Origin: a virus | Lineage: Duplodnaviria; Heunggongvirae; Uroviricota; Caudoviricetes | DNA: 33,504 nt | Direction: 5' to 3' (one strand) | IMG/VR virus record: IMGVR_UViG_2695420456_000021 | In this document: one piece after another, positions 1 through 33,504 of the stretch | Numbering within the stretch: position 1 is the first letter of the stretch | Layout: each line of letters starts with the position of its first letter | Made by a program: the position numbers and the translations under genes | The notes under the pieces: model-generated | Seen by the model: only the letters and a program-made list of their open reading frames with translations | Database searches by the model: none | Told to the model about the DNA's origin: nothing

Positions 1-318
1 ATGAAAAAGATAGCTGCTATATCATTAATTAGTATTTTTATTATGTCTGGTTGTGCTGTGCATAATGATGAGACAAGTATCGGTAAATTTGGTCTTGCAT
101 ATAAAAGTAATATTCAGCGTAAACTCGATAACCAATACTACACCGAAGCCGAAGCTTCTTTAGCCAGGGGCAGAATATCTGGTGCAGAAAATATAGTAAA
201 AAATGATGCAGCCCATTTCTGTGTTACTCAGGGCAAAAAAATGCAGATAGTTGACCTGAAGACAGAAGGTGCAGGATTACATGGCGTCGCTCGTCTGACA
301 TTCAAATGTGGAGAGTGA
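1..318 (+). CDS. yegR: Small putative lipoprotein (105 aa), host gene flanking the prophage on the left
   Basis: Complete ORF in the track. N-terminal hydrophobic signal ending in lipobox-like 'IMSGC'. Sequence and position opposite yegQ/cyaR match my recollection of E. coli yegR; identity not verified. Confidence 0.6.
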   Translation: MKKIAAISLISIFIMSGCAVHNDETSIGKFGLAYKSNIQRKLDNQYYTEAEASLARGRISGAENIVKNDAAHFCVTQGKKMQIVDLKTEGAGLHGVARLTFKCGE

Positions 319-380
319 GAATATTTTTTGGTAAGCGTCAAACATGCGCGTTCTGGTTGTGCTTAGCCGGAACCTGTGCG

Positions 381-413
381 AGCACGATGCCGTTACGTGA
401 AAGGCATCGTGCT
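381..413. repeat. Perfect 11-bp inverted repeat (agcacgatgcc ... ggcatcgtgct) with 11-nt loop in the yegR-attL spacer; function unknown
   Basis: Read directly from sequence; no T-tract follows, so not a canonical intrinsic terminator. Confidence 0.5.
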
Positions 414-475
414 ATGAAGGGAGATTCTATCGATGTGGTCAATGGAAGACGGTGACCAGGGATAGGGCTTATGCA

Positions 476-503
476 TAAAAAATAAGCCCGTGTAAGGGAG
501 ATT
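476..503. repeat. attL core: 28-bp direct repeat taaaaaataagcccgtgtaagggagatt (orphan copy of cyaR 3' end)
   Basis: Identical 28-mer at 31971..31998; flanking bases differ on both sides. Confidence 0.75.
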
Positions 504-582
504 TAGGGTGTCACCAGTAGGGGCTTTCAACGGTACAATGCGGGTTTGAGCGGCATAAATTACCACTGAAAGCCCTTAAACG

Positions 583-1596
583 TTACTCTACTGTGGACAC
601 TGTGTGGACACTCTCGGCCTCAGTACCACCTCTTAGCGGATTAAGAGAAATGGCGTCCTGAAGGTACTCTGGCGCAAAGTGAGCGTAAACCATAGTTTGC
701 TCAATCCGCGTGTGACCTAGTATCCGTTGTAGCGTGATAATACTTCCTCCATTAATCATGAAATGAGTGGCAAAGCTGTGCCTTAGTGCATGTGTGGCTT
801 GCCCCATTGGCAAATCCGGTTTTATTGCTTTCATTGTTCGTCTGAAGCGAGGGTAATCAGCATCAGGGAATAAAAAACCTCGTTTGTTATCCGCGATCAT
901 TTTGGCAACAGCCTCTGAGATCGGGACGGTGCGTGGTTTGTTTGTTTTCGTTTTAACAAACGTGACGCGGTTATGGATGATATTTTCTGCTTTCAAACGA
1001 GCTGCTTCTCCCCAACGTGCTCCAGTACTCAGGCAAAGAATCGCAATCTTTTTATTGTCGCCGTCAAGAGCAGCAAGCAGTAAGGCAATTTCTTCCTGCG
1101 TGAGATAGCCTGTGTCTGGTTTTTCCTCCTTAAGCCTTTTTGTCCCTCTGATAGGGTGCTCACCAAAGAATAACTCCGCTTCAATCAGGGCTGTAAACAT
1201 GCCGCTAATACATGTTAAATCACGATTGATACTCGAAGGTTTAATACCCTGACTTCTTCGGGTGGCGCAGTACTGGCTGATAAGCGATTTCGTAATTTGA
1301 AATGCGCATGGGTCATTCGTTATTTTTGTGAAGATTTCAATTTTTCCAAGATTAGATTTCCCATGCTCTTCGTGTTTACCCTTTAAATCCCACCAGATCT
1401 GTGTCAGCTCCGACAGACGTCGCTTGTCTGTTGGTTTTGATAGCCATTCTTTATTGTGGTGGTTGTACAACGTGTATTTCTCGAAAGCGACAGCTTCGCT
1501 TTTCTTATCAAACTTCCTACGGATGCGTTTTCCATTACGTCCAGTAGGGCGGATGTCCACTTCATATCGACCATCATCGAGTTTTTTGATTGCCAT
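583..1596 (-). CDS. int: Tyrosine integrase, P2 Int-like (337 aa)
   Basis: ORF track; same length as P2 Int; C-terminal catalytic-region motifs (HALRHSFAT ... LGH ... Y); adjacent to att core. Confidence 0.95.
   Translation of the reverse strand: MAIKKLDDGRYEVDIRPTGRNGKRIRRKFDKKSEAVAFEKYTLYNHHNKEWLSKPTDKRRLSELTQIWWDLKGKHEEHGKSNLGKIEIFTKITNDPCAFQITKSLISQYCATRRSQGIKPSSINRDLTCISGMFTALIEAELFFGEHPIRGTKRLKEEKPDTGYLTQEEIALLLAALDGDNKKIAILCLSTGARWGEAARLKAENIIHNRVTFVKTKTNKPRTVPISEAVAKMIADNKRGFLFPDADYPRFRRTMKAIKPDLPMGQATHALRHSFATHFMINGGSIITLQRILGHTRIEQTMVYAHFAPEYLQDAISLNPLRGGTEAESVHTVSTVE
592..610 (+). promoter_or_regulatory. Tandem TGTGGACA direct repeats, 11-bp period (putative Int arm-type binding sites, P' arm)
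   Basis: tgtggaca at 592-599 and 603-610; similar tandem pair (tgtggtca/tgtggac) on the opposite arm at 31913..31930. Confidence 0.4.
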
Positions 1597-1711
1597 CAGA
1601 AAACCCTCCGAGTGGTGTGTTTTTTGGCGACTACTAATCGCTTTTTTCGTGGTGGCTGAAATTTAGCCACCAATAGTAGGCACTTGTGATGAATATATTC
1701 ACGATGAATTG

Positions 1712-2011
1712 TTAACCAGTCTTTTGACCGGAGTGGGGCGACGTTGTTTCGTTTTGCCCAAAGTGTGCGAGAGCGGGCGCAATTTGCCCGGACTCAGGAG
1801 CGATCTGATTGGTCATGAACCATAAAGTGTATTTGGTGAATTGTGGGGTCTGCAGGATGTTCATCATGACATCTGTTGGAGGTGTTGAACGACCACTTTC
1901 ATAGTAACTCAGCGTGCCATACGGAACCCCTGTTAAATCAGCAAGTTGTTGTCTGCTCAAATACTCTGATTTTCGCATTAAGACTATCTTCTCGCTTATC
2001 GTGTTTGACAT
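1712..2011 (-). CDS. C: Immunity repressor, P2 C-like (99 aa)
   Basis: ORF track; 99 aa as in P2 C; transcribed divergently from cox; HTH-like segment 'LSRQQLADLTGVPYGTLSYYE'. Confidence 0.85.
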   Translation of the reverse strand: MSNTISEKIVLMRKSEYLSRQQLADLTGVPYGTLSYYESGRSTPPTDVMMNILQTPQFTKYTLWFMTNQIAPESGQIAPALAHFGQNETTSPHSGQKTG

Positions 2012-2044
2012 GGTGTTTAGATCTCAATAGTATTTAGTTTAGAT
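2005..2044 (+). promoter_or_regulatory. Putative early promoter Pe (TTGACA 2005-2010, 17-bp spacer, TAGTAT 2028-2033) with two 8-bp direct repeats GTTTAGAT (2015-2022, 2037-2044) flanking the -10, as candidate C operator half-sites
   Basis: Motifs read from sequence. The 22-bp repeat spacing flanking the -10 matches my recollection of the P2 operator architecture. Confidence 0.5.
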
Positions 2045-2073
2045 GTAGATTGTTTAGTGCTTGGATGTGGGCA

Positions 2074-2103
2074 CTAAAAGGCATTATAAGGCATTAAACG
2101 CAA
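2074..2103. promoter_or_regulatory. Three tandem ~10-bp repeats (ctaaaaggca / ttataaggca / ttaaacgcaa), candidate Cox-box array overlapping a leftward -10 (TATAAT on minus strand at 2083-2088; putative Pc)
   Basis: Direct repeats read from sequence; the third unit fits the recalled cox-box consensus TTAAA(G/C)NCA; perfect TATAAT on the minus strand. Confidence 0.35.
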
Positions 2104-2125
2104 TTCATGAGGGCTGGAGGACGAC

Positions 2126-2401
2126 ATGAGCAAGCAAGTAACACTCATGACTGATGCGATTCCTTATCAGGAGTTCGCAAAACTAATAGGAAAATCGACA
2201 GGAGCGGTTCGTCGGATGATCGATAAAGGAAAGCTGCCTGTAATTGATATGACCGATCCACAATCAGCTTCAGGTCGTGCAGGTGAATATTGGGTATACC
2301 TTCCGGCATGGAATAACGGACTAAAACTGGCTTATGAAAGCCGCCCTAAAGAGATTCGTGACGGCTGGTTGATGTGGTTAGGTCTCGGTGAACCACGTTA
2401 A
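2126..2401 (+). CDS. cox: Cox-like excisionase/transcriptional regulator (91 aa)
   Basis: ORF track; 91 aa as in P2 Cox; first gene of the rightward early operon opposite C. Confidence 0.85.
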   Translation: MSKQVTLMTDAIPYQEFAKLIGKSTGAVRRMIDKGKLPVIDMTDPQSASGRAGEYWVYLPAWNNGLKLAYESRPKEIRDGWLMWLGLGEPR

Positions 2402-2411
2402 GGAGAACCGT

Positions 2412-2582
2412 ATGAATGAGCCTCGTTGTATTGCTCAGTTACTGCGTAACGAAAGCCCCAGGGCGATTGACTTCAACATCACCCACGGTAAGGGGCGTAA
2501 GGGAATCATTATCCGCACCAAAAAACAGAGTCCGTTAAAAAAGGCTCTGACCTTTCTGAAAAGCCGGAGGGTATGGAAATGA
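2412..2582 (+). CDS. Small hypothetical protein between cox and B (P2 orf78-like position)
   Basis: ORF track frame 2388..2582. I prefer ATG 2412, which is preceded by aggag (2401-2405); 2388 lies inside the cox 3' end. Confidence 0.45.
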   Translation: MNEPRCIAQLLRNESPRAIDFNITHGKGRKGIIIRTKKQSPLKKALTFLKSRRVWK

Positions 2583-3079
2583 CAGTGATGACGCTCAATC
2601 TCGTTGAAAAACAGCCAGCAACTATGCGCCGGATAATTGGTAAGCATCTGGCCGTCCCTCGCTGGCAGGAGACATGCGATTATTATAATCAGATGATGGA
2701 ACGTGAACGGCTAACGGTTTGCTTCCATGCGCAGTTAAAACAGCGTCACGCAACGATGCGTTTTGAAGAAATGAACGACGTCGAACGTGAACGACTGGTA
2801 TGTGCAATTGATGAATTGCGTGGGGCATTCTCAAAACGCCGTCAGGTTGGCGCAAGTGAGTATGCATATATTAGTTTTTTAACAGTCAGTCAGCGTCGCA
2901 CTTTATTTATGCACGCACGACTGACAGAAAAAGAATTTAACCAGCCATACTGGCGAATTAATGAAGAATCATGTTACTGGCGTGATGCTTTATTCCGTGC
3001 ATTACGTGAATTATTCAGTCTGTTTGAGTATGCACCGACAATTCTGACGTCGGTAAAACCAGAGCAATATCTGCATTAA
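2579..3079 (+). CDS. B: Replication protein B-like (166 aa from ATG 2579)
   Basis: ORF track 2573..3079; ATG 2579 has better spacing from ggagg (2566-2570) and gives the P2 B length. Confidence 0.75.
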   Translation: MTVMTLNLVEKQPATMRRIIGKHLAVPRWQETCDYYNQMMERERLTVCFHAQLKQRHATMRFEEMNDVERERLVCAIDELRGAFSKRRQVGASEYAYISFLTVSQRRTLFMHARLTEKEFNQPYWRINEESCYWRDALFRALRELFSLFEYAPTILTSVKPEQYLH

Positions 3080-3142
3080 GTAATTAACCAGAGTTTTTAA
3101 CGCACTTAATTGTGCGGGGCTTCTTTTTGCCTGGAGAAAGTC

Positions 3143-3367
3143 ATGCATACAGTTTCTGAAAATCAGTGCGGTATATACGCATTACTGCTGCAACAGGCCA
3201 GAACCGAAGCACAGGCCGACGCTGCGACGCGCTTTTCTTCTCATCTTGACGCCATGATTCGCCACATCACAAAGGCGGAGTTATCCCGCGTGGAGATAGT
3301 CGAGCTGCTCAGTCAGGAGTCGGAAAAATTTCACAATATCGGATTGTCTCGTGGGGAGGTGCTTTGA
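3143..3367 (+). CDS. Hypothetical early-operon protein (P2 orf80 position)
   Basis: ORF track frame; ATG 3143 preceded by ggagaaa; stop overlaps next start (TGATG). Confidence 0.5.
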
Positions 3368-3669
3368 TGTCCTGTTCTCGTTCAATTGTATTACTGAATA
3401 ACGCCTTAAAAATCGCCGTTATGGAAAATGGCGATTTGTCTCTTATTCAACTTGGTCTTGATAAAGAAAAGCGCGACATAACTGAATCTGTTATCGCGAT
3501 TTATCAGAACGAATTAAACCTCCTGTCTGATGTGATCAATTTACTTGTGAAACGCGCTGTATTTCACAAGCAAATTTCCTCAGTGGATGAACTGACAAAA
3601 TTAACGACAGAACTCGCCAGCTATTGCGCTGATGAATTTAAGAAACTGAACGACAAAAGGAACTGGTAA
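3367..3669 (+). CDS. Hypothetical early-operon protein (P2 orf81 position)
   Basis: ORF track; ATG 3367 preceded by ggggagg; translationally coupled to neighbours. Confidence 0.5.
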   Translation: MSCSRSIVLLNNALKIAVMENGDLSLIQLGLDKEKRDITESVIAIYQNELNLLSDVINLLVKRAVFHKQISSVDELTKLTTELASYCADEFKKLNDKRNW

Positions 3670-3893
3670 TGCCGGACAACGTAGATTTCATTCAGGAACA
3701 ACAGGCTGAATTACTGGAGCGCCAGATTAACGCGGCAAGGGTAAAACATTGCTGTGCTTCTGCGCTGGTTTGCGAAGAGTGTGATGCGCCAATACCTGCT
3801 GCCCGTCGTGCGGCTTATCCGTCAGCCACGCGTTGTGTTTCCTGCCAGTCAGTCTTTGAAGCAAAAAACAAGCATTACCGGAGAATGGCATGA
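3669..3893 (+). CDS. TraR/DksA-type C4 zinc-finger protein (P2 orf82-like, 74 aa)
   Basis: C-x2-C-x17-C-x2-C in 'CEECDAPIPAARRAAYPSATRCVSCQ'. Confidence 0.7.
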   Translation: MPDNVDFIQEQQAELLERQINAARVKHCCASALVCEECDAPIPAARRAAYPSATRCVSCQSVFEAKNKHYRRMA

Positions 3894-4165
3894 GTATTCG
3901 TATCGAAATTGGCGAACGTTATGTCGTTACCAGTGACAGCTTTCAGTTTATTCTCCACGAGAAAAAGAGAGCGGAAAGCGGTAAAAACGCCGGCCAGGAA
4001 TGGCTGGCGGTGGTTGGTTATTACCCGAAATTAAGCCAGCTCGTTTCCGGCCTGATGCATCACGATATTCTGACCGGAAGCGCAAAATCTTTTGCTGATT
4101 TAAACGCGCAGGTTGAGCAACTCAGCAAGCGTTGTTCAGAGGCTTTTGGCTCACATGGCCGTTAA
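3890..4165 (+). CDS. Hypothetical early-operon protein (P2 orf83 position)
   Basis: ORF track; overlaps upstream stop and the downstream A start. Confidence 0.5.
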   Translation: MSIRIEIGERYVVTSDSFQFILHEKKRAESGKNAGQEWLAVVGYYPKLSQLVSGLMHHDILTGSAKSFADLNAQVEQLSKRCSEAFGSHGR

Positions 4166-6230
4166 AGCCTCCGGGCGTTTTGTCCCTCCGTCAGCATTTG
4201 CCGCAGGCACCGGTAAGACGTTTACCGGTGCTTATGCATGGAACGCGCCACGCGAGGCCGTCGGGCGCGAAAGACCCCTTACACGTGACGAGATGCGTCA
4301 GGTGCAAGGTGTTTTATCCACGATTAACCGCCTGCCTTACTTTTTGCGTTCGCTGTTTACTTCACGCTATGACTACATCCGGCGCAATAAAAGCCCGGTG
4401 CACGGGTTTTATTTCCTCACATCCACTTTTCAGCGTCGTTTATGGCCGCGCATTGAGCGCGTGAATCAGCGCCATGAAATGAACACCGACGCGTCGTTGC
4501 TGTTTCTGGCAGAGCGTGGCCACTATGCGCGCCTGCCTGGAATGAATGACAAGGAGCTGAAAAAGTTTGCCGCCCGTATCTCATCGCAGCTTTTCATGAT
4601 GTATGAGGAACTCTGCGATGCATGGGTTGATGCGCATGGTGAAAAAGAATCGCTGTTTACGGATGAGGCGCAGGCTCACCTGTATGGTCATGTTGCTGGC
4701 GCTGCACGTGCTTTCAATATTTCCCCGCTCTACTGGAAAAAATACCGTAAAGGACAGATGACCACGAGGCAGGCATATTCTGCCATTGCCCGTCTGTTTA
4801 ACGATGAGTGGTGGATTAGTCAGCTTAAAGGCCAGCGTATGCGCTGGCATGAGGCGTTACTGATTGCTGTCGGGGAGGTCAATAAAGACCGTTCTCCTTA
4901 TGCCAGTAAACATGCCATTCGTGATGTGCGTGCGCGCCGCCAGGCAAATCTGGAATTTCTTAAATCGTGTGACCTTGAAAACAGGGAAACCGGCGAGCGC
5001 ATCGACCTTATCAGTAAGGTGATGGGCAGTATTTCTAATCCAGAAATTCGCCGGATGGAGCTGATGAACACCATTGCCGGTATTGAGCGTTACGCCGCCG
5101 CAGAGGGTGATGTGGGGATATTTATCACGCTTACCGCGCCGTCAAAGTATCACCCGACACGTCAGGTCGGAAAAGGCGAAAGTAAAACCGTCCAGCTAAA
5201 TCATGGCTGGAACGATGAGGCATTTAATCCAAAGGATGCGCAGCGTTATCTCTGCCGTATCTGGAGCCTGATGCGCACGGCATTCAAGGATAATGATTTA
5301 CAGGTCTACGGTTTGCGTGTCGTCGAGCCACACCACGACGGAACGCCGCACTGGCATATGATGCTTTTTTGTCATCCACGCCAGCGTAACCAGATTATCG
5401 AAACCATGCGTCGCTACGCGCTCAAAGAGGATGGCGACGAAAGAGGAGCTGCGCGAAACCGTTTTCAGGCAAAACACCTTAACCGGGGCGGTGCTGCGGG
5501 GTATATCGCGAAATACATTTCAAAAAATATCGACGGATATGCACTGGATGGTCAGCTCGATAATGATACCGGCAGACCGCTGAAAGACACTGCCGCGGCT
5601 GTTACCGCATGGGCGTCAACGTGGCGCATCCCGCAATTTAAAACGGTTGGCCTGCCGACAATGGGAGCTTACCGTGAACTACGCAAATTGCCTCGCGGCG
5701 TCAGTATTGCTGATGAGTTTGACGAACGCGTCGAGGCTGCTCGCGCTGCCGCAGACAGTGGTGATTTTGCGTTGTATATCAGCGCGCAGGGTGGGGCAAA
5801 TGTCCCGCGCGATTGTCAGACTGTCAGGGTTGCCCGTAGCCCGTCGGATGACGTTAACGAGTACGAGGAAGAAGTCGAGAGAGTGGTCGGCATTTACGCG
5901 CCGCATCTCGGCGCGCGTCATATTCATATCACCAGAACGACGGACTGGCGCATTGTGCCGAAAGTTCCGGTCGTTGAGCCTTTGACTTTAAAAAGCGGCA
6001 TCGCCGCGCCTCGGAGTCCTGTCAATAACTGTGGAAAGCTCACTGGTGGTGATACTTCGTTACCGGCTCCCACACCTTCTGAGCACGCCGCAGCAGTGTT
6101 GGATTTGATTGATATAGGGGTGGTTAGTTGGAATGATGCTGAGGTGATGACAGTTCTTAGGAAGAGGTTAAAAGATTACTCACGGGAATTGATGGTATTC
6201 AAGGGAAGGGCTAGCCAACGCCCAATCTGA
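4155..6230 (+). CDS. A: Rolling-circle replication initiator, P2 A-like (HUH endonuclease)
   Basis: HUH-like 'TPHWHMMLF' and tyrosine motif 'YIAKYISK'. Track start 4113 is a TTG; first in-frame ATG is 4155 (MAVKASGRF...). Start uncertain. Confidence 0.9.
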   Translation: MAVKASGRFVPPSAFAAGTGKTFTGAYAWNAPREAVGRERPLTRDEMRQVQGVLSTINRLPYFLRSLFTSRYDYIRRNKSPVHGFYFLTSTFQRRLWPRIERVNQRHEMNTDASLLFLAERGHYARLPGMNDKELKKFAARISSQLFMMYEELCDAWVDAHGEKESLFTDEAQAHLYGHVAGAARAFNISPLYWKKYRKGQMTTRQAYSAIARLFNDEWWISQLKGQRMRWHEALLIAVGEVNKDRSPYASKHAIRDVRARRQANLEFLKSCDLENRETGERIDLISKVMGSISNPEIRRMELMNTIAGIERYAAAEGDVGIFITLTAPSKYHPTRQVGKGESKTVQLNHGWNDEAFNPKDAQRYLCRIWSLMRTAFKDNDLQVYGLRVVEPHHDGTPHWHMMLFCHPRQRNQIIETMRRYALKEDGDERGAARNRFQAKHLNRGGAAGYIAKYISKNIDGYALDGQLDNDTGRPLKDTAAAVTAWASTWRIPQFKTVGLPTMGAYRELRKLPRGVSIADEFDERVEAARAAADSGDFALYISAQGGANVPRDCQTVRVARSPSDDVNEYEEEVERVVGIYAPHLGARHIHITRTTDWRIVPKVPVVEPLTLKSGIAAPRSPVNNCGKLTGGDTSLPAPTPSEHAAAVLDLIDIGVVSWNDAEVMTVLRKRLKDYSRELMVFKGRASQRPI
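6006..6025 (+). other. Candidate replication origin/nick site inside A (gcgcctcggagtcctgtcaa)
   Basis: From memory, P2/186-family ori lies in the 3' part of gene A with a sequence like this; not verified. Confidence 0.3.
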
Positions 6231-6402
6231 TTATGTTTTGTAATGATAAGTTAATGCTGAATGAGTGGCTCGCGCATAACCTTGCGGGAAAAAGAGCATA
6301 TTATGTACAGTTTTGAGGTTGGCTAGAGAGGATGGGCGAGATAGTTTGTGTTTGTGTGGGTTTGAGAAGTTTGATGCGCACATCAAAAATTGATACAACT
6401 GA

Positions 6403-6431
6403 TTGAAAAAATGATAAAAAAGCTGTTAAAT
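6403..6431 (+). promoter_or_regulatory. Putative sigma70 promoter for the cargo cassette (TTGAAA, 17-bp spacer, TTAAAT)
   Basis: Hexamers read from sequence about 25 bp upstream of ATG 6456; AT-rich context makes chance matches likely. Confidence 0.3.
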
Positions 6432-6455
6432 GCGTCAGTTTTCTAAGGGGGGAAG

Positions 6456-7586
6456 ATGAAAAAAATAACCAAGAGAGAAAGAGAGAGAGATATTTTACGA
6501 TCCTATTTACATCGTACAGGAAGAGATGTTGTATCTGCAGGGCGCTCTAAGATTAATCCTATTTCAAAAGCATCAAAAATAAATCGTTGGATAAATGCGC
6601 AAATTAAAGATGGATTAAATTGCGAAATAAGGAAAAATAGAGACCTTTTCCTTACTTTACCTAAAAAGATGAACTTTTCAAGTAATTACCATCGTACAAT
6701 GCAGGCCATACAAACGATTAGGCATCTTACGGGGCGGAAGATATTTAATAACCAATGTTATCGTCTTTGTTTTGTTGACTTTTCGAAGATTGAATATATT
6801 TCTGCATCTGCCGCATTGGTATTGACCGCGGAATTATCAAAATGGGATGATTCGGTAAGGCAACGCATTCGCCCAAAAGTGAAAACGTGGAATAAAAACA
6901 TACTCTCTCAATTTGATGAGTTGGGTTTTTTTGACTTATTTAGAAATAAAGATAGTTTTGAGCTTGAAAAAGAAAAGGAACCAAGTAATATCCGTTTTGT
7001 TAAGTATATGAAAGGACATTTACATGATGATGAAAAAACTCAGCATTTAAAAAAAGAAATAAAGCGTATTGTGGGAGAAGACCTTGGTAAATGGACTTTC
7101 CTATACAGTGGTTTGTCCGAAGCTATTACAAATGTTGTTCATCATGCTTATCCAGATAATAAAGGCTATCATGAGCATGATAAAAAATGGTATTTAACTG
7201 CTTCATATGATAGTTCAAGTAGAATAATAAAAGTAGTGTTTTATGATCAAGGTATTACAATTCCTGGGTCTTTGCCGGAATCTAAACTCCATGAAAAGGT
7301 TTTAAATTACCTTTCGAAGTTACCGCTTGCAGAACGAAAAAGAGATGAACAATTGTTAAAGGCTGCAGTTGAAATCAAACGTTCTAGTACGGGGGAAGAG
7401 GATCGGGGTAAAGGCTTGCAGGACTTGTTGGAGTTCATAAAGCAACGTGGTGAAGGTTATCTTTCAATTATGAGTGGTAAAGGCCTTTACAAATACTCAC
7501 AACATGATAAAAAATCTGAGGTAAAATCAGTAAGCTTCGCTCTGCCTGTTTGTGGTACACTTATAGTATGGAGTACAAAGCTATGA
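6456..7586 (+). CDS. Cargo protein 1 (376 aa): N-terminal STAS-like segment plus C-terminal GHKL/HATPase_c-like ATPase (anti-sigma-factor-kinase-like)
   Basis: RBS aagggggg before ATG. Motifs 'EAITNVVHHAY' (N-box-like), 'YDQGITIPG' (G1-like), 'DRGKGLQDL' (G2-like); N-terminal 'VDFSKIEYISASAALVL' resembles the STAS core. No Walker A. AT-rich. Confidence 0.75.
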   Translation: MKKITKRERERDILRSYLHRTGRDVVSAGRSKINPISKASKINRWINAQIKDGLNCEIRKNRDLFLTLPKKMNFSSNYHRTMQAIQTIRHLTGRKIFNNQCYRLCFVDFSKIEYISASAALVLTAELSKWDDSVRQRIRPKVKTWNKNILSQFDELGFFDLFRNKDSFELEKEKEPSNIRFVKYMKGHLHDDEKTQHLKKEIKRIVGEDLGKWTFLYSGLSEAITNVVHHAYPDNKGYHEHDKKWYLTASYDSSSRIIKVVFYDQGITIPGSLPESKLHEKVLNYLSKLPLAERKRDEQLLKAAVEIKRSSTGEEDRGKGLQDLLEFIKQRGEGYLSIMSGKGLYKYSQHDKKSEVKSVSFALPVCGTLIVWSTKL

Positions 7587-7972
7587 TTACTAGATTGGTT
7601 GCTAGCCTCATGAAAACATTGAAGATTGGTTCAGAGTTCTCGAAAGTTCCCAGAGGCCGCTATCGTACTGACGGGACAGCAAGTGGTGAACGGTTTAGAG
7701 AAGATTTCTTAAGGAAGCGTCTAAGCTTGCTTTCTGCTGGGGAAAAATTGCAGATAGTCATCGACGATGATGTCGAAGGATATGGTTCGTCTTTTTTGGT
7801 GGAGGGCTTTGCGGGCATGGTAAAATATGGATATATGCATGCCAATGAATTATTGTCTAAAATTGAAATTAAATATACTAATCCTGATTTTGATTTCTAT
7901 AAAAAGAAAATAGAACAATATATCAACGAGGCGCAGTTTAATTCGAAACGATATGAGCCAACAGTCGAATAA
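7583..7972 (+). CDS. Cargo protein 2 (129 aa): small STAS-like / DUF4325-like protein
   Basis: ATG 7583 overlaps the gene-1 stop as ATGA; ggag 8-9 nt upstream. Motif 'IVIDDDVEGYGSSFLVEGF'. Track start 7550 lacks an RBS. Confidence 0.65.
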   Translation: MITRLVASLMKTLKIGSEFSKVPRGRYRTDGTASGERFREDFLRKRLSLLSAGEKLQIVIDDDVEGYGSSFLVEGFAGMVKYGYMHANELLSKIEIKYTNPDFDFYKKKIEQYINEAQFNSKRYEPTVE

Positions 7973-8615
7973 TCCGATGTTTATTTTAGGTGAGAGTTCT
8001 GGTGAGTTCTCACCTAGTTTGCTTTTTATCAAGAAGGATAATGAAGAAGGCCTGAGTGCTACTCATGCAGTTAAGGATATTAATACGGTAATTGAAGTAG
8101 CTAGTTCTAATATTGTTGATGCAATACGGCATCCACCTGAAACGCCTATTTTATCGTCATCACTTATTACGGCTCTTATTAGTACTATTTGTGCGGCTAC
8201 TGCCGCATTTGCATATAATAAAGTCCATTGGCGTTCTGTTGTTAAACGGGAGACTAAAACCAAACTCCTGGAGAGTATTTCAGATGTGGTTAATGAGTTG
8301 CGTTCTGATGCTATTAGTTATTGGTTGAAGGGGTATTCAAAAAAGTCGGCGAAGTCTCTCTTAGAAGAGGAAATGAGAATTAAGGCGAGTTTAAATATAA
8401 TAAATTCGACTATAACAATATATGTTCAGCAAGAGTCGCGATGGAAAAGAAAGGATATTGAAGCTCAGTTAAGGGTTTTTCATGACGAACTTTTTGATAT
8501 TATAACAGGTGATGATTTTGAGTCTCAGGCAAGGAAGCAGGATAAGGCAAAGGTTTCTGCTATTTCTACAAAGTGTGTGGCTTTTCGCGTTTTATTAAAT
8601 ACCATCAAGTTTTAA
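7953..8615 (+). CDS. Cargo protein 3 (220 aa): predicted single-pass membrane protein, candidate effector
   Basis: Start overlaps the gene-2 3' end by 20 nt; hydrophobic stretch 'PILSSSLITALISTICAATAAFAY' (about residues 65-88); charged C-terminal region. Alternative start ATG 7977. Confidence 0.6.
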   Translation: MSQQSNNPMFILGESSGEFSPSLLFIKKDNEEGLSATHAVKDINTVIEVASSNIVDAIRHPPETPILSSSLITALISTICAATAAFAYNKVHWRSVVKRETKTKLLESISDVVNELRSDAISYWLKGYSKKSAKSLLEEEMRIKASLNIINSTITIYVQQESRWKRKDIEAQLRVFHDELFDIITGDDFESQARKQDKAKVSAISTKCVAFRVLLNTIKF

Positions 8616-8747
8616 GATAGCCATGCATGAGTTTGGTGCATGAAAATGCATGAGGTTTTACGAATTATTTTGGCTAAAATCAGCCTGCCCTGACTGGCTA
8701 CGGCAGATATCATGCACCTGCATTAAAACCGCCCCATGAAGCGGGCG

Positions 8748-8766
8748 GGCGAGGCGGGGAAAGCAC
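8748..8766. other. cos site (19-nt cohesive-end sequence ggcgaggcggggaaagcac)
   Basis: Matches the P2 cohesive-end sequence as I recall it; sits between the cargo island and Q as in P2. Confidence 0.6.
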
Positions 8767-8909
8767 TGCGCGCTGGCGGTGGTGCTGATTTTATTTTTTC
8801 AGCGTCTGAGCGCGTCGTGATGGCGTTTAAATTGTTCGCCGGGGCCGTTGGTGTGTCTGCGGGGTGTTTTGTGCGGTGGTGAGCGTATGAGGGCGTGATG
8901 ACGGGGTGT

Positions 8910-8932
8910 AAAAAAGCCGCCCGCAGGCGGCG
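8910..8932 (-). terminator. Intrinsic terminator after Q (minus-strand stem gccgcc/ggcggc, then T6)
   Basis: Plus strand shows aaaaaa-gccgcc-cgca-ggcggc just 3' of the Q stop. Confidence 0.55.
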
Positions 8933-8936
8933 ATGT

Positions 8937-9971
8937 TCAGCCGTTGTCAGTGTCCAGTGAGTAGTTTTTAAAGCGGATGACTTCCTGGCCGAGCCAGCCG
9001 TTTATCTCGCGGATCCTGTCCTGTAGCGGGATAAGCTCATTGCGGACAAAGACCTTTGCCACTTTCTCAATATCGCCCAGCGACCCGACGTTCTCCGGCT
9101 TGCCGCCCATCAACTGAAAGGGGATGCGGTGCGCGTCCAGCAGGTCAGCGGCGCTGGCTTTTTTGATATTAAAAAAATCGTCCTTCGTTGCCACTTCACT
9201 GAGCGGGATAATTTTAATGCCGTCGGCTTTCCCCTGTGGGGCATAGAGAAACAGGTTTTTAAAGTTGTTGCGGCCTTTCGACTTCACCATGTTTTCGCGG
9301 AGCATTTCGATATCGTTGCGATCCTGCACGGCATCGGTGACGTACATGATGTATCCGGCATGTGCGCCGTTTTCGTAATACTTGCGGCGGAACAGCGTGG
9401 CTGATTCATTCAGCCAGGCAGAGTTAAGGGCGCTGAGATATTCCGGCAGGCCGTACAGCTCCTGATTGATATCCGGCTCCAGCAGGTGAAACACGGAGCC
9501 GGGCGTGAAAGGTGTTGGCTCGTTGAAGGACGGCACCCACCAGTAAATATCTTCTTCCACACCACGGCGGGTATATTTTGCCGGTGAGGTTTCCAGTCTG
9601 ATGATCTTACCGGTGGTGCTGTAACGCTTTTCCAGAAACGCATTACCGAACACCAGAAAATCCAGCACAAAGCGGCTGAAATCCTGCTGGGAAAGCCACG
9701 GATGCGGGATAAATGTCGAGGCCAGAATATTACGTTTGACGTAAATCGGGGAGCTGTGATGCACGGCAGCACGCAGGCTTTTTGCCAGACCGGTAAAGCT
9801 GACCGGTGGCTCATACCATCTGCCGTTACTGATGCACTCGACGTAATCCAGAATGTCACGGCGATCGAGTACCGGCACCGGCTCACCAAAGGTGAATGCC
9901 TCCATTTTCGGGGCGCTGGCGGTCATTGTTTTTGCCGCTGGTCGCGGTGTTTTCCCTTTTTTCTTGCTCAT
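8937..9971 (-). CDS. Q: Portal protein, P2 Q-like (344 aa)
   Basis: ORF track; same length as P2 Q; start overlaps the P stop (TGATG). Confidence 0.95.
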   Translation of the reverse strand: MSKKKGKTPRPAAKTMTASAPKMEAFTFGEPVPVLDRRDILDYVECISNGRWYEPPVSFTGLAKSLRAAVHHSSPIYVKRNILASTFIPHPWLSQQDFSRFVLDFLVFGNAFLEKRYSTTGKIIRLETSPAKYTRRGVEEDIYWWVPSFNEPTPFTPGSVFHLLEPDINQELYGLPEYLSALNSAWLNESATLFRRKYYENGAHAGYIMYVTDAVQDRNDIEMLRENMVKSKGRNNFKNLFLYAPQGKADGIKIIPLSEVATKDDFFNIKKASAADLLDAHRIPFQLMGGKPENVGSLGDIEKVAKVFVRNELIPLQDRIREINGWLGQEVIRFKNYSLDTDNG

Positions 9972-11743
9972 CAGTAAAACTCCAGAATGGTGGATGTCAG
10001 CGGAGTGCTGATACCGGCGGTGAGTGGCTCATTTAACAGGGCGTGCATGGTCGCCCAGGCGAGGTCGGCGTGGCTGGCTTCCTCGCTGCGGCTGGCCTCA
10101 TAGGTGGCGCTGCGTCCGCTGCTGGTCATGGTCTTGCGGATAGCCATAAACGAGCTGGTGATGTCGGTGGCGCTGACGTCATATTCCAGACAGCCACGGC
10201 GGATAACGTCTTTTGCCTTGAGCACCATTGCGGTTTTCATTTCCGGCGTGTAGCGGATATCGCGAGCGGCGGGATAGAACGAGCGCACGAGCTGGAACAC
10301 ACCGACACCGAGGCCGGTGGCATCAATCCCGATGTATTCGACGTTGTATTTTTCGGTGAGTTTGCGGATGGATTCTGCCTGGGTGGCAAAGTCCATGCCT
10401 TTCCACTGGTGACGCTCAAGGATCCTGAATTTGCCACCGGCCACCACCGGCGGTGCCAGCACCACGCATCCGGCGCTGTCGCCACGGTGTGACGGGTCGT
10501 AACCAATCCATACCGGGCGGGAGCCGAACGGATTTGCGGCAAACGGCGCATAGTCTTCCCATTCTTCCAGCGTGTCGACCATACAGCGTTGCAGCTCCTC
10601 GAACGGGAACACCGACGCCTTGTCGTCAACAAATTCACACATGAACAGGTTTTTAAAATCGTCGGCGCTGTTTTCGCGTTTGAGCTGCTCAATGTCGAAC
10701 AGCGTGCAGCCGCCTTTCAGGGCGTCCTCAATGGTGACAATCTGCCGCCACTGGCCGTCCGCACAGAGAAGCCCACCGGCAAGGGCGTTATGACTGACGT
10801 CGATTTCCACGCGTTCGGCGGCGCTGGCGCGTCCCCGGTTGAACAGTTCACCCGACCAGAACGGGTAGGCGTCGTGCGCCAGCGTGGACGGGGTGGAGAA
10901 ATAGGTCGATCGCAGGTGACTCTGTGAGGCCATACCTGATGCCACCTTACGCAGCACCTGAAAATTCGGGATCCAGAAAATCTCGTCGACGTACAGGTCG
11001 CCGTTATGGCTCTGCGCGGTGTTGGAGTTGGTGCCGAGAAAAATCAGTTTTGCGCCGTTATTGCCCAGGACAATCGGGTCACCGGTCAGGTCAACGTCAA
11101 CCAGACGGGCAAAGGCGATGATGTATTCGCGGAACACATACGCCTGCGTTTTACTGGCCGACAGAAAAATCTGGTTATGACCTGTTTTCAGGGCGCGCAG
11201 CAGCGCCTCGCGGGAAAAATAAAACGTCGCGCCAATCTGGCGGGATTTCAGGATATCGCGGATGCGGTGCTCAAGCCCGGCGCGATACCAGTGCAACTGA
11301 TATTCGAAAGACTGCTCAAAGAAAATCTGCTCCAGCTTTTCGATAGCCTCGTCGCTGAAAAAATTCTTTTTCGGTTTGCGACGCCCGCCTTTGTTGCGGT
11401 TAGCGACGTTCGGATTAAGGTCTGCCTCGTTGCCGGTCTGGCTGTAGCGGTTTACCCGTGCCAGTCGTTCAATCTGGCGTCCGAGCAGGTCAATTTCCTT
11501 GAAGTCACCGCCGGTTTTCTGCGGTTTGATAATGAGCTGGGTCAGCCGCGCTTCCAGACTCATTTCGACACGGCTGATGGGGGCAACGCTGTCCCAGCCG
11601 TCGCGCTGTTTCCAGCTCTGCACCGTCGGGCGTTTCATCTGCAACATGGCGGCAATCTGCGGCACGGAAAACCCCTGCCAGTACAGCAGCGCCGCCTGAC
11701 GACGCGGGTCGTGCAAAAGAGTGGTGTCTGTGGTGATGGTCAT
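9971..11743 (-). CDS. P: Terminase large subunit, P2 P-like (590 aa from ATG at 11743)
   Basis: Track gives 600 aa from 11773; internal start 'MTITTDTTLLHD...' is preceded by a gaggt RBS and matches the P2 P N-terminus as I recall it. Confidence 0.9.
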   Translation of the reverse strand: MTITTDTTLLHDPRRQAALLYWQGFSVPQIAAMLQMKRPTVQSWKQRDGWDSVAPISRVEMSLEARLTQLIIKPQKTGGDFKEIDLLGRQIERLARVNRYSQTGNEADLNPNVANRNKGGRRKPKKNFFSDEAIEKLEQIFFEQSFEYQLHWYRAGLEHRIRDILKSRQIGATFYFSREALLRALKTGHNQIFLSASKTQAYVFREYIIAFARLVDVDLTGDPIVLGNNGAKLIFLGTNSNTAQSHNGDLYVDEIFWIPNFQVLRKVASGMASQSHLRSTYFSTPSTLAHDAYPFWSGELFNRGRASAAERVEIDVSHNALAGGLLCADGQWRQIVTIEDALKGGCTLFDIEQLKRENSADDFKNLFMCEFVDDKASVFPFEELQRCMVDTLEEWEDYAPFAANPFGSRPVWIGYDPSHRGDSAGCVVLAPPVVAGGKFRILERHQWKGMDFATQAESIRKLTEKYNVEYIGIDATGLGVGVFQLVRSFYPAARDIRYTPEMKTAMVLKAKDVIRRGCLEYDVSATDITSSFMAIRKTMTSSGRSATYEASRSEEASHADLAWATMHALLNEPLTAGISTPLTSTILEFY

Positions 11744-11916
11744 GAATACCTCGCCGTGATGAATACACGACAAGGCTACTGAGTCGCGCCCCGCGATTCG
11801 CTAAGGTGCTGTTGTGTCAGTGATAAGCCATCCGGGACTGATGGCGGAAGATGCGCATCGTCGGGAAACTGATGCCGACATGTGACTCCTCTAATCACTA
11901 TTCAGGACTCCTGACA

Positions 11917-12771
11917 ATGGCAAAAAAAGTCTCAAAATTCTTTCGTATCGGCGTTGAGGGTGACACCTGTGACGGGCGTGTCATCAGTGCGCAGGATATT
12001 CAGGAAATGGCCGAAACCTTTGACCCGCGTGTCTATGGTTGCCGTATTAACCTGGAACATCTGCGCGGCATCCTGCCTGACGGTATTTTTAAACGTTATG
12101 GTGATGTGGCCGAACTGAAGGCCGAAAAGATTGACGATGATTCGGCGCTGAAAGGCAAATGGGCGCTGTTTGCGAAAATCACCCCGACCGATGACCTTAT
12201 CGCGATGAACAAGGCCGCGCAGAAGGTCTACACCTCAATGGAAATTCAGCCGAACTTTGCCAACACCGGCAAATGTTATCTGGTGGGGCTGGCCGTCACC
12301 GATGACCCGGCAAGCCTCGGCACGGAATACCTGGAATTCTGCCGCACGGCAAAACACAACCCCCTGAACCGCTTCAAATTAAGCCCTGAAAACCTGATTT
12401 CAGTGGCAACGCCTGTTGAGCTGGAATTTGAAGACCTGCCTGAAACCGTGTTCACCGCCCTGACCGAAAAGGTGAAATCCATTTTTGGCCGCAAACAGGC
12501 CAGCGATGACGCCCGTCTGAATGACGTGCATGAAGCGGTGACCGCTGTTGCTGAACATGTGCAGGAAAAACTGAGCGCCACTGAGCAGCGCCTCGCTGAG
12601 ATGGAAACTGCCTTTTCCGCTCTTAAGCAGGAGGTGACTGACAGGGCGGATGAAACCAGCCAGGCATTCACCCGCCTGAAAAACAGTCTCGACCACACCG
12701 AAAGTCTGACCCAGCAGCGCCGCAGCAAGGCCACCGGTGGTGGCGGTGACGCCCTGATGACGAACTGCTGA
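11917..12771 (+). CDS. O: Capsid scaffold protein, P2 O-like (284 aa)
   Basis: Track ORF 11851..12771; start moved to ATG 11917 (MAKKVSKFF...), giving the P2 O length; divergent from P. Confidence 0.9.
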   Translation: MAKKVSKFFRIGVEGDTCDGRVISAQDIQEMAETFDPRVYGCRINLEHLRGILPDGIFKRYGDVAELKAEKIDDDSALKGKWALFAKITPTDDLIAMNKAAQKVYTSMEIQPNFANTGKCYLVGLAVTDDPASLGTEYLEFCRTAKHNPLNRFKLSPENLISVATPVELEFEDLPETVFTALTEKVKSIFGRKQASDDARLNDVHEAVTAVAEHVQEKLSATEQRLAEMETAFSALKQEVTDRADETSQAFTRLKNSLDHTESLTQQRRSKATGGGGDALMTNC

Positions 12772-12829
12772 CCGGCGTCAGTCAGTCCGGGAAAACCTTC
12801 ACGATTAACCCTTAATTTCAGGAAAAACT

Positions 12830-13903
12830 ATGCGCCAGGAAACCCGCTTTAAATTTAATGCCTACCTGTCCCGTGTTGCCGAACTGAACGGCATCGACGC
12901 CGGTGATGTGTCGAAAAAATTCACCGTTGAACCGTCGGTCACCCAGACCCTGATGAACACCATGCAGGAGTCCTCTGACTTTCTGACCCGCATCAACATT
13001 GTGCCGGTCAGCGAAATGAAAGGGGAAAAAATTGGTATTGGTGTCACCGGCTCCATCGCCAGCACCACCGACACCGCCGGTGGCACCGAACGTCAGCCGA
13101 AGGACTTCTCGAAGCTGGCGTCCAGTAAGTACGAATGCGACCAGATTAACTTCGATTTTTATATCCGCTACAAAACGCTGGACCTGTGGGCGCGTTATCA
13201 GGATTTCCAGCTCCGTGTCCGTAACGCCATTATCAAACGCCAGTCCCTTGATTTCATCATGGCCGGTTTTAACGGCGTGAGGCGTGCCGAAACCTCTGAC
13301 CGCAGCAGTCACCCGATGCTGCAGGATGTGGCGGTCGGCTGGCTGCAGAAATACCGCAATGAAGCCCCGGCGCGCGTGATGAGCAAGGTTACTGACGAGG
13401 AAGGTCACACGACCTCTGAGGTCATCCGCGTGGGTAAGGGCGGTGATTATGCCAGCCTCGATGCACTGGTGATGGATGCGACCAACAACCTGATTGAGCC
13501 GTGGTATCAGGAAGACCCTGACCTTGTGGTGATTGTGGGGCGTCAGCTACTGGCGGACAAGTATTTCCCCATCGTTAACAAGGAGCAGGACAACAGCGAG
13601 ATGCTGGCCGCTGACGTCATCATCAGCCAGAAACGCATCGGCAACCTGCCAGCGGTACGCGTCCCGTACTTCCCGGCGGATGCGATGCTCATCACGAAGC
13701 TGGAAAACCTGTCCATCTACTACATGGATGACAGCCATCGCCGCGTGATTGAGGAAAACCCGAAACTCGACCGCGTGGAGAACTACGAGTCAATGAACAT
13801 TGATTACGTGGTGGAAGACTACGCCGCCGGTTGTCTGGTGGAAAAAATTAAGGTCGGTGATTTCTCCACACCGGCTAAAGCGACCGCAGAGCCGGGAGCG
13901 TAA
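12830..13903 (+). CDS. N: Major capsid protein, P2 N-like (357 aa)
   Basis: ORF track; size and synteny. Confidence 0.95.
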   Translation: MRQETRFKFNAYLSRVAELNGIDAGDVSKKFTVEPSVTQTLMNTMQESSDFLTRINIVPVSEMKGEKIGIGVTGSIASTTDTAGGTERQPKDFSKLASSKYECDQINFDFYIRYKTLDLWARYQDFQLRVRNAIIKRQSLDFIMAGFNGVRRAETSDRSSHPMLQDVAVGWLQKYRNEAPARVMSKVTDEEGHTTSEVIRVGKGGDYASLDALVMDATNNLIEPWYQEDPDLVVIVGRQLLADKYFPIVNKEQDNSEMLAADVIISQKRIGNLPAVRVPYFPADAMLITKLENLSIYYMDDSHRRVIEENPKLDRVENYESMNIDYVVEDYAAGCLVEKIKVGDFSTPAKATAEPGA

Positions 13904-13906
13904 CCG

Positions 13907-14644
13907 ATGACGAGTCCCGCACAGCGCCACATGATGCGGGTCTCGGCAGCGATGACCGCGCAGCGGAAAGCCGCCCCGCTGCGACATGCAACTGTCTATG
14001 AGCAGATGCTGGTTAAGCTCGCCGCAGACCAGCGCACACTGAAAGCGATTTATTCAAAAGAGCTGAAGGCCGCGAAAAAACGCGAACTGCTGCCGTTCTG
14101 GTTGCCGTGGGTGAACGGCGTGCTGGAGCAGGGCAAAGGCGCACAGGATGACATTCTGATGACGGTCATGCTGTGGCGTCTGGATACCGGCGATATCGCT
14201 GGTGCGCTGGAGATTGCCCGTTATGCCCTGAAATACGGTCTGACCATGCCGGGTAAACACCGCCGCACCCCGCCGTACATGTTCACCGAGGAGGTCGCGC
14301 TCGCGGCCATGCGCGCCCACGCGGCCGGTGAGTCTGTGGATACCCGCCTGCTGACGGAGACCCTTGAACTGACTGCCGCTGCTGACATGCCTGATGAAGT
14401 GCGCGCAAAGCTGCACAAAATCACCGGTCTGTTTCTGCGTGACGGTGGTGATGCCGCCGGTGCGCTGGCTCACCTGCAACGTGCGACACAGCTCGACTGT
14501 CAGGCAGGCGTCAAAAAAGAGATTGAACGACTGGAGCGGGAGCTGAAACCGAAGCCGGAGCCAAAAGCGGTCACCCGCGCCCCGCGTAAGACCCGGTGCG
14601 TGACACCGGCACAACGTGGGCGCCCGAAAAAGAAAGCCAGTTAA
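13907..14644 (+). CDS. M: Terminase small (endonuclease) subunit, P2 M-like
   Basis: ORF track; synteny after N. Confidence 0.9.
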   Translation: MTSPAQRHMMRVSAAMTAQRKAAPLRHATVYEQMLVKLAADQRTLKAIYSKELKAAKKRELLPFWLPWVNGVLEQGKGAQDDILMTVMLWRLDTGDIAGALEIARYALKYGLTMPGKHRRTPPYMFTEEVALAAMRAHAAGESVDTRLLTETLELTAAADMPDEVRAKLHKITGLFLRDGGDAAGALAHLQRATQLDCQAGVKKEIERLERELKPKPEPKAVTRAPRKTRCVTPAQRGRPKKKAS

Positions 14645-14743
14645 CAACCGAATGCGCCCCGCGCCAGGGCGGCACGCCGGTCAGTGAGGGTGAATCACCT
14701 GACACTGCACCGGCGTCCACCGCCCGACTTTTCAGAGGTAGTC

Positions 14744-15253
14744 ATGATGACGCTGATTATTCCGCGAAAGGAGGCTCCCGTGTCCAGTGAGGGTACGGTG
14801 GTCATCCCGCAACCGGCAGGCGACGAGCCGGTGATTAAAAACACGTTCTTTTTTCCCGATATCGACCCGAAGCGCGTCCGGGAACGTATGCGCCTTGAGC
14901 AGACCGTCGCTCCCGCCCGTCTGCGTGAGGCCATCAAGTCAGGCATGGCGGAGACGAATGCGGAGCTGTACGAGTACCGCGAACAGAAAATTGCCGCCGG
15001 TTTTACGCGTCTGGCGGACGTTCCGGCGGACGACATCGACGGTGAAAGCATCAGAGTTTTTTACTACGAGCGCGCCGTGTGTGCGATGGCGACCGCGTCG
15101 CTTTATGAGCGTTATCGCGGCGTGGATGCCAGTGCGAAAGGCGACAAGAAGGCCGACAGCATTGACAGCACCATTGATGAACTGTGGCGGGATATGCGCT
15201 GGGCGGTGGCGCGTATCCAGGACAAGCCGCGCTGCATCGTGAGTCAAATCTGA
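14744..15253 (+). CDS. L: Head completion protein, P2 L-like (169 aa)
   Basis: Track ORF 14684..15253; start moved to ATG 14744 (MMTLIIPRKE...) after a gaggt RBS. Confidence 0.9.
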   Translation: MMTLIIPRKEAPVSSEGTVVIPQPAGDEPVIKNTFFFPDIDPKRVRERMRLEQTVAPARLREAIKSGMAETNAELYEYREQKIAAGFTRLADVPADDIDGESIRVFYYERAVCAMATASLYERYRGVDASAKGDKKADSIDSTIDELWRDMRWAVARIQDKPRCIVSQI

Positions 15254-15456
15254 TGAAGACCTTTGCGCTACAGGGCGACACGCTCGACGCCATCTGTGTC
15301 CGGTATTACGGGCGCACTGAGGGCGTGGTCGAGGCTGTGCTCGCCGCAAATCCGGGACTGGCTGAACTGGGCGCGGTGCTGCCACACGGCACCGCCGTCG
15401 AACTGCCCGACGTTCAGACCGCGCCCGTGGCTGAAACTGTCAATCTGTGGGAGTAA
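15253..15456 (+). CDS. X: Tail protein X-like (67 aa)
   Basis: Track ORF 15184..15456; start at ATG 15253 (MKTFALQGD...) overlapping the L stop. Confidence 0.85.
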   Translation: MKTFALQGDTLDAICVRYYGRTEGVVEAVLAANPGLAELGAVLPHGTAVELPDVQTAPVAETVNLWE

Positions 15457-15459
15457 CGC

Positions 15460-15741
15460 ATGACAGCAGAAGAAAAAAGCGTCCTGTCGCTTTTCATGAT
15501 TGGGGTGCTGATTGTTGTCGGCAAAGTGCTTGCCGGTGGTGAACCCATCACCCCGCGTCTGTTTATCGGGCGCATGTTGCTCGGTGGTTTTGTCTCGATG
15601 GTTGCCGGTGTTGTTCTGGTGCAGTTTCCTGACCTGTCACTGCCTGCGGTGTGCGGCATCGGCTCCATGCTGGGTATCGCCGGTTATCAGGTGATTGAGA
15701 TTGCCATTCAGCGCCGCTTTAAGGGCAGGGGGAAACAGTAA
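15460..15741 (+). CDS. Y: Holin, P2 Y-like (93 aa)
   Basis: ORF track; hydrophobic segments; position before the endolysin. Confidence 0.85.
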   Translation: MTAEEKSVLSLFMIGVLIVVGKVLAGGEPITPRLFIGRMLLGGFVSMVAGVVLVQFPDLSLPAVCGIGSMLGIAGYQVIEIAIQRRFKGRGKQ

Positions 15742-16238
15742 TGCCGGTAATTAACACGCATCAGAATATCGCGGCCTTTCTCGACATGCTGGCCGTGTCC
15801 GAAGGGACGGCGAATCATCCGCTGACGAAAAACCGGGGCTATGACGTGATAGTCACCGGACTGGACGGGAAGCCGGAAATTTTCACCGACTACAGTGACC
15901 ACCCGTTCGCGCATGGCCGACCGGCGAAGGTGTTTAACCGTCGCGGTGAAAAATCCACAGCCTCCGGTCGCTATCAGCAGCTTTACCTGTTCTGGCCGCA
16001 TTACCGCAAACAGCTTGCCCTGCCGGATTTCAGTCCGTTGTCACAGGACAGACTCGCCATTCAGTTGATCCGCGAACGCGGTGCACTGGATGACATCCGG
16101 GCGGGACGCATTGAGCGCGCCATTTCACGCTGTCGCAATATCTGGGCGTCCCTGCCGGGTGCCGGTTACGGTCAGCGTGAGCATTCACTGGAAAAACTGG
16201 TCACCGTCTGGCGTACCGCCGGCGGCGTACCGGCTTAA
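15741..16238 (+). CDS. K: Endolysin (lysozyme), P2 K-like (165 aa)
   Basis: ORF track; size and synteny; 'LDMLAVSEGT' lysozyme-like N-terminus. Confidence 0.9.
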   Translation: MPVINTHQNIAAFLDMLAVSEGTANHPLTKNRGYDVIVTGLDGKPEIFTDYSDHPFAHGRPAKVFNRRGEKSTASGRYQQLYLFWPHYRKQLALPDFSPLSQDRLAIQLIRERGALDDIRAGRIERAISRCRNIWASLPGAGYGQREHSLEKLVTVWRTAGGVPA

Positions 16239-16252
16239 ACGGAGTAAACACC

Positions 16253-16678
16253 ATGAAGAAATTATCCCTTTCACTGATGCTGAACGTGTCGCTGGCGCTG
16301 ATGCTGGCACTGTCCCTGATTTACCCGCAGAGCGTGGTCGTCAATTTTGTCGCTGCCTGGGCGATTCTGGCGACGGTTATCTGTGTGGTTGCCGGTGGTG
16401 TCGGCGTGTATGCCACTGAGTATGTACTTGAACGCTACGGGCGGGAGCTGCCGCCGGAATCGCTGGCCGTGAAGATTGTCGCATCGCTGTTTTTGCAGCC
16501 GGTGCCGTGGCGCAGACGGGCAGTGGCTCTGGTGGTGATGGTGACGACATTTATCTCGCTGGTCGCTGCCGGGTGGATTTTTACCGCGCTGATTTATCTC
16601 GTGGCGTCGGTGTTCTTCCGGCTGATACGTACGGCCTGCCGTCAGCGTTTTGAGGGGCGGGAACCATGTCAAAGCTGA
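16253..16678 (+). CDS. lysA: LysA-like membrane protein (lysis timing)
   Basis: ORF track; 141 aa, highly hydrophobic; follows K. Confidence 0.75.
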   Translation: MKKLSLSLMLNVSLALMLALSLIYPQSVVVNFVAAWAILATVICVVAGGVGVYATEYVLERYGRELPPESLAVKIVASLFLQPVPWRRRAVALVVMVTTFISLVAAGWIFTALIYLVASVFFRLIRTACRQRFEGREPCQS

Positions 16679-17091
16679 TGATTGTGCTGGTTGTGTTGTT
16701 ATCACTGGCGGTGGTCGGTCTGTTTCTGGTGAAACACAAAAATGCCAGCCTGCGCGCCTCGCTGGACAGGGCGAACAGTGTCGCCAGCGGGCAGCAGACG
16801 ACCATCACCATGCTGAAAAATCAGCTTCATGTTGCCATCACCAGGGCAGATAAAAACGAGCTGGCGCAGGTGGCAATGCGTCAGGAGCTGGAGAACGCCG
16901 CGAAGCGTGAAGCACAGCGCGAGAAAACCATCACGAGGTTACTTAATGAAAACGAAGATTTTCGCCGCTGGTACGGTGCTGACCTGCCTGATGCTGTGCG
17001 CCGGTTGCACCAGCGCCCGGCCTGCACCGACGCCAGTGATTGTCGCCAACGCCTGCCCGAAAGTGAGCCTTTGCCTGATGCCGGGCAGTGA
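16666..17091 (+). CDS. lysB: LysB-like inner-membrane spanin (Rz-like)
   Basis: ORF track; N-terminal TM segment then coiled-coil-like region. Confidence 0.75.
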   Translation: MSKLMIVLVVLLSLAVVGLFLVKHKNASLRASLDRANSVASGQQTTITMLKNQLHVAITRADKNELAQVAMRQELENAAKREAQREKTITRLLNENEDFRRWYGADLPDAVRRLHQRPACTDASDCRQRLPESEPLPDAGQ

Positions 17092-17236
17092 CCCGCAGAC
17101 GAACGGCGATTTAAGTGCCGATATCCGGCAGCTTGAGAACGCGCTGGCACGCTGTGCCAGCCAGGTAAAAATGATTAAACACTGTCAGGACGAAAACGAT
17201 GCTCAAACCCGACAGCCTGCGCAGGGCACTGACTGA
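16946..17236 (+). CDS. lysC: LysC-like outer-membrane lipoprotein spanin (Rz1-like, 96 aa), out-of-frame overlap with lysB 3' end
   Basis: ATG 16946 inside the lysB frame; signal peptide with lipobox 'LCAGC'; gagg RBS. Confidence 0.65.
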   Translation: MKTKIFAAGTVLTCLMLCAGCTSARPAPTPVIVANACPKVSLCLMPGSDPQTNGDLSADIRQLENALARCASQVKMIKHCQDENDAQTRQPAQGTD

Positions 17237-17666
17237 TGCCGTCACGGTGCTGAAAACCAGCCCCGAGATGCTGCGGATATTCGTGGATAACGGGAGTATT
17301 GCCTCCACACTGGCGACGTCGCTGTCATTCGAAAAGCGTTACACGCTCAATGTCATTGTGACCGATTTTACCGGTGATTTTGACCTGCTCATCGTGCCGG
17401 TGCTGGCGTGGCTGCGGGAAAATCAGCCCGACATCATGACCACCGACGAAGGCCAGAAAAAGGGCTTCACGTTTTATGCAGACATCAACAATGACAGCAG
17501 CTTTGATATCAGTATCAGCCTGATGCTGACCGAGCGCACGCTGGTCAGTGAGGTGGACGGCGCGCTGCATGTGAAGAATATCCCGGAACCCCCGCCGCCG
17601 GAGCCGGTCACCCGCCCGATGGAGCTTTATATCAATGGCGAACTGGTGAGCAAGTGGGATGAATGA
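17199..17666 (+). CDS. R: Tail completion protein, P2 R-like (155 aa)
   Basis: ORF track; size and synteny. Confidence 0.85.
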   Translation: MLKPDSLRRALTDAVTVLKTSPEMLRIFVDNGSIASTLATSLSFEKRYTLNVIVTDFTGDFDLLIVPVLAWLRENQPDIMTTDEGQKKGFTFYADINNDSSFDISISLMLTERTLVSEVDGALHVKNIPEPPPPEPVTRPMELYINGELVSKWDE

Positions 17667-18111
17667 GTTTAAGCGTTTTGAAGACCGGCTGACCGGACTG
17701 ATTGAGTCGCTGTCACCGTCAGGGCGTCGGCGACTGAGTGCAGAACTGGCGAAACGTCTGCGGCAGAGTCAGCAGCGCCGGGTGATGGCACAGAAAGCCC
17801 CGGACGGCACACCCTACGCGCCACGCCAGCAGCAGAGCGCCAGAAAAAAGACCGGTCGTGTTAAGCGAAAAATGTTTGCGAAACTTATCACCAGTCGTTT
17901 TTTGCATATCCGCGCCAGCCCGGAACAGGCATCAATGGAATTTTACGGCGGGAAGTCGCCGAAAATCGCCAGTGTGCATCAGTTCGGTCTGTCGGAAGAA
18001 ACCCGGAAAGACGGTAAGAAAATTGATTATCCGGCGCGTCCTCTGCTCGGCTTTACCGGTGAGGATGTGCAGATGATTGAAGAGATTATCCTGGCTCACC
18101 TCGACCGTTAG
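17659..18111 (+). CDS. S: Tail completion protein, P2 S-like (150 aa)
   Basis: ORF track; size and synteny. Confidence 0.85.
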   Translation: MNEFKRFEDRLTGLIESLSPSGRRRLSAELAKRLRQSQQRRVMAQKAPDGTPYAPRQQQSARKKTGRVKRKMFAKLITSRFLHIRASPEQASMEFYGGKSPKIASVHQFGLSEETRKDGKKIDYPARPLLGFTGEDVQMIEEIILAHLDR

Positions 18112-18177
18112 TTGTGCCATTCCCGACACCTCATCGTCACATTGCCGCCGGTATGACCCGGCGGCATCCTTCCCGTT

Positions 18178-18813
18178 ATGAACACTCTCGCAAATATTCA
18201 GGAAATCGCGCGCGCACTGCGCAACATGATCCGCACCGGCCTTGTCGTCGAAACCGACCTTAACGCCGGTCGCTGCCGTGTGCAGACCGGCGGCATGTGC
18301 ACTGACTGGCTTCAGTGGCTGACCCATCGTGCCGGTCGTTCGCGCACATGGTGGGCACCTTCCGTGGGGGAGCAGGTGCTGATTCTGGCCGTGGGCGGTG
18401 AACTCGACACGGCGTTCGTTCTGCCGGGGATTTATTCCGGCGATAACCCCGCGCCGTCTGCGTCGGCGGATGCCCTGCATATCCGTTTCCCTGACGGGGC
18501 GGTGATTGAATATGAACCTGAAACCAGTGCACTCACGGTAAGCGGAATTAAAACAGCCAGCGTGACGGCTTCTGATTCTGTTACTGCCACGGTGCCGGTG
18601 GTCATGGTGAAAGCATCAACCCGCGTCACCCTGGACACACCGGAGGTGGTCTGCACCAACAGGCTGATTACCGGCACGCTGGAAGTGCAGAAGGGCGGGA
18701 CGATGCGCGGCAACATTGAACACACCGGCGGTGAACTCTCATCAAACGGTAAGGTACTGCATACCCATAAACACCCCGGCGACAGCGGCGGCACAACCGG
18801 GAGCCCTCTATGA
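18178..18813 (+). CDS. V: Baseplate spike protein, P2 V-like (211 aa)
   Basis: ORF track; size and synteny. Confidence 0.9.
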   Translation: MNTLANIQEIARALRNMIRTGLVVETDLNAGRCRVQTGGMCTDWLQWLTHRAGRSRTWWAPSVGEQVLILAVGGELDTAFVLPGIYSGDNPAPSASADALHIRFPDGAVIEYEPETSALTVSGIKTASVTASDSVTATVPVVMVKASTRVTLDTPEVVCTNRLITGTLEVQKGGTMRGNIEHTGGELSSNGKVLHTHKHPGDSGGTTGSPL

Positions 18814-19157
18814 CAGCGCGTTATCTCGGAATGAATCGCAGTGATGGCCTGACGGTCACTGACCTTGAGCATATCAGCCAGAGTATCGGCGATATCCTGC
18901 GCACACCGGTCGGCTCACGGGTGATGCGTCGTGATTACGGCTCGTTGCTGGCGTCAATGATTGACCAGCCGCAGACCCCGGCACTTGAGTTGCAGATTAA
19001 GGTCGCCTGTTACATGGCGGTGCTGAAATGGGAACCCCGCGTCACCCTGTCATCCGTCACCACTGAGCGCAGTTTTGACGGGCGAATGACGGTCACGTTA
19101 ACCGGCCAGCACAACGACACCGGCCAGCCACTTTCGTTAACCATCCCTGTGAGTTGA
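18810..19157 (+). CDS. W: Baseplate wedge protein, P2 W-like (115 aa)
   Basis: ORF track; ATGA overlap with V. Confidence 0.9.
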   Translation: MTARYLGMNRSDGLTVTDLEHISQSIGDILRTPVGSRVMRRDYGSLLASMIDQPQTPALELQIKVACYMAVLKWEPRVTLSSVTTERSFDGRMTVTLTGQHNDTGQPLSLTIPVS

Positions 19158-19161
19158 AACC

Positions 19162-20070
19162 ATGCCGATTATCGACCTGAACCAGCTACCCGCACCGGAT
19201 GTGGTCGAGGAGCTGGACTTTGAAACCATTCTCGCTGAACGCAAGGCGACACTGATTTCCCTTTACCCGGAAGACCAGCAGGAGGCGGTCGCCCGTACCC
19301 TGACGCTGGAATCTGAGCCTCTCGTCAAACTGCTGGAGGAAAATGCTTATCGTGAGCTTATCTGGCGTCAGCGTGTGAATGAGGCCGCACGGGCGGTGAT
19401 GCTGGCCTGTGCCGCCGGTAATGACCTTGATGTGATTGGTGCCAATTACAACACCACGCGCCTGATTATCACCCCGGAAGATGATTCGACCATTCCGCCG
19501 ACACCGGCAGTGATGGAATCTGACACCGATTATCGTCTGCGTATTCAGCAGGCGTTTGAAGGTTTAAGCGTCGCCGGGTCGGTGGGTGCCTATCAGTATC
19601 ATGGCCGCAGTGCCGACGGGCGTGTCGCGGATATCTCTGTCACCAGTCCGTCTCCGGCCTGTGTCACCATCTCTGTGCTGTCACGTGAAAATAACGGTGT
19701 GGCATCCGAAGACCTGCTGGCCGTGGTGCGTAACGCCCTTAATGGCGAGGACGTCAGGCCGGTGGCCGACCGCGTGACCGTGCAGTCTGCCGACATCGTT
19801 GAATACCAGATAAACGCCACGCTGTATCTTTACCCTGGTCCCGAAAGCGAACCCATTCGCGCTGCCGCCGTGAAAAAACTGGAAGCGTATATCACGGCAC
19901 AGCACCGGCTGGGGCGCGACATCCGTCTGTCTGCCATTTATGCCGCTTTGCATGTGGAAGGCGTGCAGCGTGTCGAACTGGCTGCACCGCTGGCCGACAT
20001 CGTGCTCAACAATACGCAGGCGTCTTTCTGTACCGAATACAGCGTCGTGACCGGAGGCTCGGATGAGTGA
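19162..20070 (+). CDS. J: Baseplate protein, P2 J-like (302 aa)
   Basis: ORF track; size and synteny. Confidence 0.9.
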   Translation: MPIIDLNQLPAPDVVEELDFETILAERKATLISLYPEDQQEAVARTLTLESEPLVKLLEENAYRELIWRQRVNEAARAVMLACAAGNDLDVIGANYNTTRLIITPEDDSTIPPTPAVMESDTDYRLRIQQAFEGLSVAGSVGAYQYHGRSADGRVADISVTSPSPACVTISVLSRENNGVASEDLLAVVRNALNGEDVRPVADRVTVQSADIVEYQINATLYLYPGPESEPIRAAAVKKLEAYITAQHRLGRDIRLSAIYAALHVEGVQRVELAAPLADIVLNNTQASFCTEYSVVTGGSDE

Positions 20071-20593
20071 TTCGCGACTGCTGCCGACCGGCTCATCACC
20101 GCTTGAAGTTGCTGCCGCAAAAGCCTGTGCGGAAATTGAAAAAACGCCGGTCAGGATTCGTGAGCTGTGGAACCCGGACACCTGCCCGGCAAATTTGCTG
20201 CCGTGGCTGGCGTGGGCGTTTTCGGTCGACAGGTGGGATGAAAAGTGGCCGGAAGCGACAAAACGCGCCGTTATCCGCGATGCCTATTTCATCCACTGTC
20301 ATAAGGGCACTATAGGTGCAATCCGGCGTGTGGTGGAGCCGCTCGGCTATCTCATCAACGTGACGGAGTGGTGGGAAAACAGTGACCCGCCCGGCACCTT
20401 CCGGCTTGATATTGGTGTACTGGAAAGCGGTATCACAGAGGCAATGTATCAGGAAATGGAACGGCTGATTGCTGATGCCAAACCTGCAAGCCGCCACCTT
20501 ATTAGTCTGAACATTACCCGGGACATTCCCGGCTACCTGTTCGTCGGTGGTGTGGCTTATGACGGCGATGTAATTACGGTTTACCCCGGATAA
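20063..20593 (+). CDS. I: Baseplate/tail fiber attachment protein, P2 I-like (176 aa)
   Basis: ORF track; overlaps the J stop. Confidence 0.9.
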   Translation: MSDSRLLPTGSSPLEVAAAKACAEIEKTPVRIRELWNPDTCPANLLPWLAWAFSVDRWDEKWPEATKRAVIRDAYFIHCHKGTIGAIRRVVEPLGYLINVTEWWENSDPPGTFRLDIGVLESGITEAMYQEMERLIADAKPASRHLISLNITRDIPGYLFVGGVAYDGDVITVYPG

Positions 20594-20603
20594 GTGAGGA
20601 ATA

Positions 20604-22853
20604 ATGAGCACAAAATTCAGAACCGTTATCACCACTGCCGGTGCAGCAAAGCTGGCAGCGGCAACCGCGCCGGGAGGGCGGAAGGTCAACATTACCACGA
20701 TGGCCGTCGGGGATGGCGGTGGTAAATTGCCTGTCCCGGATGCCGGACAGACCGGGCTTATCCACGAAGTCTGGCGACATGCGCTGAACAAAATCAGCCA
20801 GGACAAACGAAACAGTAATTATATTATCGCAGAGCTGGTTATTCCGCCGGAGGTGGGCGGTTTCTGGATGCGTGAGCTTGGCCTGTACGATGATGCTGGA
20901 ACGTTAATTGCCGTGGCGAACATGGCCGAAAGTTATAAGCCAGCTCTTGCCGAAGGCTCAGGGCGTTCGCAGACCTGTCGCATGGTCATCATCGTCAGCA
21001 GTGTGGCCTCAGTGGCGCTGACCATTGACACCACAACGGTGATGGCGACGCAGGATTACGTTGATGACAAAATTGCAGAGCATGAACAGTCACGACGTCA
21101 CCCGGACGCCTCGCTGACCGCAAAAGGTTTTACTCAGTTAAGCAATGCGACCAACAGCACGTCTGAAACACTGGCCGCAACGCCGAAAGCGGTTAAGGCC
21201 GCCTATGACCTGGCTAACGGGAAATACACTGCGCAGGATGCCACCACAGCGCGAAAAGGCCTTGTCCAGCTCAGTAGCGCCACCAACAGCACGTCTGAAA
21301 CGCTCGCCGCAACACCAAAAGCGGTAAAGGCAGCATATGACCTTGCTAACGGGAAATACACTGCACAGGACGCCACCACAGCGCGAAAAGGTCTTGTCCA
21401 GCTCAGTAGCGCCACCAACAGCGATTCTGAAACGCTTGCGGCAACGCCAAAGGCGGTAAAGGCAGCATATGACCTCGCTAACGGGAAATATACCGCACAG
21501 GATGCCACCACAGCGCGAAAAGGTCTTGTCCAGCTCAGTAGCGCCACCAACAGTGATTCTGAAACGCTGGCTGCAACACCAAAAGCGGTGAAGTCTGCCT
21601 ATGACAATGCTGAAAAACGTCTTCAGAAAGATCAGAACGGTGCGGATATTCCTGATAAAGGACGCTTCCTGAGTAACATTAATGTTTACAGCAAAGGTGA
21701 AGTGGATAAGAAAAAGGGAATGCGAAAGTATTCGTTTGCAGCCCCTGCAAATGTCGTTGCCGGGAAGTGGTATCCCGTTATCTTTCGCCGTGCTGCCAGC
21801 CTTTCAGGAGAAATGGCATCCCGCGTCGTTATTTCCACTGGTTGTTATAACAGCGATTATGTAATGAATAACTGCGAGTTTAATGGCATGGTTATGCCCG
21901 GAGGCTGGACTGATCGTGGTTCATATGCGGCAGGTTATTTCTGGACGTATCAGACTAATGAGCGTTCAATTCATTCCATTGTTACAAGCCTGAAAGATGA
22001 TGATGTATGTAGTGTTTTTTATGTTGAAGCCAGAGCTTTCCCTGTACAAATTCTTGCAGAGGAAGGGCTAACGGTTATTGTTCCGACAGAGGATTATGTC
22101 GTCGGTCAGACGACATATAAGTGGGGGGCAACTAATCCCGCTACAGAAAGCACGAACGCGCAGGCTATTCTGGATTTTAAAAATGGGCGCGGTTATTACT
22201 GCTCACATCCATTTATTTCCAGCCTTTCAGGAAATGCTGCAACAGCAACAAAGTTAGCGAACGCAAGAAATATTAATGGTGTCAGATTTGATGGCTCTGC
22301 CGATATAAATATTAATACACTGGTTTCCAGAAACCGTGTTACTGCATTAGGTGGGAGCGTAAAGGGGACACCAGGTATTCAGATGTATGAGGCATACAAC
22401 AATGGCTACCCAACAGCCTATGGTAATGTGCTTCATCTCACTGGTGTAACCGCAGTAGGAGAGGGTGAGTTACTTATTGGCTGGAGTGGAACCAGCGGTG
22501 CTCATGCTCCGGCATATATTCGCTCCCGACGAGATACCACAGATGCTAACTGGTCTGGATGGGCGCAACTATATACAACTGCTCATAAACCCTCAGCGGG
22601 AGATGTTGGTGCATACACCAAAGCTGAGTCAGATTCACGTTATGTGAGAGACATGCGGCTGGGCGGTGCATCTACATATAAACCAGCAAATAATGGTATT
22701 ACATGGACGCATCAGGCTCCGTCAGGTTGCGTATATACCGGCATTATTGTTCAGGATACCGGCTCAAACTCTGCCGATAACATTGGTGGCGTATATTACA
22801 GACCGGTGCAGAAATACATTAACGGGACATGGTATAACGTGGCGCAGGTATAA
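20604..22853 (+). CDS. H: Tail fiber protein, P2 H-like (749 aa) with internal tandem repeats and compositionally distinct C-terminal domain
   Basis: ORF track; conserved N-terminus (MSTKFRTVITTAGAAKLAAA...); repeats at about 21109-21600; GC drops after about 21650. Confidence 0.9.
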   Translation: MSTKFRTVITTAGAAKLAAATAPGGRKVNITTMAVGDGGGKLPVPDAGQTGLIHEVWRHALNKISQDKRNSNYIIAELVIPPEVGGFWMRELGLYDDAGTLIAVANMAESYKPALAEGSGRSQTCRMVIIVSSVASVALTIDTTTVMATQDYVDDKIAEHEQSRRHPDASLTAKGFTQLSNATNSTSETLAATPKAVKAAYDLANGKYTAQDATTARKGLVQLSSATNSTSETLAATPKAVKAAYDLANGKYTAQDATTARKGLVQLSSATNSDSETLAATPKAVKAAYDLANGKYTAQDATTARKGLVQLSSATNSDSETLAATPKAVKSAYDNAEKRLQKDQNGADIPDKGRFLSNINVYSKGEVDKKKGMRKYSFAAPANVVAGKWYPVIFRRAASLSGEMASRVVISTGCYNSDYVMNNCEFNGMVMPGGWTDRGSYAAGYFWTYQTNERSIHSIVTSLKDDDVCSVFYVEARAFPVQILAEEGLTVIVPTEDYVVGQTTYKWGATNPATESTNAQAILDFKNGRGYYCSHPFISSLSGNAATATKLANARNINGVRFDGSADININTLVSRNRVTALGGSVKGTPGIQMYEAYNNGYPTAYGNVLHLTGVTAVGEGELLIGWSGTSGAHAPAYIRSRRDTTDANWSGWAQLYTTAHKPSAGDVGAYTKAESDSRYVRDMRLGGASTYKPANNGITWTHQAPSGCVYTGIIVQDTGSNSADNIGGVYYRPVQKYINGTWYNVAQV
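21109..21600 (+). repeat. In-frame tandem repeat, 132-bp unit (44 aa), about 3.7 copies, within tail fiber gene H
   Basis: Unit boundaries at 21241, 21373, 21505; encoded repeat '...SSATNS(T/D)SETLAATPKAVKAAYDLANGKYTAQDATTARKGLVQL'. Confidence 0.85.
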
Positions 22854-22856
22854 TTT

Positions 22857-23384
22857 ATGCAGCATTTAAAAAATATTACGGCGGGTAATCCAAAAACGGT
22901 TGAACAATATCAATTGACAAAGGACTTTGATGTTGTCTGGTTTTTTTCAGAAGATGGTAAGAACTGGTACGAAGAACAAAAGTATTTTGCTGATGACACG
23001 ATAAAAATAGCGTACGACAAAGATAATATTATCCGCTATGTGGAAAAGGATGTGACAGCTATCAGACCGGATGGATTAAGTGTGGTTGAAGTGGCGGATA
23101 TTACTGCTAACCGACGGGCGGACATTTCAGGGAACTGGATGTTTAAGGATGGCAAAGTGATTAAACGCATTTATACGGCAGAGGAATTGCAGCAGCAGGC
23201 AGAAAACCGGAAAGCTAGACTTCTTGCAGATGCTGAATCCGTGATTTTGCCGCTGGAGCGCGCTGTCAGGTTGAACATGGCAACAGAGGAGGAGCGCACA
23301 CGGCTGGAGGCTTGGGAACGCTACAGCGTTGTGGTCAGTCGTGTGGATCCTGCAAATCCTGAATGGCCGGAAATGCCGCAATAA
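22857..23384 (+). CDS. G: Tail fiber assembly chaperone, P2 G-like (175 aa)
   Basis: ORF track; size and position after H; lower GC, co-varying with the H C-terminus. Confidence 0.85.
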
Positions 23385-23570
23385 GTTGTATGAACTCTGG
23401 TGTGAGCTTACATATCTATGGCACAGAGTAAAGCCTAATCTGACAGTCCGCTCTGTGCCAGGAGCGGAAGTTGCCAAGAGAACTCTTGCAAAGGTATGAT
23501 AACGTAGGTGCTAAATAATCATGAACCATAATAAATTAAAGGTTTTTAAGTTAACTCTATGGCGTTTCTT

Positions 23571-23599
23571 TTGCATGATGATTTTTTATTTATTATATA
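23571..23599 (+). promoter_or_regulatory. Putative sigma70 promoter (TTGCAT, 17-bp spacer, TATATA) upstream of the Z/fun-position cargo gene
   Basis: Hexamers read from sequence; AT-rich context. Confidence 0.3.
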
Positions 23600-23665
23600 A
23601 AGCTTAAATATACATAATATTTAGCTTCATTTTTTTAGGTATTTTAAAGATTTAGAGGAATGTGA

Positions 23666-25009
23666 ATGGCTACTTATGCTTCTTATTTACCAGAATCACA
23701 AATTATCACTTTGTGCAAGGATTTCCCAGCGTTTACTGATCCTGAAAAATTAGATGGATTCATTAATCCAGAACAGTTTGGCGTGTTTTTTCATGAGTGG
23801 ATTCATTTTCTTCACAATATTTCCACAATTAATGGGTTTTCTATTTTTTGCACGCAAAACATCCTGTGGTCTAATTTTCGCTGGGCAATGGACAATCAGG
23901 ATGTATGTCTTGGTTCAAATGACATGGATCCAGCACATATCGAATCAAACAAAAATTTTCTCAGTTACATTCGTTCCAATAGGAGTCTGCATAAATGTAA
24001 CTTACCTTATTATGTAAAAGTAAACGACTTGTATTTTGAGGATGCAATAATCCATGACATGGAGGTTGCTGACGGTAGTGTTATATGTACATCATTAATA
24101 AAGTGTAGAATTTCTCATTCTGAAAACAAATACGATCTAGATTTAGGCGTGCTTGAAATACTTGAATCCGCAGCTTTTATGCTTGAATGTAAGTGTATTA
24201 ATGCGATGAATGGCTTCCCTCAAGAGGCACCCTTTTATCCGTATCATACTATCAAAGGCTTAGCAGCGAAAATTGCTCCGTCATTAAATGATGAAGATAT
24301 TATTTGTTGTATGTTAGCTTCTTTGCAATCTAATAACCCTCCCCAAGTATTATTCAATCTACTACATAAATGTGAATTATTACATTCTGATTGTAGGTAT
24401 GAACATCTAGTGGCGGAGGTGAAAAAACAATTAAGCGAACAAGATCAAATAATAAGCGAGTCACTTAATCAAATAATTCAAATGATTCCTGTTGATGAAC
24501 CGATGGGAAACTTTATCAAGCTTACTCTTAACAGAATAAGTAACAATTTGAACTATAGAAAGCAAAAACCGTTTTTTGAGTTAGATATAATAAAAAAAAT
24601 AGCAGAAAAAACTGAGTTTATGAATGAAGTAATACAGAAATTCGGTGGTTGCACTATCATCCAGGTAAGACATGGAGATGATAATGAACCACAGCGTGAT
24701 ATTATGTATGACTTTTGCTTACCTGAAAATAATGATTCAATTTTATTTGGTTCGAAAATGCTACGCGCTTGTTTTCACTTTATATTTATTCACTTTAAAC
24801 TTTCTGGTGAAATCATGAAGACAGAAGAATTAAATATTTCGCCGCGTAATAAATGCCCATTTTATACTGTTTGCTGTGCATCAATTCGAGCTAATAATAG
24901 TAATATCTGCGCTGAATCCCCTTGGAAATCAATGTCTATTGATGACAACAAAGGTTGTTATTATGCAGCAGCGATTAAAGCTACTAACCCACCAGTTTTG
25001 CCGGATTAA
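23666..25009 (+). CDS. Cargo protein (447 aa) with N-terminal HExxH motif and Cys-rich C-terminal half; possible Zn-dependent hydrolase, function unknown
   Basis: RBS agagga before ATG; 'FFHEWIHFLH' at residues 41-50 (codons about 23792-23806); many Cys pairs; about 32% GC in a sampled line; occupies the P2 Z/fun position. Confidence 0.7.
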   Translation: MATYASYLPESQIITLCKDFPAFTDPEKLDGFINPEQFGVFFHEWIHFLHNISTINGFSIFCTQNILWSNFRWAMDNQDVCLGSNDMDPAHIESNKNFLSYIRSNRSLHKCNLPYYVKVNDLYFEDAIIHDMEVADGSVICTSLIKCRISHSENKYDLDLGVLEILESAAFMLECKCINAMNGFPQEAPFYPYHTIKGLAAKIAPSLNDEDIICCMLASLQSNNPPQVLFNLLHKCELLHSDCRYEHLVAEVKKQLSEQDQIISESLNQIIQMIPVDEPMGNFIKLTLNRISNNLNYRKQKPFFELDIIKKIAEKTEFMNEVIQKFGGCTIIQVRHGDDNEPQRDIMYDFCLPENNDSILFGSKMLRACFHFIFIHFKLSGEIMKTEELNISPRNKCPFYTVCCASIRANNSNICAESPWKSMSIDDNKGCYYAAAIKATNPPVLPD

Positions 25010-25145
25010 GAATAGTGTTCTTTCTGATAAATATAAAATATTTAAGGTCAGGTCTGCTTATCGCTCAAAGCAGACTGTCAGATTTGATAACGTTTGGGCT
25101 ATGTAAACCGTCAGTTGGAAAATGAGTGAGTGCAAGTCAGGACAG

Positions 25146-25167
25146 GCGGGCGGATTGCCCGCCTTTT
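25146..25167 (+). terminator. Probable intrinsic terminator after the cargo gene (ggcgggc/gcccgcc stem then TTTT)
   Basis: Stem-loop plus T-run read from sequence, about 140 bp downstream of the stop. Confidence 0.4.
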
Positions 25168-25267
25168 CTTTATCTGTTGTTTCATCCACTGACCAGCCAG
25201 GTCAAATAGCGCCTCATGCTCTGCACAACAGAAAATAGTTGCACCCATTAACCACGGAGTTAAACGG

Positions 25268-26458
25268 ATGAGTGACTATCATCACGGCGTGCAGGTGCTG
25301 GAGATTAACGACGGCACACGCGTCATTTCCACCGTATCCACTGCCATTGTCGGCATGGTCTGCACGGCCAGCGATGCGGATGCGGAAACCTTCCCCCTCA
25401 ATAAACCTGTGCTGATTACCAATGTGCAGAGTGCAATTGCAAAGGCCGGTAAAAAAGGCACGCTGGCGGCATCGTTGCAGGCCATCGCTGACCAGTCAAA
25501 ACCGGTCACCGTTGTCGTGCGCGTGGAAGACGGCACCGGTGATGACGAGGAAACGAAACTCGCGCAGACCGTTTCCAATATTATCGGCACCACTGACGAA
25601 AACGGTCAGTACACCGGACTGAAAGCCCTGCTGGCGGCGGAGTCGGTAACCGGTGTTAAACCGCGTATTCTTGGTGTGCCGGGGCTGGATACCAAAGAGG
25701 TGGCTGTTGCACTGGCATCAGTCTGTCAGAAGCTGCGCGCTTTCGGATATATCAGCGCATGGGGCTGTAAGACCATTTCCGAGGTGAAAGCCTACCGCCA
25801 GAATTTCAGCCAGCGTGAGCTGATGGTCATCTGGCCGGATTTCCTCGCATGGGATACGGTCACCAGTACCACCGCCACCGCGCATGCCACCGCCCGTGCG
25901 CTGGGTCTGCGCGCTAAAATCGACCAGGAGCAGGGCTGGCATAAAACGCTGTCCAACGTTGGGGTAAACGGTGTTACCGGCATCAGCGCATCTGTATTCT
26001 GGGATTTGCAGGAGTCCGGCACCGATGCTGACCTGCTTAACGAGTCAGGCGTCACTACGCTGATTCGCCGTGACGGTTTCCGCTTCTGGGGTAACCGTAC
26101 CTGCTCTGATGACCCGCTGTTCCTCTTTGAAAACTACACCCGCACCGCGCAGGTGCTGGCCGACACGATGGCTGAGGCGCACATGTGGGCGGTGGACAAG
26201 CCCATCACCGCAACGCTGATTCGCGACATCGTTGACGGCATCAATGCCAAATTCCGTGAGCTGAAAACAAACGGCTATATCGTGGATGCGACCTGCTGGT
26301 TCAGCGAAGAATCCAACGATGCGGAAACCCTCAAGGCCGGAAAACTGTATATCGACTACGACTATACCCCGGTGCCTCCTCTCGAAAACCTGACCCTGCG
26401 CCAGCGTATTACCGATAAATACCTGGCAAATCTGGTCACCTCGGTTAACAGCAATTAA
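25268..26458 (+). CDS. FI: Tail sheath protein, P2 FI-like (396 aa)
   Basis: ORF track; size and synteny. Confidence 0.95.
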   Translation: MSDYHHGVQVLEINDGTRVISTVSTAIVGMVCTASDADAETFPLNKPVLITNVQSAIAKAGKKGTLAASLQAIADQSKPVTVVVRVEDGTGDDEETKLAQTVSNIIGTTDENGQYTGLKALLAAESVTGVKPRILGVPGLDTKEVAVALASVCQKLRAFGYISAWGCKTISEVKAYRQNFSQRELMVIWPDFLAWDTVTSTTATAHATARALGLRAKIDQEQGWHKTLSNVGVNGVTGISASVFWDLQESGTDADLLNESGVTTLIRRDGFRFWGNRTCSDDPLFLFENYTRTAQVLADTMAEAHMWAVDKPITATLIRDIVDGINAKFRELKTNGYIVDATCWFSEESNDAETLKAGKLYIDYDYTPVPPLENLTLRQRITDKYLANLVTSVNSN

Positions 26459-26470
26459 GGAGCCTGACCG

Positions 26471-26989
26471 ATGGCAATGCCGCGCAAACTCAAGTTAATG
26501 AACGTCTTTCTGAACGGCTACAGCTATCAGGGCGTTGCAAAGTCCGTCACGCTGCCAAAACTGACCCGTAAGCTCGAAAACTATCGCGGTGCGGGGATGA
26601 ACGGCAGCGCACCGGTAGACCTCGGCCTTGATGACGATGCACTGTCAATGGAGTGGTCGCTCGGGGGCTTCCCGGATTCGGTTATCTGGGAGCTTTACGC
26701 CGCAACCGGTGTGGATGCTGTGCCGATTCGTTTTGCAGGCTCTTACCAGCGCGACGATACCGGCGAAACGGTGGCCGTCGAGGTGGTCATGCGTGGACGT
26801 CAGAAAGAAATCGACACCGGCGAGGGGAAACAGGGAGAAGACACCGAGTCGAAAATCTCCGTGGTCTGCACCTATTTCCGGCTGACGATGGACGGTAAGG
26901 AGCTGGTCGAAATCGACACCATCAACATGATTGAGAAGGTGAACGGCGTCGACCGGCTGGAGCAACACCGCCGCAATATCGGCCTGTGA
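26471..26989 (+). CDS. FII: Tail tube protein, P2 FII-like (172 aa)
   Basis: ORF track; size and synteny. Confidence 0.95.
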   Translation: MAMPRKLKLMNVFLNGYSYQGVAKSVTLPKLTRKLENYRGAGMNGSAPVDLGLDDDALSMEWSLGGFPDSVIWELYAATGVDAVPIRFAGSYQRDDTGETVAVEVVMRGRQKEIDTGEGKQGEDTESKISVVCTYFRLTMDGKELVEIDTINMIEKVNGVDRLEQHRRNIGL

Positions 26990-27045
26990 TTTTCATCCGG
27001 TCAGCCAGGCTGACCGGTTACCCCCTATTCAGAAGTGAGAAAACC

Positions 27046-27321
27046 ATGAACAAAGAAAATGTCATTACCCTGGACAATCCGGTCAAACGTGGTGAGCAGG
27101 TTATCGAACAGGTCACGCTGATGAAACCTAACGCCGGGACGCTACGCGGTGTCAGTCTGGCTGCGGTTGCAAACTCCGAAGTCGATGCACTGATTAAGGT
27201 GCTGCCGCGCATGACGGCACCGATGCTGACCGAGCAGGAAGTCGCCGCGCTGGAACTGCCTGACCTTGTGGCGCTGGCCGGTAAGGTGGTCGGTTTTTTG
27301 TCGCCGAACTCGGTGCAGTGA
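27046..27321 (+). CDS. E: Tape-measure chaperone, P2 E-like (91 aa)
   Basis: Track ORF 26986..27321; start at ATG 27046 (MNKENVITLDNPV...) with RBS. Confidence 0.85.
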   Translation: MNKENVITLDNPVKRGEQVIEQVTLMKPNAGTLRGVSLAAVANSEVDALIKVLPRMTAPMLTEQEVAALELPDLVALAGKVVGFLSPNSVQ

Positions 27322-27473
27322 CGTTTCCGAAAAATCTCTCGGTCGATGACCTGATGGCGGATGTGGCAGTGATATTTCACTGGCCGCCATCAGAACTGTA
27401 TCCCATGAGCCTGACCGAACTCATCACATGGCGCGAAAAGGCGCTCCGGCGAAGCGGAAACACGAATGAGTAA
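27046..27473 (+). CDS. E+E' frameshift product (142 aa) via -1 slip at TTTTTTG (27294-27300)
   Basis: Slippery heptamer near the E 3' end; the -1 frame stays open to TAA at 27471-27473, overlapping the T start. Confidence 0.6.
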
Positions 27474-29913
27474 CAATGTAAAATTACAGGTATTGCTCAG
27501 GGCTGTTGACCAGGCATCCCGCCCGTTTAAATCCATCCGTACAGCGAGTAAGTCGCTGTCGGGGGATATCCGGGAAACACAAAAATCACTGCGCGAGCTG
27601 AACGGTCACGCATCCCGTATTGAGGGATTCCGCAAGACCAGTGCACAGCTCGCCGTGACTGGTCATGCACTTGAAAAGGCACGGCAGGAAGCCGAAGCCC
27701 TTGCCACACAGTTTAAAAACACCGAACGTCCGACCCGTGCTCAGGCGAAAGTGCTGGAATCAGCAAAGCGAGCGGCGGAAGACTTACAGGCGAAATATAA
27801 CCGCCTGACGGATTCCGTTAAACGCCAGCAGCGGGAACTGGCCGCTGTGGGAATTAATACCCGCAATCTTGCACATGATGAGCAGGGGCTGAAAAACCGT
27901 ATCAGTGAAACCACCGCACAGCTTAACCGTCAGCGCGACGCACTGGCGCGTGTCAGTGCACAACAGGCAAAACTTAACGCAGTCAAACAGCGTTATCAGG
28001 CCGGAAAAGAACTGGCAGGAAATATGGCCTCAGTGGGCGCTGCCGGTGTGGGGATTGCTGCTGCGGGAACGATGGCCGGAGTTAAGCTGCTGATGCCCGG
28101 TTATGAGTTTGCGCAGAAAAACTCAGAATTGCAGGCTGTGCTCGGTGTGGCAAAAGACTCCGCCGAAATGGCTGCACTACGCAAGCAGGCGCGCCAGCTC
28201 GGTGACAATACCGCCGCCTCAGCGGATGATGCGGCCGGTGCGCAGATTATCATTGCGAAAGCGGGTGGAGATGTTGATGCCATTCAGGCGGCAACGCCGG
28301 TCACGCTGAACATGGCGCTGGCGAACCGTCGCACGATGGAAGAAAACGCCGCCCTGCTGATGGGGATGAAATCTGCCTTTCAGCTTTCAAACGATAAGGT
28401 CGCTCATATCGGGGATGTTCTCTCCATGACGATGAACAAAACCGCCGCTGATTTTGACGGCATGAGCGATGCGCTGACCTATGCCGCACCAGTGGCAAAA
28501 AATGCCGGTGTCAGCATTGAAGAAACTGCCGCAATGGTCGGGGCGCTGCATGATGCAAAAATCACAGGCTCAATGGCGGGGACGGGAAGCCGTGCCGTGT
28601 TAAGTCGCCTGCAGGCACCGACTGGAAAAGCATGGGATGCACTCAAAGAGCTTGGCGTGAAAACCTCAGACAGTAAGGGAAACACCCGACCAGTATTTAC
28701 CATTCTGAAAGAAATGCAGGCCAGCTTTGAGAAAAACCGGCTCGGTACTGCCCAGCAGGCCGAATACATGAAAACCATTTTCGGGGAGGAGGCCAGCTCA
28801 GCCGCCGCTGTGCTGATGACTGCCGCGTCAACCGGAAAGCTGGACAAACTGACCGCTGCGTTTAAAGCCTCAGACGGGAAGACCGCAGAGCTGGTAAATA
28901 TCATGCAGGACAACCTCGGCGGTGACTTTAAGGAGTTTCAGTCCGCTTATGAGGCGGTGGGGACAGACCTGTTTGACCAGCAGGAAGGCGCACTGCGTAA
29001 GCTCACGCAGACGGCCACAAAGTATGTGTTAAAACTCGACGGCTGGATCCAGAAAAACAAATCACTGGCGTCAACCATCGGCCTCATTGTCGGTGGTGCA
29101 CTGGCGCTGACTGCTGTCATCGGTGCCATTGGCCTCGTAGCCTGGCCGGTTATCACTGGCATCAATGCCATCATCGCGGCAGCAGGCGCAATGGGGGCAA
29201 TCTTCACGACGGTTGGCAGTGCTGTTATGACGGCCATCGGGGCGATTAGCTGGCCGGTTGTGGCCGTGGTGGCCGCCATTGTCGCCGGGGCGTTACTTAT
29301 CCATAAATACTGGGAGCCTGTCAGCGCATTCTTTGGCGGTGTGGTGGAAGGGCTGAAAGCGGCATTTGCGCCGGTGGGAGAACTGTTCACGCCACTGAAG
29401 CCGGTGTTTGACTGGCTGGGCGAAAAGTTACAGGCCGCGTGGCAGTGGTTTAAAAACCTGATTGCCCCGGTCAAAGCCACACAGGACACCCTGAACCGTT
29501 GCCGTGACACGGGCGTCATGTTCGGGCAGGCACTGGCTGACGCGCTGATGCTGCCGCTTAATGCGTTCAACAAACTGCGCAACGGTATTGACTGGGTACT
29601 GGAAAAACTCGGTGTTATCAACAAAGAGTCAGACACACTTGACCAGACCGCAGCCAGAACTCATGCCGCCACGTATGGCACCGGTGGTTATATTCCGGCG
29701 ACCAGCTCTTATGCAGGCTATCAGGCTTATCAGCCGGTTACGGCACCGGCTGGCCGCTCTTATGTGGACCAGAGTAAAAACGAATATCACATCAACCTGA
29801 CGGGCGGTACTGCGCCGGGAACACAGCCTGACCGCCAGTTACAGGATGCGCTCGAAAAATACGAGCGGGATAAACGTGCGCGCGCCCGTGCCAGCATGAT
29901 GCATGACGGTTAA
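27466..29913 (+). CDS. T: Tail tape measure protein, P2 T-like (815 aa)
   Basis: ORF track; size; coiled-coil N-terminus and Gly/Ala-rich hydrophobic middle. Confidence 0.9.
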   Translation: MSNNVKLQVLLRAVDQASRPFKSIRTASKSLSGDIRETQKSLRELNGHASRIEGFRKTSAQLAVTGHALEKARQEAEALATQFKNTERPTRAQAKVLESAKRAAEDLQAKYNRLTDSVKRQQRELAAVGINTRNLAHDEQGLKNRISETTAQLNRQRDALARVSAQQAKLNAVKQRYQAGKELAGNMASVGAAGVGIAAAGTMAGVKLLMPGYEFAQKNSELQAVLGVAKDSAEMAALRKQARQLGDNTAASADDAAGAQIIIAKAGGDVDAIQAATPVTLNMALANRRTMEENAALLMGMKSAFQLSNDKVAHIGDVLSMTMNKTAADFDGMSDALTYAAPVAKNAGVSIEETAAMVGALHDAKITGSMAGTGSRAVLSRLQAPTGKAWDALKELGVKTSDSKGNTRPVFTILKEMQASFEKNRLGTAQQAEYMKTIFGEEASSAAAVLMTAASTGKLDKLTAAFKASDGKTAELVNIMQDNLGGDFKEFQSAYEAVGTDLFDQQEGALRKLTQTATKYVLKLDGWIQKNKSLASTIGLIVGGALALTAVIGAIGLVAWPVITGINAIIAAAGAMGAIFTTVGSAVMTAIGAISWPVVAVVAAIVAGALLIHKYWEPVSAFFGGVVEGLKAAFAPVGELFTPLKPVFDWLGEKLQAAWQWFKNLIAPVKATQDTLNRCRDTGVMFGQALADALMLPLNAFNKLRNGIDWVLEKLGVINKESDTLDQTAARTHAATYGTGGYIPATSSYAGYQAYQPVTAPAGRSYVDQSKNEYHINLTGGTAPGTQPDRQLQDALEKYERDKRARARASMMHDG

Positions 29914-29927
29914 GGAGGTGACGAAAA

Positions 29928-30407
29928 ATGATGCTCGCGTTAGGTATGTTTGTTTTTATGCGCCAGACGCTGCCACACCAGACCATGCAGCGTGAATCAG
30001 ATTATCGCTGGCCGTCAAATTCCCGTATCGGTAAACGGGATGCCTTGCAGTTTCTCGGTGTGGGTGAGGAAAACATGACGCTTGCCGGTGTGCTTTATCC
30101 CGAACTGACCGGCGGCAAGCTGACGATGACCACGCTCAGACTGATGGCAGAGGAAGGCCGGGCGTGGCCGTTGCTGGATGGCACCGGCATGATTTACGGC
30201 ATGTATGTCATCAGCAGGGTGAGTGAAACAGGGAGTATTTTCTTTGCAGACGGCACACCCCGGAAAATTGATTTTACGCTGTCGCTCACCCGCGTTGATG
30301 AATCACTGGCCGCGCTTTATGGCGATATCGGTAAACAGGCGGAATCGCTCATCGGTAAGGCTGGCAGTATGGCGACCAGATTCACGGGTATGACGGGGGC
30401 GGGATAA
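29928..30407 (+). CDS. U: Tail protein, P2 U-like (159 aa)
   Basis: ORF track; aaggaggtg RBS; size and synteny. Confidence 0.9.
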   Translation: MMLALGMFVFMRQTLPHQTMQRESDYRWPSNSRIGKRDALQFLGVGEENMTLAGVLYPELTGGKLTMTTLRLMAEEGRAWPLLDGTGMIYGMYVISRVSETGSIFFADGTPRKIDFTLSLTRVDESLAALYGDIGKQAESLIGKAGSMATRFTGMTGAG

Positions 30408-31570
30408 TGCTGGATGCGCTGACATTTGATGCAGGCAGTACGCTGACGCCGGATTACATGCTGATGCTCGACAGCAGGGATATTACCGGCAATATCAGTG
30501 ACCGTCTGATGAGCATGACCCTGACGGATAACCGGGGCTTTGAGGCTGACCAGCTTGATATTGAACTGAACGATGCCGACGGGCAGGTCGGGCTGCCGGT
30601 TCGTGGCGCTGTCCTGACGGTGTATATCGGCTGGAAAGGTTTTGCCCTGGTATGCAAAGGGAAATTTACCGTTGATGAGGTTGAACACCGGGGCGCACCG
30701 GATGTGGTCACCATCCGCGCCCGGAGTGCAGATTTCCGCGGGACGCTCAATTCCCGCCGGGAAGGCTCCTGGCATGACACCACGCTCGGTGCGATTGTTG
30801 AGGCGATAGCCTCCCGTAACAGGCTGGAGGCCAGTGTCGCTCCGTCACTGGCCGGAATTAAAATCCCGCACATCGACCAGTCGCAGGAGTCTGATGCGAA
30901 ATTCCTGACCCGTCTTGCAGAACGCAACGGCGGTGAGGTGTCGGTAAAAATGGGAAAACTGTTGTTTCTCAAAGCGGGGCAGGGGGTGACGGCCAGCGGT
31001 AAAAAAATCCCGCAGGTCACCATCACCCGCAGCGACGGCGACCGTCATCATTTTGCGATTGCTGACCGTGGAGCCTATACCGGCGTTACGGCAAAGTGGT
31101 TACACACCAAAGACCCGAAGCCGCAAAAGCAGAAGGTAAAACTGAAACGCAAAAAGAAAGAGAAACACCTGCGCGCACTGGAGCACCCGAAAGCGAAACC
31201 GGTCACGCAGAAGAAAGAGCCAAAAGTACCGGAAGCGCGCGAAGGTGAATACATGGCCGGTGAGGCTGACAACGTTTTTGCCCTGACCACGGTATATGCC
31301 ACGAAAGCACAGGCCATGCGCGCCGCTCAGGCGAAGTGGGATAAACTGCAACGGGGTGTTGCGGAGTTCTCCATCAGCCTGGCTACTGGTCGGGCAGATA
31401 TTTACACGGAAACACCGGTTAAAGTGTCAGGCTTTAAGCGCGTCATAGACGAGCAGGACTGGACCATCACTAAGGTGACACATTGTCTCAATAATAGCGG
31501 CTTCACGACGTCCTTGGAGCTTGAGGTAAGGCTTTCTGATGTGGAGTACGAAACAGAAGATGATGAGTGA
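30407..31570 (+). CDS. D: Late tail gene product, P2 D-like (387 aa)
   Basis: ORF track; size and synteny. Confidence 0.9.
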   Translation: MLDALTFDAGSTLTPDYMLMLDSRDITGNISDRLMSMTLTDNRGFEADQLDIELNDADGQVGLPVRGAVLTVYIGWKGFALVCKGKFTVDEVEHRGAPDVVTIRARSADFRGTLNSRREGSWHDTTLGAIVEAIASRNRLEASVAPSLAGIKIPHIDQSQESDAKFLTRLAERNGGEVSVKMGKLLFLKAGQGVTASGKKIPQVTITRSDGDRHHFAIADRGAYTGVTAKWLHTKDPKPQKQKVKLKRKKKEKHLRALEHPKAKPVTQKKEPKVPEAREGEYMAGEADNVFALTTVYATKAQAMRAAQAKWDKLQRGVAEFSISLATGRADIYTETPVKVSGFKRVIDEQDWTITKVTHCLNNSGFTTSLELEVRLSDVEYETEDDE

Positions 31571-31651
31571 TGCGGTTTATTTATCTATTTGTTTTACAAG
31601 GGTAAATTAACTAAAATGGCACTATCAACAAAACCGGAAGAGGTGCTCGCG

Positions 31652-31870
31652 ATGTTTCATTGTCCTTTATGCCAGCATGCCGCACATGCGCGTACAAGTC
31701 GCTATATCACTGACACGACAAAAGAGCGTTATCACCAGTGCCAGAACGTGAATTGCAGCGCCACGTTCATCACTTATGAGTCGGTACAGCGATACATCGT
31801 AAAGCCGGGAGAAGTCCACGCCGTAAGGCCGCACCCGTTACCGTCAGGGCAGCAAATTATGTGGATGTAA
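31652..31870 (+). CDS. ogr: Zinc-finger late-gene transcriptional activator, Ogr-like (72 aa)
   Basis: Track ORF 31589..31870; start at ATG 31652 (MFHCPLCQHAAH...); CxxC...CxxxxC motif; last gene before attR. Confidence 0.9.
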   Translation: MFHCPLCQHAAHARTSRYITDTTKERYHQCQNVNCSATFITYESVQRYIVKPGEVHAVRPHPLPSGQQIMWM

Positions 31871-31883
31871 TTACAAACAGAAA

Positions 31884-31907
31884 GCCCCTCAGTCGAGGGG
31901 CTTTTTT
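31884..31907 (+). terminator. Intrinsic terminator after ogr (gcccctc-agtc-gaggggc then T6)
   Basis: Perfect 7-bp stem plus T-tract read from sequence. Confidence 0.65.
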
Positions 31908-31912
31908 GTCGA

Positions 31913-31930
31913 TGTGGTCAATGTGTGGAC
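31913..31930 (+). promoter_or_regulatory. Tandem tgtggtca / tgtggac repeats, 11-bp period (putative Int arm-type sites, P arm)
   Basis: Same motif, spacing and orientation as the pair at 592..610. Confidence 0.4.
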
Positions 31931-31970
31931 GTGACCAGAAATAAATCCTTTTATTTCATTGAATTACGCG

Positions 31971-31998
31971 TAAAAAATAAGCCCGTGTAAGGGAGATT
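31971..31998. repeat. attR core: 28-bp direct repeat, also the 3' end (terminator half plus U-tract) of cyaR
   Basis: Identical to 476..503. Confidence 0.75.
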
Positions 31999-32058
31999 AC
32001 ACAGGCTAAGGAGGTGGTTCCTGGTACAGCTAGCATTTTATGGGTTATGTTTTTCAGC
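31972..32058 (-). ncRNA. cyaR: CyaR (RyeE) small regulatory RNA, 87 nt, intact
   Basis: Reverse complement matches the E. coli CyaR sequence as I recall it (GCTGAAAAACATAACCCATAAAATGCTAGC ... CCTTACACGGGCTTATTTTTT); TGTGA half-site about 40 bp upstream, consistent with its CRP-dependent promoter. Confidence 0.85.
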
Positions 32059-32142
32059 GAAACGGATGATAACCTTAATAAATACAGCTGTATGTGATCG
32101 GTTTCTAAGAATTTTCCATCCGGGAAAAATAATCGAAATTAA

Positions 32143-33504
32143 TCACTTACCGTGGGGATTACGCGTGGTTTCCCCGGAGAAATTACGCATCAGCAGCGCG
32201 TAATTGAGCTCAAGATCCTGCGGGACCGGGAGCCACACAGTATAACCATCGCCTGGTGCTATCGGCATAGCTTCGCCTTTGGCGTTTTCCATGTGCTCAA
32301 GGGTAAAATTAATGTTGCCTTGCGGCGTCATCAGCTCAAGGCTGTCGCCAACGGAGAATTTATTTTTCACCGCTACCGCCGCGAGGTCCCCCTTGCGCTC
32401 ACCGGTAAACTCACCAACAAACTGCTGGCGGTCAGAAACTGAATAACCGTATTCGTAGTTCTGATAATCGTCGTGAGTATGACGACGCAGGAAACCTTCG
32501 GTATAGCCACGATGCGCCAGACCTTCCAGAGTTTCCAGCAGGCTGGTATCGAACGGTTTTCCCGCAGCGGCGTCATCGATAGCTTTGCGGTAAACCTGTG
32601 CGGTGCGTGCACAATAGTAGAAAGATTTGGTACGACCTTCGATTTTCAGCGAATGCACGCCCATTTTGGTCAGGCGTTCTACATGGGCGATGGCGCGCAG
32701 ATCTTTCGAGTTCATGATGTAAGTGCCGTGCTCATCTTCAAACGCGGTCATATACTCGCCCGGACGCTGGGCCTCTTCGATCATAAACACTTTGTCGGTT
32801 GGTGCGCCGATACCCAGCGTCGGCTCAACATTTTGCACCGGAATCGGCTCGTACTTGTGTACGATGTTGCCAACATCATCTTCTTTCCCTTCCTGGACGT
32901 TGTACTCCCAGCGGCAGGCGTTGGTGCAGGTGCCCTGGTTCGGGTCGCGCTTGTTGATATAGCCAGAGAGCAGGCAGCGACCGGAGTAGGCCATGCACAG
33001 CGCGCCGTGAACGAAGATCTCGATCTCCATATCCGGCACCTGATTGCGGATCTCTTCAATCTCTTCCAGCGACAGCTCGCGAGAGAGGATCACGCGGGTC
33101 AGGCCCATTTGCTGCCAGAATTTCACCGTCGCCCAGTTCACGGCGTTAGCCTGCACCGAAAGGTGGATCGGCATTTCAGGGAAGTGCTCACGCACCAGCA
33201 TAATCAGCCCTGGATCGGACATAATCAGCGCATCCGGCCCCATTTCCACCACCGGTTTCAGGTCACGGATAAAGGTTTTCAGCTTGGCGTTGTGCGGTGC
33301 AATGTTGACCACGACATAAAACTTTTTCCCCAGCGCGTGGGCTTCATTGATGCCGAGCTGAAGATTTTCGTGGTTGAATTCGTTGTTGCGCACACGCAGG
33401 GAATAACGCGGCTGGCCCGCATAAACAGCATCTGCGCCATAAGCGAAAGCGTAACGCATATTTTTCAGCGTTCCCGCCGGGGAAAGGAGTTCCGGTTTAA
33501 ACAT
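32143..33504 (-). CDS. yegQ: Peptidase U32-family protein YegQ (453 aa), host gene; start codon at the window edge
   Basis: ORF track; full-length ORF; position next to cyaR as in E. coli. Confidence 0.85.
   Translation of the reverse strand: MFKPELLSPAGTLKNMRYAFAYGADAVYAGQPRYSLRVRNNEFNHENLQLGINEAHALGKKFYVVVNIAPHNAKLKTFIRDLKPVVEMGPDALIMSDPGLIMLVREHFPEMPIHLSVQANAVNWATVKFWQQMGLTRVILSRELSLEEIEEIRNQVPDMEIEIFVHGALCMAYSGRCLLSGYINKRDPNQGTCTNACRWEYNVQEGKEDDVGNIVHKYEPIPVQNVEPTLGIGAPTDKVFMIEEAQRPGEYMTAFEDEHGTYIMNSKDLRAIAHVERLTKMGVHSLKIEGRTKSFYYCARTAQVYRKAIDDAAAGKPFDTSLLETLEGLAHRGYTEGFLRRHTHDDYQNYEYGYSVSDRQQFVGEFTGERKGDLAAVAVKNKFSVGDSLELMTPQGNINFTLEHMENAKGEAMPIAPGDGYTVWLPVPQDLELNYALLMRNFSGETTRNPHGK

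Follow-up and report, generated by a model that had tools for sequence, protein, structure and literature searches.

The host DNA that separates yegR from the left attachment site of a P2-like prophage repeats pieces of the phage's own attachment arm, which raises the question of how phage sequence came to lie on the host side of the junction. The window analysed here is the whole 33,504-nucleotide stretch of IMG/VR virus record IMGVR_UViG_2695420456_000021. An earlier note on this DNA had proposed that the host-side flank is the scar of an earlier P2-like prophage, and that the present phage integrated into the attR of that prophage. Decayed integrative elements at tRNA, tmRNA and sRNA genes are a known type of genomic island with degenerate direct repeats on either side, the gene-proximal att site remaining intact and being reused by later elements. 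Nothing in the literature that we searched, which did not extend to the 1992 locI paper, presents the flank as a P2 fossil. Our preferred reading, to which we give a probability of roughly four in five, is that 319–476 is the decayed attR (P arm) of an ancient P2-type element, one that integrated at the core within the cyaR terminator prior to the diversification of E. coli and has since been almost entirely deleted. Sequence comparison shows the P-arm homology, the near-universal presence of the flank in E. coli, its absence from outgroups with an empty site, a degenerate attL placed orthologously to the outgroup core and a match to cos-proximal phage DNA, each of which is discussed in detail below.

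Results and discussion

The window opens with yegR (1–318, plus strand), an open reading frame matching PF27694 (YegR) and coding for a small lipoprotein ORFan. It is followed by the host flank (319–476) and by the 27-bp attL core of the resident prophage (477–503, plus strand), which is identical at 27 of 27 positions to the attR core (31972–31998, plus strand). On the prophage side of attL lie the P' arm (504–617, plus strand), placed by alignment with the P2 record and containing the Cox region and the arm-type repeats TGTGGACA at 592–599 and 603–610, and the int gene (583–1596, minus strand), assigned from its open reading frame and the same record. The 19-nt cohesive end of the resident cos is found at 8748–8766 (plus strand). 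At the right end, ogr (31652–31870, plus strand; identified from its sequence and the P2 record) precedes the ogr/F-operon terminator (31881–31904, plus strand), the P-arm integrase arm-type site (31909–31936, plus strand), made of TGTGGTCA at 31913–31920 and TGTGGACG at 31924–31931, the IHF site of the P arm (31940–31973, plus strand) and the attR core. The arm, IHF and terminator positions are features of the P2 RefSeq record that were moved over by alignment. The att core is the terminator of the cyaR sRNA (31975–32060, minus strand; Rfam RF00112, 100.7 bits), and the conserved host gene yegQ (trhP; 32143–33504, minus strand) closes the far side of the locus. The window therefore carries a complete P2-like prophage; the flank itself has no ogr or D sequence.

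Within the flank, 430–458 (plus strand) is a copy of the phage P arm at 31909–31937, the first 15 of its nucleotides being identical and the rest degenerate. The 15-mer tcgatgtggtcaatg (also written TCGATGTGGTCAATG) occupies 430–444 and 31909–31923; the identity reported in the earlier note is thus real, the right-hand copy having been misplaced there at 31908–31922. A second string highlighted in that note, gacggtgaccag, is likewise present (447–458), its phage counterpart gacgtgaccag lying at 31928–31938 and not at 31926–31936. The window has no other copy of the 15-mer, even with one mismatch allowed, and 100 shuffles led us to expect none at all. A repeat search of the window paired 416–464 with 31895–31943 (71% identity) and 469–503 with 31964–31998 (94%), both without gaps. 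With the cores removed, local alignment of the flank with the P arm scored 38, against a mean of 14.8 (sd 2.1) for shuffled sequences (z = 10.9; 0 of 500 shuffles). The matching block coincides with the "Int, P arm" feature at 24293–24320 of the P2 RefSeq record and, with its 15/15 identity and gtgaccag tail, appears to be a fossil P-arm integrase arm-type site.

The arm-type consensus of the family is tgTGGaCa (PMC3448106). A functional P arm requires two direct repeats of this consensus, an IHF site between the repeats and the core, and a core identical to that of attP. Compared with the P arm of a functional P2 attR or attP, the flank has the same order and strand, an identical core and an intact first repeat (TGTGGTCA, 434–441) that is identical to the P1 repeat of the phage. 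It differs in that the second repeat (GGAAGACG, 445–452) has decayed to a match of about 5/8, the IHF site is lost to a deletion of 16–17 nt, and the spacing to the core is 16 nt shorter; the functional arm also has ogr and its terminator upstream, whereas the flank has neither. Directly beside the core the flank reads ttatgcat (469–476) where the phage reads ttacgcgt.

We then considered how widely the flank is distributed and in what states. It was found in 5372 of 5426 complete E. coli genomes, with 90–100% identity; in strain 55989 it stands at an empty site, in the order yegR, flank, core, cyaR. A P2-type attL junction was present in 817 of the same 5426 genomes (about 15%). Twenty-five distinct E. 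coli flank alleles were collected from 78 IMG/VR "proviruses" whose starts fall at yegR or a short way upstream of it. The flank of Escherichia sp. MOD1-EC7003 (L019), which belongs to a sister lineage, is TCGATGTGGTCAATGGAAGATGGCTACCAGGGATAAATCCTTCTGTTTCATTGA and aligns with the phage P arm over 56 columns through the IHF region (z = 17.9; 0 of 500 shuffles), retaining GGGATAAATCCTTCTGTTTCATTGA in the stretch where the phage has AAATAAATCCTTTTATTTCATTGA. Five of the 25 E. coli alleles retain 12 nt of the IHF region (GGGATCAATCCGTCTC...), while the common allele, which is also that of the window, is missing 16–17 nt of it. One allele, a9, has the phage-like TTACGCGT beside the core and not TTATGCAT. 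Based on alignment with L019, the phage and the long alleles, 459–476 (plus strand) would be what remains of the rest of the fossil P arm, and the alleles as a set appear to record the graded decay of a single arm. Every host copy has the same non-phage second repeat, GGAAGA, and for this reason all of them are likely to descend from one event.

The earlier note had set against its own proposal the occurrence of 319–475 in strains that never held a P2-like element. The sequence does occur in strains with an empty site, such as 55989, but this does not refute a scar, since the scar, judging from its distribution, would be older than the diversification of E. coli.

The alternative that fares best is that the flank block has been kept for a present function, be it as an auxiliary Int site in attB or attL, as a site for a host protein or as part of the 3' untranslated region of yegR. 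Across the 25 E. coli alleles, no stretch without variation is longer than one of 31 nt (GATTCTATCGATGTGGTCAATGGAAGACGGT, window 424–454), and this run falls on the fossil arm site, whose first repeat is still that of the phage. The probability of such a run is 0.007, and that of the 24-nt run left when L019 is added is 0.0015, both values assuming random placement of variable sites in a sample of 25 alleles that come from lysogens and have a strong haplotype structure. The RNA fold of the flank is also unusually stable (z = −3.55). On the other hand, a working P arm needs its second repeat and its IHF site, neither of which survives here, the distance to the core is 16 nt off that of attP, and non-phage bases lie inside the invariant run as well. 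An inverted repeat, GGTCA/TGACC, is disrupted in K-12-type alleles, and a 13-codon open reading frame across the block has lost its stop codon in K-12. We therefore regard a present function as improbable. A purely neutral fossil would not predict the 31-nt block, and the invariant run may reflect chance, haplotype structure or residual function. With the IHF site and the second repeat lost, and with non-phage bases in the run, a working P arm is unlikely. That the arm-type site, with its intact Int repeat in 424–454, may still bind a P2-type integrase seems to us quite improbable. If it did, locI would be an attB that has a single arm site and each attL formed there a crippled attP-like site, which might help to explain why P2 prefers locI so strongly, or might affect how efficiently prophages excise and how stable lysogens are. 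On the preferred reading, that of a decayed attR, the scar would now be without function.

A second alternative is that the flank consists of recent footprints, pieces of P arm left strain by strain through the imprecise excision of modern prophages. In its favour, the site is occupied in 15% of genomes, allele a9 is phage-like next to the core, and deletions at the junction are found in K-12 and in strain E308. In the latter the DNA between flank position ~370 and the interior of prophage gene J has been deleted, a loss that appears to be a modern example of the same decay. However, all host alleles, together with a separate Escherichia species, have the same derived states (GGAAGA and the breakpoints), and the host alleles are orthologous across the 5372 genomes. 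Derived non-phage states common to all host alleles argue for one old event followed by decay, and recurrent footprints are thus very unlikely.

The decayed attR has a candidate partner. An unbiased scan for core-like sequence upstream of the true core returned as its best match a single site directly after the yegS leader, with 18/27 identity to the core in 55989 (next best 15/27) and 21/27 in L019 (next best 14/27). This site, attL*, lies outside the window, some 300–330 nt upstream of position 1, and is followed by sequence resembling the first ~30 nt of the resident P' arm (504–617), which served as the reference for judging it. The P' likeness extends over 58 columns in L019 (z = 13.3; 0 of 500 shuffles) and is weak in E. 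coli alone (z = 2.7; 11 of 500 shuffles). Local alignment found no P'-arm similarity beyond ~75 nt from the fossil core that was significant against dinucleotide shuffles. A fossil P' arm reaching further, or into int, was accordingly rejected, despite a match to CCTGAAGG in a global alignment.

Orthologous sites in relatives were sought by an exact-match scan for the core with its cyaR side in one genome per species, which gave 13 loci. The exact 27-mer missed variants of the cyaR terminator that differ by as little as one base, among them those of Salmonella, Citrobacter and probably E. albertii; Salmonella, Citrobacter koseri and an Escherichia-like contig designated L129 were recovered through YegS instead. 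In C. koseri (L128) the order is yegS, 97 nt, core, cyaR and yegQ, and in two Kluyvera genomes (L009 and L011) some 75–80 nt separate yegS from the core; in all three the interval holds nothing else and yegR is absent, and the yegS-to-core distance in Escherichia is about 800 bp. Multiple alignment showed that the yegS leader (the B arm) is orthologous in C. koseri, Salmonella, E. coli, L019 and L129, and that the fossil core falls at the position of the C. koseri core. The Escherichia island is therefore bounded by a direct core repeat at both ends and is absent from the orthologous empty sites of C. koseri and Kluyvera, two properties required of an att-bounded cryptic prophage remnant. This orthologously placed, degenerate attL is the partner of the P arm in the flank. 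Together with the P-arm site match and the less decayed alleles, this pairing upholds the central proposal of the earlier note, a scar of an earlier P2-like prophage with the present phage in its attR.

The same comparisons bear on the possibility that the direction of transfer was the reverse, phages having taken their P arm from the host flank by imprecise excision, with the host copy as the original. Host DNA on the attL side can enter a phage in this way, and the flank is universal in E. coli. Yet the block made of ogr terminator and arm is 97–100% conserved in P2-like phages whose similarity ends before the core, and related versions of it exist in phages of Klebsiella, Enterobacter and Yersinia and in a Kluyvera prophage. 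The phage arm repeats fit both the P' repeats and tgTGGaCa, while the second host repeat is degenerate. Moreover, outgroup empty sites have no flank, and a one-sided capture does not explain the P'-arm remnant at the other end of the island. We consider this direction highly improbable. A chance or low-complexity likeness between two AT-rich intergenic stretches can be dismissed: clear similarity in the allele of the window is limited to 29 nt and the second repeat matches poorly, but the shuffle controls refute it for window and L019 alike, the 15-mer is confined to two sites, the match is collinear in order, in strand and in its placement with respect to the core, and less decayed alleles lengthen it.

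We next turned to the DNA between the two fossil att sites. In B2-type E. coli, the P' stub is directly followed by 91 nt that match the end portion of an IS1-family element with 74% identity and stop at its inverted repeat. This IS1-family end is the only similarity found in the spacer between attL* and yegR, which showed none to phage sequence. At the position corresponding to window 319–322, B2-type E. coli and L019 have ~170 extra bases, comprising the 5' end of orf110 (a stub of ~120 nt) and the first part of the cos-proximal DNA described below. Allele alignment, combined with blastn and tblastn comparison with the yegR-orf110 cassette, identifies 319–322 as the probable deletion junction of the window-type allele, in which the stub has been lost.

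The genes yegR and orf110 form a two-gene cassette at another chromosomal locus in other enterobacteria. The closest YegR homologs outside Escherichia (76–82% amino acid identity) are encoded in such pairs at that other locus, whereas distant homologs are found in unrelated chromosomal or IS-flanked contexts; a homolog in Enterobacter is flanked by IS elements. Neither a tblastn search of 50,697 phage records nor an IMG/VR scan revealed yegR in a genuine phage genome. Among the 107 IMG/VR yegR loci confirmed by tblastn, the 80 listed were all E. coli host flank (96–100% identity), mostly in proviruses that begin at yegR. We therefore rejected yegR as documented phage cargo: its matches in phage records are host-flank contamination, for which reason its match to phrog_21109 is not independent evidence, and Pfam returns the YegR family alone. 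Inside the fossil boundaries yegR may be cargo of the A–Q ("TO") moron region of a phage or may be a later IS-borne insertion, and an independent arrival is conceivable because the homolog in another genus is IS-flanked. Recognisable phage genes, a further property required of a cryptic prophage remnant, are lacking in the island, where yegR is the only gene.

Downstream of yegR, window 323–381 (plus strand) is similar to positions 30517–30565 of phage 186, which are the last 110–60 nt before cos (BLAST E = 0.5). The region just before cos is conserved across P2-family phages. A profile of ten P2-family cosR-proximal regions, one of them the resident region at 8590–8747, was searched with nhmmer against 138 kb of host DNA (Z = 10 Mb). 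It matched the allele of the window with E = 0.11 and the B2-type alleles with E = 7e-4, the latter as a collinear match of 72 nt. Every flank allele searched was matched, and the sole other hit (E = 2.5) was an unrelated one elsewhere in locus L030. Fifteen extra nucleotides that are specific to B2-type alleles and L019 prolong the collinear match at 12 of 15 positions, and these were absent from the BLAST query that had prompted the comparison. The best pairwise identities were 38/48 to phage 186 and 37/47 to phage Midge. The match covers positions 38/51–109 of a profile of ~160; the last ~50 nt of the profile are absent from the flank, as is the 19-nt cohesive end by which a P2-family cos is defined. 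Short as the match is, with the modest E value of the window's own allele, we take 323–381 to be a probable remnant of the conserved pre-cos region of P2-family phages.

Between this block and the arm-type site lies a hairpin (381–413, plus strand; 11-bp stem and 11-nt loop, from sequence and fold), which the earlier note had seen in the same place as the ogr terminator hairpin at the right end. The hairpin and its coordinates are as described there; the parallel with the terminator is not supported. No T-run was found beside it on either strand, no terminator-like sites were found in 1–700, and it shows no sequence similarity to the ogr terminator and has no phage counterpart. It stops 16 nt ahead of the 15-mer, where the ogr terminator stops ~5 nt ahead. 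We therefore rejected it as a terminator or a homolog of the ogr terminator; it counts against the preferred reading as a feature that this reading does not explain. The string aagggagatt at 417–426, which had been read as a partial copy of the core, is present at that place but is polymorphic across host alleles: AAGGAGGATT in K-12, AAGGGGGATT in others and AAGGGGGAAT in the sister lineage. It aligns with the end of the ogr terminator, 3' half and T-tract together (GAGGGGCTTTT), not with the core, and by inspection the 17 nt preceding it match the core at only 5 of 17 positions. A third core copy was thus rejected, and 415–429 (plus strand), which includes the string, is annotated from ungapped repeat pairing and alignment as having a weak likeness to the terminator tail.

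Based on these data we propose a plausible history for the locus. A P2-family phage would have integrated into the cyaR terminator in an ancestor that E. coli shares with the L019 lineage. Two large deletions, at least one of them perhaps IS-mediated, would then have taken the segments from int to A and from cos to ogr. The distal core would have drifted to its present 18–21/27 identity, the cyaR-side core being kept by selection on the sRNA terminator. The right-hand core is perfect because it is the cyaR terminator, and it therefore still serves as attB (locI), which the resident prophage of the window entered; on this reading 477–503 is at once the resident attL core, the fossil attR core and the present attB. 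The resulting ~800-bp Escherichia island would consist of attL* with ~30 nt of P' arm, the IS1-family end, yegR (in some lineages with the orf110 stub), 60–70 nt of pre-cos DNA, the hairpin, the P-arm Int site, what is left of the IHF region and finally the intact core. The phage-derived pieces (P' stub, cos-proximal block and P arm) stand in prophage order, as in a cryptic remnant, and the island as a whole appears to keep the P2 order of attL*, cargo, cos-proximal DNA, P arm and core. We infer that all pieces were left by one complete P2-family phage and not by a smaller P2-type integrative element.

Other states of decay are found at the same site. Barreiro and Haggard-Ljungquist reportedly described in 1992, in J Bacteriol, a cryptic P2 remnant of K-12 (ogrK, yegZ/D' and attR) at locI, the structure of which was re-derived here from sequence. 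The order in K-12 is yegR, flank, truncated attL core, D', ogrK, full P arm, core, cyaR, so that the ogrK/D' remnant sits between the flank and cyaR. Its position to the right of the flank marks it as later and separate, and it would be a prophage that integrated right of the flank and then lost everything between a point within the attL core and one within gene D. The notion that the scar is this very remnant, suggested by the like locus and phage family, is refuted by the K-12 sequence, in which the flank and the later remnant coexist; nor does the window have an ogr with a 3' D fragment and no int between flank and cyaR. The scar and the K-12 remnant, which the earlier note had compared, are the same kind of object at the same site. 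Each is a deletion-reduced prophage of the same family with an intact attR beside cyaR. They differ in that the K-12 remnant is young and strain-restricted, with ogr intact and a P arm ~98% identical to that of the resident phage, whereas the scar at the yegR island is much older, is carried by nearly all E. coli and the sister species, has no phage gene and remains recognisable at both ends.

A further state is represented by contig L129, probably from E. albertii, in which YegS is 90% identical. At the point of the fossil attL it has a core with 22/27 identity, followed by 64 nt of nearly perfect P' arm (core and arm together 83/91 identical to the attL of the window) and then by cdtABC. The cdt genes are known cargo of the A–Q "TO" moron region of P2-like phages, and the cdt-V P2-like prophages of E. 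coli O157 are degraded prophages that retain moron cargo (PMC6823313). L129 would thus be a younger relic of the same kind at the same site. The yegR island shares the layout of such cdt-bearing degraded prophages, with attL core, P' stub and cargo beside yegS; it differs in that the phage origin of their cargo is documented, while no phage copy of yegR was found.

Conclusions

The scar is what remains of a cryptic prophage, with att repeats as its boundaries, and its study is one of genome archaeology without any new mechanism. It resembles other decayed integrative elements at RNA genes in having a perfect cyaR-side repeat and a degenerate distal one, but differs from them in that arm-type sites and cos-proximal DNA name the family of the vanished element. 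The finding provides an origin for DNA that is near-universal in E. coli, as the yegS-cyaR spacer and the orphan yegR would lie within an ancient P2-type insertion. It also accounts for the treatment of yegR as phage-borne by provirus callers and PHROGs, because prophage boundaries routinely cross the fossil. At one site it offers a dated decay series that runs from a full prophage through the E308 truncation, the K-12 ogrK remnant and the cdtABC remnant to the yegR fossil.

Different islands occupy the cyaR site in Salmonella, Enterobacter and Kluyvera, and later phages have reused it, which makes the cyaR terminator a landing pad used again and again across Enterobacteriaceae, with cargo that differs by lineage. 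The conserved arm half-site poses the question of a present effect on P2 integration. Finally, locI, the classical preferred site of P2, would itself be the surviving attR of an ancient insertion.

Variation at the att core

The right half of the 27-bp attL core differed in some lysogens (alleles a7, a13, a14, a21 and a24 of the E. coli flank, among the IMG/VR contigs L047-L126), reading AAGGGCGTTT, AAGGGATATT or ACCCGCCCTT. The site is therefore also used by P2-like phages whose cores vary, and the crossover must lie to the left of the variant positions. Immediately beside the core, at the counterpart of window 469-476, allele a9 (2 of the 78 IMG/VR loci) carried the 8 nt TTACGCGT, which match the phage P arm; two CpG transitions separate this state from TTATGCAT, the usual host state. 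The a9 sequence is either ancestral or was exchanged with a prophage. Four GTDB species representatives labelled E. coli or S. flexneri (L008, L010, L016 and L017) had many frameshifts in yegQ, yegS and yegR and look like error-prone assemblies split off as “species” of their own; their small differences were for this reason disregarded.

A 13-codon ORF (MKGDSIDVVNGRR; window 412-453) begins at the foot of the flank hairpin and spans the 31-nt invariant block. It lacks a stop codon in the K-12-type alleles and is therefore probably not a gene.

The yegR island and the provirus boundary

In Escherichia sp. MOD1-EC7003 (L019, 302-367), yegR was reduced to an inverted 5' fragment of 22 codons, so this lineage can do without the gene. 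Knocking out yegR also produced no phenotype in chemostats (PMC3708739). The start codon of yegR was the first position of most of the 80 listed IMG/VR contigs with the yegR flank (L047-L126), and in the remainder the gene lay within about 2.3 kb of a contig end. All of these contigs are labelled “viral”. In practice, the limits of proviruses are routinely placed within the fossil prophage, and this is probably how YegR came to have a PHROG of its own (phrog_21109).

On the yegS side of the island, a decayed end of an IS1-family element, about 90 nt long, was found in B2-type E. coli (L006, 1727-1815) and in the same region of three further loci (L001, L032 and L034). This end was 74% identical to the IS of phage Rac-SA53; it starts straight after the fossil P' stub and stops at the IS inverted repeat.

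Cargo of the resident prophage

In the resident prophage, three uncharacterised ORFs of 376, 140 and 220 aa occupy the A-Q (“TO”) moron region (window 6456-8615), located just before cos, and the middle one alone had a Pfam match (DUF4325, STAS-like). PADLOC returned no match for any of the three, which may be defence cargo of an unrecognised kind. In the late region of the prophage, a 132-nt unit (44 codons) is repeated in tandem, in 3.5 copies with 90% identity (window 21150-21605).

Other occupants of the yegS-cyaR site

The Salmonella enterica genome CP019409.1 (L127) has about 2.85 kb between yegS and cyaR, at the same site as the E. coli island, coding for an SseK/NleB-family effector, a CesT-family chaperone and a 111-aa ORF. 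Its B arm is orthologous to that of E. coli, and no core-like repeat was recognisable beside yegS (best match 15/27). Enterobacter hormaechei B56 (L007, 519-2420) carries a 1.9-kb island bounded by the cyaR core on one side and yegS on the other, with a direct repeat of the core (23/27) at its yegS end. The island has no integrase, and its two ORFs (321 and 199 aa) look, from their sequences, like membrane proteins. Unrelated inserts occupied the same site in three Kluyvera and Enterobacter loci (L012, L013 and L014).

Remnants of P2-like prophages were also found. In a Logan contig (SRR10749232; L129, 1-2617), probably from E. albertii, cdtABC lies right next to yegS, preceded by an att core (22/27) and a P2 P'-arm stub of 64 nt; this locus is a degraded P2-like prophage of which only the toxin cargo has been retained. 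In E. coli E308 (L031, 2501-2640), the flank ends after about 51 nt and is followed by a P2-like prophage truncated within baseplate gene J, a junction that provides a modern-day case of how such prophage remnants arise.

Follow-up and report, generated by a model that had tools for sequence, protein, structure and literature searches.

The Region between C and cox in an Apparently Intact P2-Type Prophage Is Almost Certainly the Immunity Switch of Bacteriophage P2

Introduction

What does the short stretch of DNA between the genes C and cox control in the viral record IMGVR_UViG_2695420456_000021, and to which immunity group does the prophage that carries it belong? The region in question covers positions 2005-2103 of the window, that is, of the whole stretch of 33,504 nucleotides that was analysed. 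A preliminary description of the locus compared it with the Pe/Pc/O1-O2/cox-box architecture of bacteriophage P2 and supposed that the operator would reveal the immunity group. The analysis reported here leads to the conclusion that 2005-2103 is almost certainly the P2 lysis-lysogeny (immunity) switch, carried by a P2-type prophage that is apparently intact and belongs to the P2 immunity group. No result speaks against this reading. P2 itself is the closest known system, and the result is thus a re-identification of something already known, with no new member or variant.

The evidence is of two kinds. The sequence itself shows what the region is, where its motifs lie, that C and Cox are the P2 proteins, that the prophage is intact and that the region is conserved in Escherichia coli. 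For the binding of C and Cox, the footprints and the transcription start sites, we rely on earlier published work with the P2 proteins and with DNA that is nearly identical. We infer that the switch would be active in this particular host as well.

Identity with the P2 Switch and the Immunity Group

A megablast search against phage records found bacteriophage P2 (AF063097/NC_001895) to be 99.6% identical over the full span of positions 1600-2500. In these 901 nt, four SNPs separate the two sequences, at 1626, 2091, 2116 and 2476. Within the 176 nt of 1960-2135, only two bases differ from AF063097, namely 2091 and 2116, and at both of them P2 has A and the window has G. The matching switch in P2 is located at AF063097 25884-25987. 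The GenBank features of P2, carried over at a constant offset, land exactly on the motifs of the Pe -35, O1, the Pe -10, O2 and the Pc -10. The region thus does not merely resemble the P2 architecture; 1960-2135 is P2 sequence, two bases apart.

The C gene (1712-2011, minus strand) is an open reading frame annotated in GenBank as gpC immunity repressor, and it stands first in the lysogenic operon read from Pc. It turned out to be identical to P2 C in both DNA and protein (100%). The product of 99 aa matches the 'C protein' of PDB 2xcj/2l49 over its full length, and its sole Pfam match is the HTH (HTH_3).

An immunity group is defined by C identity of at least 95% (PMC3448106), and the C protein of the window is 100% identical to P2 C over 99 aa. 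When the operator repeats are compared with the known immunity types, both half-sites are found to be exactly the P2 sequence GTTTAGAT, and the W-phi half-site TATTGGTGAC is absent from the spacer between C and cox. Since the repressor is fully identical to P2 C and the operator is that of P2, the prophage belongs to the P2 immunity group. In this respect, the supposition that the operator reveals the group proved right.

It could be argued that the locus shares the P2 architecture and yet belongs to a heteroimmune class, like that of P2 Hy dis or of W-phi, which does not cross-react with P2 C. P2-like phages do exchange immunity modules, as exemplified by the phage vB_EcoM-720R8, in which C is 65% and Cox 84% identical to the proteins of the window. 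However, the complete identity of C, the exact GTTTAGAT in both half-sites at the P2 spacing and the lack of TATTGGTGAC in the spacer already refute this explanation at the level of sequence, and we regard it as exceedingly improbable.

The Early Promoter Pe and the C Operator

The preliminary description proposed a rightward promoter TTGACA-17-TAGTAT with two direct repeats 22 bp apart around its -10 element, and both were recovered. The Pe -35 hexamer TTGACA at 2005-2010 (plus strand) is identified by the sequence, by a promoter scan and by the GenBank feature 'minus_35_signal, early promoter Pe'. On the opposite strand, this hexamer runs into the first codons of C. The Pe -10 hexamer TAGTAT at 2028-2033 (plus strand) is likewise identified by the sequence, the promoter scan and a GenBank feature, and the promoter as a whole scores 10/12 in the consensus promoter scan. 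The operator consists of two direct 8-bp half-sites GTTTAGAT on the plus strand, O1 at 2015-2022 (GenBank 'O1 repressor binding site') and O2 at 2037-2044 (GenBank 'O2 repressor binding site'), which are 22 bp apart and flank the Pe -10, as is characteristic of the P2 group. A GATC is present inside the O1 region at 2020-2023, and O2 spans the expected start site of Pe.

The function of such half-sites has been studied in P2 itself. O1 of P2 is GTTTAGAT, the centre-to-centre distance is 22 nt, and C binding and repression depend on both half-sites; when O1 is changed from GTTTAGAT to ATCCGAGT, C neither binds nor represses, and P2 C fails to repress constructs that have one half-site only (PMC1904263). 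Point mutations in the P2 half-sites show that a single mutation in one half-site is tolerated, but that in double mutants much of the repression is gone (PMC1904268).

The spacer is AT-rich, and it may be asked whether its repeats and hexamers are merely chance matches with no regulatory role. When the 114-nt C-cox spacer is shuffled 5000 times with its dinucleotides preserved, an exact direct repeat of at least 8 nt within 40 nt occurs in 5.4% of the cases, and shuffled versions of 1500-2700 yield just as many promoter-like sites in the promoter scan as the actual sequence does. A direct repeat of at least 9 nt within 40 nt, represented in the actual spacer by two copies of AAGGCATTA, is found in 1.2% of 5000 shuffles. 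Whereas 0.69 copies of GTTTAGAT are expected in the window, there are three, two of which lie in the switch. The motif TTTAG is present four times in the spacer on the same strand (2016, 2033, 2038 and 2053), with 14 occurrences on the whole plus strand, and four such motifs were reached in none of the 5000 shuffles of the spacer. Taken together, the motifs exceed chance. Besides, the sequence is identical to P2 sites that have been studied by mutation, footprinting and gel shift (PMC1904263, PMC3936717), and 287 of the 376 matched E. coli genomes have the 48-nt Pe/O1/O2 core without any change. The published mutagenesis of O1 and O2 already refutes an origin by chance, to which we assign no probability at all.

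The operator pattern was also sought more widely. GTTTAGAT-N14-GTTTAGAT was found at 120 loci or more in genome contigs (596 Gb), in unrelated MAGs. These matches are uninformative because a pattern with 16 specified bases should occur hundreds of times by chance in 596 Gb.

The repeat search revealed an imperfect third copy of the half-site, GTTTAGTG, which matches at 7 of 8 positions, lies at 2052-2059 (plus strand) and is un-annotated in GenBank. In P2, the C footprint extends ~12 nt past O2, to ~+16 of Pe, and comprises four protected patches (PMC1904263). The position of GTTTAGTG suggests a secondary C contact at the downstream edge of this published footprint. The crystal structure of P2 C is a symmetric dimer, and the proposed model places one C dimer on each half-site, with specific contacts from one subunit of each (PMC2995052). 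The four TTTAG motifs may correspond to the four footprint patches, in which case two C dimers would make contact through all four of their subunits. The published footprints of both C and Cox reach beyond 2005-2103.

The Lysogenic Promoter Pc and the Cox-Boxes

Pe on the plus strand and Pc on the minus strand face each other between C (minus) and cox (plus), in agreement with GenBank. The leftward promoter had been described as a perfect TATAAT within three tandem repeats of ~10 bp. The first part holds without reservation: the Pc -10 TATAAT (plus-strand ATTATA) is present at 2083-2088 on the minus strand and coincides with the GenBank feature 'minus_10_signal, Pc promoter'. The second part holds for two near-perfect copies, AAGGCATTAT at 2078-2087 and AAGGCATTAA at 2088-2097; the third, ACGCAATTCA at 2098-2107, is degenerate.

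The annotated Pc -35, ATGAAT at 2103-2108 (minus strand; GenBank annotation), is a poor match and is separated from the -10 by a spacer of 14 nt. No better -35 was found at 16-18 nt upstream, where the minus-strand hexamers are TCATGA, CTCATG and CCTCAT. The consensus promoter scan does not call Pc because its TATAAT lacks an acceptable -35. With a poor -35 and no better one at 16-18 nt, Pc is therefore expected to be intrinsically weak. In P2, Pc is indeed the weaker promoter, seen only when Pe is inactivated (PMC1904263).

The geometry of the -10 elements predicts that transcription would start near 2040 for Pe (plus strand) and near 2076 for Pc (minus strand). The two transcripts should then overlap by ~35 nt, at approximately 2040-2076. 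Primer extension on P2 gave the same figure of ~35 nt for the overlap of the Pe and Pc transcripts (PMC1904263).

The Cox site of P2 has been characterized in detail. The cox-box consensus is TTAAA(G/C)NC(A/C) with a spacing of 10-11 bp, the boxes overlap the Pc -10 and -35, and the site contains at least six boxes and at least 70 bp of protected DNA (PMC3936717). Cox occupies these boxes cooperatively and in a directional manner (PMC5009727). In the window, three co-oriented cox-box-like sites on the plus strand cover the Pc -10 and its spacer, with spacings of 10 and 9 nt. When compared with TTAAA(G/C)NC(A/C), TAAAAGGCA at 2075-2083 matches at 7 of 8 positions, TATAAGGCA at 2085-2093 at 6 of 8, and TTAAACGCA at 2094-2102 is a perfect match (8/8). 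Thus, three boxes are convincing by sequence against the six or more published per site, and further candidates match at 5-6 of 8 positions. The cox-box-like matches in 2060-2125 place this segment in the top 1-2% of equal-length windows of the sequence. The published Cox site, with its length of at least 70 bp, runs past 2103.

Other kinds of elements were sought in and around the spacer. The IHF consensus WATCAANNNNTTR, with up to one mismatch allowed, has no match in the C-cox spacer, and its count in the whole window is at the level of chance. The 5' leader of cox (2040-2128) folds no better than shuffled sequences (z = -0.71). An 8-nt inverted repeat, 2053-2060/2071-2078, appeared in the repeat search; given this z value of the leader, it is unsupported as an RNA element. 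Rfam gave no family in the switch.

Cox, Int and the Prophage Context

The cox gene (2126-2401, plus strand) is an open reading frame of 91 aa and the first gene of the early (lytic) operon read from Pe, as in the P2 group. Cox is identical to P2 Cox in DNA and protein (100%), it matches PDB 4lhf (regulatory protein Cox) over the full length, and it carries the Pfam domain Phage_Cox (PF10743) with a value of 5.5e-48. Cox is known both as the repressor of Pc and as the directionality factor of excision. The gene int (583-1596, minus strand; GenBank annotation) encodes a tyrosine integrase which is 99.7% identical to P2 Int and follows C in the leftward Pc operon. A second Cox-binding region, in attL beside the core, was mapped from the GenBank protein_bind feature 'Cox' to 520-593 (plus strand), which corresponds to P2 24399-24472; it has cox-box-like matches at 521, 541, 567 and 576. 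Both the position of int after C in the leftward operon and the second Cox site beside the att core are traits of the P2 group.

The window as a whole represents a prophage of the P2 type and aligns colinearly with P2 (96-98% identity). Its gene order is the prophage order, int-C-cox-B-A ... cos ... Q-P-O-N ... D-ogr, and the genes following cox are P2 orf78, B and orf80-83. The attL core of 28 nt at 476-503 is a perfect direct repeat with attR at 31971-31998, and the repeat holds the whole 27-nt P2 attP core. The prophage adjoins yegR, and the CyaR sRNA gene (Rfam RF00112, 100.7 bits, 31975-32060, minus strand) runs with its 3' end into attR. Every essential P2 gene is there in full length; the encoded proteins are 93-100% identical to those of P2, apart from G, at 74%, and the C-terminal portions of H and A, which have diverged. 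Of the non-essential P2 genes, orf30, fun/Z, orf91, tin and old are absent or have been replaced. The cargo genes at the hotspots have no PADLOC or NCBIfam match.

These features bear on the possibility that a defective or cryptic prophage has left the motifs behind as relics, with a switch that controls nothing. Remnants of P2 are common at the same locus in E. coli genomes, and the loss or replacement of the non-essential genes just named, as well as the different C-termini of A and H, could be read in that sense. Yet the essential genes are full-length, both att cores are intact, and C, cox and int are uninterrupted; moreover, the regions that differ from P2 are known variable hotspots and the tail-fibre tip. 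We therefore consider a cryptic prophage very unlikely. The 28-nt att repeats and the full-length essential genes speak for a prophage that is apparently intact, and not a remnant, as the bearer of the switch.

Natural Variation of the Switch in E. coli

The 176-nt segment 1960-2135 is present, with an identity of at least 98%, in ~404-405 of 5426 complete E. coli genomes, always on the chromosome. Among 40 evenly spaced matches listed, all full-length ones are at least 98.3% identical. A comparison of eight sampled genomes and P2 revealed variable sites in the spacer at 2012, 2020, 2045, 2091, 2116 and 2118. The variant at 2118, in the cox Shine-Dalgarno sequence, was observed in one genome. 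In FDAARGOS_1286, O1 reads GTTTATAT, and this genome has a variant C protein accession alongside.

The two positions at which the window departs from P2 are among these variable sites. Position 2091 coincides with the degenerate N of the middle cox-box and at the same time with -15 of Pc, and G at this position turns AAGGCATTA into a perfect 9-nt tandem repeat. The G allele carried by the window occurs in 165 of 404 E. coli genomes. Position 2116 is the first base of the cox Shine-Dalgarno sequence (2116-2120, plus strand), and G converts AGAGG of the reference P2 into GGAGG, which would be a stronger ribosome-binding site for cox; this allele is found in about 116-118 of ~404 genomes. Both G2091 and G2116 are ordinary, common natural alleles, and the window has the G/G haplotype.

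It is conceivable, although we hold it to be rather unlikely, that the A/G polymorphisms at 2091 and 2116, together with the 2118 variant of the one genome, act as set-point variants of the switch. If this were true, heritable differences in Cox output and in the frequency of spontaneous induction would exist among the homoimmune P2 prophages of wild E. coli.

Proposed Working of the Switch and Its Significance

The published biochemistry of P2, applied to the window, suggests the following scheme. In the lysogen, C would be made, together with Int, from the weak leftward promoter Pc. C dimers bound to O1 and O2, the GTTTAGAT half-sites 22 bp apart that bracket the Pe -10, would keep cox, B and A off. 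Once Pe is open, its first product, Cox, would oligomerize on the directional cox-boxes spaced by ~10 bp. These boxes cover the -10 and the upstream region of Pc, and Cox would thereby turn off C and int. The strong Pe would probably also interfere with the weak Pc, because the promoters face each other and their transcripts are expected to overlap by ~35 nt. At high concentration, Cox would spread towards Pe and so regulate its own synthesis. An extension of the Cox filament towards Pe at higher Cox concentration has been reported for P2 (PMC3936717; PMC5009727), and such growth would explain the autoregulation. In addition, Cox would bind beside the att core and direct excision.

The value of these results is mainly one of annotation, i.e., the element is an intact prophage of the P2 immunity group. 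It follows from this assignment that the host should be immune to P2 and its homoimmune relatives. On the basis of established P2 biology, the host should also be non-UV-inducible and able to help P4-like satellites. The locus makes no open question more testable; the one modest lead is offered by the alleles of the cox ribosome-binding site and of the Pc spacer.

Comparison with Other Switch Types

Coliphage 186 has convergent lytic and lysogenic promoters, pR and pL, as does the window, and between them Apl, a protein of the excisionase type, binds direct repeats that are separated by one helical turn (PMC7498355). The 186 repressor, however, is of a different, CI-type class (PMC1904268). 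Moreover, 186 has the establishment activator CII (PMC7708051), whereas P2-type switches have no CII-like protein (PMC1904263). A 186-type CI/Apl/CII switch was rejected for the window, since the repressor is the 99-aa P2 C and cox is followed by P2 orf78, B and orf80-83.

W-phi represents immunity class III. Its switch is of the C/Cox type, with convergent Pe and Pc, and direct-repeat operators flank the Pe -10, as in the window. The W-phi half-site, however, is TATTGGTGAC, present twice and 34 bp apart (PMC1904263), and W-phi Cox recognizes a 12-nt direct repeat and not cox-boxes (PMC1904263, PMC5009727).

The P2 Hy dis type is represented here by vB_EcoM-720R8 (ON470606), because this phage carries the published P2 Hy dis primer A3-44. 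It has the same gene order as the window, the same families of 99-aa C and 91-aa Cox, and face-to-face promoters, with the Pe -35 TTGACA at the same position. The flanks match the window. The N-terminal two-thirds of its C, with the HTH, are diverged, and the last 39 residues are nearly identical. The spacer is diverged except for the Pe -35 hexamer, and the mean column identity is 74% over 190 columns that include flanking coding sequence. The Hy dis half-sites are reported to be 26 bp apart and to flank the -35, not the -10 (PMC1904268). In the spacer of vB_EcoM-720R8, a search with a 6-nt seed found no direct repeat of at least 7 nt, which fits the published natural mismatch in the Hy dis O2. 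In terms of half-sites, then, the window has neither the TATTGGTGAC of W-phi in its spacer nor much in common with vB_EcoM-720R8 beyond the Pe -35. The comparison of vB_EcoM-720R8 with the window illustrates the modular swap of a repressor together with its operator. With bacteriophage P2, in contrast, the motifs, their spacing, the gene order and the C and Cox proteins are all the same as in the window.

Operator Motifs in the C-cox Switch

The pentamer TTTAG occurs four times on the plus strand of the spacer between C (1712-2011, minus strand) and cox (2126-2401, plus strand), at 2016, 2033, 2038 and 2053, all within 42 nt, while the whole plus strand of the window holds only 14 copies. An arrangement of four same-strand copies was matched in 0 of 5000 shuffles. 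Two of the copies are the operator half-sites O1 (2015-2022) and O2 (2037-2044), one lies between them, and one is located downstream of O2. On P2, the footprint of the C repressor comprises four protected patches (PMC1904263), and their layout is the same as that of the four TTTAG motifs of the window.

At 2012-2020, 2034-2042 and 2049-2057, the C half-sites resemble cox-boxes when read as their reverse complements on the minus strand. Scored against the consensus TTAAA(G/C)NC(A/C), they match at 7 of 8 positions for CTAAACACC (O1), 6 of 8 for CTAAACTAA (O2) and 5 of 8 for CTAAACAAT, respectively. This likeness might be part of the reason why Cox spreads onto the early promoter Pe at high concentration. 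A separate feature of O1, absent from O2, is a GATC site of Dam methylation at 2020-2023 within an AGATCT palindrome, which is not known to have a role.

Variant and Partial Copies of the Switch

E. coli FDAARGOS_1286 (NZ_CP069893.1) carries a natural variant of the switch, with changes at the equivalents of window positions 1925, 2020 and 2118. Its O1 reads GTTTATAT, its C coding sequence has one base change and a different protein accession (WP_001350698.1), and there is an additional change in the Shine-Dalgarno region of cox. Operator and repressor may have co-varied in this strain.

In the record of E. coli strain CM2 (NZ_CP114891.1), two places match the switch. The genome holds no more than 56 nt of the switch, at 578534-578589, with 100% identity; they correspond to window 1994-2049, that is, from the -35 element of Pe through O2; no annotated feature lies underneath this match. 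This short stretch could be what is left of a switch, or a promoter cassette that was engineered.

Attachment Site

At the right prophage junction, the att core (31971-31998) and the 3′ end of the gene for the CyaR/RyeE sRNA (31975-32060, minus strand; Rfam RF00112, 100.7 bits, full length) overlap, and yegR forms the left flank. The prophage thus occupies the cyaR attachment site, where it regenerates the 3′ end of the sRNA.

Divergent Genes and Hotspot Cargo

The N-terminus of the tail-fibre protein H (gene at 20604-22853) is as in P2, with residues 1-251 being 95% identical. Its C-terminal part differs and contains internal tandem repeats of ~65 aa (ATNS[TD]SETLAATPKAVKAAYDLANGKYTAQDATTARKGLVQLSS; window 21203-21461), and G shares just 74% identity with its P2 counterpart. 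Together, the H C-terminal part and the divergence of G suggest a receptor specificity unlike that of P2. At the P2 Z/fun hotspot (23468-25053), a single 447-aa ORF (23666-25009, plus strand) is found instead. It matches phrog_15354, a family of unknown function (1.8e-274), and has no match in Pfam, PADLOC or NCBIfam; in megablast, known P2-like phages match the flanks only.

The replication protein A (4113-6230), whose ORF is shorter than that of P2 A, matches its P2 counterpart only over residues 1-673 of 761. The homology stops at 6098-6173, and the C-terminus is different. Three plus-strand genes take the place of the P2 orf91/tin/old hotspot (6098-8719). The product of the first (6456-7586; 376 aa) weakly matches histidine-kinase-like ATPases (HATPase_c_2, E 0.006; phrog_3364, unknown function), and that of the second (7550-7972; 140 aa) is a STAS-like protein (DUF4325, E 3.8e-5). 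For the third (7953-8615; 220 aa), the family search returned no convincing match, only a marginal PHROG one (E 0.007). The cassette matches nothing in PADLOC or NCBIfam, nor any of 50,697 phage records in megablast; of 5426 complete E. coli genomes, only 15 carry it. The cassette may be an uncharacterised anti-phage cargo that resembles a partner-switching (anti-sigma/anti-anti-sigma) pair.

Follow-up and report, generated by a model that had tools for sequence, protein, structure and literature searches.

What do three AT-rich genes do in the place where P2 carries tin and old? The question is raised by a virus sequence of 33,504 nucleotides (IMG/VR record IMGVR_UViG_2695420456_000021, hereafter the window), in which a sequence-only reading had picked out a candidate undescribed anti-phage cassette between gene A and cos. 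Experiments have established the P2 hotspot as a reservoir of defence genes, and about a quarter of such hotspots hold maintenance functions, e.g. partition systems, instead of defence (Rousset 2022). The three genes are called K, S and M here, and their coordinates are collected in Table 1.

Table 1. Features of the cassette and its flanks, in window positions
Feature	Positions	Strand	Basis
P2 A-type replication endonuclease, left flank	4113..6230	+	ORF and translation; RefSeq 'replication endonuclease'
AT-rich cassette leader	6231..6455	+	sequence
K	6456-7586	+	ORF, 376 aa
S	7583-7972	+	ORF, 129 aa counted from ATG
M	7953-8615	+	ORF, 220 aa
RNA hairpin, 14-bp stem, 4-nt loop, U-rich tail	7986..8017	+	terminator scan
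Right boundary, cos-proximal phage backbone	8616..8766		megablast/blastn matches and sequence
P2-type portal protein Q, right flank	8937..9971	-	ORF; RefSeq 'phage portal protein'

A variable insert in the tin/old slot

The AT-rich island proposed between A and cos is confirmed by 500-nt windows and by the flanking ORFs. GC content is 0.35-0.38 at 6501-8500, whereas the flanks have 0.51-0.55 towards A and 0.51-0.61 towards Q/P. Being flanked by A and cos/Q, the cassette does occupy the tin/old slot of P2. The left end of the variable DNA falls within the A ORF, near 6098-6113, rather than at the A stop codon. This refinement is drawn from the point at which E. coli P2-like A genes cease to match, since they align only as far as query positions 699-714 of 5400-6230, and from the RefSeq annotation of A as a pseudogene with a missing C-terminus in a 99.6%-identical cassette carrier. 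The final ~120-130 nt of the A ORF already lie within variable DNA. On the right, 8707-8747 is common to Peduovirus genome ends (megablast/blastn, with matches restricted to query positions 2477-2517) and is followed at 8748-8766 by GGCGAGGCGGGGAAAGCAC, which we take to be the cos 19-mer of P2. Of 5426 complete E. coli genomes, 1708 contain the A 3' region and 15 contain the cassette, which establishes the cassette as a variable insert. No sequenced phage in the phage genome collection carries the cassette DNA, and at the protein level only two remote matches were found there.

Old and Tin occupy the A-Q/cos slot as the cassette does, and are unrelated to it in sequence. The earlier statements that the products are neither Old nor Tin and belong to no named system both stood: K, S and M have no match at E ≤ 1 in PADLOC-DB v2.0.0, and none among the systems tested in Rousset 2022. 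Among the latter, 3HP ('hp+hp+hp') likewise consists of three hypothetical genes in the A-Q/cos slot of P2-like phages. It was rejected as a counterpart, as the HMMs gave at most 3.2 bits (E ≥ 0.024 in a four-sequence database), and its proteins differ from K, S and M in size and domains. The word 'undescribed' holds in part. No PADLOC or tested-system match exists, but the locus is already listed in Table S5A as 'hypothetical + DUF4325 + hypothetical' (Rousset 2022), and an architecture of this class, with a STAS-GHKL kinase, a DUF4325 STAS protein and an effector, was published in 2026 as VapKSC. DefensePredictor scores M as a 'predicted novel defense gene' (mean log-odds 7.6); its HHblits column alone offers a PD-Lambda-6 lead for M (probability 87.2, coverage 0.28), to which PADLOC returns no match. 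In the same screen VPUS, a three-gene 'hypothetical, STAS-like, hypothetical' candidate whose accessions, WP_000060412, WP_001244589 and WP_000154254, are not those of the cassette, was negative.

Three coupled genes and their products

Three overlapping genes on one strand had been read as an operon, and both overlaps are found exactly as claimed, ATGA at 7583-7586 between K and S and 20 nt at 7953-7972 between S and M. These overlaps couple the three genes translationally. A purine-rich, Shine-Dalgarno-like run, AAGGGGGGAAG, lies at 6445-6455, directly before the K start. The promoter scan of the leader returned a weak sigma-70-like match (6362-6390, 9/12) that is not above shuffled expectation. 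An operator upstream of K was considered for a 7-bp inverted repeat (6370-6376/6381-6387) and rejected, the repeat at 6370-6387 not being conserved at other loci. A terminator after M (8612-8700) was also rejected, its fold being no better than those of shuffles (z -0.26). The RNA hairpin lies 14 nt past the S stop codon and within codons 12-22 of M, with a free energy of -18.4 kcal/mol (z -4.4). It occurs in four other enterobacterial cassettes as well (z -3.4 to -5.7), with compensatory double changes in 5 of the 14 pairs, and is a candidate attenuator or 3' stabiliser whose effect would be to hold M below K and S.

Domain and fold comparisons agree with the initial description of K as a STAS plus GHKL-ATPase-like protein. 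A basic helical N-terminus (aa 1-55) is followed by a STAS-like region (aa ~56-186) and a GHKL ATPase/kinase region (aa ~191-376). The N-terminal part forms two helices, carries a net charge of about +11 over 65 aa and contains no detected HTH. The GHKL ATP-binding motifs, namely the N-box E222/N226/H230 (nt 7119-7148), G1 D264-x-G266 (nt 7245-7253) and G2 R317-G318-x-G320 (nt 7404-7415), are all invariant in the homologue alignment. The nearest solved folds are those of the partner-switching serine kinases SpoIIAB, RsbW and SiaB, and K is predicted to be a serine kinase. Its homologues fall into 342 clusters, many of them ~50% identical over the full length, and NCBIfam gives just sub-threshold RsbW matches. 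Among PHROGs, phrog_3364 is matched by K and the C-terminus of phrog_5816 by S; neither family has an assigned function. PDB sequence searches with single sequences and profiles returned nothing significant for K, S or M.

S had been called a small STAS-like protein, and a match to Pfam PF14213 (DUF4325; E 3e-5, above the gathering score) supports this. The STAS-like core spans aa 35-102 and is followed by a conserved C-terminal tail (aa 103-129). Homologues form 156 clusters, and most of them begin at the equivalent of Met10 (nt 7610). Across 53 sequences, S69, S70 and the motif GSSFLxExFAG do not vary. Located at the canonical phospho-acceptor position, Ser69-Ser70 (nt 7787-7792) is a candidate phospho-acceptor.

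For M, hydropathy and the AF2 model bear out a single-pass membrane protein. A variable, acidic and disordered N-terminus (aa 1-65) precedes one TM helix (aa ~66-88, nt 8148-8216, by hydropathy) and a cytoplasmic four-helix bundle (aa ~95-219, nt 8235-8609, in the AF2 model). The model reaches pLDDT 80-94 over aa 70-220, on a shallow alignment of 25 sequences, none of them less than 46% identical. When 33 third genes were aligned, Tyr123-Trp124 (nt 8319-8324) proved invariant, and the N-terminal part proved extremely variable in length and sequence; a TGDDFES motif lies at nt 8505-8525. In many relatives the TM helix stands at residue 1-20, leaving no extracytoplasmic part there. The family comprises 241 clusters at 50% identity, all of 138-279 aa and with zero fusions. 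Pfam, PADLOC and PDB hold no relatives of M, and no toxic or pore-forming domain is recognisable in it. The fold search returned generic helical bundles only (best E 0.13), from which no function could be drawn.

Relatives among kinase/STAS systems

A GHKL serine kinase paired with a single-domain STAS substrate is the arrangement of SpoIIAB-SpoIIAA and RsbW-RsbV, and the Ser dyad of S is located where Ser58 sits in SpoIIAA. The cassette differs from these pairs in the STAS domain fused to the kinase, in the membrane protein as third partner and in its status as prophage cargo. The likeness raises the alternative that the cassette is a partner-switching regulator and not a killer. M would then be a membrane input or anchor, and S would antagonise K, which would sequester a regulator, be it a sigma factor of host or phage, a repressor or an anti-repressor. 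The output would be a change in gene expression, for instance in prophage maintenance or induction or in a host stress response. The structures nearest to K are anti-sigma factors, whose output is indeed sigma-factor sequestration, and M, lacking a toxic signature, weakly resembles helical bundles that include sensor-type four-helix bundles. However, sigma factors and PP2C phosphatases are absent from the cassette and the window flanks and from the recurring neighbour families of 34 loci.

The pair CapK-CapS, which is purely regulatory, bears on the same alternative. CapK is built as HTH-STAS-GHKL and K as a basic two-helix N-terminus followed by STAS and GHKL; both join an N-terminal extension and a STAS domain to a GHKL kinase paired with a STAS substrate. 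The N-box Asn of CapK, N218, is at almost the same position as N226 of K, and hhalign pairs the two residues at 35% probability. The 'SSF' phospho-site motif of S resembles 'DSS54F' of CapS (PMC13373217 supplement), and R-M systems often stand immediately upstream both of CapK-CapS and of the kin of the cassette. [quoted passage not shown] Nor does an immune operon follow the cassette, only M and then cos/Q, so that no defence operon lies downstream for it to control. With the neighbours also devoid of a DNA-binding domain, a regulatory role of this kind is considered unlikely.

The closest known system is VapKSC, with a different effector and only remote sequence similarity. Its three genes encode a kinase, an antitoxin of the DUF4325 family and a toxin with a PIN domain (Chambers et al., EMBO J 2026, PMC13373217). 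It protects against a phage, in a way that requires the kinase, the Ser and the toxin, and VapS is a proven antitoxin (PMC13373217). In each system three genes form an operon that opens with a STAS-GHKL kinase, followed by a small STAS protein of the DUF4325 family, and each is found in mobile or defence contexts in Escherichia. VapS and S match PF14213 above the gathering score (VapS at E 3e-17); each has a conserved Ser and ends in a short tail. The third genes differ: VapC is a PIN nuclease, whereas M is a single-pass membrane four-helix bundle without nuclease motifs, in which neither PIN nor any other Pfam match was found. K is also 74 aa longer than VapK, with its basic N-terminal extension.

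The two kinases align by hhalign at 83% probability (E 9e-6) in the GHKL domain only, leaving the STAS halves unaligned; the K HMM scores VapK at 16.7 bits, and BLASTP between them gives E 0.026. The VapK query in these comparisons was transcribed from the AF3 file of PMC13373217 and has no exact counterpart in the protein collection, so that one or two residues of the copy may be wrong, with no material effect on the profile comparison; the VapS transcription was confirmed in that collection. Similarity of S to VapS or CapS is not significant, and a local hhalign pairs S69 with S48 of VapS. S forms a sequence family separate from VapS, and K appears to do so from VapK. VapK and CapK respond to ssDNA or DNA damage, and VapK is activated by ssDNA through the conserved aromatic residue F54 (PMC13373217). 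The candidate counterpart of this VapK/CapK contact residue in K, position 114, is variable by eye in the consensus. Because the aromatic residue has no obviously conserved counterpart, the trigger of K may differ from ssDNA.

A mobile triad and a proposed phosphorylation-gated switch

Synteny of K, S and M extends to at least 34 species of several phyla, and the order of the triad is kept in 34 of 36 distinct loci (Proteobacteria, Verrucomicrobia, Planctomycetes). Besides the P2 A/Q hotspot, it is carried by a 186-like prophage, by lambdoid prophages and by a Tn3 element, where it adjoins an AAA_15/21 ATPase. In some genomes it directly follows type I R-M, Zorya ZorD or mad3/LmuB-like ATPase genes. 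Housekeeping neighbours at many of the 34 genomic loci make the defence-island signal a moderate one. In the cultured Marinobacter phage AS1 the triad adjoins cI within the immunity region, a position that would suit a regulator. Its movement as a self-contained unit, however, takes it through unrelated prophages, transposons and chromosomes, which is more in keeping with an autonomous module.

Such travel with many kinds of mobile element would also be expected of an addiction or stabilisation module of toxin-antitoxin type, mainly retaining the prophage or mobile element and with an anti-phage effect that is absent or incidental. The layout is TA-like, with a tight operon, a small middle protein, the candidate toxin last and a dosage-lowering hairpin, and maintenance functions do make up about a quarter of P2 hotspot cargo. 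Yet simple post-segregational killing could dispense with a dedicated kinase that senses input through a conserved STAS domain. The triad is also chromosomal without mobile-element hallmarks in the fetched flanks, e.g. at the Cycloclasticus locus L002, and VapKSC, of homologous logic, protects against phage. An addiction module is for these reasons regarded as very improbable.

Folds, catalytic motifs, the Ser dyad, M topology, the strict synteny of the triad and its settings on mobile elements and beside defence genes are all shown computationally, and from them we infer a defence function and a mechanism. The cassette may be a mobile three-component immune module of the abortive-infection type that acts like a phosphorylation-gated toxin-antitoxin system, a tentative reading to which a little under an even chance is given. 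Its defence part gains support from the conservation of the triad as a unit, its presence in prophage hotspots and on mobile elements, its defence neighbours and the DefensePredictor call on M. In the resting state, S would bind the cytoplasmic four-helix bundle of M and keep M inactive, while the hairpin past the S stop codon probably ensures that less M is made than K and S. An infection-linked cue, possibly ssDNA or DNA damage as for CapK and VapK, would switch K on, and active K would phosphorylate S at Ser69 or Ser70. Phosphorylated S would release M, and free M would act as the toxin, perturbing the inner membrane by oligomerisation or depolarisation, so that the infected cell stops phage production and the phage is contained.

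Phosphorylation gating is favoured by the invariant GHKL motifs of K, by its fold neighbours among partner-switching Ser kinases and by its upstream STAS-like domain. On the side of S, it is favoured by membership in the Pfam family of VapS, by Ser-Ser at the SpoIIAA/CapS/VapS phosphosite and by the conserved C-terminal extension. The conserved hairpin with its compensatory changes points the same way, and VapKSC provides a precedent that such logic works and protects against phage. It is weakened by the lack of a recognisable toxic domain in M, the remote similarity to VapK and CapK, the negative result for VPUS, should that candidate be related, and the shallow M alignment.

Defence might also be wired otherwise, with K as the effector that phosphorylates phage or host proteins, S as a buffer or regulator and M as a membrane localiser, e.g. 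for sensing DNA entry. Stk2-type systems are examples of defence by a kinase that phosphorylates many targets. The extreme variability of the M N-terminus is what would be expected of a surface under phage-driven selection, and the basic N-terminus of K could bind nucleic acid. Nevertheless, GHKL kinases of the SpoIIAB/RsbW type are highly specific for their STAS partner, and periplasmic sensing cannot be core to a family in which many M relatives have no extracytoplasmic part. There is therefore only a slim chance that K is itself the effector.

Returning to phosphorylation gating, a wider proposition is that K-S-M represents autonomous immunity across several phyla, in which a STAS-GHKL kinase, answering a cue that is not necessarily ssDNA, phosphorylates a DUF4325 protein and thereby unleashes membrane-anchored four-helix-bundle effectors. 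This is held more doubtfully, as a possibility well short of even chances. If true, the kinase/STAS partner switch would be a general, effector-swappable trigger of cell-suicide immunity, with PIN as the effector in VapKSC and a membrane effector here. M, whose 241 clusters show no known domain and no fusions, is a candidate new membrane effector family and would then define a new membrane-toxin fold, and the hairpin within the M start is a candidate for RNA-level control of toxin dosage. Should the model be right, the VapKSC-type switch would be modular and would join the families that swap sensors and effectors, such as CBASS, retrons and Thoeris.

A rare AT-rich insert at the gpA-gpQ hotspot

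The window is a P2-like prophage whose integration site adjoins yegR. Between A and Q, GC content falls to 0.35-0.38 across 6501-8500 versus 0.51-0.61 in both flanks, confirming the AT-rich stretch of the sequence-only reading. The three genes of the cassette, encoding the predicted kinase K, the STAS-like protein S and the membrane protein M, are joined by an ATGA overlap at 7583-7586 and a 20-nt overlap at 7953-7972, exactly as had been described. Downstream of M lies what we take to be the cos 19-mer of P2, preceded by a segment (8707-8747) that also occurs at the ends of sequenced Peduovirus genomes. This places the cassette between A and cos.

Coordinates of features in the window
Feature	Position	Strand	Length or remark
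Replication gene A	4113-6230	+	
Inverted repeat TTTGATG-N4-CATCAAA	6370-6387		perfect, 7 bp
K	6456-7586	+	376 aa
S	7583-7972	+	129 aa
M	7953-8615	+	220 aa
RNA hairpin	7986-8017	+	14-bp stem
Presumed cos 19-mer	8748-8766		
Portal gene Q	8937-9971	-	
Tail-fibre ORF	20604-22853	+	four tandem repeats
Second AT-rich island	23480-25200		31-34% GC
Second-island ORF	23666-25009	+	447 aa

A resembles the other P2-like A genes of E. coli only up to about 6098-6113, the last ~120-130 nt of the ORF (6098-6230) being unlike all of them, and RefSeq annotates A as a pseudogene without a complete C-terminus in a 99.6%-identical carrier strain. Variable DNA therefore begins inside the A ORF. The cargo recombination junction thus falls within A, which thereby gains a novel C-terminal tail. 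The insert is rare and variable: among 5426 complete E. coli genomes, 1708 contain the A 3' region whereas only 15 carry the whole cassette. The inverted repeat overlaps the sole promoter-like match upstream of K and shows no conservation upstream of K in other loci.

The gpA-gpQ hotspot is an experimentally established store of anti-phage systems (Rousset et al., 2022, PMC9122126). The same cassette is entered in Table S5A of that study as "hypothetical + DUF4325 + hypothetical" (WP_032254602 + WP_032254618 + WP_126646822/WP_032254601), and is absent from the systems cloned there. The locus had thus been listed already, and "undescribed" is only partly right. The validated "hp+hp+hp" system of the same study consists of proteins unrelated to K, S and M. 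Its Tables S1/S5 also record 'HATPase_c | DUF4325' (system 69, 9 occurrences) at the P4 hotspot, and 'hypothetical + hypothetical + DUF4325 + DinI' and the possibly VapKSC-like 'hypothetical + hypothetical + PIN_12 + DinI' at the P2 hotspot. Such GHKL/DUF4325 combinations at P2 and P4 hotspots suggest a wider superfamily of kinase/STAS cargo.

Elsewhere in the window, the second AT-rich island occupies the P2 Z/fun position, with the tail-fibre assembly gene on one side and the sheath gene on the other. It occurs in only 13 of the 5426 genomes, and its six top-scoring listed carriers differ from all 15 listed cassette carriers. Its 447-aa protein has no match in Pfam, PADLOC or PDB, and the ORF is a second candidate cargo gene. 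Within the tail-fibre ORF, a ~43-aa segment (…ATNSxSETLAATPKAVKAAYDLANGKYTAQDATTARKGLVQLS…) is repeated in tandem, in four copies that are nearly identical.

Domain organization of K, S and M

Against Pfam, K gave only a sub-threshold match to HATPase_c_2. The GHKL motif set is complete and invariant in an alignment of 51 homologues: N-box (E222, N226, H230), G1 (D264-x-G266) and G2 (R317-G318-x-G320). The AlphaFold2 model (pLDDT 77, pTM 0.82) has SpoIIAB as its top solved neighbour (Foldseek, prob 1.00). Together these predict a GHKL kinase of the anti-sigma type, preceded by a STAS-like domain and, at the N-terminus, a basic helical region. All 342 homologue clusters of K are annotated "hypothetical".

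S belongs to Pfam DUF4325 ("STAS-like"), scoring above gathering, and its family comprises 156 homologue clusters. Across 53 homologues, G68-S69-S70-F71-L72-x-E74-x-F76-A77-G78 forms an invariant motif and the C-terminal tail outside the domain (aa 103-129) is conserved; most start at the equivalent of Met10.

M has no relatives in Pfam, PADLOC, NCBIfam or PDB searches. It contains a single hydrophobic segment (aa 66-84/88), modelled as a TM helix leading into a four-helix bundle (pLDDT 80-94 over aa 70-220), with residues 1-42 disordered; fold searches returned generic helical bundles only (best E 0.13). The bundle would be cytoplasmic by the positive-inside rule, because a Lys/Arg-rich stretch follows the helix. 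In distant members the TM helix lies at the extreme N-terminus, and the family core is therefore helix plus bundle, in which Tyr123-Trp124 is invariant and T-G-x-x-F-E near-invariant. Among 1.84 billion representative proteins 241 relatives were found, all of 138-279 aa and free of domain fusions. The domains first read from the sequence, STAS plus GHKL, small STAS-like and single-pass membrane, are thus all upheld. That M merely localises K, the latter being the effector of a defence system, seems quite improbable.

An M variant (WP_032254601.1) is listed by DefensePredictor as a "predicted novel defense gene" (Table S10, mean log-odds 7.59; PMC13092281), with a remote HHblits match to PD-Lambda-6 (prob 87.2, coverage 0.28), a link not recovered against PADLOC models. 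In the same study VPUS, a three-gene "hypothetical, STAS-like, hypothetical" candidate of 1871 bp with accessions other than those of K-S-M, tested non-defensive (Table S6).

A hairpin begins 14 nt past the S stop codon, within poorly conserved N-terminal codons of M (U-rich tail, -18.4 kcal/mol, z -4.4). It is kept in four more enterobacterial cassettes (L047-L050 4034-4065; z -3.4 to -5.7), five in all, and 5 of its 14 pairs show compensatory changes. It could be an attenuator or a 3' stabiliser of the transcript, keeping K and S in excess over M, and its conservation supports a toxin-last, low-dosage design.

Conservation and mobility of the triad

Scanning a single genome per species gave 34 loci, which are spread over Gamma-, Beta-, Delta- and Alphaproteobacteria, Verrucomicrobia, Planctomycetes and one Rickettsiaceae MAG. 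K is followed by S in every complete locus except L029, which has a truncated K ORF; the third gene encodes 146-257 aa, and in 34 of 36 distinct loci its product is an M-family member. K-S-M is a conserved, mobile unit, found in a Cycloclasticus chromosome, a Serratia 186-like prophage (L005), Klebsiella (L008) and Cronobacter lambdoid prophages, another P2-like prophage with DinI, a Tn3-family element adjoining an AAA_15/21 ATPase, a Yersinia island and the cultured temperate Marinobacter phage AS1. An addiction module serving such mobile elements is a reading to which we attach little probability.

The Serratia prophage uses the same A/portal slot. Its order is A, cos, cassette, Q (cos upstream of K; L005 5801-5838), compared with A, cassette, cos, Q in the window (cos downstream of M; 8739-8774); thus the same cassette is placed on either side of cos. 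In the Klebsiella prophage, the 3' remnant of a P2-type portal gene (L008 8410-8961, minus strand; 54% aa identity over 140 aa) lies 6 nt past the M stop codon, a footprint left when the block moved out of a P2/186-type hotspot. The AS1 triad (L045 2884-5262, AS1_42 to AS1_39) is directly downstream of and co-oriented with a cI-like repressor gene, divergent from cro, a position typical of lysogen-expressed genes.

Among the genomic loci, three from Idiomarinaceae have a type I R-M HsdR gene immediately upstream, that of Vibrio sp. AND4 has Zorya ZorD there and two others a mad3/LmuB-like ATPase; integrases recur nearby. Because many other neighbours are housekeeping genes, the defence-island signal, though real, is moderate. 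The cassette is probably some form of anti-phage or abortive-infection module.

A proposed VapKSC-like switch with a distinct third component

The nearest described system is VapKSC, a three-gene operon whose STAS-GHKL kinase, VapK, acts on Ser48 of VapS, an antitoxin of DUF4325 type; this phosphorylation releases the PIN toxin VapC, and the system protects against phage Bas42 (Chambers et al., EMBO J 2026, PMC13373217). In the related pair, CapK (HTH-STAS-GHKL), once activated by ssDNA, phosphorylates CapS, a repressor of STAS-wHTH architecture. The VapS, VapK, CapK and CapS sequences were taken from the supplementary files of that paper; VapS is exact in the protein collection, and CapK N218/W68 and CapS S54 agree with the published numbering. 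The K profile aligns with the VapK GHKL domain (hhalign 83%, E 9e-6), although the VapK sequence used has no exact match in the collection and may hold an error. With CapK the alignment (35%) covers the N-box and G1 region only, pairing N226 with N218. VapS and S are both DUF4325 members. By hhalign, S showed no significant similarity to VapS or CapS; S69 falls on VapS S48 in a local, non-significant alignment, and "GS69S70F" parallels CapS "DSS54F" and SpoIIAA "DSS58G". From the kinase, DUF4325 and motif comparisons, K-S-M shares its architecture and folds, and probably its logic, with VapKSC. It differs in being a separate sequence family with a different third component, which lacks the defining feature of VapC; the wHTH and downstream-operon features of CapS are missing too. 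A partner switch that is solely regulatory, in which M would be the input or anchor, is unlikely.

In the defence reading, S would at rest be bound to the cytoplasmic bundle of M, keeping M inactive. An infection cue would switch on K; analogy points to ssDNA or DNA damage as a candidate, but the aromatic contact residue of VapK/CapK has no evident conservation in K. Activated K would phosphorylate S at Ser69 or Ser70, and freed M would damage membrane function, aborting infection. We give this whole scheme slightly less than an even chance.

Gene layout, domains and hotspot position bear out the anatomy and candidate status first assigned to the cassette, which is best filed as a predicted VapKSC-like kinase/STAS switch joined to a novel membrane effector family. 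Defence cargo at the P2 hotspot will not surprise specialists; the cassette offers a second case, clean and open to testing, of a signalling logic that was described very recently, together with a putative new effector family and candidate RNA dosage control.

Follow-up and report, generated by a model that had tools for sequence, protein, structure and literature searches.

The closest known systems to the cassette described here are CapK/CapS and VapKSC. VapKSC consists of the kinase VapK, published as a STAS plus GHKL protein, the STAS antitoxin VapS and the PIN toxin VapC; the kinase acts on the STAS protein, phospho-STAS leads to toxin release and the system protects against phage Bas42 (Chambers et al., EMBO J 2026, PMC13373217). 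CapK/CapS is a transcriptional controller of CBASS, Bub, Thoeris and related operons, with CapK a demonstrated serine kinase and CapS S54 the proven acceptor (PMC13373217). Single-stranded DNA (ssDNA) is the cue shown for CapK and predicted for VapK, it is contacted by an aromatic residue in each kinase (CapK W68, VapK F54), and the authors call the line between immune and stress-response pathways fuzzy (PMC13373217).

The gpA/Q locus was defined as a defence hotspot by Rousset et al. (Cell Host Microbe 2022, PMC9122126). A relative of the gene triad studied here is their Table S5B system 61 ('DUF4325', 68 occurrences, '1 TM in protein 3'), which was catalogued and is absent from the systems tested in that study, and their P4-hotspot system 69 is a pair of the same first two genes with a different transmembrane (TM) protein (PMC9122126). 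In the literature on DUF4325 or HATPase_c_2 anti-phage proteins, we found no paper characterizing the cassette itself.

A three-gene cassette in a prophage defence hotspot

We analysed a 33,504-nucleotide window, the whole of IMG/VR virus record IMGVR_UViG_2695420456_000021 (Caudoviricetes), focusing on three plus-strand genes that we refer to as K, S and X. Their features are as follows.

6231..8700, no strand: cargo island of low GC content in a P2-like prophage, at the P2 gpA/Q (old/tin) hotspot
6362..6455, plus: stretch 5′ of K, holding a weak sigma-70-like site, TTGAGA-17-AAAAAT (6362-6390), and the ribosome-binding site of K
6456..7586, plus: K, kinase gene encoding 376 aa, with a basic N-terminal extension, a putative STAS-like domain and a GHKL domain
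6456..6611, plus: K basic N-terminal extension, residues 1-52; two helices and a low-confidence linker in the AF2 model
6612..7085, plus: K putative STAS-like domain, residues 53-210
7086..7583, plus: K GHKL (Bergerat) kinase domain, residues 211-376
7119-7151, plus: K N box, EAITNVVHHAY, residues 222-232
7242-7268, plus: K G1, YDQGITIPG, residues 263-271
7401-7427, plus: K G2, DRGKGLQDL, residues 316-324
inside 7551-7571, plus: K G3 (GT), GHKL motif
7583..7972, plus: S, DUF4325, 129 aa from an ATG overlapping the K stop codon (ATGA)
7787..7792, plus: S serine pair, predicted phospho-acceptor, S69/S70 in 129-aa numbering (S60/S61 in 120-aa numbering)
7953..8615, plus: X, 220 aa from ATG 7953 (RefSeq start 7977, 212 aa)
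8148..8216, plus: X TM helix from hydropathy, ILSSSLITALISTICAATAAFAY
8316..8534, plus: X conserved tip, Y-W (in 8316-8324) and I-T-G-D-D-F-E-S-x-x-R (8502-8534)

Among the prophage defence hotspots of E. coli, the one that holds the cassette (~2.2 kb) is the best studied. Its island has a GC content of 36.6% versus 52.5% elsewhere in the window, with gpA (4113-6230) on one side and the portal gene Q (8937-9971, minus strand) on the other. In a nucleotide search of phage genomes, sequenced P2-like phages matched only the cos-proximal part, from ~8706; X is followed by conserved cos-proximal sequence and then Q, with no downstream operon. The whole cassette occurs in 15 of 5426 complete E. coli genomes. 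Sigma-70-like sites upstream of K are consensus matches only, their number in a promoter scan not exceeding the shuffled expectation.

The initial annotation had implied a two-gene unit, whereas the actual unit is three genes: S follows K in 58 of 60 genome loci, and 56 of the 60 keep the order K-S-X. The triad is found in Gamma-, Beta-, Alpha- and Deltaproteobacteria, Nitrospinales, Binatia and Puniceicoccaceae, and Cycloclasticus and Klebsiella retain it at identities of 50% (K), 60% (S) and 28-30% (X). Matches to X fall into 768 representative clusters; of the 150 best of these 768 matches, three representatives were sampled, and each is preceded by a DUF4325 gene, with a 262-398-aa gene at the position of K. 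The same X occurs with a very different K, and other TM proteins occur with K and S.

The contexts of the triad are those of mobile defence cargo. It recurs in the P2 gpA/Q hotspot of Serratia, in one lambdoid prophage and in Marinobacter phage AS1, where it adjoins a CI-like repressor; other loci adjoin a KAP NTPase, integrases or a DNA methylase. In a protein search, Marinobacter AS1 was the one isolated phage found, alongside four plasmids. The Cycloclasticus triad has ordinary chromosomal surroundings, with an ABC transporter gene on one side, an aminotransferase gene on the other and uvrB nearby.

Architecture of K, S and X

The K reading frame is real, with an ATG start and a ribosome-binding site (AAGGGGGGAAG) just 5′ of it. 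K has 342 homologues at E<=1e-3, matches phrog_3364 (E 4e-45) and is named 'ATP-binding protein' in RefSeq. The GHKL boxes that the initial annotation quoted from the C-terminal half are present and in the order given, and motifs, family conservation and fold agree: the N box (ExxxN), G1 (DxGxG), G2 (GxGL) and G3 (GT) follow one another, and E222/N226, D264-x-G266-x-G268, G318-x-G320-L321 and G367-T368 are invariant or nearly so across 51 relatives. The structural check proposed at that stage returned a Bergerat-type fold, the alpha/beta sandwich ATP-binding fold of the GHKL superfamily.

All of the best structural neighbours of K in fold searches are serine-kinase anti-sigma factors or SiaB, among them SpoIIAB, RsbW and UsfX. 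Anti-sigma serine kinases are the closest structural class and a DHp/H-box dimerization domain is absent, which bears out the earlier assignment to the RsbW/SpoIIAB type rather than to sensor kinases. Sequence scores are low, at 16.9 bits against HATPase_c_2 (Pfam gathering score 27.4) and 12-15 bits against the RsbW and SpoIIAB equivalog models (cutoffs 135-155), and phmmer searches of K and S against PDB sequences gave nothing significant. K is most likely a serine protein kinase of the SpoIIAB/RsbW anti-sigma branch of the GHKL superfamily.

The family of K aligns with both characterized kinases. HHalign gave 92.2% probability against VapK (E 6e-7; K53-373 to VapK 3-287; 279 columns) and 92.0% against CapK, and the K profile scored 33.6 bits on VapK in hmmsearch.

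The N-terminal half of K is likely, though unproven, to adopt a STAS fold, as the initial annotation had suggested. Its AF2 model (pLDDT ~90) runs beta1 (56-59), beta2 (63-67), alpha1 (78-92), beta3 (103-108), alpha2 (117-127), alpha3 (147-161), beta5 (179-188) and alpha4 (192-206), an element order that fits STAS. The string originally singled out, CFVDFSKIEYISASAALVLTAEL, spans residues 105-127 (6768-6836), and a second STAS-like motif, LGFFDLF, lies at 6921-6941; VxFxxLxxIS-SAALVLTAEL and LGFFDLF resemble the STAS beta3-alpha2 and alpha3 signatures. E126 and G157 are each conserved in 50 of 51 relatives and W145 in 47. The domain is collinear with that of VapK only inside the full-length alignment (K53-373, 92% probability). 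Topology, motifs and this collinearity favour a STAS fold, whereas no profile or fold match is significant. Aligned alone, the domain reached HHalign probabilities of 0.3% (S family), 0.5% (VapK N-domain) and 15% (CapK N-domain), and its profile matched no STAS entry in the PDB. Fold searches with the whole K model, including Foldseek against the PDB, gave GHKL matches and no STAS match. Because the N-domain profile searches are non-significant, a STAS identity is not provable by sequence. The top PDB profile match, FtsY, was judged spurious (E 0.11).

Ahead of this domain, the first 55 residues hold 15 K/R against 5 D/E. Close relatives keep the start MKKIT.KQR.RD and W45; VapK is missing the extension, and the distant K clade matches only from about residue 62.

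The downstream small protein, in which the initial annotation saw a STAS-like motif, proved to belong to the STAS-like family DUF4325, a family that it shares with VapS, whose structure is solved. S scores 24.4 bits in its 120-aa form and 23.8 as a 140-aa ORF (gathering score 23), compared with 62.7 bits for VapS; its homologues carry a precomputed PF14213 (DUF4325) match and start at the equivalent of ATG 7610, giving 120 aa, and RefSeq names it 'DUF4325 domain-containing protein'. Matches of the S profile to individual proteins are weak (HHalign 0.4% for CapS and 9% for VapS), the best PDB sequence match being VapS (9Z7O, E 0.17).

The motif GYGSSFLVEGF (7778-7810) lies inside S and contains the serine pair, a conserved phosphorylatable site at the start of helix alpha2. 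The second serine (S70) is invariant in 61 of 61 sequences and the first (S69) is present in 58 of 61, with the F and E that follow about invariant. SSFLxE matches D-S53-S54-F-P-R-E of CapS, VapS S48 falls on the first serine of the pair in an HMM alignment, and the P4-hotspot relative has R-S at this site.

X, most likely a small protein of the inner membrane, has a variable N-terminal part, one TM helix and, in its AF2 model, a four-helix bundle. Its best 19-residue window has a mean Kyte-Doolittle hydropathy of 1.78; across the family, 169 of 199 members have a window of >=1.6 and 165 have exactly one. K/R residues have a median of 0 before the helix and 4 after it, and the bundle is therefore predicted to be cytoplasmic. 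The N-terminal part, predicted to be periplasmic, is highly variable (0 to ~125 extra residues), and many members begin directly at the TM helix. In 212-aa numbering, no variation occurs at Y115, W116 or F181 in A3; A2 keeps F181 without exception and Y115/W116 almost so, and T177 and G178 are nearly invariant. These residues cluster at the membrane-distal end of the modelled bundle, a tip that may be a docking site. A PIN nuclease was considered for X and rejected, the model being an all-helical TM plus four-helix-bundle protein with no PIN match in Pfam, NCBIfam or PADLOC.

Proposed mechanism and competing readings

We consider it somewhat better than an even chance that K-S-X is a phosphorylation-gated, toxin-antitoxin-like abortive-infection (phage-exclusion) operon of the VapKSC type with a membrane effector. 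It is by analogy that we propose that K phosphorylates S, that S binds X and that X is toxic, as well as the trigger and a role in defence. In a lysogen, unphosphorylated S would keep X inactive, probably through the conserved YW / TG(G/D)xFES tip of the bundle. Infection by another phage would provide a cue that switches K on, and activated K would phosphorylate S at the invariant serine of the GSSF motif. Phospho-S would let go of X, which could then oligomerize and damage the membrane, stopping both the cell and the infecting phage. As no phosphatase is encoded, the switch would be one-way.

Classical partner switching would reverse this logic: K would sequester the helical domain of X, unphosphorylated S would compete and free X, phosphorylation of S would lead to re-capture, and the ATP level or a phage cue would set the balance. 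Helical domains of sigma factors are indeed what SpoIIAB, RsbW and UsfX bind until STAS antagonists displace them, and the cytoplasmic part of X is a bundle made entirely of helices, with a conserved tip on its surface. We nevertheless regard such a reversal as unlikely, since the cassette and the related loci inspected encode no PP2C/SpoIIE-type phosphatase to recycle phospho-S, X has no sigma-factor or DNA-binding similarity, and in the only characterized relatives, CapKS and VapKSC, it is the STAS protein that holds the output. Another view of K, as a GHKL ATPase of MORC, Hsp90 or MutL type that phosphorylates no protein and uses S as a mere adaptor, seems very improbable: matches of those types score below the anti-sigma kinases, K has none of the transducer domains found in MORC, MutL or GyrB, and both the invariant serine in the adjacent S and the homology to CapK argue for kinase chemistry.

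The role of X could also differ. It might be a membrane sensor or anchor reporting envelope perturbation or DNA injection to K and S, in which case K would, as output, phosphorylate other proteins of the host or of a phage, or superinfection would simply be excluded at the membrane. Fold matches of X to many histidine-kinase and chemoreceptor four-helix-bundle sensor domains would suit a sensor, as would the variable N-terminal part, which is expected under diversifying pressure; such matches are, however, generic and extend to de novo designed bundles, the bundle is on the K/R-rich, predicted cytoplasmic side, many members have no periplasmic part at all, and the third position in VapKSC is an effector nuclease. 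We judge a sensory X to be improbable. There is a slimmer chance that the cassette is not a defence system but an addiction or stress-response module that stabilizes the prophage or regulates prophage or host physiology. The fuzzy immune/stress-response line drawn by the CapK/VapK authors (PMC13373217) and loci in ordinary chromosomal surroundings, such as that of Cycloclasticus, are compatible with this, whereas S has no DNA-binding domain and no downstream operon to regulate, and defence cargo typically shows the patchy spread (15/5426 E. coli genomes), low GC content and location in hotspots or as morons seen here.

Beyond the abortive-infection reading of this one cassette, a wider claim is doubtful but worth stating: K-S-X may be a large unnamed anti-phage family (hundreds of 50%-identity clusters) in which a phospho-STAS switch controls single-pass membrane effectors of a new class instead of a nuclease, the kinase responds to some signal that is not ssDNA via its family-specific basic extension and STAS-like domain, and K, S and the third gene are exchangeable modules. 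Were the modular reading true, the kinase/STAS pair would be a general, exchangeable trigger module for diverse effectors. If the proposed mechanism holds, the pair would be a portable trigger with outputs as different as the transcription factor CapS, the PIN nuclease VapC and the membrane effector X. The signalling logic of sporulation and stress sigma factors would then extend into phage-versus-phage competition, X would be a new membrane effector family, and its control by phospho-S could show how small single-pass proteins stay harmless until needed.

Comparison with known systems

K-S-X shares its cos-proximal position between gpA and Q with P2 old/tin and other gpA/Q cargo, and differs from old, tin, PARIS and the rest of that cargo in having no sequence kinship with them. 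A PADLOC 2023 scan of K, S and X returned no family at E <= 1, which sets the cassette apart from every system with a model by 2023; this includes Rst_3HP (three hypothetical proteins, P2 hotspot), models of which we take PADLOC v2.0.0 to contain, and which we rejected accordingly. The SpoIIAB-SpoIIAA-sigmaF and RsbW-RsbV-sigmaB systems differ in their sigma factor and PP2C phosphatase, both absent from K-S-X; in the related loci inspected, too, there is no sigma-factor gene, the third gene being the TM protein X. In K-S-X, moreover, a putative STAS-like domain is part of the kinase itself, a membrane protein serves as the output and the cassette is mobile prophage cargo. The initial annotation had called a partner-switching-like module in phage cargo unusual; with CapK/CapS and VapKSC published in 2026 and a relative in Rousset et al. 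2022, it is no longer unprecedented.

With CapK/CapS, the cassette has in common a GHKL kinase with a STAS-like domain (putative in K), an LGFFD motif in K and CapK, and the acceptor site (predicted in S), the CapS acceptor being the second serine of D/G-S-S-F-x-x-E. By contrast, CapK begins with an HTH and CapS ends with a wHTH, whereas no HTH family of Pfam or NCBIfam matches K or S; CapS (182 aa) is longer than S (120-129 aa); and CapS represses a downstream immune operon, whereas none follows X.

The likeness to VapKSC lies in the form of the operon: three genes in the same order, a first protein with STAS-like (putative in K) and GHKL kinase parts, VapK being collinear with K over ~280 columns, a second protein with DUF4325, a conserved serine and then a C-terminal helix, and mobile or defence contexts. 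Identity is ~16%, and K has the extra basic N-terminal extension of ~52 residues. The position of VapK F54 and CapK W68 is not conserved in the K family: in a low-confidence region of the alignment it corresponds to K residue 114, a Tyr here and most commonly K, S, N, E or D across 51 relatives. The trigger may therefore differ, and, because the ssDNA-sensing residue of CapK and VapK is not conserved, the family offers a natural experiment on trigger specificity. The two cassettes also differ in the third gene, which encodes a PIN nuclease in VapKSC and a single-TM four-helix-bundle protein here, a membrane protein in place of the nuclease toxin.

A cargo stretch in a P2-like prophage

The window spans a complete P2-like prophage. 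At the canonical defence hotspot of P2 it carries a three-gene cassette, K-S-X, comprising genes for a kinase (K), a DUF4325 STAS-like protein (S) and a small membrane protein (X). This cos-proximal locus is the site of old and tin in phage P2, and Rousset et al. (Cell Host Microbe 2022, PMC9122126) define it as a defence hotspot.

Gene order in the window
583-1596, minus strand: integrase
4113-6230: gpA, replication gene
6456-7586, plus strand: K, 376 aa, ATG start and strong ribosome-binding site
7583-7972, plus strand: S, start ATG overlapping the K stop codon
7953-8615, plus strand: X, RefSeq start at 7977
8937-9971, minus strand: portal Q
9971-11773, minus strand: terminase P
Beyond these: capsid and tail genes
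Right end: peptidase U32 gene of the host

The cargo stretch between gpA and Q (6231-8700) has a GC content of 36.6% versus 52.5% in the remaining window. Nucleotide matches of this region to sequenced P2-like phages were limited to the flank, from ~8706 onward. Among 5426 complete E. coli genomes, 15 carry the cargo at 99% identity, annotated as 'ATP-binding protein / DUF4325 domain-containing protein / hypothetical protein'. The gpA ORF encodes 705 aa and ends exactly at the low-GC junction, so the gpA 3' end seems to have been replaced at the cargo boundary. The gpA gene of a near-identical prophage (L001 1956-3974) is recorded in RefSeq as a pseudogene 'missing C-terminus'. Another cargo gene of low GC (23666-25009, plus strand, 447 aa, local GC ~33%) lies between the tail-fibre genes and sheath gene FI, at the Z/fun position, where P2-like phages have their other variable locus; it had no match in Pfam or PADLOC.

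Components of the cassette

The sequence strings on which the initial annotation based its reading of K and S were all found, in the order it described, and its assignment of a GHKL-type ATPase to the C-terminal half of K is upheld by box conservation and by two fold-search lists filled with GHKL matches. Across 51 full-length K relatives, residues of the N box (E222, N226, H230), G1 box (D264, G266, G268), G2 box (R317, G318, G320, L321) and G3 box (G367, T368) are invariant or near-invariant. None of the 342 K homologues (E <= 1e-3) carries a precomputed Pfam domain; of 45 homologues, 37 had HATPase_c_2 matches, each weak by itself.

The region previously likened to a STAS core, in the N-terminal half of K, is probably a STAS domain. 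It follows a basic extension (residues 1-52; 15 K/R among the first 55 residues), and the high-confidence model of residues 53-210 comprises beta 56-59, beta 63-67, alpha 78-92, beta 103-108, alpha 117-127, short helices within 132-161, beta 179-188 and alpha 192-206, a predicted element order that is that of a STAS domain. The motif VxFxxLxxIS.SAALVLTAEL resembles the STAS beta3-alpha2 signature and W..xI...F..LGFFDLF resembles the alpha3 signature 'P.V...L...Gl..vf.i'; the LGFFDLF-type second motif is common to K and CapK (NYLNRLGFFDHL), the kinase of the CapKS system. We grade the assignment only as probable because the domain alone lacked a significant profile match (HHalign probability 0.3% against the S family and, against kinase N-domains, 0.5% for VapK and 15% for CapK; no relevant match in a PDB profile search) and because the fold lists were filled with GHKL entries.

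S passes the gathering threshold of the Pfam family DUF4325, 'STAS-like domain', in agreement with the STAS-like character first ascribed to it, and its homologues start at the equivalent of ATG 7610. The motif G-S-S-F-L-x-E-x-F-x-G is near-invariant among 61 family members, with S70 (second Ser, 129-aa numbering) and E74 in 61/61 and S69 (first Ser) in 58/61. We took VapK, VapS, CapK and CapS sequences from the supplementary files of Chambers et al. (EMBO J 2026, PMC13373217), in which S54 of the CapS motif D-S53-S54-F-P-R-E is the experimentally proven phospho-acceptor. HHalign places the S and CapS Ser motifs in register, and in HMM alignments S48 of VapS, itself a strong DUF4325 member (62.7 bits), falls on the first Ser of the S pair. 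A P4-hotspot relative of S (Rousset 2022 Table S1 system 69) has R-S at the pair, keeping the second Ser alone, which favours the second Ser as the putative acceptor. Among 177,635 PDB sequences, the S family profile ranked 9Z7O 'Escherichia VapS' top (E 0.17, not significant alone), with a bona fide STAS entry at rank four. Separately, S (region 7550-7972) matched only the last 100 positions (340-439) of the 441-position PHROGs profile phrog_5816, which hints at longer proteins with a C-terminal DUF4325, possibly kinase-STAS fusions, in some phages.

Pfam, NCBIfam, PADLOC and PHROGs gave no family for X. A 19-residue hydrophobic window (mean Kyte-Doolittle >= 1.6) occurs in 169/199 members, exactly one in 165/199, and ~130 residues follow the TM helix. 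Because K/R are enriched after the helix (median 4 versus 0 before, 199 members), the four-helix bundle should be cytoplasmic. Two sets of conserved residues lie at the membrane-distal tip, a candidate docking site: Y-W, where helix 1 ends, and T-G-(G/D)-x-F-E-S-x-x-R, within the loop joining helices 3 and 4. A 14-pair inverted repeat with a T-rich run (7986-8017, plus strand; TTAGGTGAGAGTTCTGGTGAGTTCTCACCTAG), labelled terminator-like in a scan, falls within the X reading frame at its 5' end and could attenuate X expression or be due to chance.

Distribution and module exchange

The initial annotation recognized K and the STAS-like protein behind it; both stand, and the unit is sharpened to three genes by the inclusion of X. 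In 60 loci fetched via the K alignment, one genome per species, iterated HMMs on downstream ORFs found S after K in 58 and X after S in 56. K-S-X is widespread, with loci in Gamma-, Beta-, Alpha- and Deltaproteobacteria, Nitrospinales, Binatia, Entotheonella and Puniceicoccaceae. The X profile matched 768 of 1.84 billion representative proteins at E <= 1e-3 (177 at E <= 1e-10), the best 150 of which are all stand-alone (77-279 aa, nearly all 108-279 aa) with a variable N-terminal part. Representatives at ranks 5, ~88 and 150 all (3/3) follow a DUF4325 gene and a 262-398-aa gene in the K position; on this three-representative sample, X travels with K and S.

Triads occur on the chromosome of a Cycloclasticus and in a lambdoid prophage of Klebsiella (K ~50%, S ~60% and X 28-30% identical), again at the gpA/Q hotspot in a Serratia P2/186-like prophage, and in a Methylotenera island that also carries a DNA methylase and an integrase. 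Directly behind K-S-X in the Klebsiella prophage (L005 8410-8796; L007 3528-3908, minus strand), a 126-128-aa fragment with a weak Phage_portal match suggests that a P2-type gpA/Q hotspot was the source of the cassette and that part of the portal gene was copied along with it. Among isolated phages, a K homologue was found only in Marinobacter phage AS1, where the full triad (L076 1884-4262) lies directly behind a CI-like HTH repressor gene and in the same orientation; this repressor gene is divergent from cro. The position is equivalent to that of lambda rexAB, which suggests expression in the lysogen.

P2-hotspot system 61, 'DUF4325', has 68 occurrences and three proteins, with '1 TM in protein 3' (Table S5B, PMC9122126), and its proteins match the K profile at 9e-48, the S profile at 1e-34 and the X profile at 2e-34. 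Its K is only 25% identical to that of the window. Its X is 70% identical to Klebsiella (L005) X versus 32% in the local K match, so effector and kinase genes appear to recombine independently, and modules may be shuffled among cassettes. In P4-hotspot system 69, 'HATPase_c | DUF4325' (P4-like satellite; Table S1, PMC9122126), K and S match the window-family profiles (E 5e-29 and 2e-31), and the third protein is a different small TM-plus-helical protein (E 0.69 to the X profile). Both systems are absent from the tested-system tables of that study, and a literature search found no published characterization of K-S-X. We rejected Rst_3HP as the identity of the cassette because no PADLOC 2023 (v2.0.0) model matched.

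Proposed switch and related systems

The initial reading of K and S was essentially right and can be sharpened. The best-supported model for the cassette is a one-way phosphorylation switch. S would hold membrane protein X inactive until an infection cue switches K on; K would then phosphorylate S at S70, or possibly S69, freeing X to compromise the membrane, and the cell would abort the infection to the gain of the lysogen population. The analysis establishes the anatomy of the cassette, how far it is conserved, and its homology to a system with this mode of action. Kinase activity on S, S-X binding, X toxicity, the trigger and the phenotype are inferred. A reversible partner switch is argued against by the lack of a phosphatase gene, and a role of X as an external sensor by the predicted cytoplasmic bundle and by family members without any periplasmic part. 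As judged from its sequences, K-S-X belongs to a newly recognized class of GHKL-kinase/STAS immune switches and has a membrane protein where the effector would be.

In that class, ssDNA-activated CapK (HTH-STAS-GHKL) phosphorylates CapS (STAS-wHTH) at S54, de-repressing adjacent immune operons, and the proposed role of VapK (STAS+GHKL) is to phosphorylate S48 of VapS, an antitoxin consisting of STAS and a C-terminal helix, which would free the PIN toxin VapC; vapKSC gives ~2-log protection against phage Bas42 (PMC13373217). K-S-X is homologous to this VapKSC-type system: the K family aligns with VapK (HHalign 92.2%, E 6e-7, K53-373 versus VapK 3-287) and with CapK (92.0%, covering LGFFD and the kinase domain with its long ATP-lid insert). 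The K position aligned with the ssDNA-stacking aromatic (VapK F54, CapK W68) is Tyr in the window and unconserved in the family, so the trigger may differ from the ssDNA of CapK. K-S-X and VapKSC have their first two components and gene order in common, but K-S-X departs from the defining third feature of VapKSC because X is not a PIN nuclease. The DNA-binding domains and downstream operon by which CapKS is defined are also absent from K-S-X.

What the first reader, a model, noticed from the sequence alone, without database searches (positions are those of the whole stretch)
7953..8615. Third cassette gene encodes a single-pass membrane protein, a possible abortive-infection effector
The product has one hydrophobic helix ('PILSSSLITALISTICAATAAFAY', about residues 65-88) between a short N-terminal region and a charged, probably helical C-terminal region. 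As the last, overlapping gene of the cassette it is the natural candidate for the executing component.
Basis: inference. Interest (0 to 1): 0.6.

Follow-up and report, generated by a model that had tools for sequence, protein, structure and literature searches.

The report
Membrane output of kinase–STAS cassette
The third gene of a three-gene cassette in a P2-like prophage's defence hotspot does encode a single-pass membrane protein, and it is most likely the killing or blocking component of an untested relative of the recently described VapKSC kinase–STAS–toxin anti-phage system.

Summary
Observation confirmed. Window 7953-8615 (+) is a 220-aa ORF with one hydrophobic segment (residues 65-89). 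An AlphaFold2 model (pLDDT 87) shows this helix running straight into a C-terminal four-helix bundle.

The protein defines an unnamed family: at least 240 clusters at 50% identity, with no Pfam, NCBIfam or PADLOC hit. In 108 members the hydrophobic segment is kept. In 107 of them K+R residues are more numerous on the C-terminal flank, which points to an N-out, C-in topology.

The gene is always the last of a fixed trio. Gene 1 is a STAS plus SpoIIAB-like GHKL kinase. Gene 2 is a DUF4325 STAS protein with an invariant serine. Genes 1 and 2 are remote homologues of VapK and VapS (EMBO J 2026), where the kinase phosphorylates the STAS antitoxin and so frees a PIN toxin. Here a membrane protein sits in the toxin position.

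The "effector" reading is therefore supported by analogy, position and conservation. Toxicity, phage defence and the trigger are untested.

Rousset et al. 2022 catalogued the cassette, and flagged a paralogue as "1 TM in protein 3", but did not list either among the systems they tested.

Verdict: a new variant of a known kind, of moderate interest.

The parts
6456..7586 (+). Gene 1, 376 aa. It has a basic N-terminal extension, a STAS-like domain (about residues 55-175) and a C-terminal GHKL (Bergerat-fold) kinase/ATPase of the anti-sigma-factor-kinase type. It is VapK/CapK-like.
   Evidence: - Invariant GHKL motifs in 36 homologues: N-box E222..N226..H230-A231, G1 D264-Q-G266..I269-P270, G2 R317-G-K-G320-L, G3 G367-T368.
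- Weak Pfam HATPase_c_2 hit and weak NCBIfam RsbW/SpoIIAB hits.
- AlphaFold2 model pLDDT 77.6. The best PDB matches are SpoIIAB (1th8, 1l0o; probability 1.0, TMt 0.63).
- hhalign against VapK: E 2.5e-5, probability 75%, 149 columns.
- The STAS call rests on the beta/alpha secondary-structure pattern and the 'ISTSAALVLTAEL' motif. It was not formally matched to a STAS model.
7583..7972 (+). Gene 2, 129 aa (ATGA overlap with gene 1). A DUF4325 STAS-like protein with a C-terminal helix. It is VapS-like and is the presumed kinase substrate and inhibitor of gene 3.
   Evidence: - Pfam PF14213 DUF4325 at 23.8 bits (gathering threshold 23), E 3.8e-5.
- VapS itself hits the same family at E 2.7e-17.
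- Motif G68-S69-S70-F71-L..E74..G78, with S70 invariant in 40 sequences.
- hhalign places S69 opposite the VapS phosphosite S48, so the invariant S70 sits one residue after it.
- The start at 7583 follows the RefSeq annotation of a near-identical locus.
7790..7792 (+). Codon for Ser70 of gene 2, the invariant serine at the position of the STAS phosphoserine.
   Evidence: Invariant in 40 orthologues and kept in P4 system #69 protein 2, which reads 'YGRSF'. hhalign places the neighbouring S69 opposite VapS S48, so S70 is one residue after that position. Phosphorylation itself is inferred.
7953..8615 (+). Gene 3, the finding: a 220-aa single-pass membrane protein and founder-type member of an unnamed family.
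   Evidence: - ORF confirmed.
- 29 close clusters in Enterobacterales.
- A profile search finds 240 clusters at 50% identity.
- No Pfam, NCBIfam or PADLOC hit at E<=1, only non-significant PHROGs hits (E 0.0074 and 0.038), and no PDB-sequence hit better than E 0.083.
7953..8144 (+). Gene 3 residues 1-64: a variable N-terminal tail predicted to lie outside the cytoplasm. Residues 1-38 are low-confidence or disordered; residues 39-59 form an amphipathic helix.
   Evidence: - 42% identity over residues 1-45 among close homologues, against 77-83% for the rest.
- pLDDT 46-55 for residues 1-40.
- The tail is absent in the short (about 150 aa) homologues from Alphaproteobacteria, Nitrospinales and Binatia, where the TM helix starts at residues 4-12.
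8145..8219 (+). Gene 3 residues 65-89: the transmembrane helix. It has a small-residue face (A74, T78/A, A81/G, A82, A84/S, A85) and ends in the conserved F-N89-x-x-H92-W93.
   Evidence: Fraction of small residues: position 81, 0.99; position 84, 0.98; position 85, 1.00. Asn89 is present in 92% of 108 members.
8220..8615 (+). Gene 3 residues 90-220 plus the stop codon: a cytoplasmic four-helix bundle continuous with the TM helix. Invariant Y123-W124 and the T185-G-x-D-F189-E-S loop lie at the end of the bundle far from the membrane and are the presumed docking surface.
   Evidence: - AlphaFold2 pLDDT 95-98.
- The placement of the conserved residues at the distal end follows from the helix boundaries.
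7986..8017 (+). A 13-14 bp RNA hairpin inside codons 12-22 of gene 3, followed in this window by a U-rich tract. It may attenuate gene 3 expression.
   Evidence: - Terminator-like hit.
- Minimum free energy z-score -3.06.
- 5 of 14 pairs show compensatory changes across 6 Enterobacterales homologues; 0 of 500 shuffles reach the observed covariation.
- The hairpin is not present in most other clades. Its function is inferred.
6231..6455 (+). AT-rich leader between phage gene A and gene 1, presumed to hold the cassette's promoter.
   Evidence: GC content drops from about 0.52 to 0.35-0.39 here. There is a weak sigma-70-like match at 6362-6390, but the number of matches in the region is not above chance. 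Not shown to be a promoter.
8748..8766 (+). The P2 cohesive-end (cos) 19-mer. It places the cassette in the cos-proximal gpA/gpQ ('tin/old') hotspot.
   Evidence: Exact match to GGCGAGGCGGGGAAAGCAC, with 0 matches expected by chance; the identity of that sequence as P2 cos comes from my own knowledge. The hotspot definition is from PMC9122126.

Best explanation
Gene 3 is the membrane-inserted output, meaning the toxin or effector, of a three-protein, toxin-antitoxin-like defence module carried in the P2 gpA/gpQ hotspot. The module works like VapKSC.

**Proposed mechanism (inferred)**
1. In uninfected cells the gene 2 STAS/DUF4325 protein binds the cytoplasmic four-helix bundle of gene 3, probably at the conserved YW / TGxDFES tip, and keeps it inactive.
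2. An infection-linked signal activates the gene 1 STAS-GHKL kinase. By analogy the signal is single-stranded DNA or DNA damage.
3. The kinase phosphorylates the invariant Ser70 of gene 2, and gene 2 lets go of gene 3.
4. Freed gene 3 self-associates through the small-residue/Asn face of its TM helix and compromises the inner membrane, by depolarisation or leakage. This arrests or kills the cell before the phage completes its cycle.

**What is shown**
- The gene order and its conservation.
- The domain identities of genes 1 and 2.
- The TM helix, the topology signal and the fold of gene 3.

**What is inferred**
- Every protein-protein contact.
- The phosphorylation.
- The trigger.
- The membrane damage.
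- The defence phenotype.
For: **Operon conservation**
- g1-g2-g3 order with overlaps or gaps of at most about 25 nt is found in about 40 of 45 genome loci fetched through gene 1. These reach down to 30% gene 1 identity and include Alphaproteobacteria, Nitrospinales, Binatia and Entotheonella.
- The same order is found in 41 of 41 testable loci fetched through gene 3.

**Link to VapKSC**
- Gene 1 is an anti-sigma-kinase-type GHKL: SpoIIAB is the best PDB fold match, and hhalign to VapK gives E 2.5e-5.
- Gene 2 and VapS both belong to Pfam DUF4325. Gene 2 has an invariant Ser one residue after the position aligned to the VapS phosphosite S48.
- In VapKSC the third gene is the toxin, the STAS protein is its antitoxin, and phospho-mimic S48E abolishes neutralisation (PMC13373217).

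**The third position is variable across the wider kinase+DUF4325 group**
- PIN in VapKSC, and PIN.4 described as 'coupled to DUF4325'.
- This family here.
- A non-homologous 1-TM protein in P4 system #69.

**Properties of gene 3**
- Positive-inside rule in 107 of 108 members.
- The TM helix is the most conserved segment, with small residues at positions 74/78/81-82/84-85 and Asn89 in 92%.
- The TM helix is continuous with the bundle, which would allow a cytoplasmic binding event to control the TM helix.

**Genomic context**
- The cassette sits in the P2 cos-proximal hotspot and has low GC.
- It is present in only 15 of 5426 complete E. coli genomes.
- Homologous loci have integrases, AriA, DRT reverse transcriptases, AbiLi, PtuA, JetA, a type I methyltransferase, DrmD and Cas1/CARF among their nearest neighbours.
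- 6 of 8 randomly chosen unannotated P4 hotspot loci proved protective (PMC13586616).

**Expression control**
- A conserved hairpin early in gene 3 fits low, controlled expression of a harmful protein.
Against: - There are no experimental data for this family. It is absent from PADLOC-DB 2.0, and no DUF4325 or HATPase entry, and none of these accessions or peptides, appears in Rousset's table of tested systems.
- Homology of genes 1 and 2 to VapK and VapS is remote. hhalign probability is 75% for the kinase over its GHKL half only, and 8% for the STAS pair. The STAS link rests mainly on shared Pfam membership.
- The aromatic residue needed for ssDNA activation in CapK/VapK (W68/F54) has no conserved counterpart at the manually aligned position (Y114 is variable), so the trigger may differ.
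- The bundle fold is generic and gives no functional clue.
- This E. coli TM segment is only marginally hydrophobic.
- Within its own clade gene 3 is never replaced by another effector, which would also fit a core structural or sensing role.
- A paired g2-g3 structure prediction could not be run.
Confidence: 0.5

Rival explanations
1. Gene 3 is not the effector. It is a membrane anchor, scaffold or sensor that holds or regulates the kinase/STAS pair at the inner membrane, for instance to sense phage DNA entry or envelope perturbation. The gene 1 kinase would then be the acting enzyme and would phosphorylate phage or host targets.
For: - Gene 3 is invariably linked to genes 1 and 2 and is never swapped within the clade. 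That is as expected for a core subunit.
- The only enzyme in the cassette is the kinase.
- The variable outside tail could be a diversifying sensor.
Against: - The outside tail is absent in many homologues, so it cannot be the essential sensor.
- Characterised relatives of the kinase (SpoIIAB, RsbW, CapK, VapK) act on their STAS partner, not on bulk targets (and established knowledge of partner switching).
- A passive anchor would not be expected to have its TM helix as the most conserved segment.
Confidence: 0.2
2. Gene 3 is a regulated but non-lethal superinfection-exclusion protein. Once released it blocks a membrane step of the incoming phage, such as DNA translocation or holin/lysis timing, rather than killing the host.
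For: - It is a single-pass inner-membrane protein with a small outside tail, encoded by a prophage in a locus known for phage-exclusion genes.
- Nothing in the sequence shows lethality.
Against: - The same trio occurs in ordinary chromosomal contexts and in many non-enteric lineages. A phage-specific receptor or translocon block is unlikely to be that general.
- The kinase/STAS switch resembles a toxin-release switch.
- The outside tail is dispensable in many homologues.
Confidence: 0.1
3. The trio is a stress-responsive toxin-antitoxin or addiction module that stabilises the prophage or island, or responds to DNA damage in general. Any anti-phage effect would be absent or incidental.
For: - The overlapping genes have a toxin-antitoxin-like layout.
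- The authors of VapKSC themselves note that the line between stress response and immunity is blurred.
- Many loci have housekeeping neighbours.
Against: - The cassette lies in the P2 hotspot, and homologous loci neighbour defence genes and integrases.
- VapKSC gave about 2 logs of protection against one phage.
- This rival also treats gene 3 as the toxin, so it differs from the best explanation only in biological purpose.
Confidence: 0.12
4. The hydrophobic segment is not a membrane span, and gene 3 is a soluble helical protein with a buried or oligomerising helix.
For: In this E. coli protein the segment is rich in Ser, Thr and Ala. Its KD score is 1.78 and its summed Hessa free energy is positive. 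Comparable hydropathy arises in 16% of shuffles.
Against: - Homologues have clearly hydrophobic segments at the same place (median KD 2.05), uncharged runs of 19-42 residues, and a near-universal positive-inside charge bias.
- In the model the segment extends beyond the bundle as part of a 61-residue helix.
- Rousset et al. scored '1 TM in protein 3' for the paralogue with Phobius.
Confidence: 0.04

Closest known systems
VapKSC (VapK kinase, VapS STAS antitoxin, VapC PIN toxin); Chambers et al., EMBO J 2026, PMC13373217
   Same: - A three-gene operon in the same order.
- The first protein is STAS plus GHKL kinase; remote homology over the GHKL domain, hhalign E 2.5e-5.
- The second protein is a small DUF4325 STAS protein with a conserved Ser and a C-terminal helix.
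- The third protein occupies the toxin position.
- Both are found in and near defence islands.
   Different: - The third protein here is a single-pass membrane protein with a four-helix bundle, not a PIN nuclease.
- Gene 1 is 74 residues longer, with a basic N-terminal extension.
- Sequence identity is low, and the STAS pair is linked mainly through Pfam.
- The residue tied to ssDNA sensing is not visibly conserved.
- There is no experimental evidence for this cassette.
CapK/CapS regulators of CBASS, Bub and Thoeris operons (same paper)
   Same: A GHKL-kinase plus STAS-substrate pair of the anti-sigma-factor type, linked to bacterial immunity.
   Different: - CapS carries a winged-helix DNA-binding domain and represses a downstream immune operon. 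Gene 2 has no such domain.
- Nothing but gene 3 and the cos site lies downstream here.
Rousset et al. 2022 P2-hotspot system #61 ('DUF4325', 68 occurrences, '1 TM in protein 3') and P4-hotspot system #69 ('HATPase_c | DUF4325')
   Same: - #61 is a paralogous version of the whole trio: gene 1 at 25% identity (E 2e-18) and gene 3 at 30% identity (E 8e-20).
- The exact cassette of this window is listed by accession in their Table S5A.
- #69 has homologous first and second proteins.
   Different: - These are catalogue entries only. No DUF4325 or HATPase entry appears in their Table S2 of tested systems, and no function was proposed.
- The third protein of #69 is a 1-TM protein with no detectable homology to gene 3.
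SpoIIAB-SpoIIAA-sigmaF and RsbW-RsbV-sigmaB partner switching (established knowledge)
   Same: The same kinase fold, with SpoIIAB as the best PDB match. There is a STAS partner with a phosphorylatable Ser, and a third protein whose activity is set by who binds whom.
   Different: - The output is a sigma factor held by the kinase, not a membrane protein.
- Gene 1 carries its own STAS-like domain.
- These systems have no link to mobile elements.
Single-TM effectors of other defence systems, such as the type III CRISPR protein Cam1 (own knowledge, not tested here)
   Same: An N-terminal TM helix followed by a cytoplasmic regulatory domain. Membrane damage is gated by an event at the cytoplasmic domain.
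   Different: - No sequence or specific fold relationship.
- Those effectors are gated by cyclic nucleotides, whereas here the gate is presumably release of a protein inhibitor.

Membership tests
VapKSC | First gene encodes a kinase with a GHKL domain of the anti-sigma-factor-kinase type | tested here: met
   GHKL motifs are invariant. SpoIIAB is the top PDB fold match. hhalign to VapK gives E 2.5e-5 over 149 columns.
VapKSC | The kinase also carries an N-terminal STAS domain | tested here: inconclusive
   The AlphaFold2 secondary structure of residues 56-175 has a beta/alpha pattern, and the 'ISTSAALVLTAEL' motif resembles a STAS motif. No profile or fold match to a STAS domain was obtained. 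hhalign to VapK did not cover this half.
VapKSC | Second gene encodes a small STAS (DUF4325) protein with an absolutely conserved Ser/Thr and a C-terminal helix | tested here: met
   Gene 2 hits PF14213 above the gathering score, and VapS hits the same family at E 2.7e-17. S70 is invariant in 40 sequences; hhalign places the neighbouring S69 opposite VapS S48. The C-terminal 'DFxFYxxKIxxYI' segment is conserved.
VapKSC | Third gene encodes a VapC-like PIN-domain nuclease toxin | tested here: not met
   Gene 3 has no PIN hit in Pfam, NCBIfam or PADLOC. It is modelled as a TM helix plus four-helix bundle.
VapKSC | Kinase activated by ssDNA through a conserved aromatic residue (VapK F54, CapK W68) | tested here: inconclusive
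   By manual alignment the equivalent position, gene 1 Y114, is variable in 36 homologues. Other Trp residues (W130, W145) are invariant. No protein-DNA modelling was available.
VapKSC | The STAS protein neutralises the toxin, and the operon protects against phage | not testable with these tools
   This needs experiments.
CapK/CapS transcriptional regulators | The STAS protein carries a winged-helix DNA-binding domain and sits upstream of an immune operon | tested here: not met
   Gene 2 is 129 aa and its only significant domain hit is DUF4325. Downstream there is only gene 3, then cos and the portal gene.
Rousset 2022 P2-hotspot 'DUF4325' trio (system #61) | A three-gene cassette at the gpA/gpQ hotspot: large protein, DUF4325 protein, 1-TM protein, all homologous to the catalogued ones | tested here: met
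   BLASTP gives E 2e-18 for gene 1 and 8e-20 for gene 3. Protein 2 of #61 carries the same GYGSSFLEEAFGG motif. The window's own proteins are listed in their Table S5A.
Phage holins / pinholins | A small membrane protein encoded in the lysis cassette next to an endolysin, with most of its mass in the membrane | tested here: not met
   Gene 3 lies in the accessory hotspot between gpA and cos, not in the lysis region. About 60% of the protein is a soluble bundle. There is no holin family hit.
Known defence families in PADLOC-DB 2.0 | A profile match to any of 5027 models | tested here: not met
   No hit at E<=1 for any of the three proteins.

The most novel reading that the evidence does not exclude
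The gene 3 family would be a new class of defence effector. It would be a single TM helix rigidly coupled to a cytoplasmic four-helix bundle, and its pore-forming or depolarising self-assembly would be gated by a phosphorylation-controlled STAS inhibitor. If so, the CapK/VapK kinase-STAS switch is a general, portable sensor that bacteria and phages plug onto very different killing modules: nuclease, transcription control, and membrane disruption.
Probability: 0.35. Interest if true: 0.65.

Novelty: new variant of a known kind. Interest (0 to 1): 0.55.

Why it matters
- **Broader reach of the switch.** If confirmed, the GHKL-kinase/STAS switch described only in 2026 would extend from gene regulation and a PIN toxin to a membrane effector.
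- **A name and a testable mechanism.** An unnamed, Pfam-less protein family would gain both. The family has at least 240 clusters at 50% identity and occurs from Enterobacterales to Alphaproteobacteria, Nitrospinales and Binatia.
- **One less unknown in the P2 hotspot.** It would explain one of the unannotated occupants of that hotspot. About 19% of P2-like elements have no recognisable defence gene there (PMC13586616).
- **Easy to test.** The cassette is 2.2 kb, native to E. coli, and gives clear mutational predictions.

Tried and rejected
**Library searches of gene 3**
- Pfam, NCBIfam and PADLOC gave no hit at E<=1; PHROGs gave only non-significant hits (E 0.0074, 0.038), and the PDB sequence search gave nothing better than E 0.083.
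- The weak RsbRD_N hit (E 0.089) is treated as noise.
- One family member's weak hit to 'HisKin-conflict' (E 0.0057) is treated as noise.

**Split histidine kinase idea**
- I considered that gene 3 is a DHp-like phosphotransfer domain of a split histidine kinase, because of the motif 'FHDELFD'.
- Rejected: His177 is not conserved in the wider family.

**Fold searches of gene 3**
- Foldseek against BFVD returns nothing with E below 0.01.
- AFDB50 was not available.

**Sequence searches of the PDB for VapS/CapS relatives**
- Profiles of genes 1 and 2 found nothing useful.
- The VapS and VapK sequences were instead read from the paper's supplementary AF3 model file.

**Complex prediction**

**Locus retrieval**
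- The search for related loci with the full family alignment failed because the alignment was too diverse. A narrower alignment worked.

**Rousset's '3 hypothetical proteins' system (protects against P1)**
- I checked whether the cassette is this system.
- None of the window's accessions, peptides or DUF4325/HATPase labels occur in their table of tested systems.
- PADLOC gives no hit, so the cassette is most likely not that system. I did not see the 3HP sequences themselves.

**Phage collection**
- A near-identity search found no deposited phage genome with the cassette. Six IMG/VR contigs do carry it.
Full report
**Setting**

The window is a P2-like prophage. Its genes run integrase, C, cox, B, replication gene A (4113-6230), then the cassette, then portal Q (8937-9971, minus strand), terminase P, and the capsid and tail genes.

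The cassette spans 6456-8615 on the plus strand. It has 35-39% GC, against 52-59% on either side. It ends 130 bp before an exact copy of the 19-nt P2 cohesive end at 8748-8766 (the identity of that sequence is from my own knowledge). This is the cos-proximal gpA/gpQ ("tin/old") hotspot that Rousset et al. showed to be a reservoir of anti-phage systems (PMC9122126).

The same 2.25 kb is found at 99.4% identity or better in 15 of 5426 complete E. coli genomes, always on the chromosome. It is in none of the deposited phage genomes. It is on six IMG/VR contigs.

The ORF at 7953-8615 encodes 220 residues. RefSeq starts the gene at the second ATG, window 7977. Among 15 homologues of 46-82% identity Met1 and the following residues are kept and Met9 is not. 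I therefore keep 7953, which overlaps gene 2 by 20 nt.

Residues 64-89 form the only long uncharged run.
- On this sequence alone the case is modest. The best 19-residue Kyte-Doolittle window is 1.78, the summed Hessa scale is +1.2 kcal/mol, and 16% of shuffles reach that hydropathy. The 26-residue uncharged run is reached by 1.6% of shuffles.
- The family settles it. A profile search of 1.84 billion representatives finds 240 clusters at 50% identity.
- In 108 aligned members the segment is in the same place, with median KD 2.05. The uncharged run has a median of 27 residues.
- K+R within 15 residues averages 0.92 before and 4.36 after the segment, and 107 of 108 members have more after it.

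This is the positive-inside signature of an N-out, C-in single-pass protein.

AlphaFold2 with a 108-sequence alignment gives pLDDT 87. It models one 61-residue helix (66-126) whose first third is the hydrophobic segment. The rest of that helix is the first helix of a four-helix bundle, completed by helices 130-160, 163-185 and 198-219, at pLDDT 95-98. No dedicated TM predictor was available to me. Rousset et al. scored "1 TM in protein 3" for a paralogue using Phobius.

**Anatomy of the protein**

- The outside tail (residues 1-64) is poorly conserved: 42% identity over residues 1-45 among close relatives. It is missing altogether in the roughly 150-aa homologues of Alphaproteobacteria, Nitrospinales and Binatia, where the helix starts at residues 4-12 and is again followed by Arg/Lys.
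- The TM helix is the most conserved segment, at 83% identity.
- Across the family one face of the helix is lined by small residues. The fraction of small residues is 0.78 at position 74, 0.84 at 78, 0.99 at 81, 0.89 at 82, 0.98 at 84 and 1.00 at 85. The helix ends in F-N89 (92%)-x-x-H92-W93.
- Small-xxx-small faces and membrane-embedded Asn are classical drivers of TM helix association (established knowledge). I infer that the helix packs against copies of itself or a partner rather than serving as a passive anchor.
- In the bundle the invariant or near-invariant residues are Y123-W124, E140 and T185-G186-x-x-F189-E190. From the helix boundaries, Y123-W124 and the T185-E190 loop lie at the end of the bundle far from the membrane. 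That looks like a docking surface, not an active site.

**The gene never travels alone**

- I fetched 45 genome loci through gene 1. About 40 carry a gene 3 family member one small gene downstream, down to 30% gene 1 identity and in many phyla.
- One further locus (L037) has a recognisable but sub-threshold copy.
- The exceptions are degraded or very distant loci.
- Conversely, I fetched 45 metagenome and viral loci through a gene 3 motif. All 41 with upstream DNA have gene 2 and then gene 1 in front.
- Genes overlap or are separated by at most about 25 nt.

**What genes 1 and 2 are**

Gene 1 (376 aa):
- It has all four Bergerat-fold motifs invariant.
- Its model (pLDDT 77.6) matches the anti-sigma-factor kinase SpoIIAB best in the PDB (probability 1.0, TMt 0.63), ahead of GyrB.
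- Its N-terminal half has a STAS-like beta/alpha pattern and motif, preceded by a basic extension. The STAS assignment is by inspection only.

Gene 2 (129 aa from 7583):
- It passes the Pfam threshold for DUF4325, a STAS-like family.
- It has the invariant motif G-S-S70-F-L-x-E-x-F-G-G.

**The closest known system**

A full-text search led to Chambers et al., EMBO J 2026.
- CapK (HTH-STAS-GHKL) phosphorylates a serine of the STAS repressor CapS when ssDNA from DNA damage activates it.
- In the related three-gene VapKSC operon, VapS (STAS plus a C-terminal helix) is the antitoxin of a PIN toxin, VapC. The phospho-mimic S48E abolishes neutralisation. The operon gave about 2 logs of protection against phage Bas42.

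I read the VapS and VapK sequences from the paper's supplementary AF3 model.
- VapS hits DUF4325 at E 2.7e-17.
- The gene 1 profile aligns to VapK over the GHKL domain at E 2.5e-5, probability 75%.
- The gene 2 profile aligns weakly to VapS (E 0.0043, probability 8%), but in a register that puts G-S-S-F opposite the VapS phosphosite. S69 is opposite S48, and the invariant S70 is one residue further on.
- An older survey already noted a VapC clade "transcriptionally coupled to DUF4325" (PMC5499597).

So genes 1 and 2 are remote, architecture-sharing relatives of VapK and VapS. The cassette fails VapKSC membership on exactly one defining feature: the third protein is not a PIN nuclease.

**How it most likely works**

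By analogy (inference), gene 2 holds the cytoplasmic bundle of gene 3 inactive. An infection cue activates the kinase. Ser70 of gene 2 is phosphorylated, and gene 3 is released. Its TM helices then associate and damage the inner membrane, giving growth arrest or death.

Supporting points beyond the analogy:
- **The third slot varies across the wider kinase+DUF4325 group.** It holds a PIN nuclease, this family, or, in P4-hotspot system #69, a 1-TM protein with no detectable homology to gene 3. The first two proteins of #69 are homologous to genes 1 and 2.
- **Gene 3 has been exchanged between divergent backbones.** The Pantoea copy is 50% identical to protein 3 of P2 system #61, while their kinases are 31% identical.
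- **Neighbours of homologous loci include mobile-element and defence genes.** Among 115 flanking ORFs there are integrases, AriA, DRT reverse transcriptases, AbiLi, PtuA, JetA, a type I methyltransferase, DrmD and Cas1/CARF. There is no formal background control. The mad3 and mad8 hits are ABC transporters and are probably spurious.
- **Most randomly chosen unannotated P4 hotspot loci were protective** (6 of 8; PMC13586616).

Points against, or unknown:
- There are no experiments.
- The homology is remote.
- The aromatic residue linked to ssDNA sensing is not visibly conserved, so the trigger is open.
- Gene 3 is never swapped within its own clade.
- A g2-g3 complex could not be modelled.

I put the effector reading at about 0.5. 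The rivals are anchor or sensor for the kinase (0.2), non-lethal exclusion (0.1), stress or addiction module (0.12; this also treats gene 3 as the toxin) and not a membrane protein (0.04).

**Prior record**

- The window's own proteins (WP_032254602, WP_126646822) are listed in Rousset's Table S5A as "hypothetical + DUF4325 + hypothetical".
- A paralogous trio is their P2 system #61: "DUF4325", 68 occurrences, "1 TM in protein 3".
- Neither the accessions, nor diagnostic peptides, nor the domain labels occur in their table of tested systems.
- The EMBO paper mentions no transmembrane variant.
- Further literature searches found nothing else.

The TM feature has thus been noted in a supplementary table. 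The link to the kinase-STAS-toxin logic, the family's breadth, its topology and its structure appear to be new.

**An extra feature inside the gene**

Codons 12-22 of gene 3 (7986-8017) form a 13-14 bp hairpin.
- In this window it is followed by a U-rich tract (z -3.06).
- Across six Enterobacterales homologues 5 of 14 pairs show compensatory changes, and no shuffle reaches the observed covariation.
- It is absent in most other clades.
- It may limit gene 3 expression relative to gene 2, as expected for a toxin. This is speculation.

**Verdict**

- The finding is a new variant of a known kind: a VapKSC-like switch with a membrane output.
- Interest is moderate (0.55). It is a compact candidate native to E. 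coli, with sharp and cheap experimental tests.

Noticed in passing
window 7986-8017: A conserved 13-14 bp RNA hairpin lies inside codons 12-22 of gene 3 and looks like a terminator in this window. It has compensatory base changes in six Enterobacterales homologues and a similar hairpin in a Vibrio locus (L027). It is absent in most other clades.
   Followed up: yes
window 23666-25009 (+): A 447-aa ORF sits in a second low-GC island (about 33% GC, roughly 23.4-25.1 kb) between the tail-fibre assembly gene and the sheath gene. This is the P2 Z/fun accessory position. It has no Pfam or PADLOC hit and is a second candidate accessory or defence gene.
   Followed up: partly
window 8748-8766: An exact 19-nt P2 cohesive-end (cos) sequence lies 130 bp downstream of the cassette.
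   Followed up: yes
window 4113-6230; L001 3756-5774: In a near-identical RefSeq locus the replication gene A next to the cassette is annotated as a pseudogene missing its C-terminus. The GC drop begins near 6200. The recombination junction that brought in the cassette may therefore lie in the 3' end of gene A.
   Followed up: no
window 20604-22853 (+): The tail-fibre ORF contains about four tandem copies of a motif of roughly 45 residues (…TAQDATTARKGLVQLSSATNSxSETLAATPKAVKAAYDLANGKY…).
   Followed up: no
L009 7574-8209 compared with Rousset 2022 Table S5B system #61: The gene 3 phylogeny disagrees with that of gene 1. Pantoea gene 3 is 50% identical to protein 3 of #61, while the two kinases are only 31% identical over 167 residues. 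This suggests that the membrane module is shuffled between divergent kinase/STAS backbones.
   Followed up: partly
Rousset 2022 Table S1, P4 system #69 (sequence read): A P4-satellite hotspot cassette has homologues of genes 1 and 2 but a different, non-homologous 1-TM third protein of 166 aa.
   Followed up: partly
L017 7514-8153; L022 7618-8103; L031: Some loci show decay. Gene 3 is split by a frameshift in L017 and truncated in L022. In L031 gene 1 is truncated and genes 2 and 3 are missing.
   Followed up: no
window 6456-6650 (gene 1 residues 1-65): Gene 1 has a conserved, strongly basic N-terminal extension (MKKxTxKQRxRDV…) that VapK lacks. It might bind nucleic acid or membrane. It has no HTH hit.
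   Followed up: no

Follow-up and report, generated by a model that had tools for sequence, protein, structure and literature searches.

The lysB and lysC genes of phage P2 have been the textbook example of an overlapped spanin pair since 2004-2007. When co-expressed, P2 lysB and lysC reportedly complemented lambda Rz/Rz1 null mutants, a result ascribed to Markov et al. 2004 (J Bacteriol 186:4628). LysB and LysC of P2 are treated as the paradigm of overlapped spanins (PMC6139136, PMC3556154, PMC3091744), and they are taken to act like lambda Rz and Rz1, that is, to link both membranes and then to fuse or disrupt them after holin and endolysin (PMC6139136, PMC3091744, PMC3556154). In the overlapped class (Summer et al. 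2007; Kongari et al. 2018, PMC6139136) the gene for the outer-membrane subunit (o-spanin) begins, in the +1 frame, inside the gene for the inner-membrane subunit (i-spanin) and reaches past its end. The i-spanins of this class have one N-terminal transmembrane domain, the o-spanins a signal peptidase II signal and periplasmic cysteines.

Here we describe such a pair in a window of 33,504 nt, which is the whole stretch of DNA that was analysed and to which all positions refer. The genes Y, K, lysA, lysB, lysC and R as well as the elements within and directly before them are located on the plus strand. With a probability of about 0.96, the region discussed here contains lysB and lysC, the two-component spanin genes of a P2-like (Peduovirus) prophage, arranged as an overlapped pair. 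For the comparison, 80 related loci from other species were fetched and 78 of them analysed; together with P2 and the window these make up 80 sequences. Codon position variability was calculated from a nucleotide alignment of 70 loci.

Prophage and lysis cassette

Judged by its sequence, the whole window is an integrated P2-like (Peduovirus) prophage. In the segment from lysA to R the DNA identity is 96-97%, both with phage P2 and with 74 further Peduovirus records, and the annotated Peduovirus matches name the two genes either lysB/lysC or Rz/Rz1-like spanins. Of 5426 complete E. coli genomes, 1604 (~30%) carry the same cassette.

The lysis cassette opens with the holin gene Y (15460..15741; PF04550 Phage_holin_3_2, E 2.6e-42; phrog_175), followed by the endolysin gene K (15741..16238; phrog_90, E 1.4e-70), both at the positions that they have in P2. 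RefSeq labels the K product as glycoside hydrolase family 104. The next gene, lysA (16253..16678; NF038378, E 7.7e-35), corresponds in position and length to P2 lysA and encodes a membrane protein affecting lysis timing; its 3′ end overlaps the start of lysB by 13 nt. With Y, K and lysA immediately upstream of lysB, the overlapped spanin genes lie in a holin/endolysin cassette. Downstream of the pair are the tail-completion gene R (17199-17666; PF06891, E 6.1e-45) and, after R, the tail gene S (17659-18111), giving the gene order Y-K-lysA-lysB/lysC-R-S, which is the P2 order. An integrase-sized ORF is located at one end of the window (583-1596), and the opposite end contains the CyaR/RyeE sRNA gene of the host (31975-32060) together with a gene for a U32 peptidase.

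The inner-membrane subunit LysB

The lysB gene (16666..17091) codes for an inner-membrane spanin subunit of 141 aa. The sequence GAGGGG at 16652..16657, 8 nt before the ATG at 16666, can be read as its Shine-Dalgarno motif, and the supplement of Kongari 2018 gives the same motif for P2 LysB (PMC6139136). LysB is a member of the NCBIfam equivalog TIGR03495, with a score of 172.3 bits (curated cut-off 92.75; E 5.9e-51) and a match that spans residues 7-140 and positions 2-135 of the 135 model positions. It also matches phrog_89 "Rz-like spanin" (E 6.3e-60) and is 95% identical to P2 LysB without gaps. A Pfam scan of LysB at E <= 0.01 returned a sub-threshold DUF5937 as the sole match, and a PDB sequence search revealed no solved relative of LysB (best E 0.2) or of LysC.

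The domain structure of LysB is that of an i-spanin with a single N-terminal transmembrane segment and a helical periplasmic domain, according to both the sequence and a structure model. The transmembrane segment comprises residues 4-22 (LMIVLVVLLSLAVVGLFLV, 16675..16731) and is visible in the translation as an unbroken hydrophobic stretch; the table of Kongari 2018 lets the periplasmic domain of P2 LysB begin at K23 (PMC6139136). In the AF2 single-sequence model of LysB, residues 2-115 form one continuous helix (mean pLDDT 82), which is followed by a non-helical tail bearing Cys120 and Cys126. Two periplasmic cysteines are present in 64 of 70 LysB sequences.

Gene geometry and family of LysC

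The lysC gene (16946..17236) encodes the o-spanin, a predicted outer-membrane lipoprotein made as a precursor of 96 aa. This assignment is based on two protein families, the identity to P2 LysC and the conserved start. LysC reaches 126.2 bits with the equivalog NF038368 "P2_Rz1" (cut-off 27) and 59.5 bits with Pfam PF23793 "LysC" (cut-off 27; E 3e-16), and is thus a member of both families; it also matches phrog_456 "Rz-like spanin". Its identity to P2 LysC is 95%, again without gaps. The length of 96 aa is kept in 67 of the 78 relatives, and 23 protein columns are invariant. After the predicted removal of the signal peptide the mature protein has 76 residues with seven prolines, six of them in the first 30 residues. 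Four periplasmic cysteines are found in 79 of the 80 LysC sequences.

The initial annotation had placed the start of lysC at an ATG at position 16946, within the 3′ end of lysB but in another frame, and had let the gene run past the lysB stop. These coordinates were confirmed, and the geometry is that of P2 (AF063097). The two start codons are 280 nt apart (16946-16666), which puts lysC in the +1 frame of lysB. Both genes overlap by 146 nt (16946-17091), and lysC continues for another 145 nt beyond the lysB stop. The overlap is a dual-coding segment that encodes LysB residues 94-141 and LysC residues 1-49, and it varies less than any other part of the locus. In 77 of the 78 relatives, the o-spanin gene likewise begins out of frame within the i-spanin gene, in its +1 frame, and ends past its stop; the overlap is 146 or 158 nt long in 73 relatives. 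A second overlap, which the initial annotation had not mentioned, connects the 3′ end of lysC with the start of gene R (38 nt, 17199..17236). The same lysC/R arrangement was described for P2 by Lynch 2010 (PMC3091744).

It had furthermore been suggested that lysB and lysC are the equivalents of Rz and Rz1, with P2 lysB/lysC named as the comparison to be made. The layout of the two loci proved to be identical and each of the two proteins is 95% identical to its P2 counterpart, so that this proposal is upheld by protein identity, by shared geometry and by the scores in curated family HMMs.

Translation start of lysC

Three starts are in use or conceivable for lysC: the ATG at 16946, an ATG further downstream at 16991 and the beginning of the open frame at 16829. 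Conservation of the internal start at 16946 had been chosen beforehand as one of two features on which the initial annotation should stand or fall. The codon aligned with 16946 is ATG in 77 of the 78 relatives and GTG in the remaining one. It is preceded by the Shine-Dalgarno motif GAGG (16935..16938), which ends 7 nt before the ATG. Among the relatives, GAGG is found at this 7-nt spacing before the lysC start in 58 of 78, and AAGG in 10 more; GAGG is also the motif given for P2 LysC in the supplement of Kongari 2018 (PMC6139136).

In many genomes, RefSeq/PGAP annotations start lysC at Met16 (ATG 16991), which results in an 81-aa protein beginning with MLCAGC. PGAP has put this start in an E. 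coli locus with 99.1% identity (L082 992-1237), many LysC entries at NCBI are 81 aa long, and Met16 is found in 64 of the 78 relatives. In the other 14, however, codon 16 is ACG or CTG, and ATG 16991 has no Shine-Dalgarno motif ahead of it, in contrast to the conserved upstream ATG with its GAGG motif. The 81-aa form would have five residues before the lipobox cysteine and neither a basic n-region nor a hydrophobic core, and therefore could not be exported or lipidated. In all 80 sequences the 15 residues upstream of Met16 retain signal-peptide character. The alignment to NF038368 begins at residue 4 of the 96-aa protein, and the curated P2 record as well as the spanin census of Kongari 2018 (PMC6139136) take LysC as 96 aa. 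A start at Met16 is thus very improbable and was rejected, because codon 16 is variable, a Shine-Dalgarno motif is missing and the export signal would be lost.

Even less probable is translation of the full ORF 16829..17236, which would yield a 135-aa product with the lipoprotein signal in an internal and non-functional position. In the window, in P2 and in three Escherichia relatives that are close to it, the frame is indeed open from 16829 on, and a few database calls use long forms (for instance 141 aa for P0010 and 132 aa for P0008). Against this, 41 of the 78 relatives have an in-frame stop 0-4 codons before the conserved ATG, in 18 of them directly before it, and 54 of 78 have no upstream ATG in frame. 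The ATG at codon -39 is kept in only three of the 78 relatives, all of them close Escherichia, and no Shine-Dalgarno motif precedes 16829. The family HMMs start at residues 4 and 16 of the 96-aa LysC, which also argues against an N-terminal extension.

The pattern of nucleotide variation leads to the same result. In the segment 16829-16945 the variability at lysB codon positions 1/2/3 is 0.253/0.229/0.469. The peak at the third positions of lysB coincides with the second positions of the lysC frame, and a maximum there (0.469) is incompatible with coding in that frame; this stretch therefore codes for LysB only. Thus, the 5′ extension of 39 codons (16829..16945), which is open in the lysC frame in the window, is non-coding in this frame, since the relatives have stops near the ATG and the variation follows the lysB frame only. 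The initial annotation had considered these first 39 codons of the ORF to be probably untranslated. The stops in 41 of 78 relatives, the loss of the ATG at -39 in all but three, the missing Shine-Dalgarno motif and the lysB-frame variability bear this out, and a start at 16829 is refuted by the comparison with the relatives. The 81-aa LysC of RefSeq and the mechanically called 135-aa ORF are therefore probably both wrong, and lysC starts at ATG 16946.

Codon position variability and a hairpin within lysC

Further downstream, exactly at the predicted boundaries, the lysB-frame pattern of variability gives way to a double constraint and this in turn to a lysC-frame pattern. In the overlap (16946-17088) the values for positions 1/2/3 of the lysC frame are 0.087/0.158/0.188. 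The overlap thus has 0.087-0.188 per codon position compared with 0.22-0.47 in the part that codes for LysB only, and the low variability at all three positions indicates a dual constraint. Past the lysB stop (17092-17198), the lysC frame shows 0.161/0.096/0.331. In the overlap of lysC with R (17199-17233), the values for the R frame are 0.157/0.131/0.394. Variation in the last part of lysC (17199-17236) follows the third positions of R, which suggests that the LysC tail is weakly constrained; the dominance of the R frame in these last 38 nt agrees with the variable C-terminal tails of LysC proteins.

Inside lysC the RNA fold contains an 8-bp hairpin at 17143..17161 (GCTGGCAC-GCT-GTGCCAGC). 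A feature of the P2 record, "putative transcription attenuator; O operon" (8399-8417), maps to exactly this position. The hairpin at 17143-17161 is not followed by a U-tract, a terminator scan gave nothing at this position, and the 76-nt hairpin context folds no better than shuffled sequences (z = -0.79).

This annotated attenuator, with the same 8-bp hairpin in the window, is what could be cited for the view that the lysC frame overlaps lysB by chance and that the only importance of the sequence is as the 3′ end of lysB and as an RNA attenuator upstream of R and S. That view has next to no likelihood and is refuted by the codon position signal: past the lysB stop the variation concentrates at lysC third positions, 96 aa and 23 invariant columns are kept among the relatives, the curated equivalog HMM recognizes the protein, the hairpin lacks a U-tract, was missed by the terminator scan and is of ordinary stability, and an attenuator would coexist with lysC coding and not replace it.

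Signal peptide and lipobox of LysC

The N-terminus of the window LysC reads MKTKIFAAGTVLTCLMLCAG followed by CTSARPAPTP. Residues 1-20 (MKTKIFAAGTVLTCLMLCAG, 16946..17005) form the predicted signal peptide, the n- and h-region features of which are present in all 80 sequences: each has 1-3 K/R in the first six residues and no D/E before Cys21, and the hydrophobic core has a mean Kyte-Doolittle value of 1.87 across the 80 sequences. The window signal peptide differs from that of P2 only at residue 2, which is R in P2 and K in the window.

A lipobox LCAGC had been noticed in the N-terminus of LysC by the initial annotation. It is present as L17-C18-A19-G20-C21 (16994..17008), and Cys21, the predicted lipidated residue, is invariant in 80 of 80 sequences. 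In these sequences, position -1 is only G, A or S and position -2 is A, V or S, while position -3 is Cys in 71, Ser in eight and Leu in one. An Asp at position +2 of a lipoprotein is the signal for retention in the inner membrane. The window LysC has Thr at +2, and Thr is found in 79 of the 80 sequences, Asn in one and Asp in none; by the established +2 rule, outer-membrane sorting of LysC is therefore predicted.

The lipobox of the window LysC fails three common patterns, PROSITE PS51257, DOLOP [LVI][ASTVI][GAS]C and [ILMFTV][^REKD][GAS]C, and among all 80 LysC sequences these match 15, two and 10, respectively. The failure is due to the Cys at -3. For P2 LysC, Kongari 2018 reports a LipoP signal peptidase II cleavage between residues 20 and 21 (supplement) and, in the table, the lipobox LCAG, four periplasmic cysteines, a second LipoP site between residues 17 and 18 and the remark "No hit by Prosite" (PMC6139136). 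With cleavage at this second site, position -1 would be Leu, and nine relatives have Ser or Leu in place of Cys18, which makes Cys21 the credible acylation site. The initial annotation had also named the lack of a predicted signal peptidase II site as grounds for refutation; on this point the answer varies with the predictor, since the simple patterns fail and LipoP is reported to cut P2 LysC. Given the conserved Cys21, the small residues at -1 and -2 and the LipoP report for P2, we attribute the mismatch to the limits of the patterns and do not count it against lipidation. A literature search of partial coverage returned no direct demonstration of LysC lipidation.

The codons of the lipobox overlie, in the other frame, the conserved LysB motif LPDAVRRLH. 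We infer that the Cys at -3 results from this dual coding, and pattern-based lipoprotein predictors consequently miss the LysC site.

Discussion

Gene geometry, family membership, the conservation of the start, of the ribosome-binding site and of Cys21, and the dual-coding constraint were established in this analysis. For lipidation, sorting, complex formation and membrane disruption we rely on the literature on P2 and lambda, which suggests the following function. LysB would be a type II inner-membrane protein with the transmembrane helix 4-22, a long helical rod in the periplasm and a short C-terminal tail with two cysteines. LysC starts at ATG 16946, behind a GAGG ribosome-binding site of its own that is located within lysB. 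Its signal peptide is predicted to be cleaved by signal peptidase II before Cys21, which would then become lipidated, and for the mature LysC of 76 residues, proline-rich near its N-terminus and with four cysteines and Thr at +2, the predicted destination is the outer membrane. If they act as lambda Rz and Rz1 do, LysB and LysC would join via their C-terminal regions to a periplasm-spanning complex that passes through the meshes of the peptidoglycan. The cell wall would be destroyed by holin Y and endolysin K, with LysA modulating the timing, and as the last step of phage lysis the spanin pair would break the outer membrane.

The initial observation is hence confirmed and its interpretation supported; the feature is a familiar and very widespread one, and as a discovery it has little value. 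Its value lies in the annotation, since the comparison with the relatives settles the start of lysC at the Shine-Dalgarno-preceded ATG 16946. In addition, the data document that a non-consensus lipobox with Cys at -3 is maintained in the LysC family.

The closest known system is P2 itself (AF063097 / NC_001895; LysB AAD03278.1, LysC AAM83596.1), which has the same genes with the same product lengths of 141 and 96 aa. In AF063097, lysB (7922-8347) and lysC (8202-8492) show the offset of 280 nt and the +1 frame found in the window, and the lysB/lysC overlap of 146 nt and the lysC/R overlap of 38 nt are likewise shared. The P2 gene orf30, located downstream of S in P2, is absent from the window. 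Altogether, 18 nucleotides differ between P2 and the window in the 571 nt. From P2 to the window, LysB carries the changes R3K, A17V, N38S, L58I, L71M, P127R and M130L, and LysC the changes R2K, P25R, P34A, P44L and A95T. Within the dual-coding segment, the substitution at position 17019 leads to P25R in LysC and is silent in LysB, the one at 17045 changes both proteins (P34A in LysC, P127R in LysB), the one at 17053 leads to M130L in LysB and is silent in LysC, and the one at 17076 leads to P44L in LysC and is silent in LysB.

Three of these changes, P25R, P34A and P44L, hit the proline-rich N-terminal part of mature LysC, of which P25 is the first proline. Arg25 is present in seven of 69 relatives with a 96-aa LysC, whereas Leu44 is found in none of these 69, nor in the close cluster representatives inspected. 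Since P44L is unique in this comparison, full activity of the window allele is not guaranteed. The allele might behave unlike P2 LysC, with a shifted lysis timing or as a weaker spanin, which we regard as unlikely.

The lambda pair is more distant. The lambda gene Rz1 lies entirely within Rz, while lysC continues beyond the end of lysB, and compared to Rz1 the mature LysC is longer, has four cysteines and a lower proline content (7/76). Neither LysB nor LysC matches the lambda-type Rz/Rz1 Pfam families at E <= 0.01, and other Rz-like PHROGs gave weak matches only (phrog_739, 9e-5; phrog_214, 1e-4). On the basis of the missing Pfam match, lambda Rz/Rz1 are functional analogues of related architecture and not members of the same sequence family. 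By their family matches, the two proteins described here are members of the sequence families of P2 LysB and P2 LysC. The pair does not differ in kind from the overlapped class, of which P2 is the textbook example, with two cysteines in LysB and four in LysC.

Start codon and C-terminal end of LysC

In RefSeq/PGAP annotations lysC is often given as an 81-aa reading frame with the N-terminus MLCAGC..., starting at Met16 (window 16991; for example positions 992-1237 in L082, an E. coli locus). This form lacks the n- and h-regions of the signal peptide. Because Met16 is missing in 14 of the 78 related lysB/lysC loci and a conserved Shine-Dalgarno sequence precedes the upstream ATG, the comparative data favour the 96-aa LysC starting at that ATG over the 81-aa form, which looks like a systematic start-site mis-call.

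At the 3′ end of the gene, the final 12 lysC codons overlap the tail gene R (window 17199-17236). Variation in this overlap is governed by the R frame, and the C-terminal tail of LysC therefore appears, as judged from the alignment, to be only weakly constrained. Its length is variable too, ranging from 88 to 106 aa in the relatives.

Proline substitutions in LysC

Compared to P2 LysC, three prolines are replaced in the window copy: P25R, P34A and P44L (codons 25, 34 and 44, at window positions 17019, 17045 and 17076, respectively). P25 is also the most N-terminal proline of the mature protein. None of the 69 relatives with a 96-aa LysC shares the P44L exchange. The nucleotide differences behind P25R and P44L leave LysB unchanged. 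According to a secondary source, lysis timing is altered when the first two prolines of LysC are changed.

Hairpin in lysC and the S-V interval

An 8-bp hairpin, GCTGGCAC-GCT-GTGCCAGC, is located within lysC (window 17143-17161), at the position where the P2 annotation places a putative attenuator of O operon transcription. The hairpin has no U-tract and was not picked up by the terminator scan, and the stability of its context is not unusual (z = −0.79). Further downstream, P2 carries orf30 on the opposite strand between S and V; this gene is missing from the window, where the end of S (18111) and the start of V (18178) are separated by a gap of only 66 nt (18112-18177), in which no terminator-like site was found.

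Host DNA and ORFs at the Z/fun and tin/old positions of P2

The right end of the prophage is flanked, on the minus strand, by the host CyaR/RyeE sRNA gene (window 31975-32060; 100.7 bits against Rfam RF00112) and by a gene for a U32 peptidase (32143-33504). It follows that the window holds an integrated prophage together with host DNA and is not a free phage genome.

A 447-aa ORF (window 23666-25009), with neither a Pfam nor a PADLOC match, lies between the tail-fibre assembly gene G and the tail sheath gene FI, where P2 has Z/fun. Three cargo ORFs of 376, 140 and 220 aa (window 6456-8615) are encoded in the interval that separates the replication gene from the capsid genes. PADLOC gave no match for any of the three, and their sole Pfam match is a weak one of the 140-aa ORF to DUF4325 (STAS-like). 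They occupy the site of tin/old in P2, a locus known to be variable, and could form an accessory or defence module that has yet to be characterised.

Follow-up and report, generated by a model that had tools for sequence, protein, structure and literature searches.

The 33,504-nucleotide stretch of DNA analysed here (the window) is a P2-like prophage, and the 1.9-kb intergenic segment between its tail-fibre assembly (G) and tail-sheath (FI) genes is a horizontally acquired one-gene cassette that occupies the Z/fun hotspot and is bounded by inverted repeats belonging to the phage backbone. The single long ORF of this segment encodes a 447-aa protein from a large, unnamed family whose members almost without exception carry an HExxH motif, and which recurs in defence islands and as cargo of mobile elements. 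We infer that the gene product is a zinc-dependent hydrolase, probably a peptidase, which on its own provides anti-phage defence much as the Lit protease does, a composite reading that we consider evenly balanced between right and wrong. Taken separately, a role in anti-phage defence is mildly favoured, metal-dependent hydrolase activity is fairly likely, and the more specific assignment as a peptidase is a possibility that we hold with slight doubt.

The flanking genes were named from the RefSeq annotation of an identical prophage, where they are listed as tail fibre assembly protein and tail sheath protein, and this confirmed the placement of an AT-rich cargo between G and FI, at the Z/fun position, that had been proposed in a sequence-only reading of this DNA. 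We set the edges of the cassette by alignment with the Z-region record of P2-EC67 (AJ512685), which carries a different ORF in the same slot and has left and right inverted repeats annotated. Relative to P2-EC67, the window is nearly identical up to ~23473, unrelated from there to ~25050, and nearly identical again as far as the start codon of the sheath gene. The slot is composed of the following features:

22857..23384: tail-fibre assembly gene (ORF; RefSeq annotation of the identical prophage)
23385..23473, plus strand: conserved left flank of the Z/fun slot, ~95% identical to the 'left inverted repeat' region of P2-EC67
23437-23468: left inverted repeat arm, inside the left flank, pairing with 25053-25084
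23474..25050 (about), plus strand: AT-rich foreign cargo cassette, GC 0.327, within which similarity to P2-EC67 is absent
25053..25084, plus strand: right inverted repeat arm, part of the backbone and equivalent to the P2-EC67 'right inverted repeat'
25268..26458: tail-sheath gene (ORF; RefSeq annotation of the identical prophage)

The two arms of the inverted repeat are 32 nt long. GC content is 0.31-0.34 over positions 23400-25000 compared with 0.54-0.58 downstream, and GC3 is 0.28 for the cargo ORF compared with 0.67 for the sheath gene. Together with the overall GC of 0.327, these values indicate that the cargo is of foreign origin.

Among 5426 complete E. coli genomes, 1324 match the query, mostly over the conserved flanks, and the cargo is present in only 13 of these (0.24% of complete E. 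coli genomes). The carriers include STEC and APEC strains, and in 12 of the 13 the full query is covered at 99.8-100% identity with the ORF intact. Elsewhere the same slot holds genes for a restriction endonuclease, a Shedu (immune) nuclease, DUF4145 or SMEK-domain proteins, or hypothetical proteins of various sizes; that is, different and unrelated genes sit at the same position in related phages. The Z/fun locus has been described as a second defence-enriched locus of P2-like phages (Vassallo et al., PMC9519451), and a later hotspot survey likewise reports the slot as defence-enriched (10.1101/2024.10.15.618418). About one in four complete E. coli genomes contains a P2-like prophage, and new immune systems have repeatedly been discovered in the hotspots of these prophages.

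The cassette shares its slot with the known P2 Z/fun cargos, namely fun(Z), ORF1 of P2-EC67 and the PD-T4/PD-lambda systems of Vassallo et al. 2022, and it resembles them in its flanking inverted repeats, in its downstream terminator and in consisting of one AT-rich gene that is oriented the same way. The protein, in contrast, is unrelated to the cargo of sequenced P2-like phages: a tblastn search of 50,697 sequenced phage records returned no homologue, and on this basis we rejected homology to P2 fun(Z) or to other sequenced P2-like cargo. We also counted this result against our preferred reading. None of the PADLOC models for the systems of Vassallo and Rousset matches the protein.

Promoter-like sites in the region number 6 against a shuffled expectation of 8.4 +/- 2.4, which is not above chance, and the expression signals of the cargo gene are therefore only plausible. 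The elements that could serve as such signals are listed below.

23471..23500, plus strand: best sigma-70-like promoter candidate, TTGCCA-18-TATGAT, agreeing with the consensus at 10/12 positions and spanning the flank/cargo junction
23571..23599, plus strand: promoter-like TTGCAT-17-TATATA, agreeing at 3+4 = 7/12 consensus positions
23654..23659, plus strand: Shine-Dalgarno sequence AGAGGA, as read from the sequence, 6 nt upstream of the ATG
25144..25174, plus strand: intrinsic-terminator-like hairpin, with a 9-bp GC-rich stem (25144-25164) followed by a T run

The gene had earlier been credited with a promoter, a ribosome-binding site and a terminator of its own. The ribosome-binding site is present. 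The promoter then proposed, TTGCAT-17-TATATA, exists in the sequence but is weak and does not appear in the list returned by a promoter scan. The hairpin is real and is the sole good intrinsic terminator in the scanned region, but it is a conserved backbone element upstream of the sheath gene that is identical in P2-EC67 despite the different cargo there. As both the inverted repeats and the terminator lie in the part held in common with P2-EC67, we assign them to the slot and backbone and not to the cargo.

The cargo gene, found as the one 447-aa ORF that had been reported for this segment, and the codons of its principal conserved residues are placed as follows:

23666..25009, plus strand: cargo ORF, 447 aa, 51 kDa, pI 5.3; RefSeq WP_000257039.1, 'hypothetical protein'
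23792..23806, plus strand: codons of the HExxH motif (H43-E44-W-I-H47), within predicted helix 35-53
24164..24166, plus strand: codon of E167, candidate third metal ligand, in predicted helix 162-180
24854..24958, plus strand: C-terminal four-Cys module, C397-x5-C403-x11-C415-x15-C431, with R408 and P419-W420; Cys conserved at 100%, putative metal-binding site

The protein is soluble, with neither a signal peptide nor a transmembrane segment (maximum 19-residue hydropathy 1.37), and on these grounds we rejected the possibility that it is a secreted or membrane protein. It gave zero matches in Pfam, NCBIfam, PADLOC-DB 2.0 and PDB sequences, two family profiles (A1 and A3) returned nothing useful from Pfam, NCBIfam, PADLOC and PDB, and a literature search by accession, PHROG identifier and keywords found no description of the WP_000257039.1 protein. 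It belongs over its full length to PHROG 15354 (E 1.8e-274), and its C-terminus matches PHROG 36473, both of which are phage protein clusters that carry no functional annotation. Sequence and profile searches gave no match to a structural phage protein; such a match was one of the outcomes that the sequence-only reading had named as telling against its proposal.

A word-indexed search identified 36 homologues among Enterobacterales, Aeromonas and Rheinheimera, the most distant at 24% identity, and a profile search against 1.84 billion cluster representatives identified 1034 clusters (50% identity) at E <= 0.001, including 285 at E <= 1e-30. Nearly all of the homologues from the profile search are 440-500 aa long (about 450) and align end to end, and members of the family occur widely among soil and water bacteria of the Beta-, Gamma- and Alphaproteobacteria and the Bacteroidetes. 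One branch within the Bacteroidetes retains residues 1-325, motif included, and has a different, cysteine-rich C-terminus.

The motif that had first drawn attention to the protein, FFHEWIHFLH at residues 41-50, is present, and it proved to be a hallmark of the family, with HExxH found in 161 of 162 full-length representatives and a surrounding consensus of FxHEYxHYLHN; the earlier proposal had been staked on such conservation. In an alignment of 102 representatives with 17-40% identity to the query, H43, E44, E167, Y193, R298, C397, C403, C415 and C431 are invariant, and H47, N51, T54, C329, H376 and W420 are conserved in at least 90%. Across 163 representatives, H43 and E44 are conserved at 100% and H47 and E167 at 99%, and H376 is near-invariant (97%). 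The preservation of key residues across the 1034 clusters indicates strong purifying selection. The many Cys pairs noted in the C-terminal half resolve into one invariant four-Cys module, whereas the rest of the 20 cysteines are unconserved save C329 (90%). The four invariant cysteines would most simply form a structural zinc site in a cytoplasmic protein.

In gluzincins of the thermolysin type, the metal is bound by two His residues and a remote Glu, and the Glu of the motif acts as the base, with a Tyr, an Arg and a His nearby. The residue inventory of the family is similar to that of the gluzincins (MEROPS clan MA(E), including thermolysin, M4, and clostridial collagenase, M9), and could be applied to it as follows: the conserved HExxH lies in a predicted alpha-helix, and the invariant E167, on a later predicted helix, is a candidate for the third ligand. 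M9 enzymes carry an HEYTHYL motif, which the family consensus resembles, and chains of ColH (M9) appeared in the PDB sequence search at a non-significant E of 0.7, which we take as a hint only.

An AlphaFold2 model built from a 26-sequence alignment was of high confidence (mean pLDDT 92.3, pTM 0.92). Its N-terminal part comprises a short hairpin, the HExxH helix (35-53) and two further helices, its middle part a five-stranded sheet (123-160), the helix bearing E167 (162-180) and an eight-helix region (195-326), and its C-terminal part H376 and the four-Cys module. The model has no recognisable relative among solved structures; the zincin fold was not recovered, and membership of that fold is not supported by the model. 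The sheet in the model comes after the HExxH helix and not before it, and a rearranged order of sheet and HExxH helix can, we would expect, be missed by aligners that depend on the order of these elements.

No curated peptidase family in Pfam or NCBIfam matches the protein. When 102 diverse members of the family were searched against Pfam, no peptidase or hydrolase family was found save for one sub-threshold match to Peptidase_M85 (E 0.0097), and the same members gave only scattered matches at E >= 0.009 against PADLOC. The description of the protein as typical of zinc metallohydrolases thus holds for the motif, which is conserved, but it was not matched by a peptidase family or by a zincin fold. 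The family, its combination of motifs and its predicted fold are new to the databases and literature that we searched, whereas the hotspot setting and the principle of single-gene defence by a prophage protease are already known.

Because no fold match was obtained, some weight also has to be given to the alternative that this is a non-catalytic metal-binding protein, such as a sensor, scaffold or regulator, or an HExxH enzyme that is not a peptidase and acts, for example, on nucleic acids or nucleotides. We regard this alternative as unlikely, since the invariant Glu of the HExxH motif, the distant invariant Glu, the invariant Tyr and Arg and the near-invariant His fit the residue set of a gluzincin-type hydrolase. 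A HEPN nuclease reading of the middle helical domain, which would have been one form of a non-peptidase enzyme, was rejected as there is no Rx4-6H motif at the invariant R298.

Under the hydrolase reading, the cargo gene would encode a soluble, cytoplasmic metalloenzyme in which H43 and H47, on the HExxH helix, and E167, on the later helix, hold a catalytic zinc, with E44 as the general base and with Y193, R298 and H376 completing the active site. The C-terminal four-Cys module might hold a second, structural metal or might act in recognition of the target. The lysogen would express the protein as a single-protein anti-phage defence, and upon infection by another phage the enzyme would cleave either an essential host factor, leading to abortive infection, or a phage protein. 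Both the four-Cys module and the helical middle region are candidates for sensing the infection or recognising the substrate.

The closest functional precedent is Lit of prophage e14 (MEROPS U49/Pfam Peptidase_U49), a one-gene HExxH zinc protease that cleaves EF-Tu and thereby aborts infection by T4. Like Lit, the protein described here is a predicted cytoplasmic HExxH protein encoded by a single prophage-borne gene; unlike Lit, it has 447 and not 297 residues, and it carries a four-Cys module that Lit does not have. Homology between the two was rejected (hhalign probability 0.2%, BLASTP E 0.16 and no PF10463 match), and we propose Lit as a functional analogue only. A more far-reaching proposal, which we put forward tentatively and with real reservations, is that the protein is the first to be recognised from a widespread family of single-protein immune enzymes (at least 1000 clusters) that has a fold not in the PDB, that couples a rearranged HExxH/Glu zinc site to an infection-sensing four-Cys module, and that carries out protease-based abortive infection independently of Lit. 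If the gene protects against phages, one-gene defence of the protease type would gain a second lineage, independent of Lit, together with a new fold; otherwise the gene simply adds to the hotspot genes of unknown function. The family is large and has neither a name, a Pfam model nor a solved structural relative, and it offers a mutable candidate site in H43, E44 and E167. The gene is unusually well defined among the many unannotated hotspot genes, and its compact single-gene format makes it easy to test.

The presence of STEC and APEC strains among the carriers raises the alternative that the gene is a lysogenic-conversion or virulence factor, that is, a zinc-protease effector of the NleC/NleD type or a toxin directed against eukaryotic or rival bacterial cells. 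The Peptidase_M85 (NleC) match of one family member would agree with this, as would the original annotation of the P2-EC67 cargo as a 'putative lysogenic conversion protein'. That match is, however, a single one below threshold among the 102 members, the protein has no signal peptide or secretion signal, its four invariant cysteines are in keeping with a metal site in the cytoplasm, and the family is distributed through soil and water proteobacteria and Bacteroidetes. We consider a virulence function very improbable.

The genomic neighbourhoods of the homologues provide evidence for the defence role. On a Cupriavidus megaplasmid, the homologue has Gabija (GajA E 5e-233) on one side and Lamassu (LmuA E 5e-145) on the other, and a homologue on a primase-bearing element adjoins a second Gabija system (GajA E 3e-109, GajB E 5e-47) and a RES protein. 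In Enterobacter, the homologue adjoins retron I-A (RT E 6e-139 and its ATPase) and IS elements, and in Rheinheimera it lies directly beside TnsABCDE, as Tn7 cargo. The Sodalis homologue is inside a type IV secretion (ICE-like) region and adjoins an ApeA-type HEPN protein, another in an integrase island lies beside the integrase and an NB-ARC protein, and a Bacteroidetes homologue adjoins an Iet-like pair of AAA ATPase and S8 protease as well as an RHS toxin. The Burkholderia glumae plasmid copy follows three tyrosine recombinases and precedes MazEF, the Piscinibacter copy is among Tn3 and IS66 elements, and the Phaeobacter copy is among IS elements. A further P2-like viral contig carries a homologue that adjoins a DUF4062 gene near a homologue of replication gene A and that probably sits in the other P2 hotspot.

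The defence neighbours, comprising Gabija (twice, in unrelated loci), Lamassu, retron I-A, DUF4062 and the Iet-like pair, were confirmed with PADLOC or Pfam. The recurrence of the family beside Gabija, Lamassu and retron I-A, as Tn7 cargo, in an ICE and in what is probably another P2 hotspot supports a defence-type role. Two Aeromonas copies are plain chromosomal insertions that have no defence neighbours, and these count against it. The single-gene defence role put forward in the sequence-only reading is thus supported by the solitary nature of the gene and by its defence and mobile-element company, and it stays a proposed role.

These neighbourhoods also bear on the alternative that the cargo serves the phage itself as a counter-defence or host-takeover enzyme, for example as a protease degrading an immune protein of the host, or a protein of a competitor, during lytic growth of P2. 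The cargo gene has the orientation of the late tail operon, such that read-through during lytic growth is possible, and anti-defence genes, too, can reside in phage hotspots (10.1101/2024.10.15.618418). Most of the homologues, however, are found outside phages, on plasmids, Tn7, an ICE and chromosomal islands and beside Gabija, Lamassu and the retron, and the absence of a homologue from the phage genome records counts against a counter-defence function as well. We therefore judge this alternative improbable, and retain defence of the lysogen as the preferred reading.

A single gene on mobile elements with so patchy a distribution among complete E. coli genomes might also be selfish, as a toxin or addiction gene, or be a passenger in decay that benefits neither host nor phage. 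A toxin would be at odds with the loci, at which there is no antitoxin or immunity partner, and decay with an ORF that 12 genomes carry intact and at 99.8-100% identity; the purifying selection described above argues against both. Such an explanation seems to us scarcely credible.

The gene is solitary at every one of the loci, which have no conserved partner gene, and the ORFs immediately upstream and downstream are unrelated from one locus to the next. Upstream ORFs of ~205-246 aa occur at several loci and are mutually unrelated, and a two-gene system was accordingly rejected. Three of these upstream ORFs carry an Rx4H motif, and we treated them as neighbouring genes. Between two otherwise unrelated elements, the gene together with ~470 bp of upstream DNA is 87% identical, indicating that it moves as a cassette.

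Homologues of the 447-residue HExxH cargo protein are found on unrelated carriers. Positions 4620-6660 of locus L006, on a metagenomic element, and 8380-10570 of locus L024, on a Burkholderia glumae plasmid, share 87% identity over the homologue and about 470 bp of non-coding DNA upstream of it; their surroundings are unrelated. In L024, one 68-bp stretch is present twice, upstream and downstream of the homologue. The pattern at these two loci suggests either cassette-like mobility of the gene or a conserved regulatory leader. In Salmonella enterica, two entries of approximately 4 kb each (OX345047.1 and OX345461.1), filed as plasmids in PLSDB, contain incomplete copies of the gene with 96% protein identity; both appear to be short contigs and not true plasmids.

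Another homologue (461 aa, 28% identity, every key residue present) is found on the viral contig L033 (IMGVR_UViG_2623620586_000006), 13 bp after a gene encoding a DUF4062 protein:

L033 4906..7356, DUF4062 gene followed by the 461-aa homologue

A 2026 study reported DUF4062 to be an anti-phage family ('Evangelion'). As this contig encodes a gene A-type replication protein, the family of the HExxH protein also occurs near the replication gene of another P2-like phage.

At three distant loci, the ORF directly upstream of the homologue encodes a protein of 207-240 aa with an Rx4H motif (VRNSVEH, IRNFIAH, ARHSFEH):

L014 9241..9864, upstream ORF
L026 8162..8884, upstream ORF
L027 8056..8742, upstream ORF

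By BLASTP the three proteins are unrelated to one another, and one of them weakly matches HEPN_Swt1 (E 0.01). These ORFs may be adjoining HEPN-type defence genes or lineage-specific partners.

A Bacteroidetes variant, also present in Odoribacter laneus (L017), has as neighbours an RHS toxin and an Iet-like pair made up of an AAA ATPase and a Peptidase_S8 protein:

L035 5899..7200, 433-aa variant

Its N-terminal 325 residues, including HExxH, are common with the family; its C-terminus is cysteine-rich but unlike that of the rest of the family.

Composition along the window identifies an additional AT-rich island (GC 0.33-0.40 at 6300-8700), which lies between the gene A-like ORF and the portal gene and is the old/tin hotspot position:

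4113..6230, replication gene A-like ORF
6456..7586, + strand, 376-aa island ORF
7953..8615, + strand, 220-aa island ORF
8937..9971, - strand, portal gene

Neither island ORF had a PADLOC match, and Pfam returned only sub-threshold matches, to HATPase_c_2 (E 0.006) and RsbRD_N (E 0.09).

In Escherichia coli 2013C-4830 (L001), the prophage of the window, with identical cargo, is in decay: an IS2 element has inserted, the replication gene is truncated, the tail-fibre gene is frameshifted and the tape-measure gene is broken. Its cargo ORF is still intact.

Within the window, the tail-fibre protein contains a unit of ~44 aa repeated three times in tandem (YTAQDATTARKGLVQLSSATNS.SETLAATPKAVKAAYDLANGK):

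20604..22853, tail-fibre ORF, tandem repeats at about 21150-21600

AT skew is higher across the repeat stretch.

Follow-up and report, generated by a model that had tools for sequence, protein, structure and literature searches.

The cyaR locus and its host neighbors

The window, that is, the whole 33,504-nt stretch of DNA that was analyzed, begins and ends in host genes. On the left, yegR (1-318, plus strand) is 100% identical to YegR of Escherichia coli 55989, and its product matched no Pfam family. On the right, yegQ/trhP (32143-33504, minus strand; RefSeq name yegQ/trhP) codes for Peptidase_U32 domains and lies upstream of the sRNA gene cyaR, also called ryeE (31972-32058, minus strand). 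Between yegR and the element described below as a relic P arm, positions 380-415 can form a strong 11-bp hairpin (AGCACGATGCC...GGCATCGTGCT), not followed by a U-tract, at the place where P2 has its ogr terminator.

The identity of cyaR was established by two comparisons. Rfam family RF00112 (CyaR_RyeE) matched the minus strand at 31975-32060 with 100.7 bits (E = 3e-19; gathering score, 47), and the match covered the full model, positions 1 to 85 of 85. The 87-nt gene annotated in E. coli K-12 MG1655 (b4438) is matched exactly at 31972-32058, and identity to K-12 extends from the cyaR 5′ end to position 32080, where the alignment ends. The original prediction had proposed an intact cyaR on the minus strand and a check against the reference sRNA; its coordinates proved exact, and the gene in the window is identical to K-12 cyaR. 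The transcript is predicted to fold into a seed hairpin and a terminator, the latter with an 11-bp stem and the U-tract (-15.5 kcal/mol, z = -6.7). The intrinsic terminator, which constitutes the Hfq-binding 3′ end, is intact and has the same sequence as in strains with an empty site. A scan of the window for tRNA and tmRNA genes found none, and there is thus no alternative RNA target in it.

An exact repeat overlaps the 3′ end of cyaR

Positions 476-503 and 31971-31998 of the window carry the same 28-mer, TAAAAAATAAGCCCGTGTAAGGGAGATT, on the plus strand in both cases, and these are its only exact copies. No further copy with up to two mismatches was found in the window, and 100 dinucleotide-preserving shuffles yielded no match. 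Identity between the two copies stops at both edges of the 28-mer. The repeat corresponds to the 27-nt attP core annotated in P2 (AF063097), AAAAAATAAGCCCGTGTAAGGGAGATT, plus one preceding T, a base also found in P2 and common to attP and attB here. The exact duplication that had been predicted at these coordinates was therefore confirmed, with two copies present and none expected from the shuffles. Its designation as a 28-bp att core holds for the length of the duplication but not for the core itself, as the canonical P2 core is 27 nt long; this core is identical at both prophage ends (477-503 and 31972-31998).

The right copy is the attR core and represents the 3′ end of cyaR. Gene and repeat overlap by 27 nt (31972-31998), which comprise the terminator loop, the 3′ half of the stem and the U-tract, in agreement with the initial reading of this copy as the terminator half. 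The left copy, the attL core, had been described as an orphan fragment next to int, and this description was borne out: it is located 79 nt from the int stop codon, and no 5′ cyaR sequence lies beside it. Read on the minus strand, it is predicted to form no cyaR terminator, just a small hairpin with adjacent host sequence. For annotation purposes, the prophage should be bounded at 476 and 31998, cyaR should be treated as intact, and no gene should be called at the left 28-mer.

Integrase, regulators and attachment sites

The phage genes closest to the two core copies are those of a P2-type element. The int gene (583-1596, minus strand) codes for a tyrosine integrase with the Pfam domains Int_N and Phage_integrase that is identical to P2 Int at 336 of 337 positions. 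The C immunity repressor gene (1712-2011, minus strand; HTH_3) has the length and position of P2 C, and cox (2126-2401, plus strand) codes for the excisionase and directionality factor (Pfam Phage_Cox, 161 bits). At the other end, the gene of the late-gene activator, ogr (31652-31870, plus strand; Pfam Ogr_Delta), aligns with P2 24036-24254 and is the last phage gene before attR.

In P2 (AF063097), the IHF site and P arm lie to one side of the core, and the opposite side has the Cox boxes, P′ arm and int. In a three-way alignment, positions 504-640, which follow the left copy, proved identical to the Cox/P′-arm/int side of P2. Positions 31860-31970, which precede the right copy, correspond to the P2 ogr terminator, P arm and IHF region, from which they differ by a few spacer substitutions. 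P2 features could thus be placed on the plus strand of the window. In attL, a putative Cox-binding region maps to 520-593 by gap-free alignment (P2 24399-24472), and the predicted Int-binding repeats of the P′ arm (cTGTGGACActgTGTGGACAc) to 591-617 (P2 24470-24496, identical). In attR, the ogr/F-operon intrinsic terminator (31881-31904; identical to the annotated P2 terminator 24265-24288) precedes the putative Int-binding repeats of the P arm (31909-31936; identical to P2 24293-24320) and the probable IHF-binding region (31940-31973; P2 24324-24357), the latter with a few substitutions in the spacer by the core. The order of the elements is B-core-Cox boxes-P′ arm-int in attL and ogr-terminator-P arm-IHF-core-B′ in attR. 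The presumed arm repeats of the window match tgTGGaCa, the arm-repeat consensus for P2-type integrases (PMC3448106). Judging from these sequences, the anatomy appears to be that of a heterobivalent tyrosine-integrase system.

Collinearity with P2 and cargo modules

The P2-type (Peduovirus) prophage occupies 476-31998, both core copies included, and represents a phage genome of about 31.5 kb. By BLAST against the whole P2 genome (AF063097), it shows about 96 to 98% identity to P2 and the same order once P2 is circularly permuted. The 19-nt cohesive end sequence cos (8748-8766, plus strand) is an exact match to P2 cosL. The element as a whole is collinear with P2 at about 97% and has cos, but gene A departs from P2 at its C terminus (about 100 codons), where similarity ends at 6145; other deposited P2-like phages share this break after A. 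The ORF lengths are P2-like for Q, N, FI, T and D (344, 357, 396, 815 and 387 aa, respectively).

Departures from this collinearity are found in a few places. P2 orf30 is absent between S and V (18114-18177). The segment at 6146-8747 replaces the P2 orf91/tin/old module, and that at 23469-25052 replaces Z/fun. The C-terminal part of the tail-fiber gene H (21594-22798) is unrelated to its P2 counterpart at the DNA level, which likely reflects the exchange of a host-range module. Short internal repeats are found around 21254-21593.

We analyzed the four ORFs of the two cargo modules. The three ORFs of the 6146-8747 module are on the same strand. The first (6456-7586, 376 aa) matched phrog_3364, whose function is unassigned, the second (7550-7972, 140 aa) contains a STAS-like DUF4325 domain (Pfam), and the third (7953-8615, 220 aa) gave no match. 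The sole ORF of the 23469-25052 module (23666-25009, 447 aa) had phrog_15354 (E = 2e-274), also of unassigned function, as its one match. None of the four proteins matched PADLOC or NCBIfam, and the single DUF4325 domain was all that Pfam returned. A comparison of the cargo DNA with 50,697 deposited phage genomes gave nothing closely similar, save about 40 bp next to cos in the 6146-8747 module. Because the slot of this module holds anti-phage genes in P2, we regard the module as a candidate for an uncharacterized defense system.

The empty site in E. coli

We rebuilt the empty site by joining positions 1-503 of the window to positions 31999-32700, thereby removing the element and one core copy. 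The resulting 1205-nt sequence was found in one piece, with 100% identity over its entire length, at the yegR-cyaR-yegQ locus of many complete E. coli genomes, among them 55989, SE11 and O104:H4 outbreak strains. Thus, the comparison with the empty locus that accompanied the original prediction revealed no different junction. At least 80% of the rebuilt site was present in one place in 4565 of 5426 complete E. coli genomes. In the same set, the yegR-attL-int junction was found in 802 genomes and the D-ogr-attR-cyaR-yegQ junction in 753, which places a P2-Int-type prophage, or a sizeable remnant of one, at this site in approximately one-seventh of complete E. coli genomes.

These data bear on the possibility that the 28-mer recurs by chance, or as a terminator-like motif of a generic kind, and has nothing to do with integration. 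The sequence of the repeat does contain half a terminator. Nevertheless, such a repeat never arose in the 100 shuffles, and this one coincides with the P2 attP core, bounds exactly the block that is collinear with P2, and recreates real empty loci at 100% identity when the block is removed. We therefore hold this explanation to be hardly credible.

Direct repeats also flank many transposons, and the 28-mer might accordingly be the target-site duplication of a transposase, or the element might have been acquired by homologous recombination. At 28 nt, however, the repeat is far longer than typical target-site duplications, and it pre-exists as attP in free P2 DNA. No transposase was seen at either end of the element; rather, a P2-type tyrosine integrase adjoins attL, and the putative arm sites, IHF site and Cox boxes are in their canonical arrangement. 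Finally, identical junctions in about 800 genomes speak against both transposition and homologous recombination, and we consider an origin of this kind very improbable.

Integration of a P2-type phage into cyaR

We conclude that this is almost certainly a P2-type phage that Int inserted into the 3′ end of cyaR, between yegQ and yegR, through site-specific recombination. A temperate phage of about 31.5 kb would have recombined its attP core with the identical 27 to 28 nt at the 3′ end of the gene. In P2, integration is catalyzed by Int and IHF, and excision by Int, IHF and Cox. By analogy with known P2, Int and IHF would have joined attP and attB inside the core, and Int, IHF and Cox would perform the reverse reaction. 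An exchange within the shared core would leave one core at each junction, the exact crossover point being unreadable from two identical copies. At attR, the host-encoded 5′ part of cyaR would be fused to the core portion on the phage side, which is abutted by the IHF site and P arm. Since the core and the last 27 nt of cyaR are identical, the product would be an unchanged 87-nt gene, complete with terminator hairpin and U-tract. The second core copy would remain at attL as an orphan 3′ fragment by the Cox boxes, the P′ arm and int. The proposal that integration targets an sRNA gene and restores it with a phage-borne 3′ end is thus supported, as it follows from the geometry of attR.

Integration at cyaR might have occurred as proposed and the prophage might now be defective, unable to excise or to form particles. 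The divergent C-terminal 100 or so codons of gene A and the missing orf30 would fit with this, as would the replacement of two accessory modules and of the tail-fiber tip, and decay is common at the cyaR site, as exemplified by PR-X of K-12. On the other hand, the collinearity with P2, at about 97%, extends to int, C, cox, cos, both att sites with their predicted arm, IHF and Cox elements, and every structural operon, and Q, N, FI, T and D have kept P2-like lengths. The replaced modules fall in known nonessential slots of P2, and the break after A is not particular to this element, as it also occurs in other deposited P2-like phages. We thus find it unlikely that the prophage is defective. By extension from known P2, it may still be active today. 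P2 itself is not known to be SOS-inducible.

cyaR loci in other genera

A pattern scan for cyaR with one genome per species identified at least 120 loci across Enterobacterales. We examined 122 loci, 120 from the scan plus those of E. coli 55989 and K-12. The linkage of yegQ and cyaR was kept in 120 of the 122. In contrast with this, yegR was present only in E. coli among the 122 loci examined, which for the scan part means among the matches listed.

The distribution of cyaR makes it possible to evaluate a different view of the locus, in which cyaR is a phage-borne (moron) sRNA gene rather than a targeted host gene. The last 27 nt of cyaR are indeed also found in P2 DNA. Yet P2 has no more of the gene than those 27 nt, whereas genomes with an empty site contain the whole of it. 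Furthermore, the yegQ-cyaR linkage is kept across at least some 120 Enterobacterales species, and most of the species listed have neither P2-type Ogr, D or Int nor arm repeats by cyaR. The probability that cyaR came with the phage is therefore negligible, and the gene is best viewed as the target of integration.

Some of these loci show what appears to be a P2-like attR architecture next to cyaR, with a terminator, putative arm repeats (ATGTGGTCAATGTGTGGACA), an IHF-like element (GAAATAAATCCTTTTATTTCA) and the core. They belong to Citrobacter youngae, Citrobacter sp. Awk 4, Enterobacteriaceae bacterium G50, “Bacterium BS0013,” a Buttiauxella metagenome-assembled genome (MAG) and Enterobacter sp. 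UNJFSC 003 (loci L033, L049, L073, L082, L092, L105 and L117). Homologues of Ogr and D are present as well at three loci, those of two C. youngae genomes and of bacterium G50. Relics by cyaR were found in Salmonella enterica subsp. diarizonae and in E. albertii (L101 and L108). The core variants track the cyaR terminator of each host. At some loci, the core pairs imperfectly with the 5′ half of the stem, which the host encodes, leaving a G·U pair or a mismatch; this would be expected if the 3′ half were supplied by the phage.

One further locus, labelled Enterobacter hormaechei B56 (L019, 509-2500), has a yegQ 99% identical to that of E. coli, and its species label may be wrong. There, cyaR ends in an exact E. 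coli-type core, after which come two ORFs of 321 and 199 aa, located before yegS, neither of which matched Pfam. This locus is another variant occupant of the cyaR site, in place of the islet that carries yegR in E. coli.

A possible scar of an older phage at the empty site

The “bacterial” left flank of the prophage contains a putative relic of a P2-type P-arm Int-binding site, TCGATGTGGTCAATGgaagacgGTGACCAG (430-459, plus strand). Its comparison with the P arm of the prophage (31909-31938) gave matches at 15 of 15 and 8 of 8 positions, with no chance matches. The second arm repeat of the relic is degraded, and the IHF region is deleted. The same relic is present in E. coli with an empty site (55989; L002, 1931-1960) and in K-12.

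Escherichia sp. E1V33 (L054) has a different arrangement, in which cyaR is followed by approximately 75 nt and then by yegS. In E. coli, the homologous yegS-proximal flank is displaced by about 0.8 kb from cyaR, and the yegR islet is absent from E1V33. Right at the breakpoint, E. coli 55989 has the sequence AAAAAGTCAGTTCAAGTATGGAGGATT (L002, 1174-1200, outside the window), which is in register with the core and agrees with it at 18 of 27 positions. A match of this quality arises anywhere in the islet in 2% of shuffles. The extension of this sequence into the P′ side shows weak similarity, with a score that 18 of 1000 shuffles reach. The reading of AAAAAGTCAGTTCAAGTATGGAGGATT as a decayed attL core is suggestive only. 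With this reading, the order in the E. coli islet would be a decayed core copy at the ancestral breakpoint, yegR, the relic P arm and the intact core.

The sequence of cyaR itself is also informative. Over 84 nt of the gene, E. coli and E1V33 differ at two positions only, and both are inside the core (core alleles ACACGGGC and ACGCAGGC). We considered whether a U·G wobble in the E. coli terminator proves that its 3′ half is derived from a phage. This argument failed, because the stems of the variants are predicted to be equally stable (-15.5, -15.8 and -16.2 kcal/mol) and because single transitions could yield the wobble. The location of both differences inside the core is a stronger argument than the wobble.

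From these observations, together with the attR-like structures and relics by cyaR in other genera, we see an even chance that the “empty” attB of E. coli is the attR scar of a much older P2-like prophage, in which case that phage would have brought in the last 27 nt of cyaR as a single block. An ancient P2-like phage would have integrated at cyaR, rewritten its 3′ end and decayed to the yegR islet, and present-day P2-type phages would integrate into that older scar. If this is true, phages have long landed at cyaR and co-evolved with it, rewriting its terminator from time to time. We found no explicit description of the relic P arm or of the yegR islet in the literature, where they may still have been published.

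PR-X of K-12 forms yet another layer at this site. Its left boundary (L003, approximately 3310-3335, minus-strand reading) is a partial attL core, ...ATAAGCCCGTGTA, with one extra A in its A-run, and the interior of gene D (yegZ) adjoins it without any intervening sequence. The boundary corresponds to a deletion from inside the core into D.

Comparison with known integration systems

The cyaR site is presumably the classical P2 locI (Barreiro & Haggard-Ljungquist 1992). That P2-type phages integrate at cyaR is already known, on the basis of secondary citations and database annotation. In the K-12 annotation, the cryptic prophage PR-X (ogrK and yegZ, the D′ pseudogene) starts inside the 3′ end of cyaR. 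The cyaR RNA has been listed as the site occupied by three P2-type elements, Wphi2 in E. coli W, ogr-D′ in K-12 and P2*B in E. coli B (Archer 2011, PMC3032704), and ryeE was named as an earlier known phage target in E. coli with reference to Wassarman 2001 (Bobay 2013, PMC3603311). The general understanding of the system is consequently unchanged, as comparative studies in print and the K-12 annotation already document the relation between P2 and cyaR. The locus provides a clean example of a phage that lands in the terminator of a regulatory sRNA without damage to the gene. Some fresh value lies in the possible reading of the “empty” site as a palimpsest of earlier P2-like integrations, and in the covariation of core and terminator across genera.

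The element in the window closely resembles the P2-type elements known at this site, namely, P2 at its preferred E. coli site, Wphi2, P2*B and PR-X. It shares with them the core and the locus, between yegQ-cyaR and yegR, the Int protein (99.7% identity to P2), the layout of the predicted arm, IHF and Cox sites, and the orientation, with ogr next to cyaR. Relative to P2 itself, only the cargo differs: tin/old and Z/fun are replaced by unrelated genes, and the tail-fiber tip is different.

Other temperate phages, and also islands, use RNA genes in a similar manner. Phage 186 (tRNA-Ile), HP1 (tRNA-Leu) and Fels-2/SopEphi (ssrA) also have a tyrosine integrase and a core over the 3′ end of an RNA gene, and in these tRNA and tmRNA integrators, as here, phage DNA supplies a replacement 3′ end so that the gene stays functional (PMC3448106; PMC3603311). 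Unlike in those cases, the target here is an Hfq-dependent regulatory sRNA, and the overlap is the intrinsic terminator rather than the acceptor and T-arm region of a tRNA. Other sRNA genes, ryeB/sdsR in Salmonella and rybB in E. coli, also serve present-day phages as att sites, and sRNA loci of this kind are invaded repeatedly (PMC3333887; PMC3032704, Table 2; PMC3603311), but those cases involve other sRNAs and other integrase specificities.
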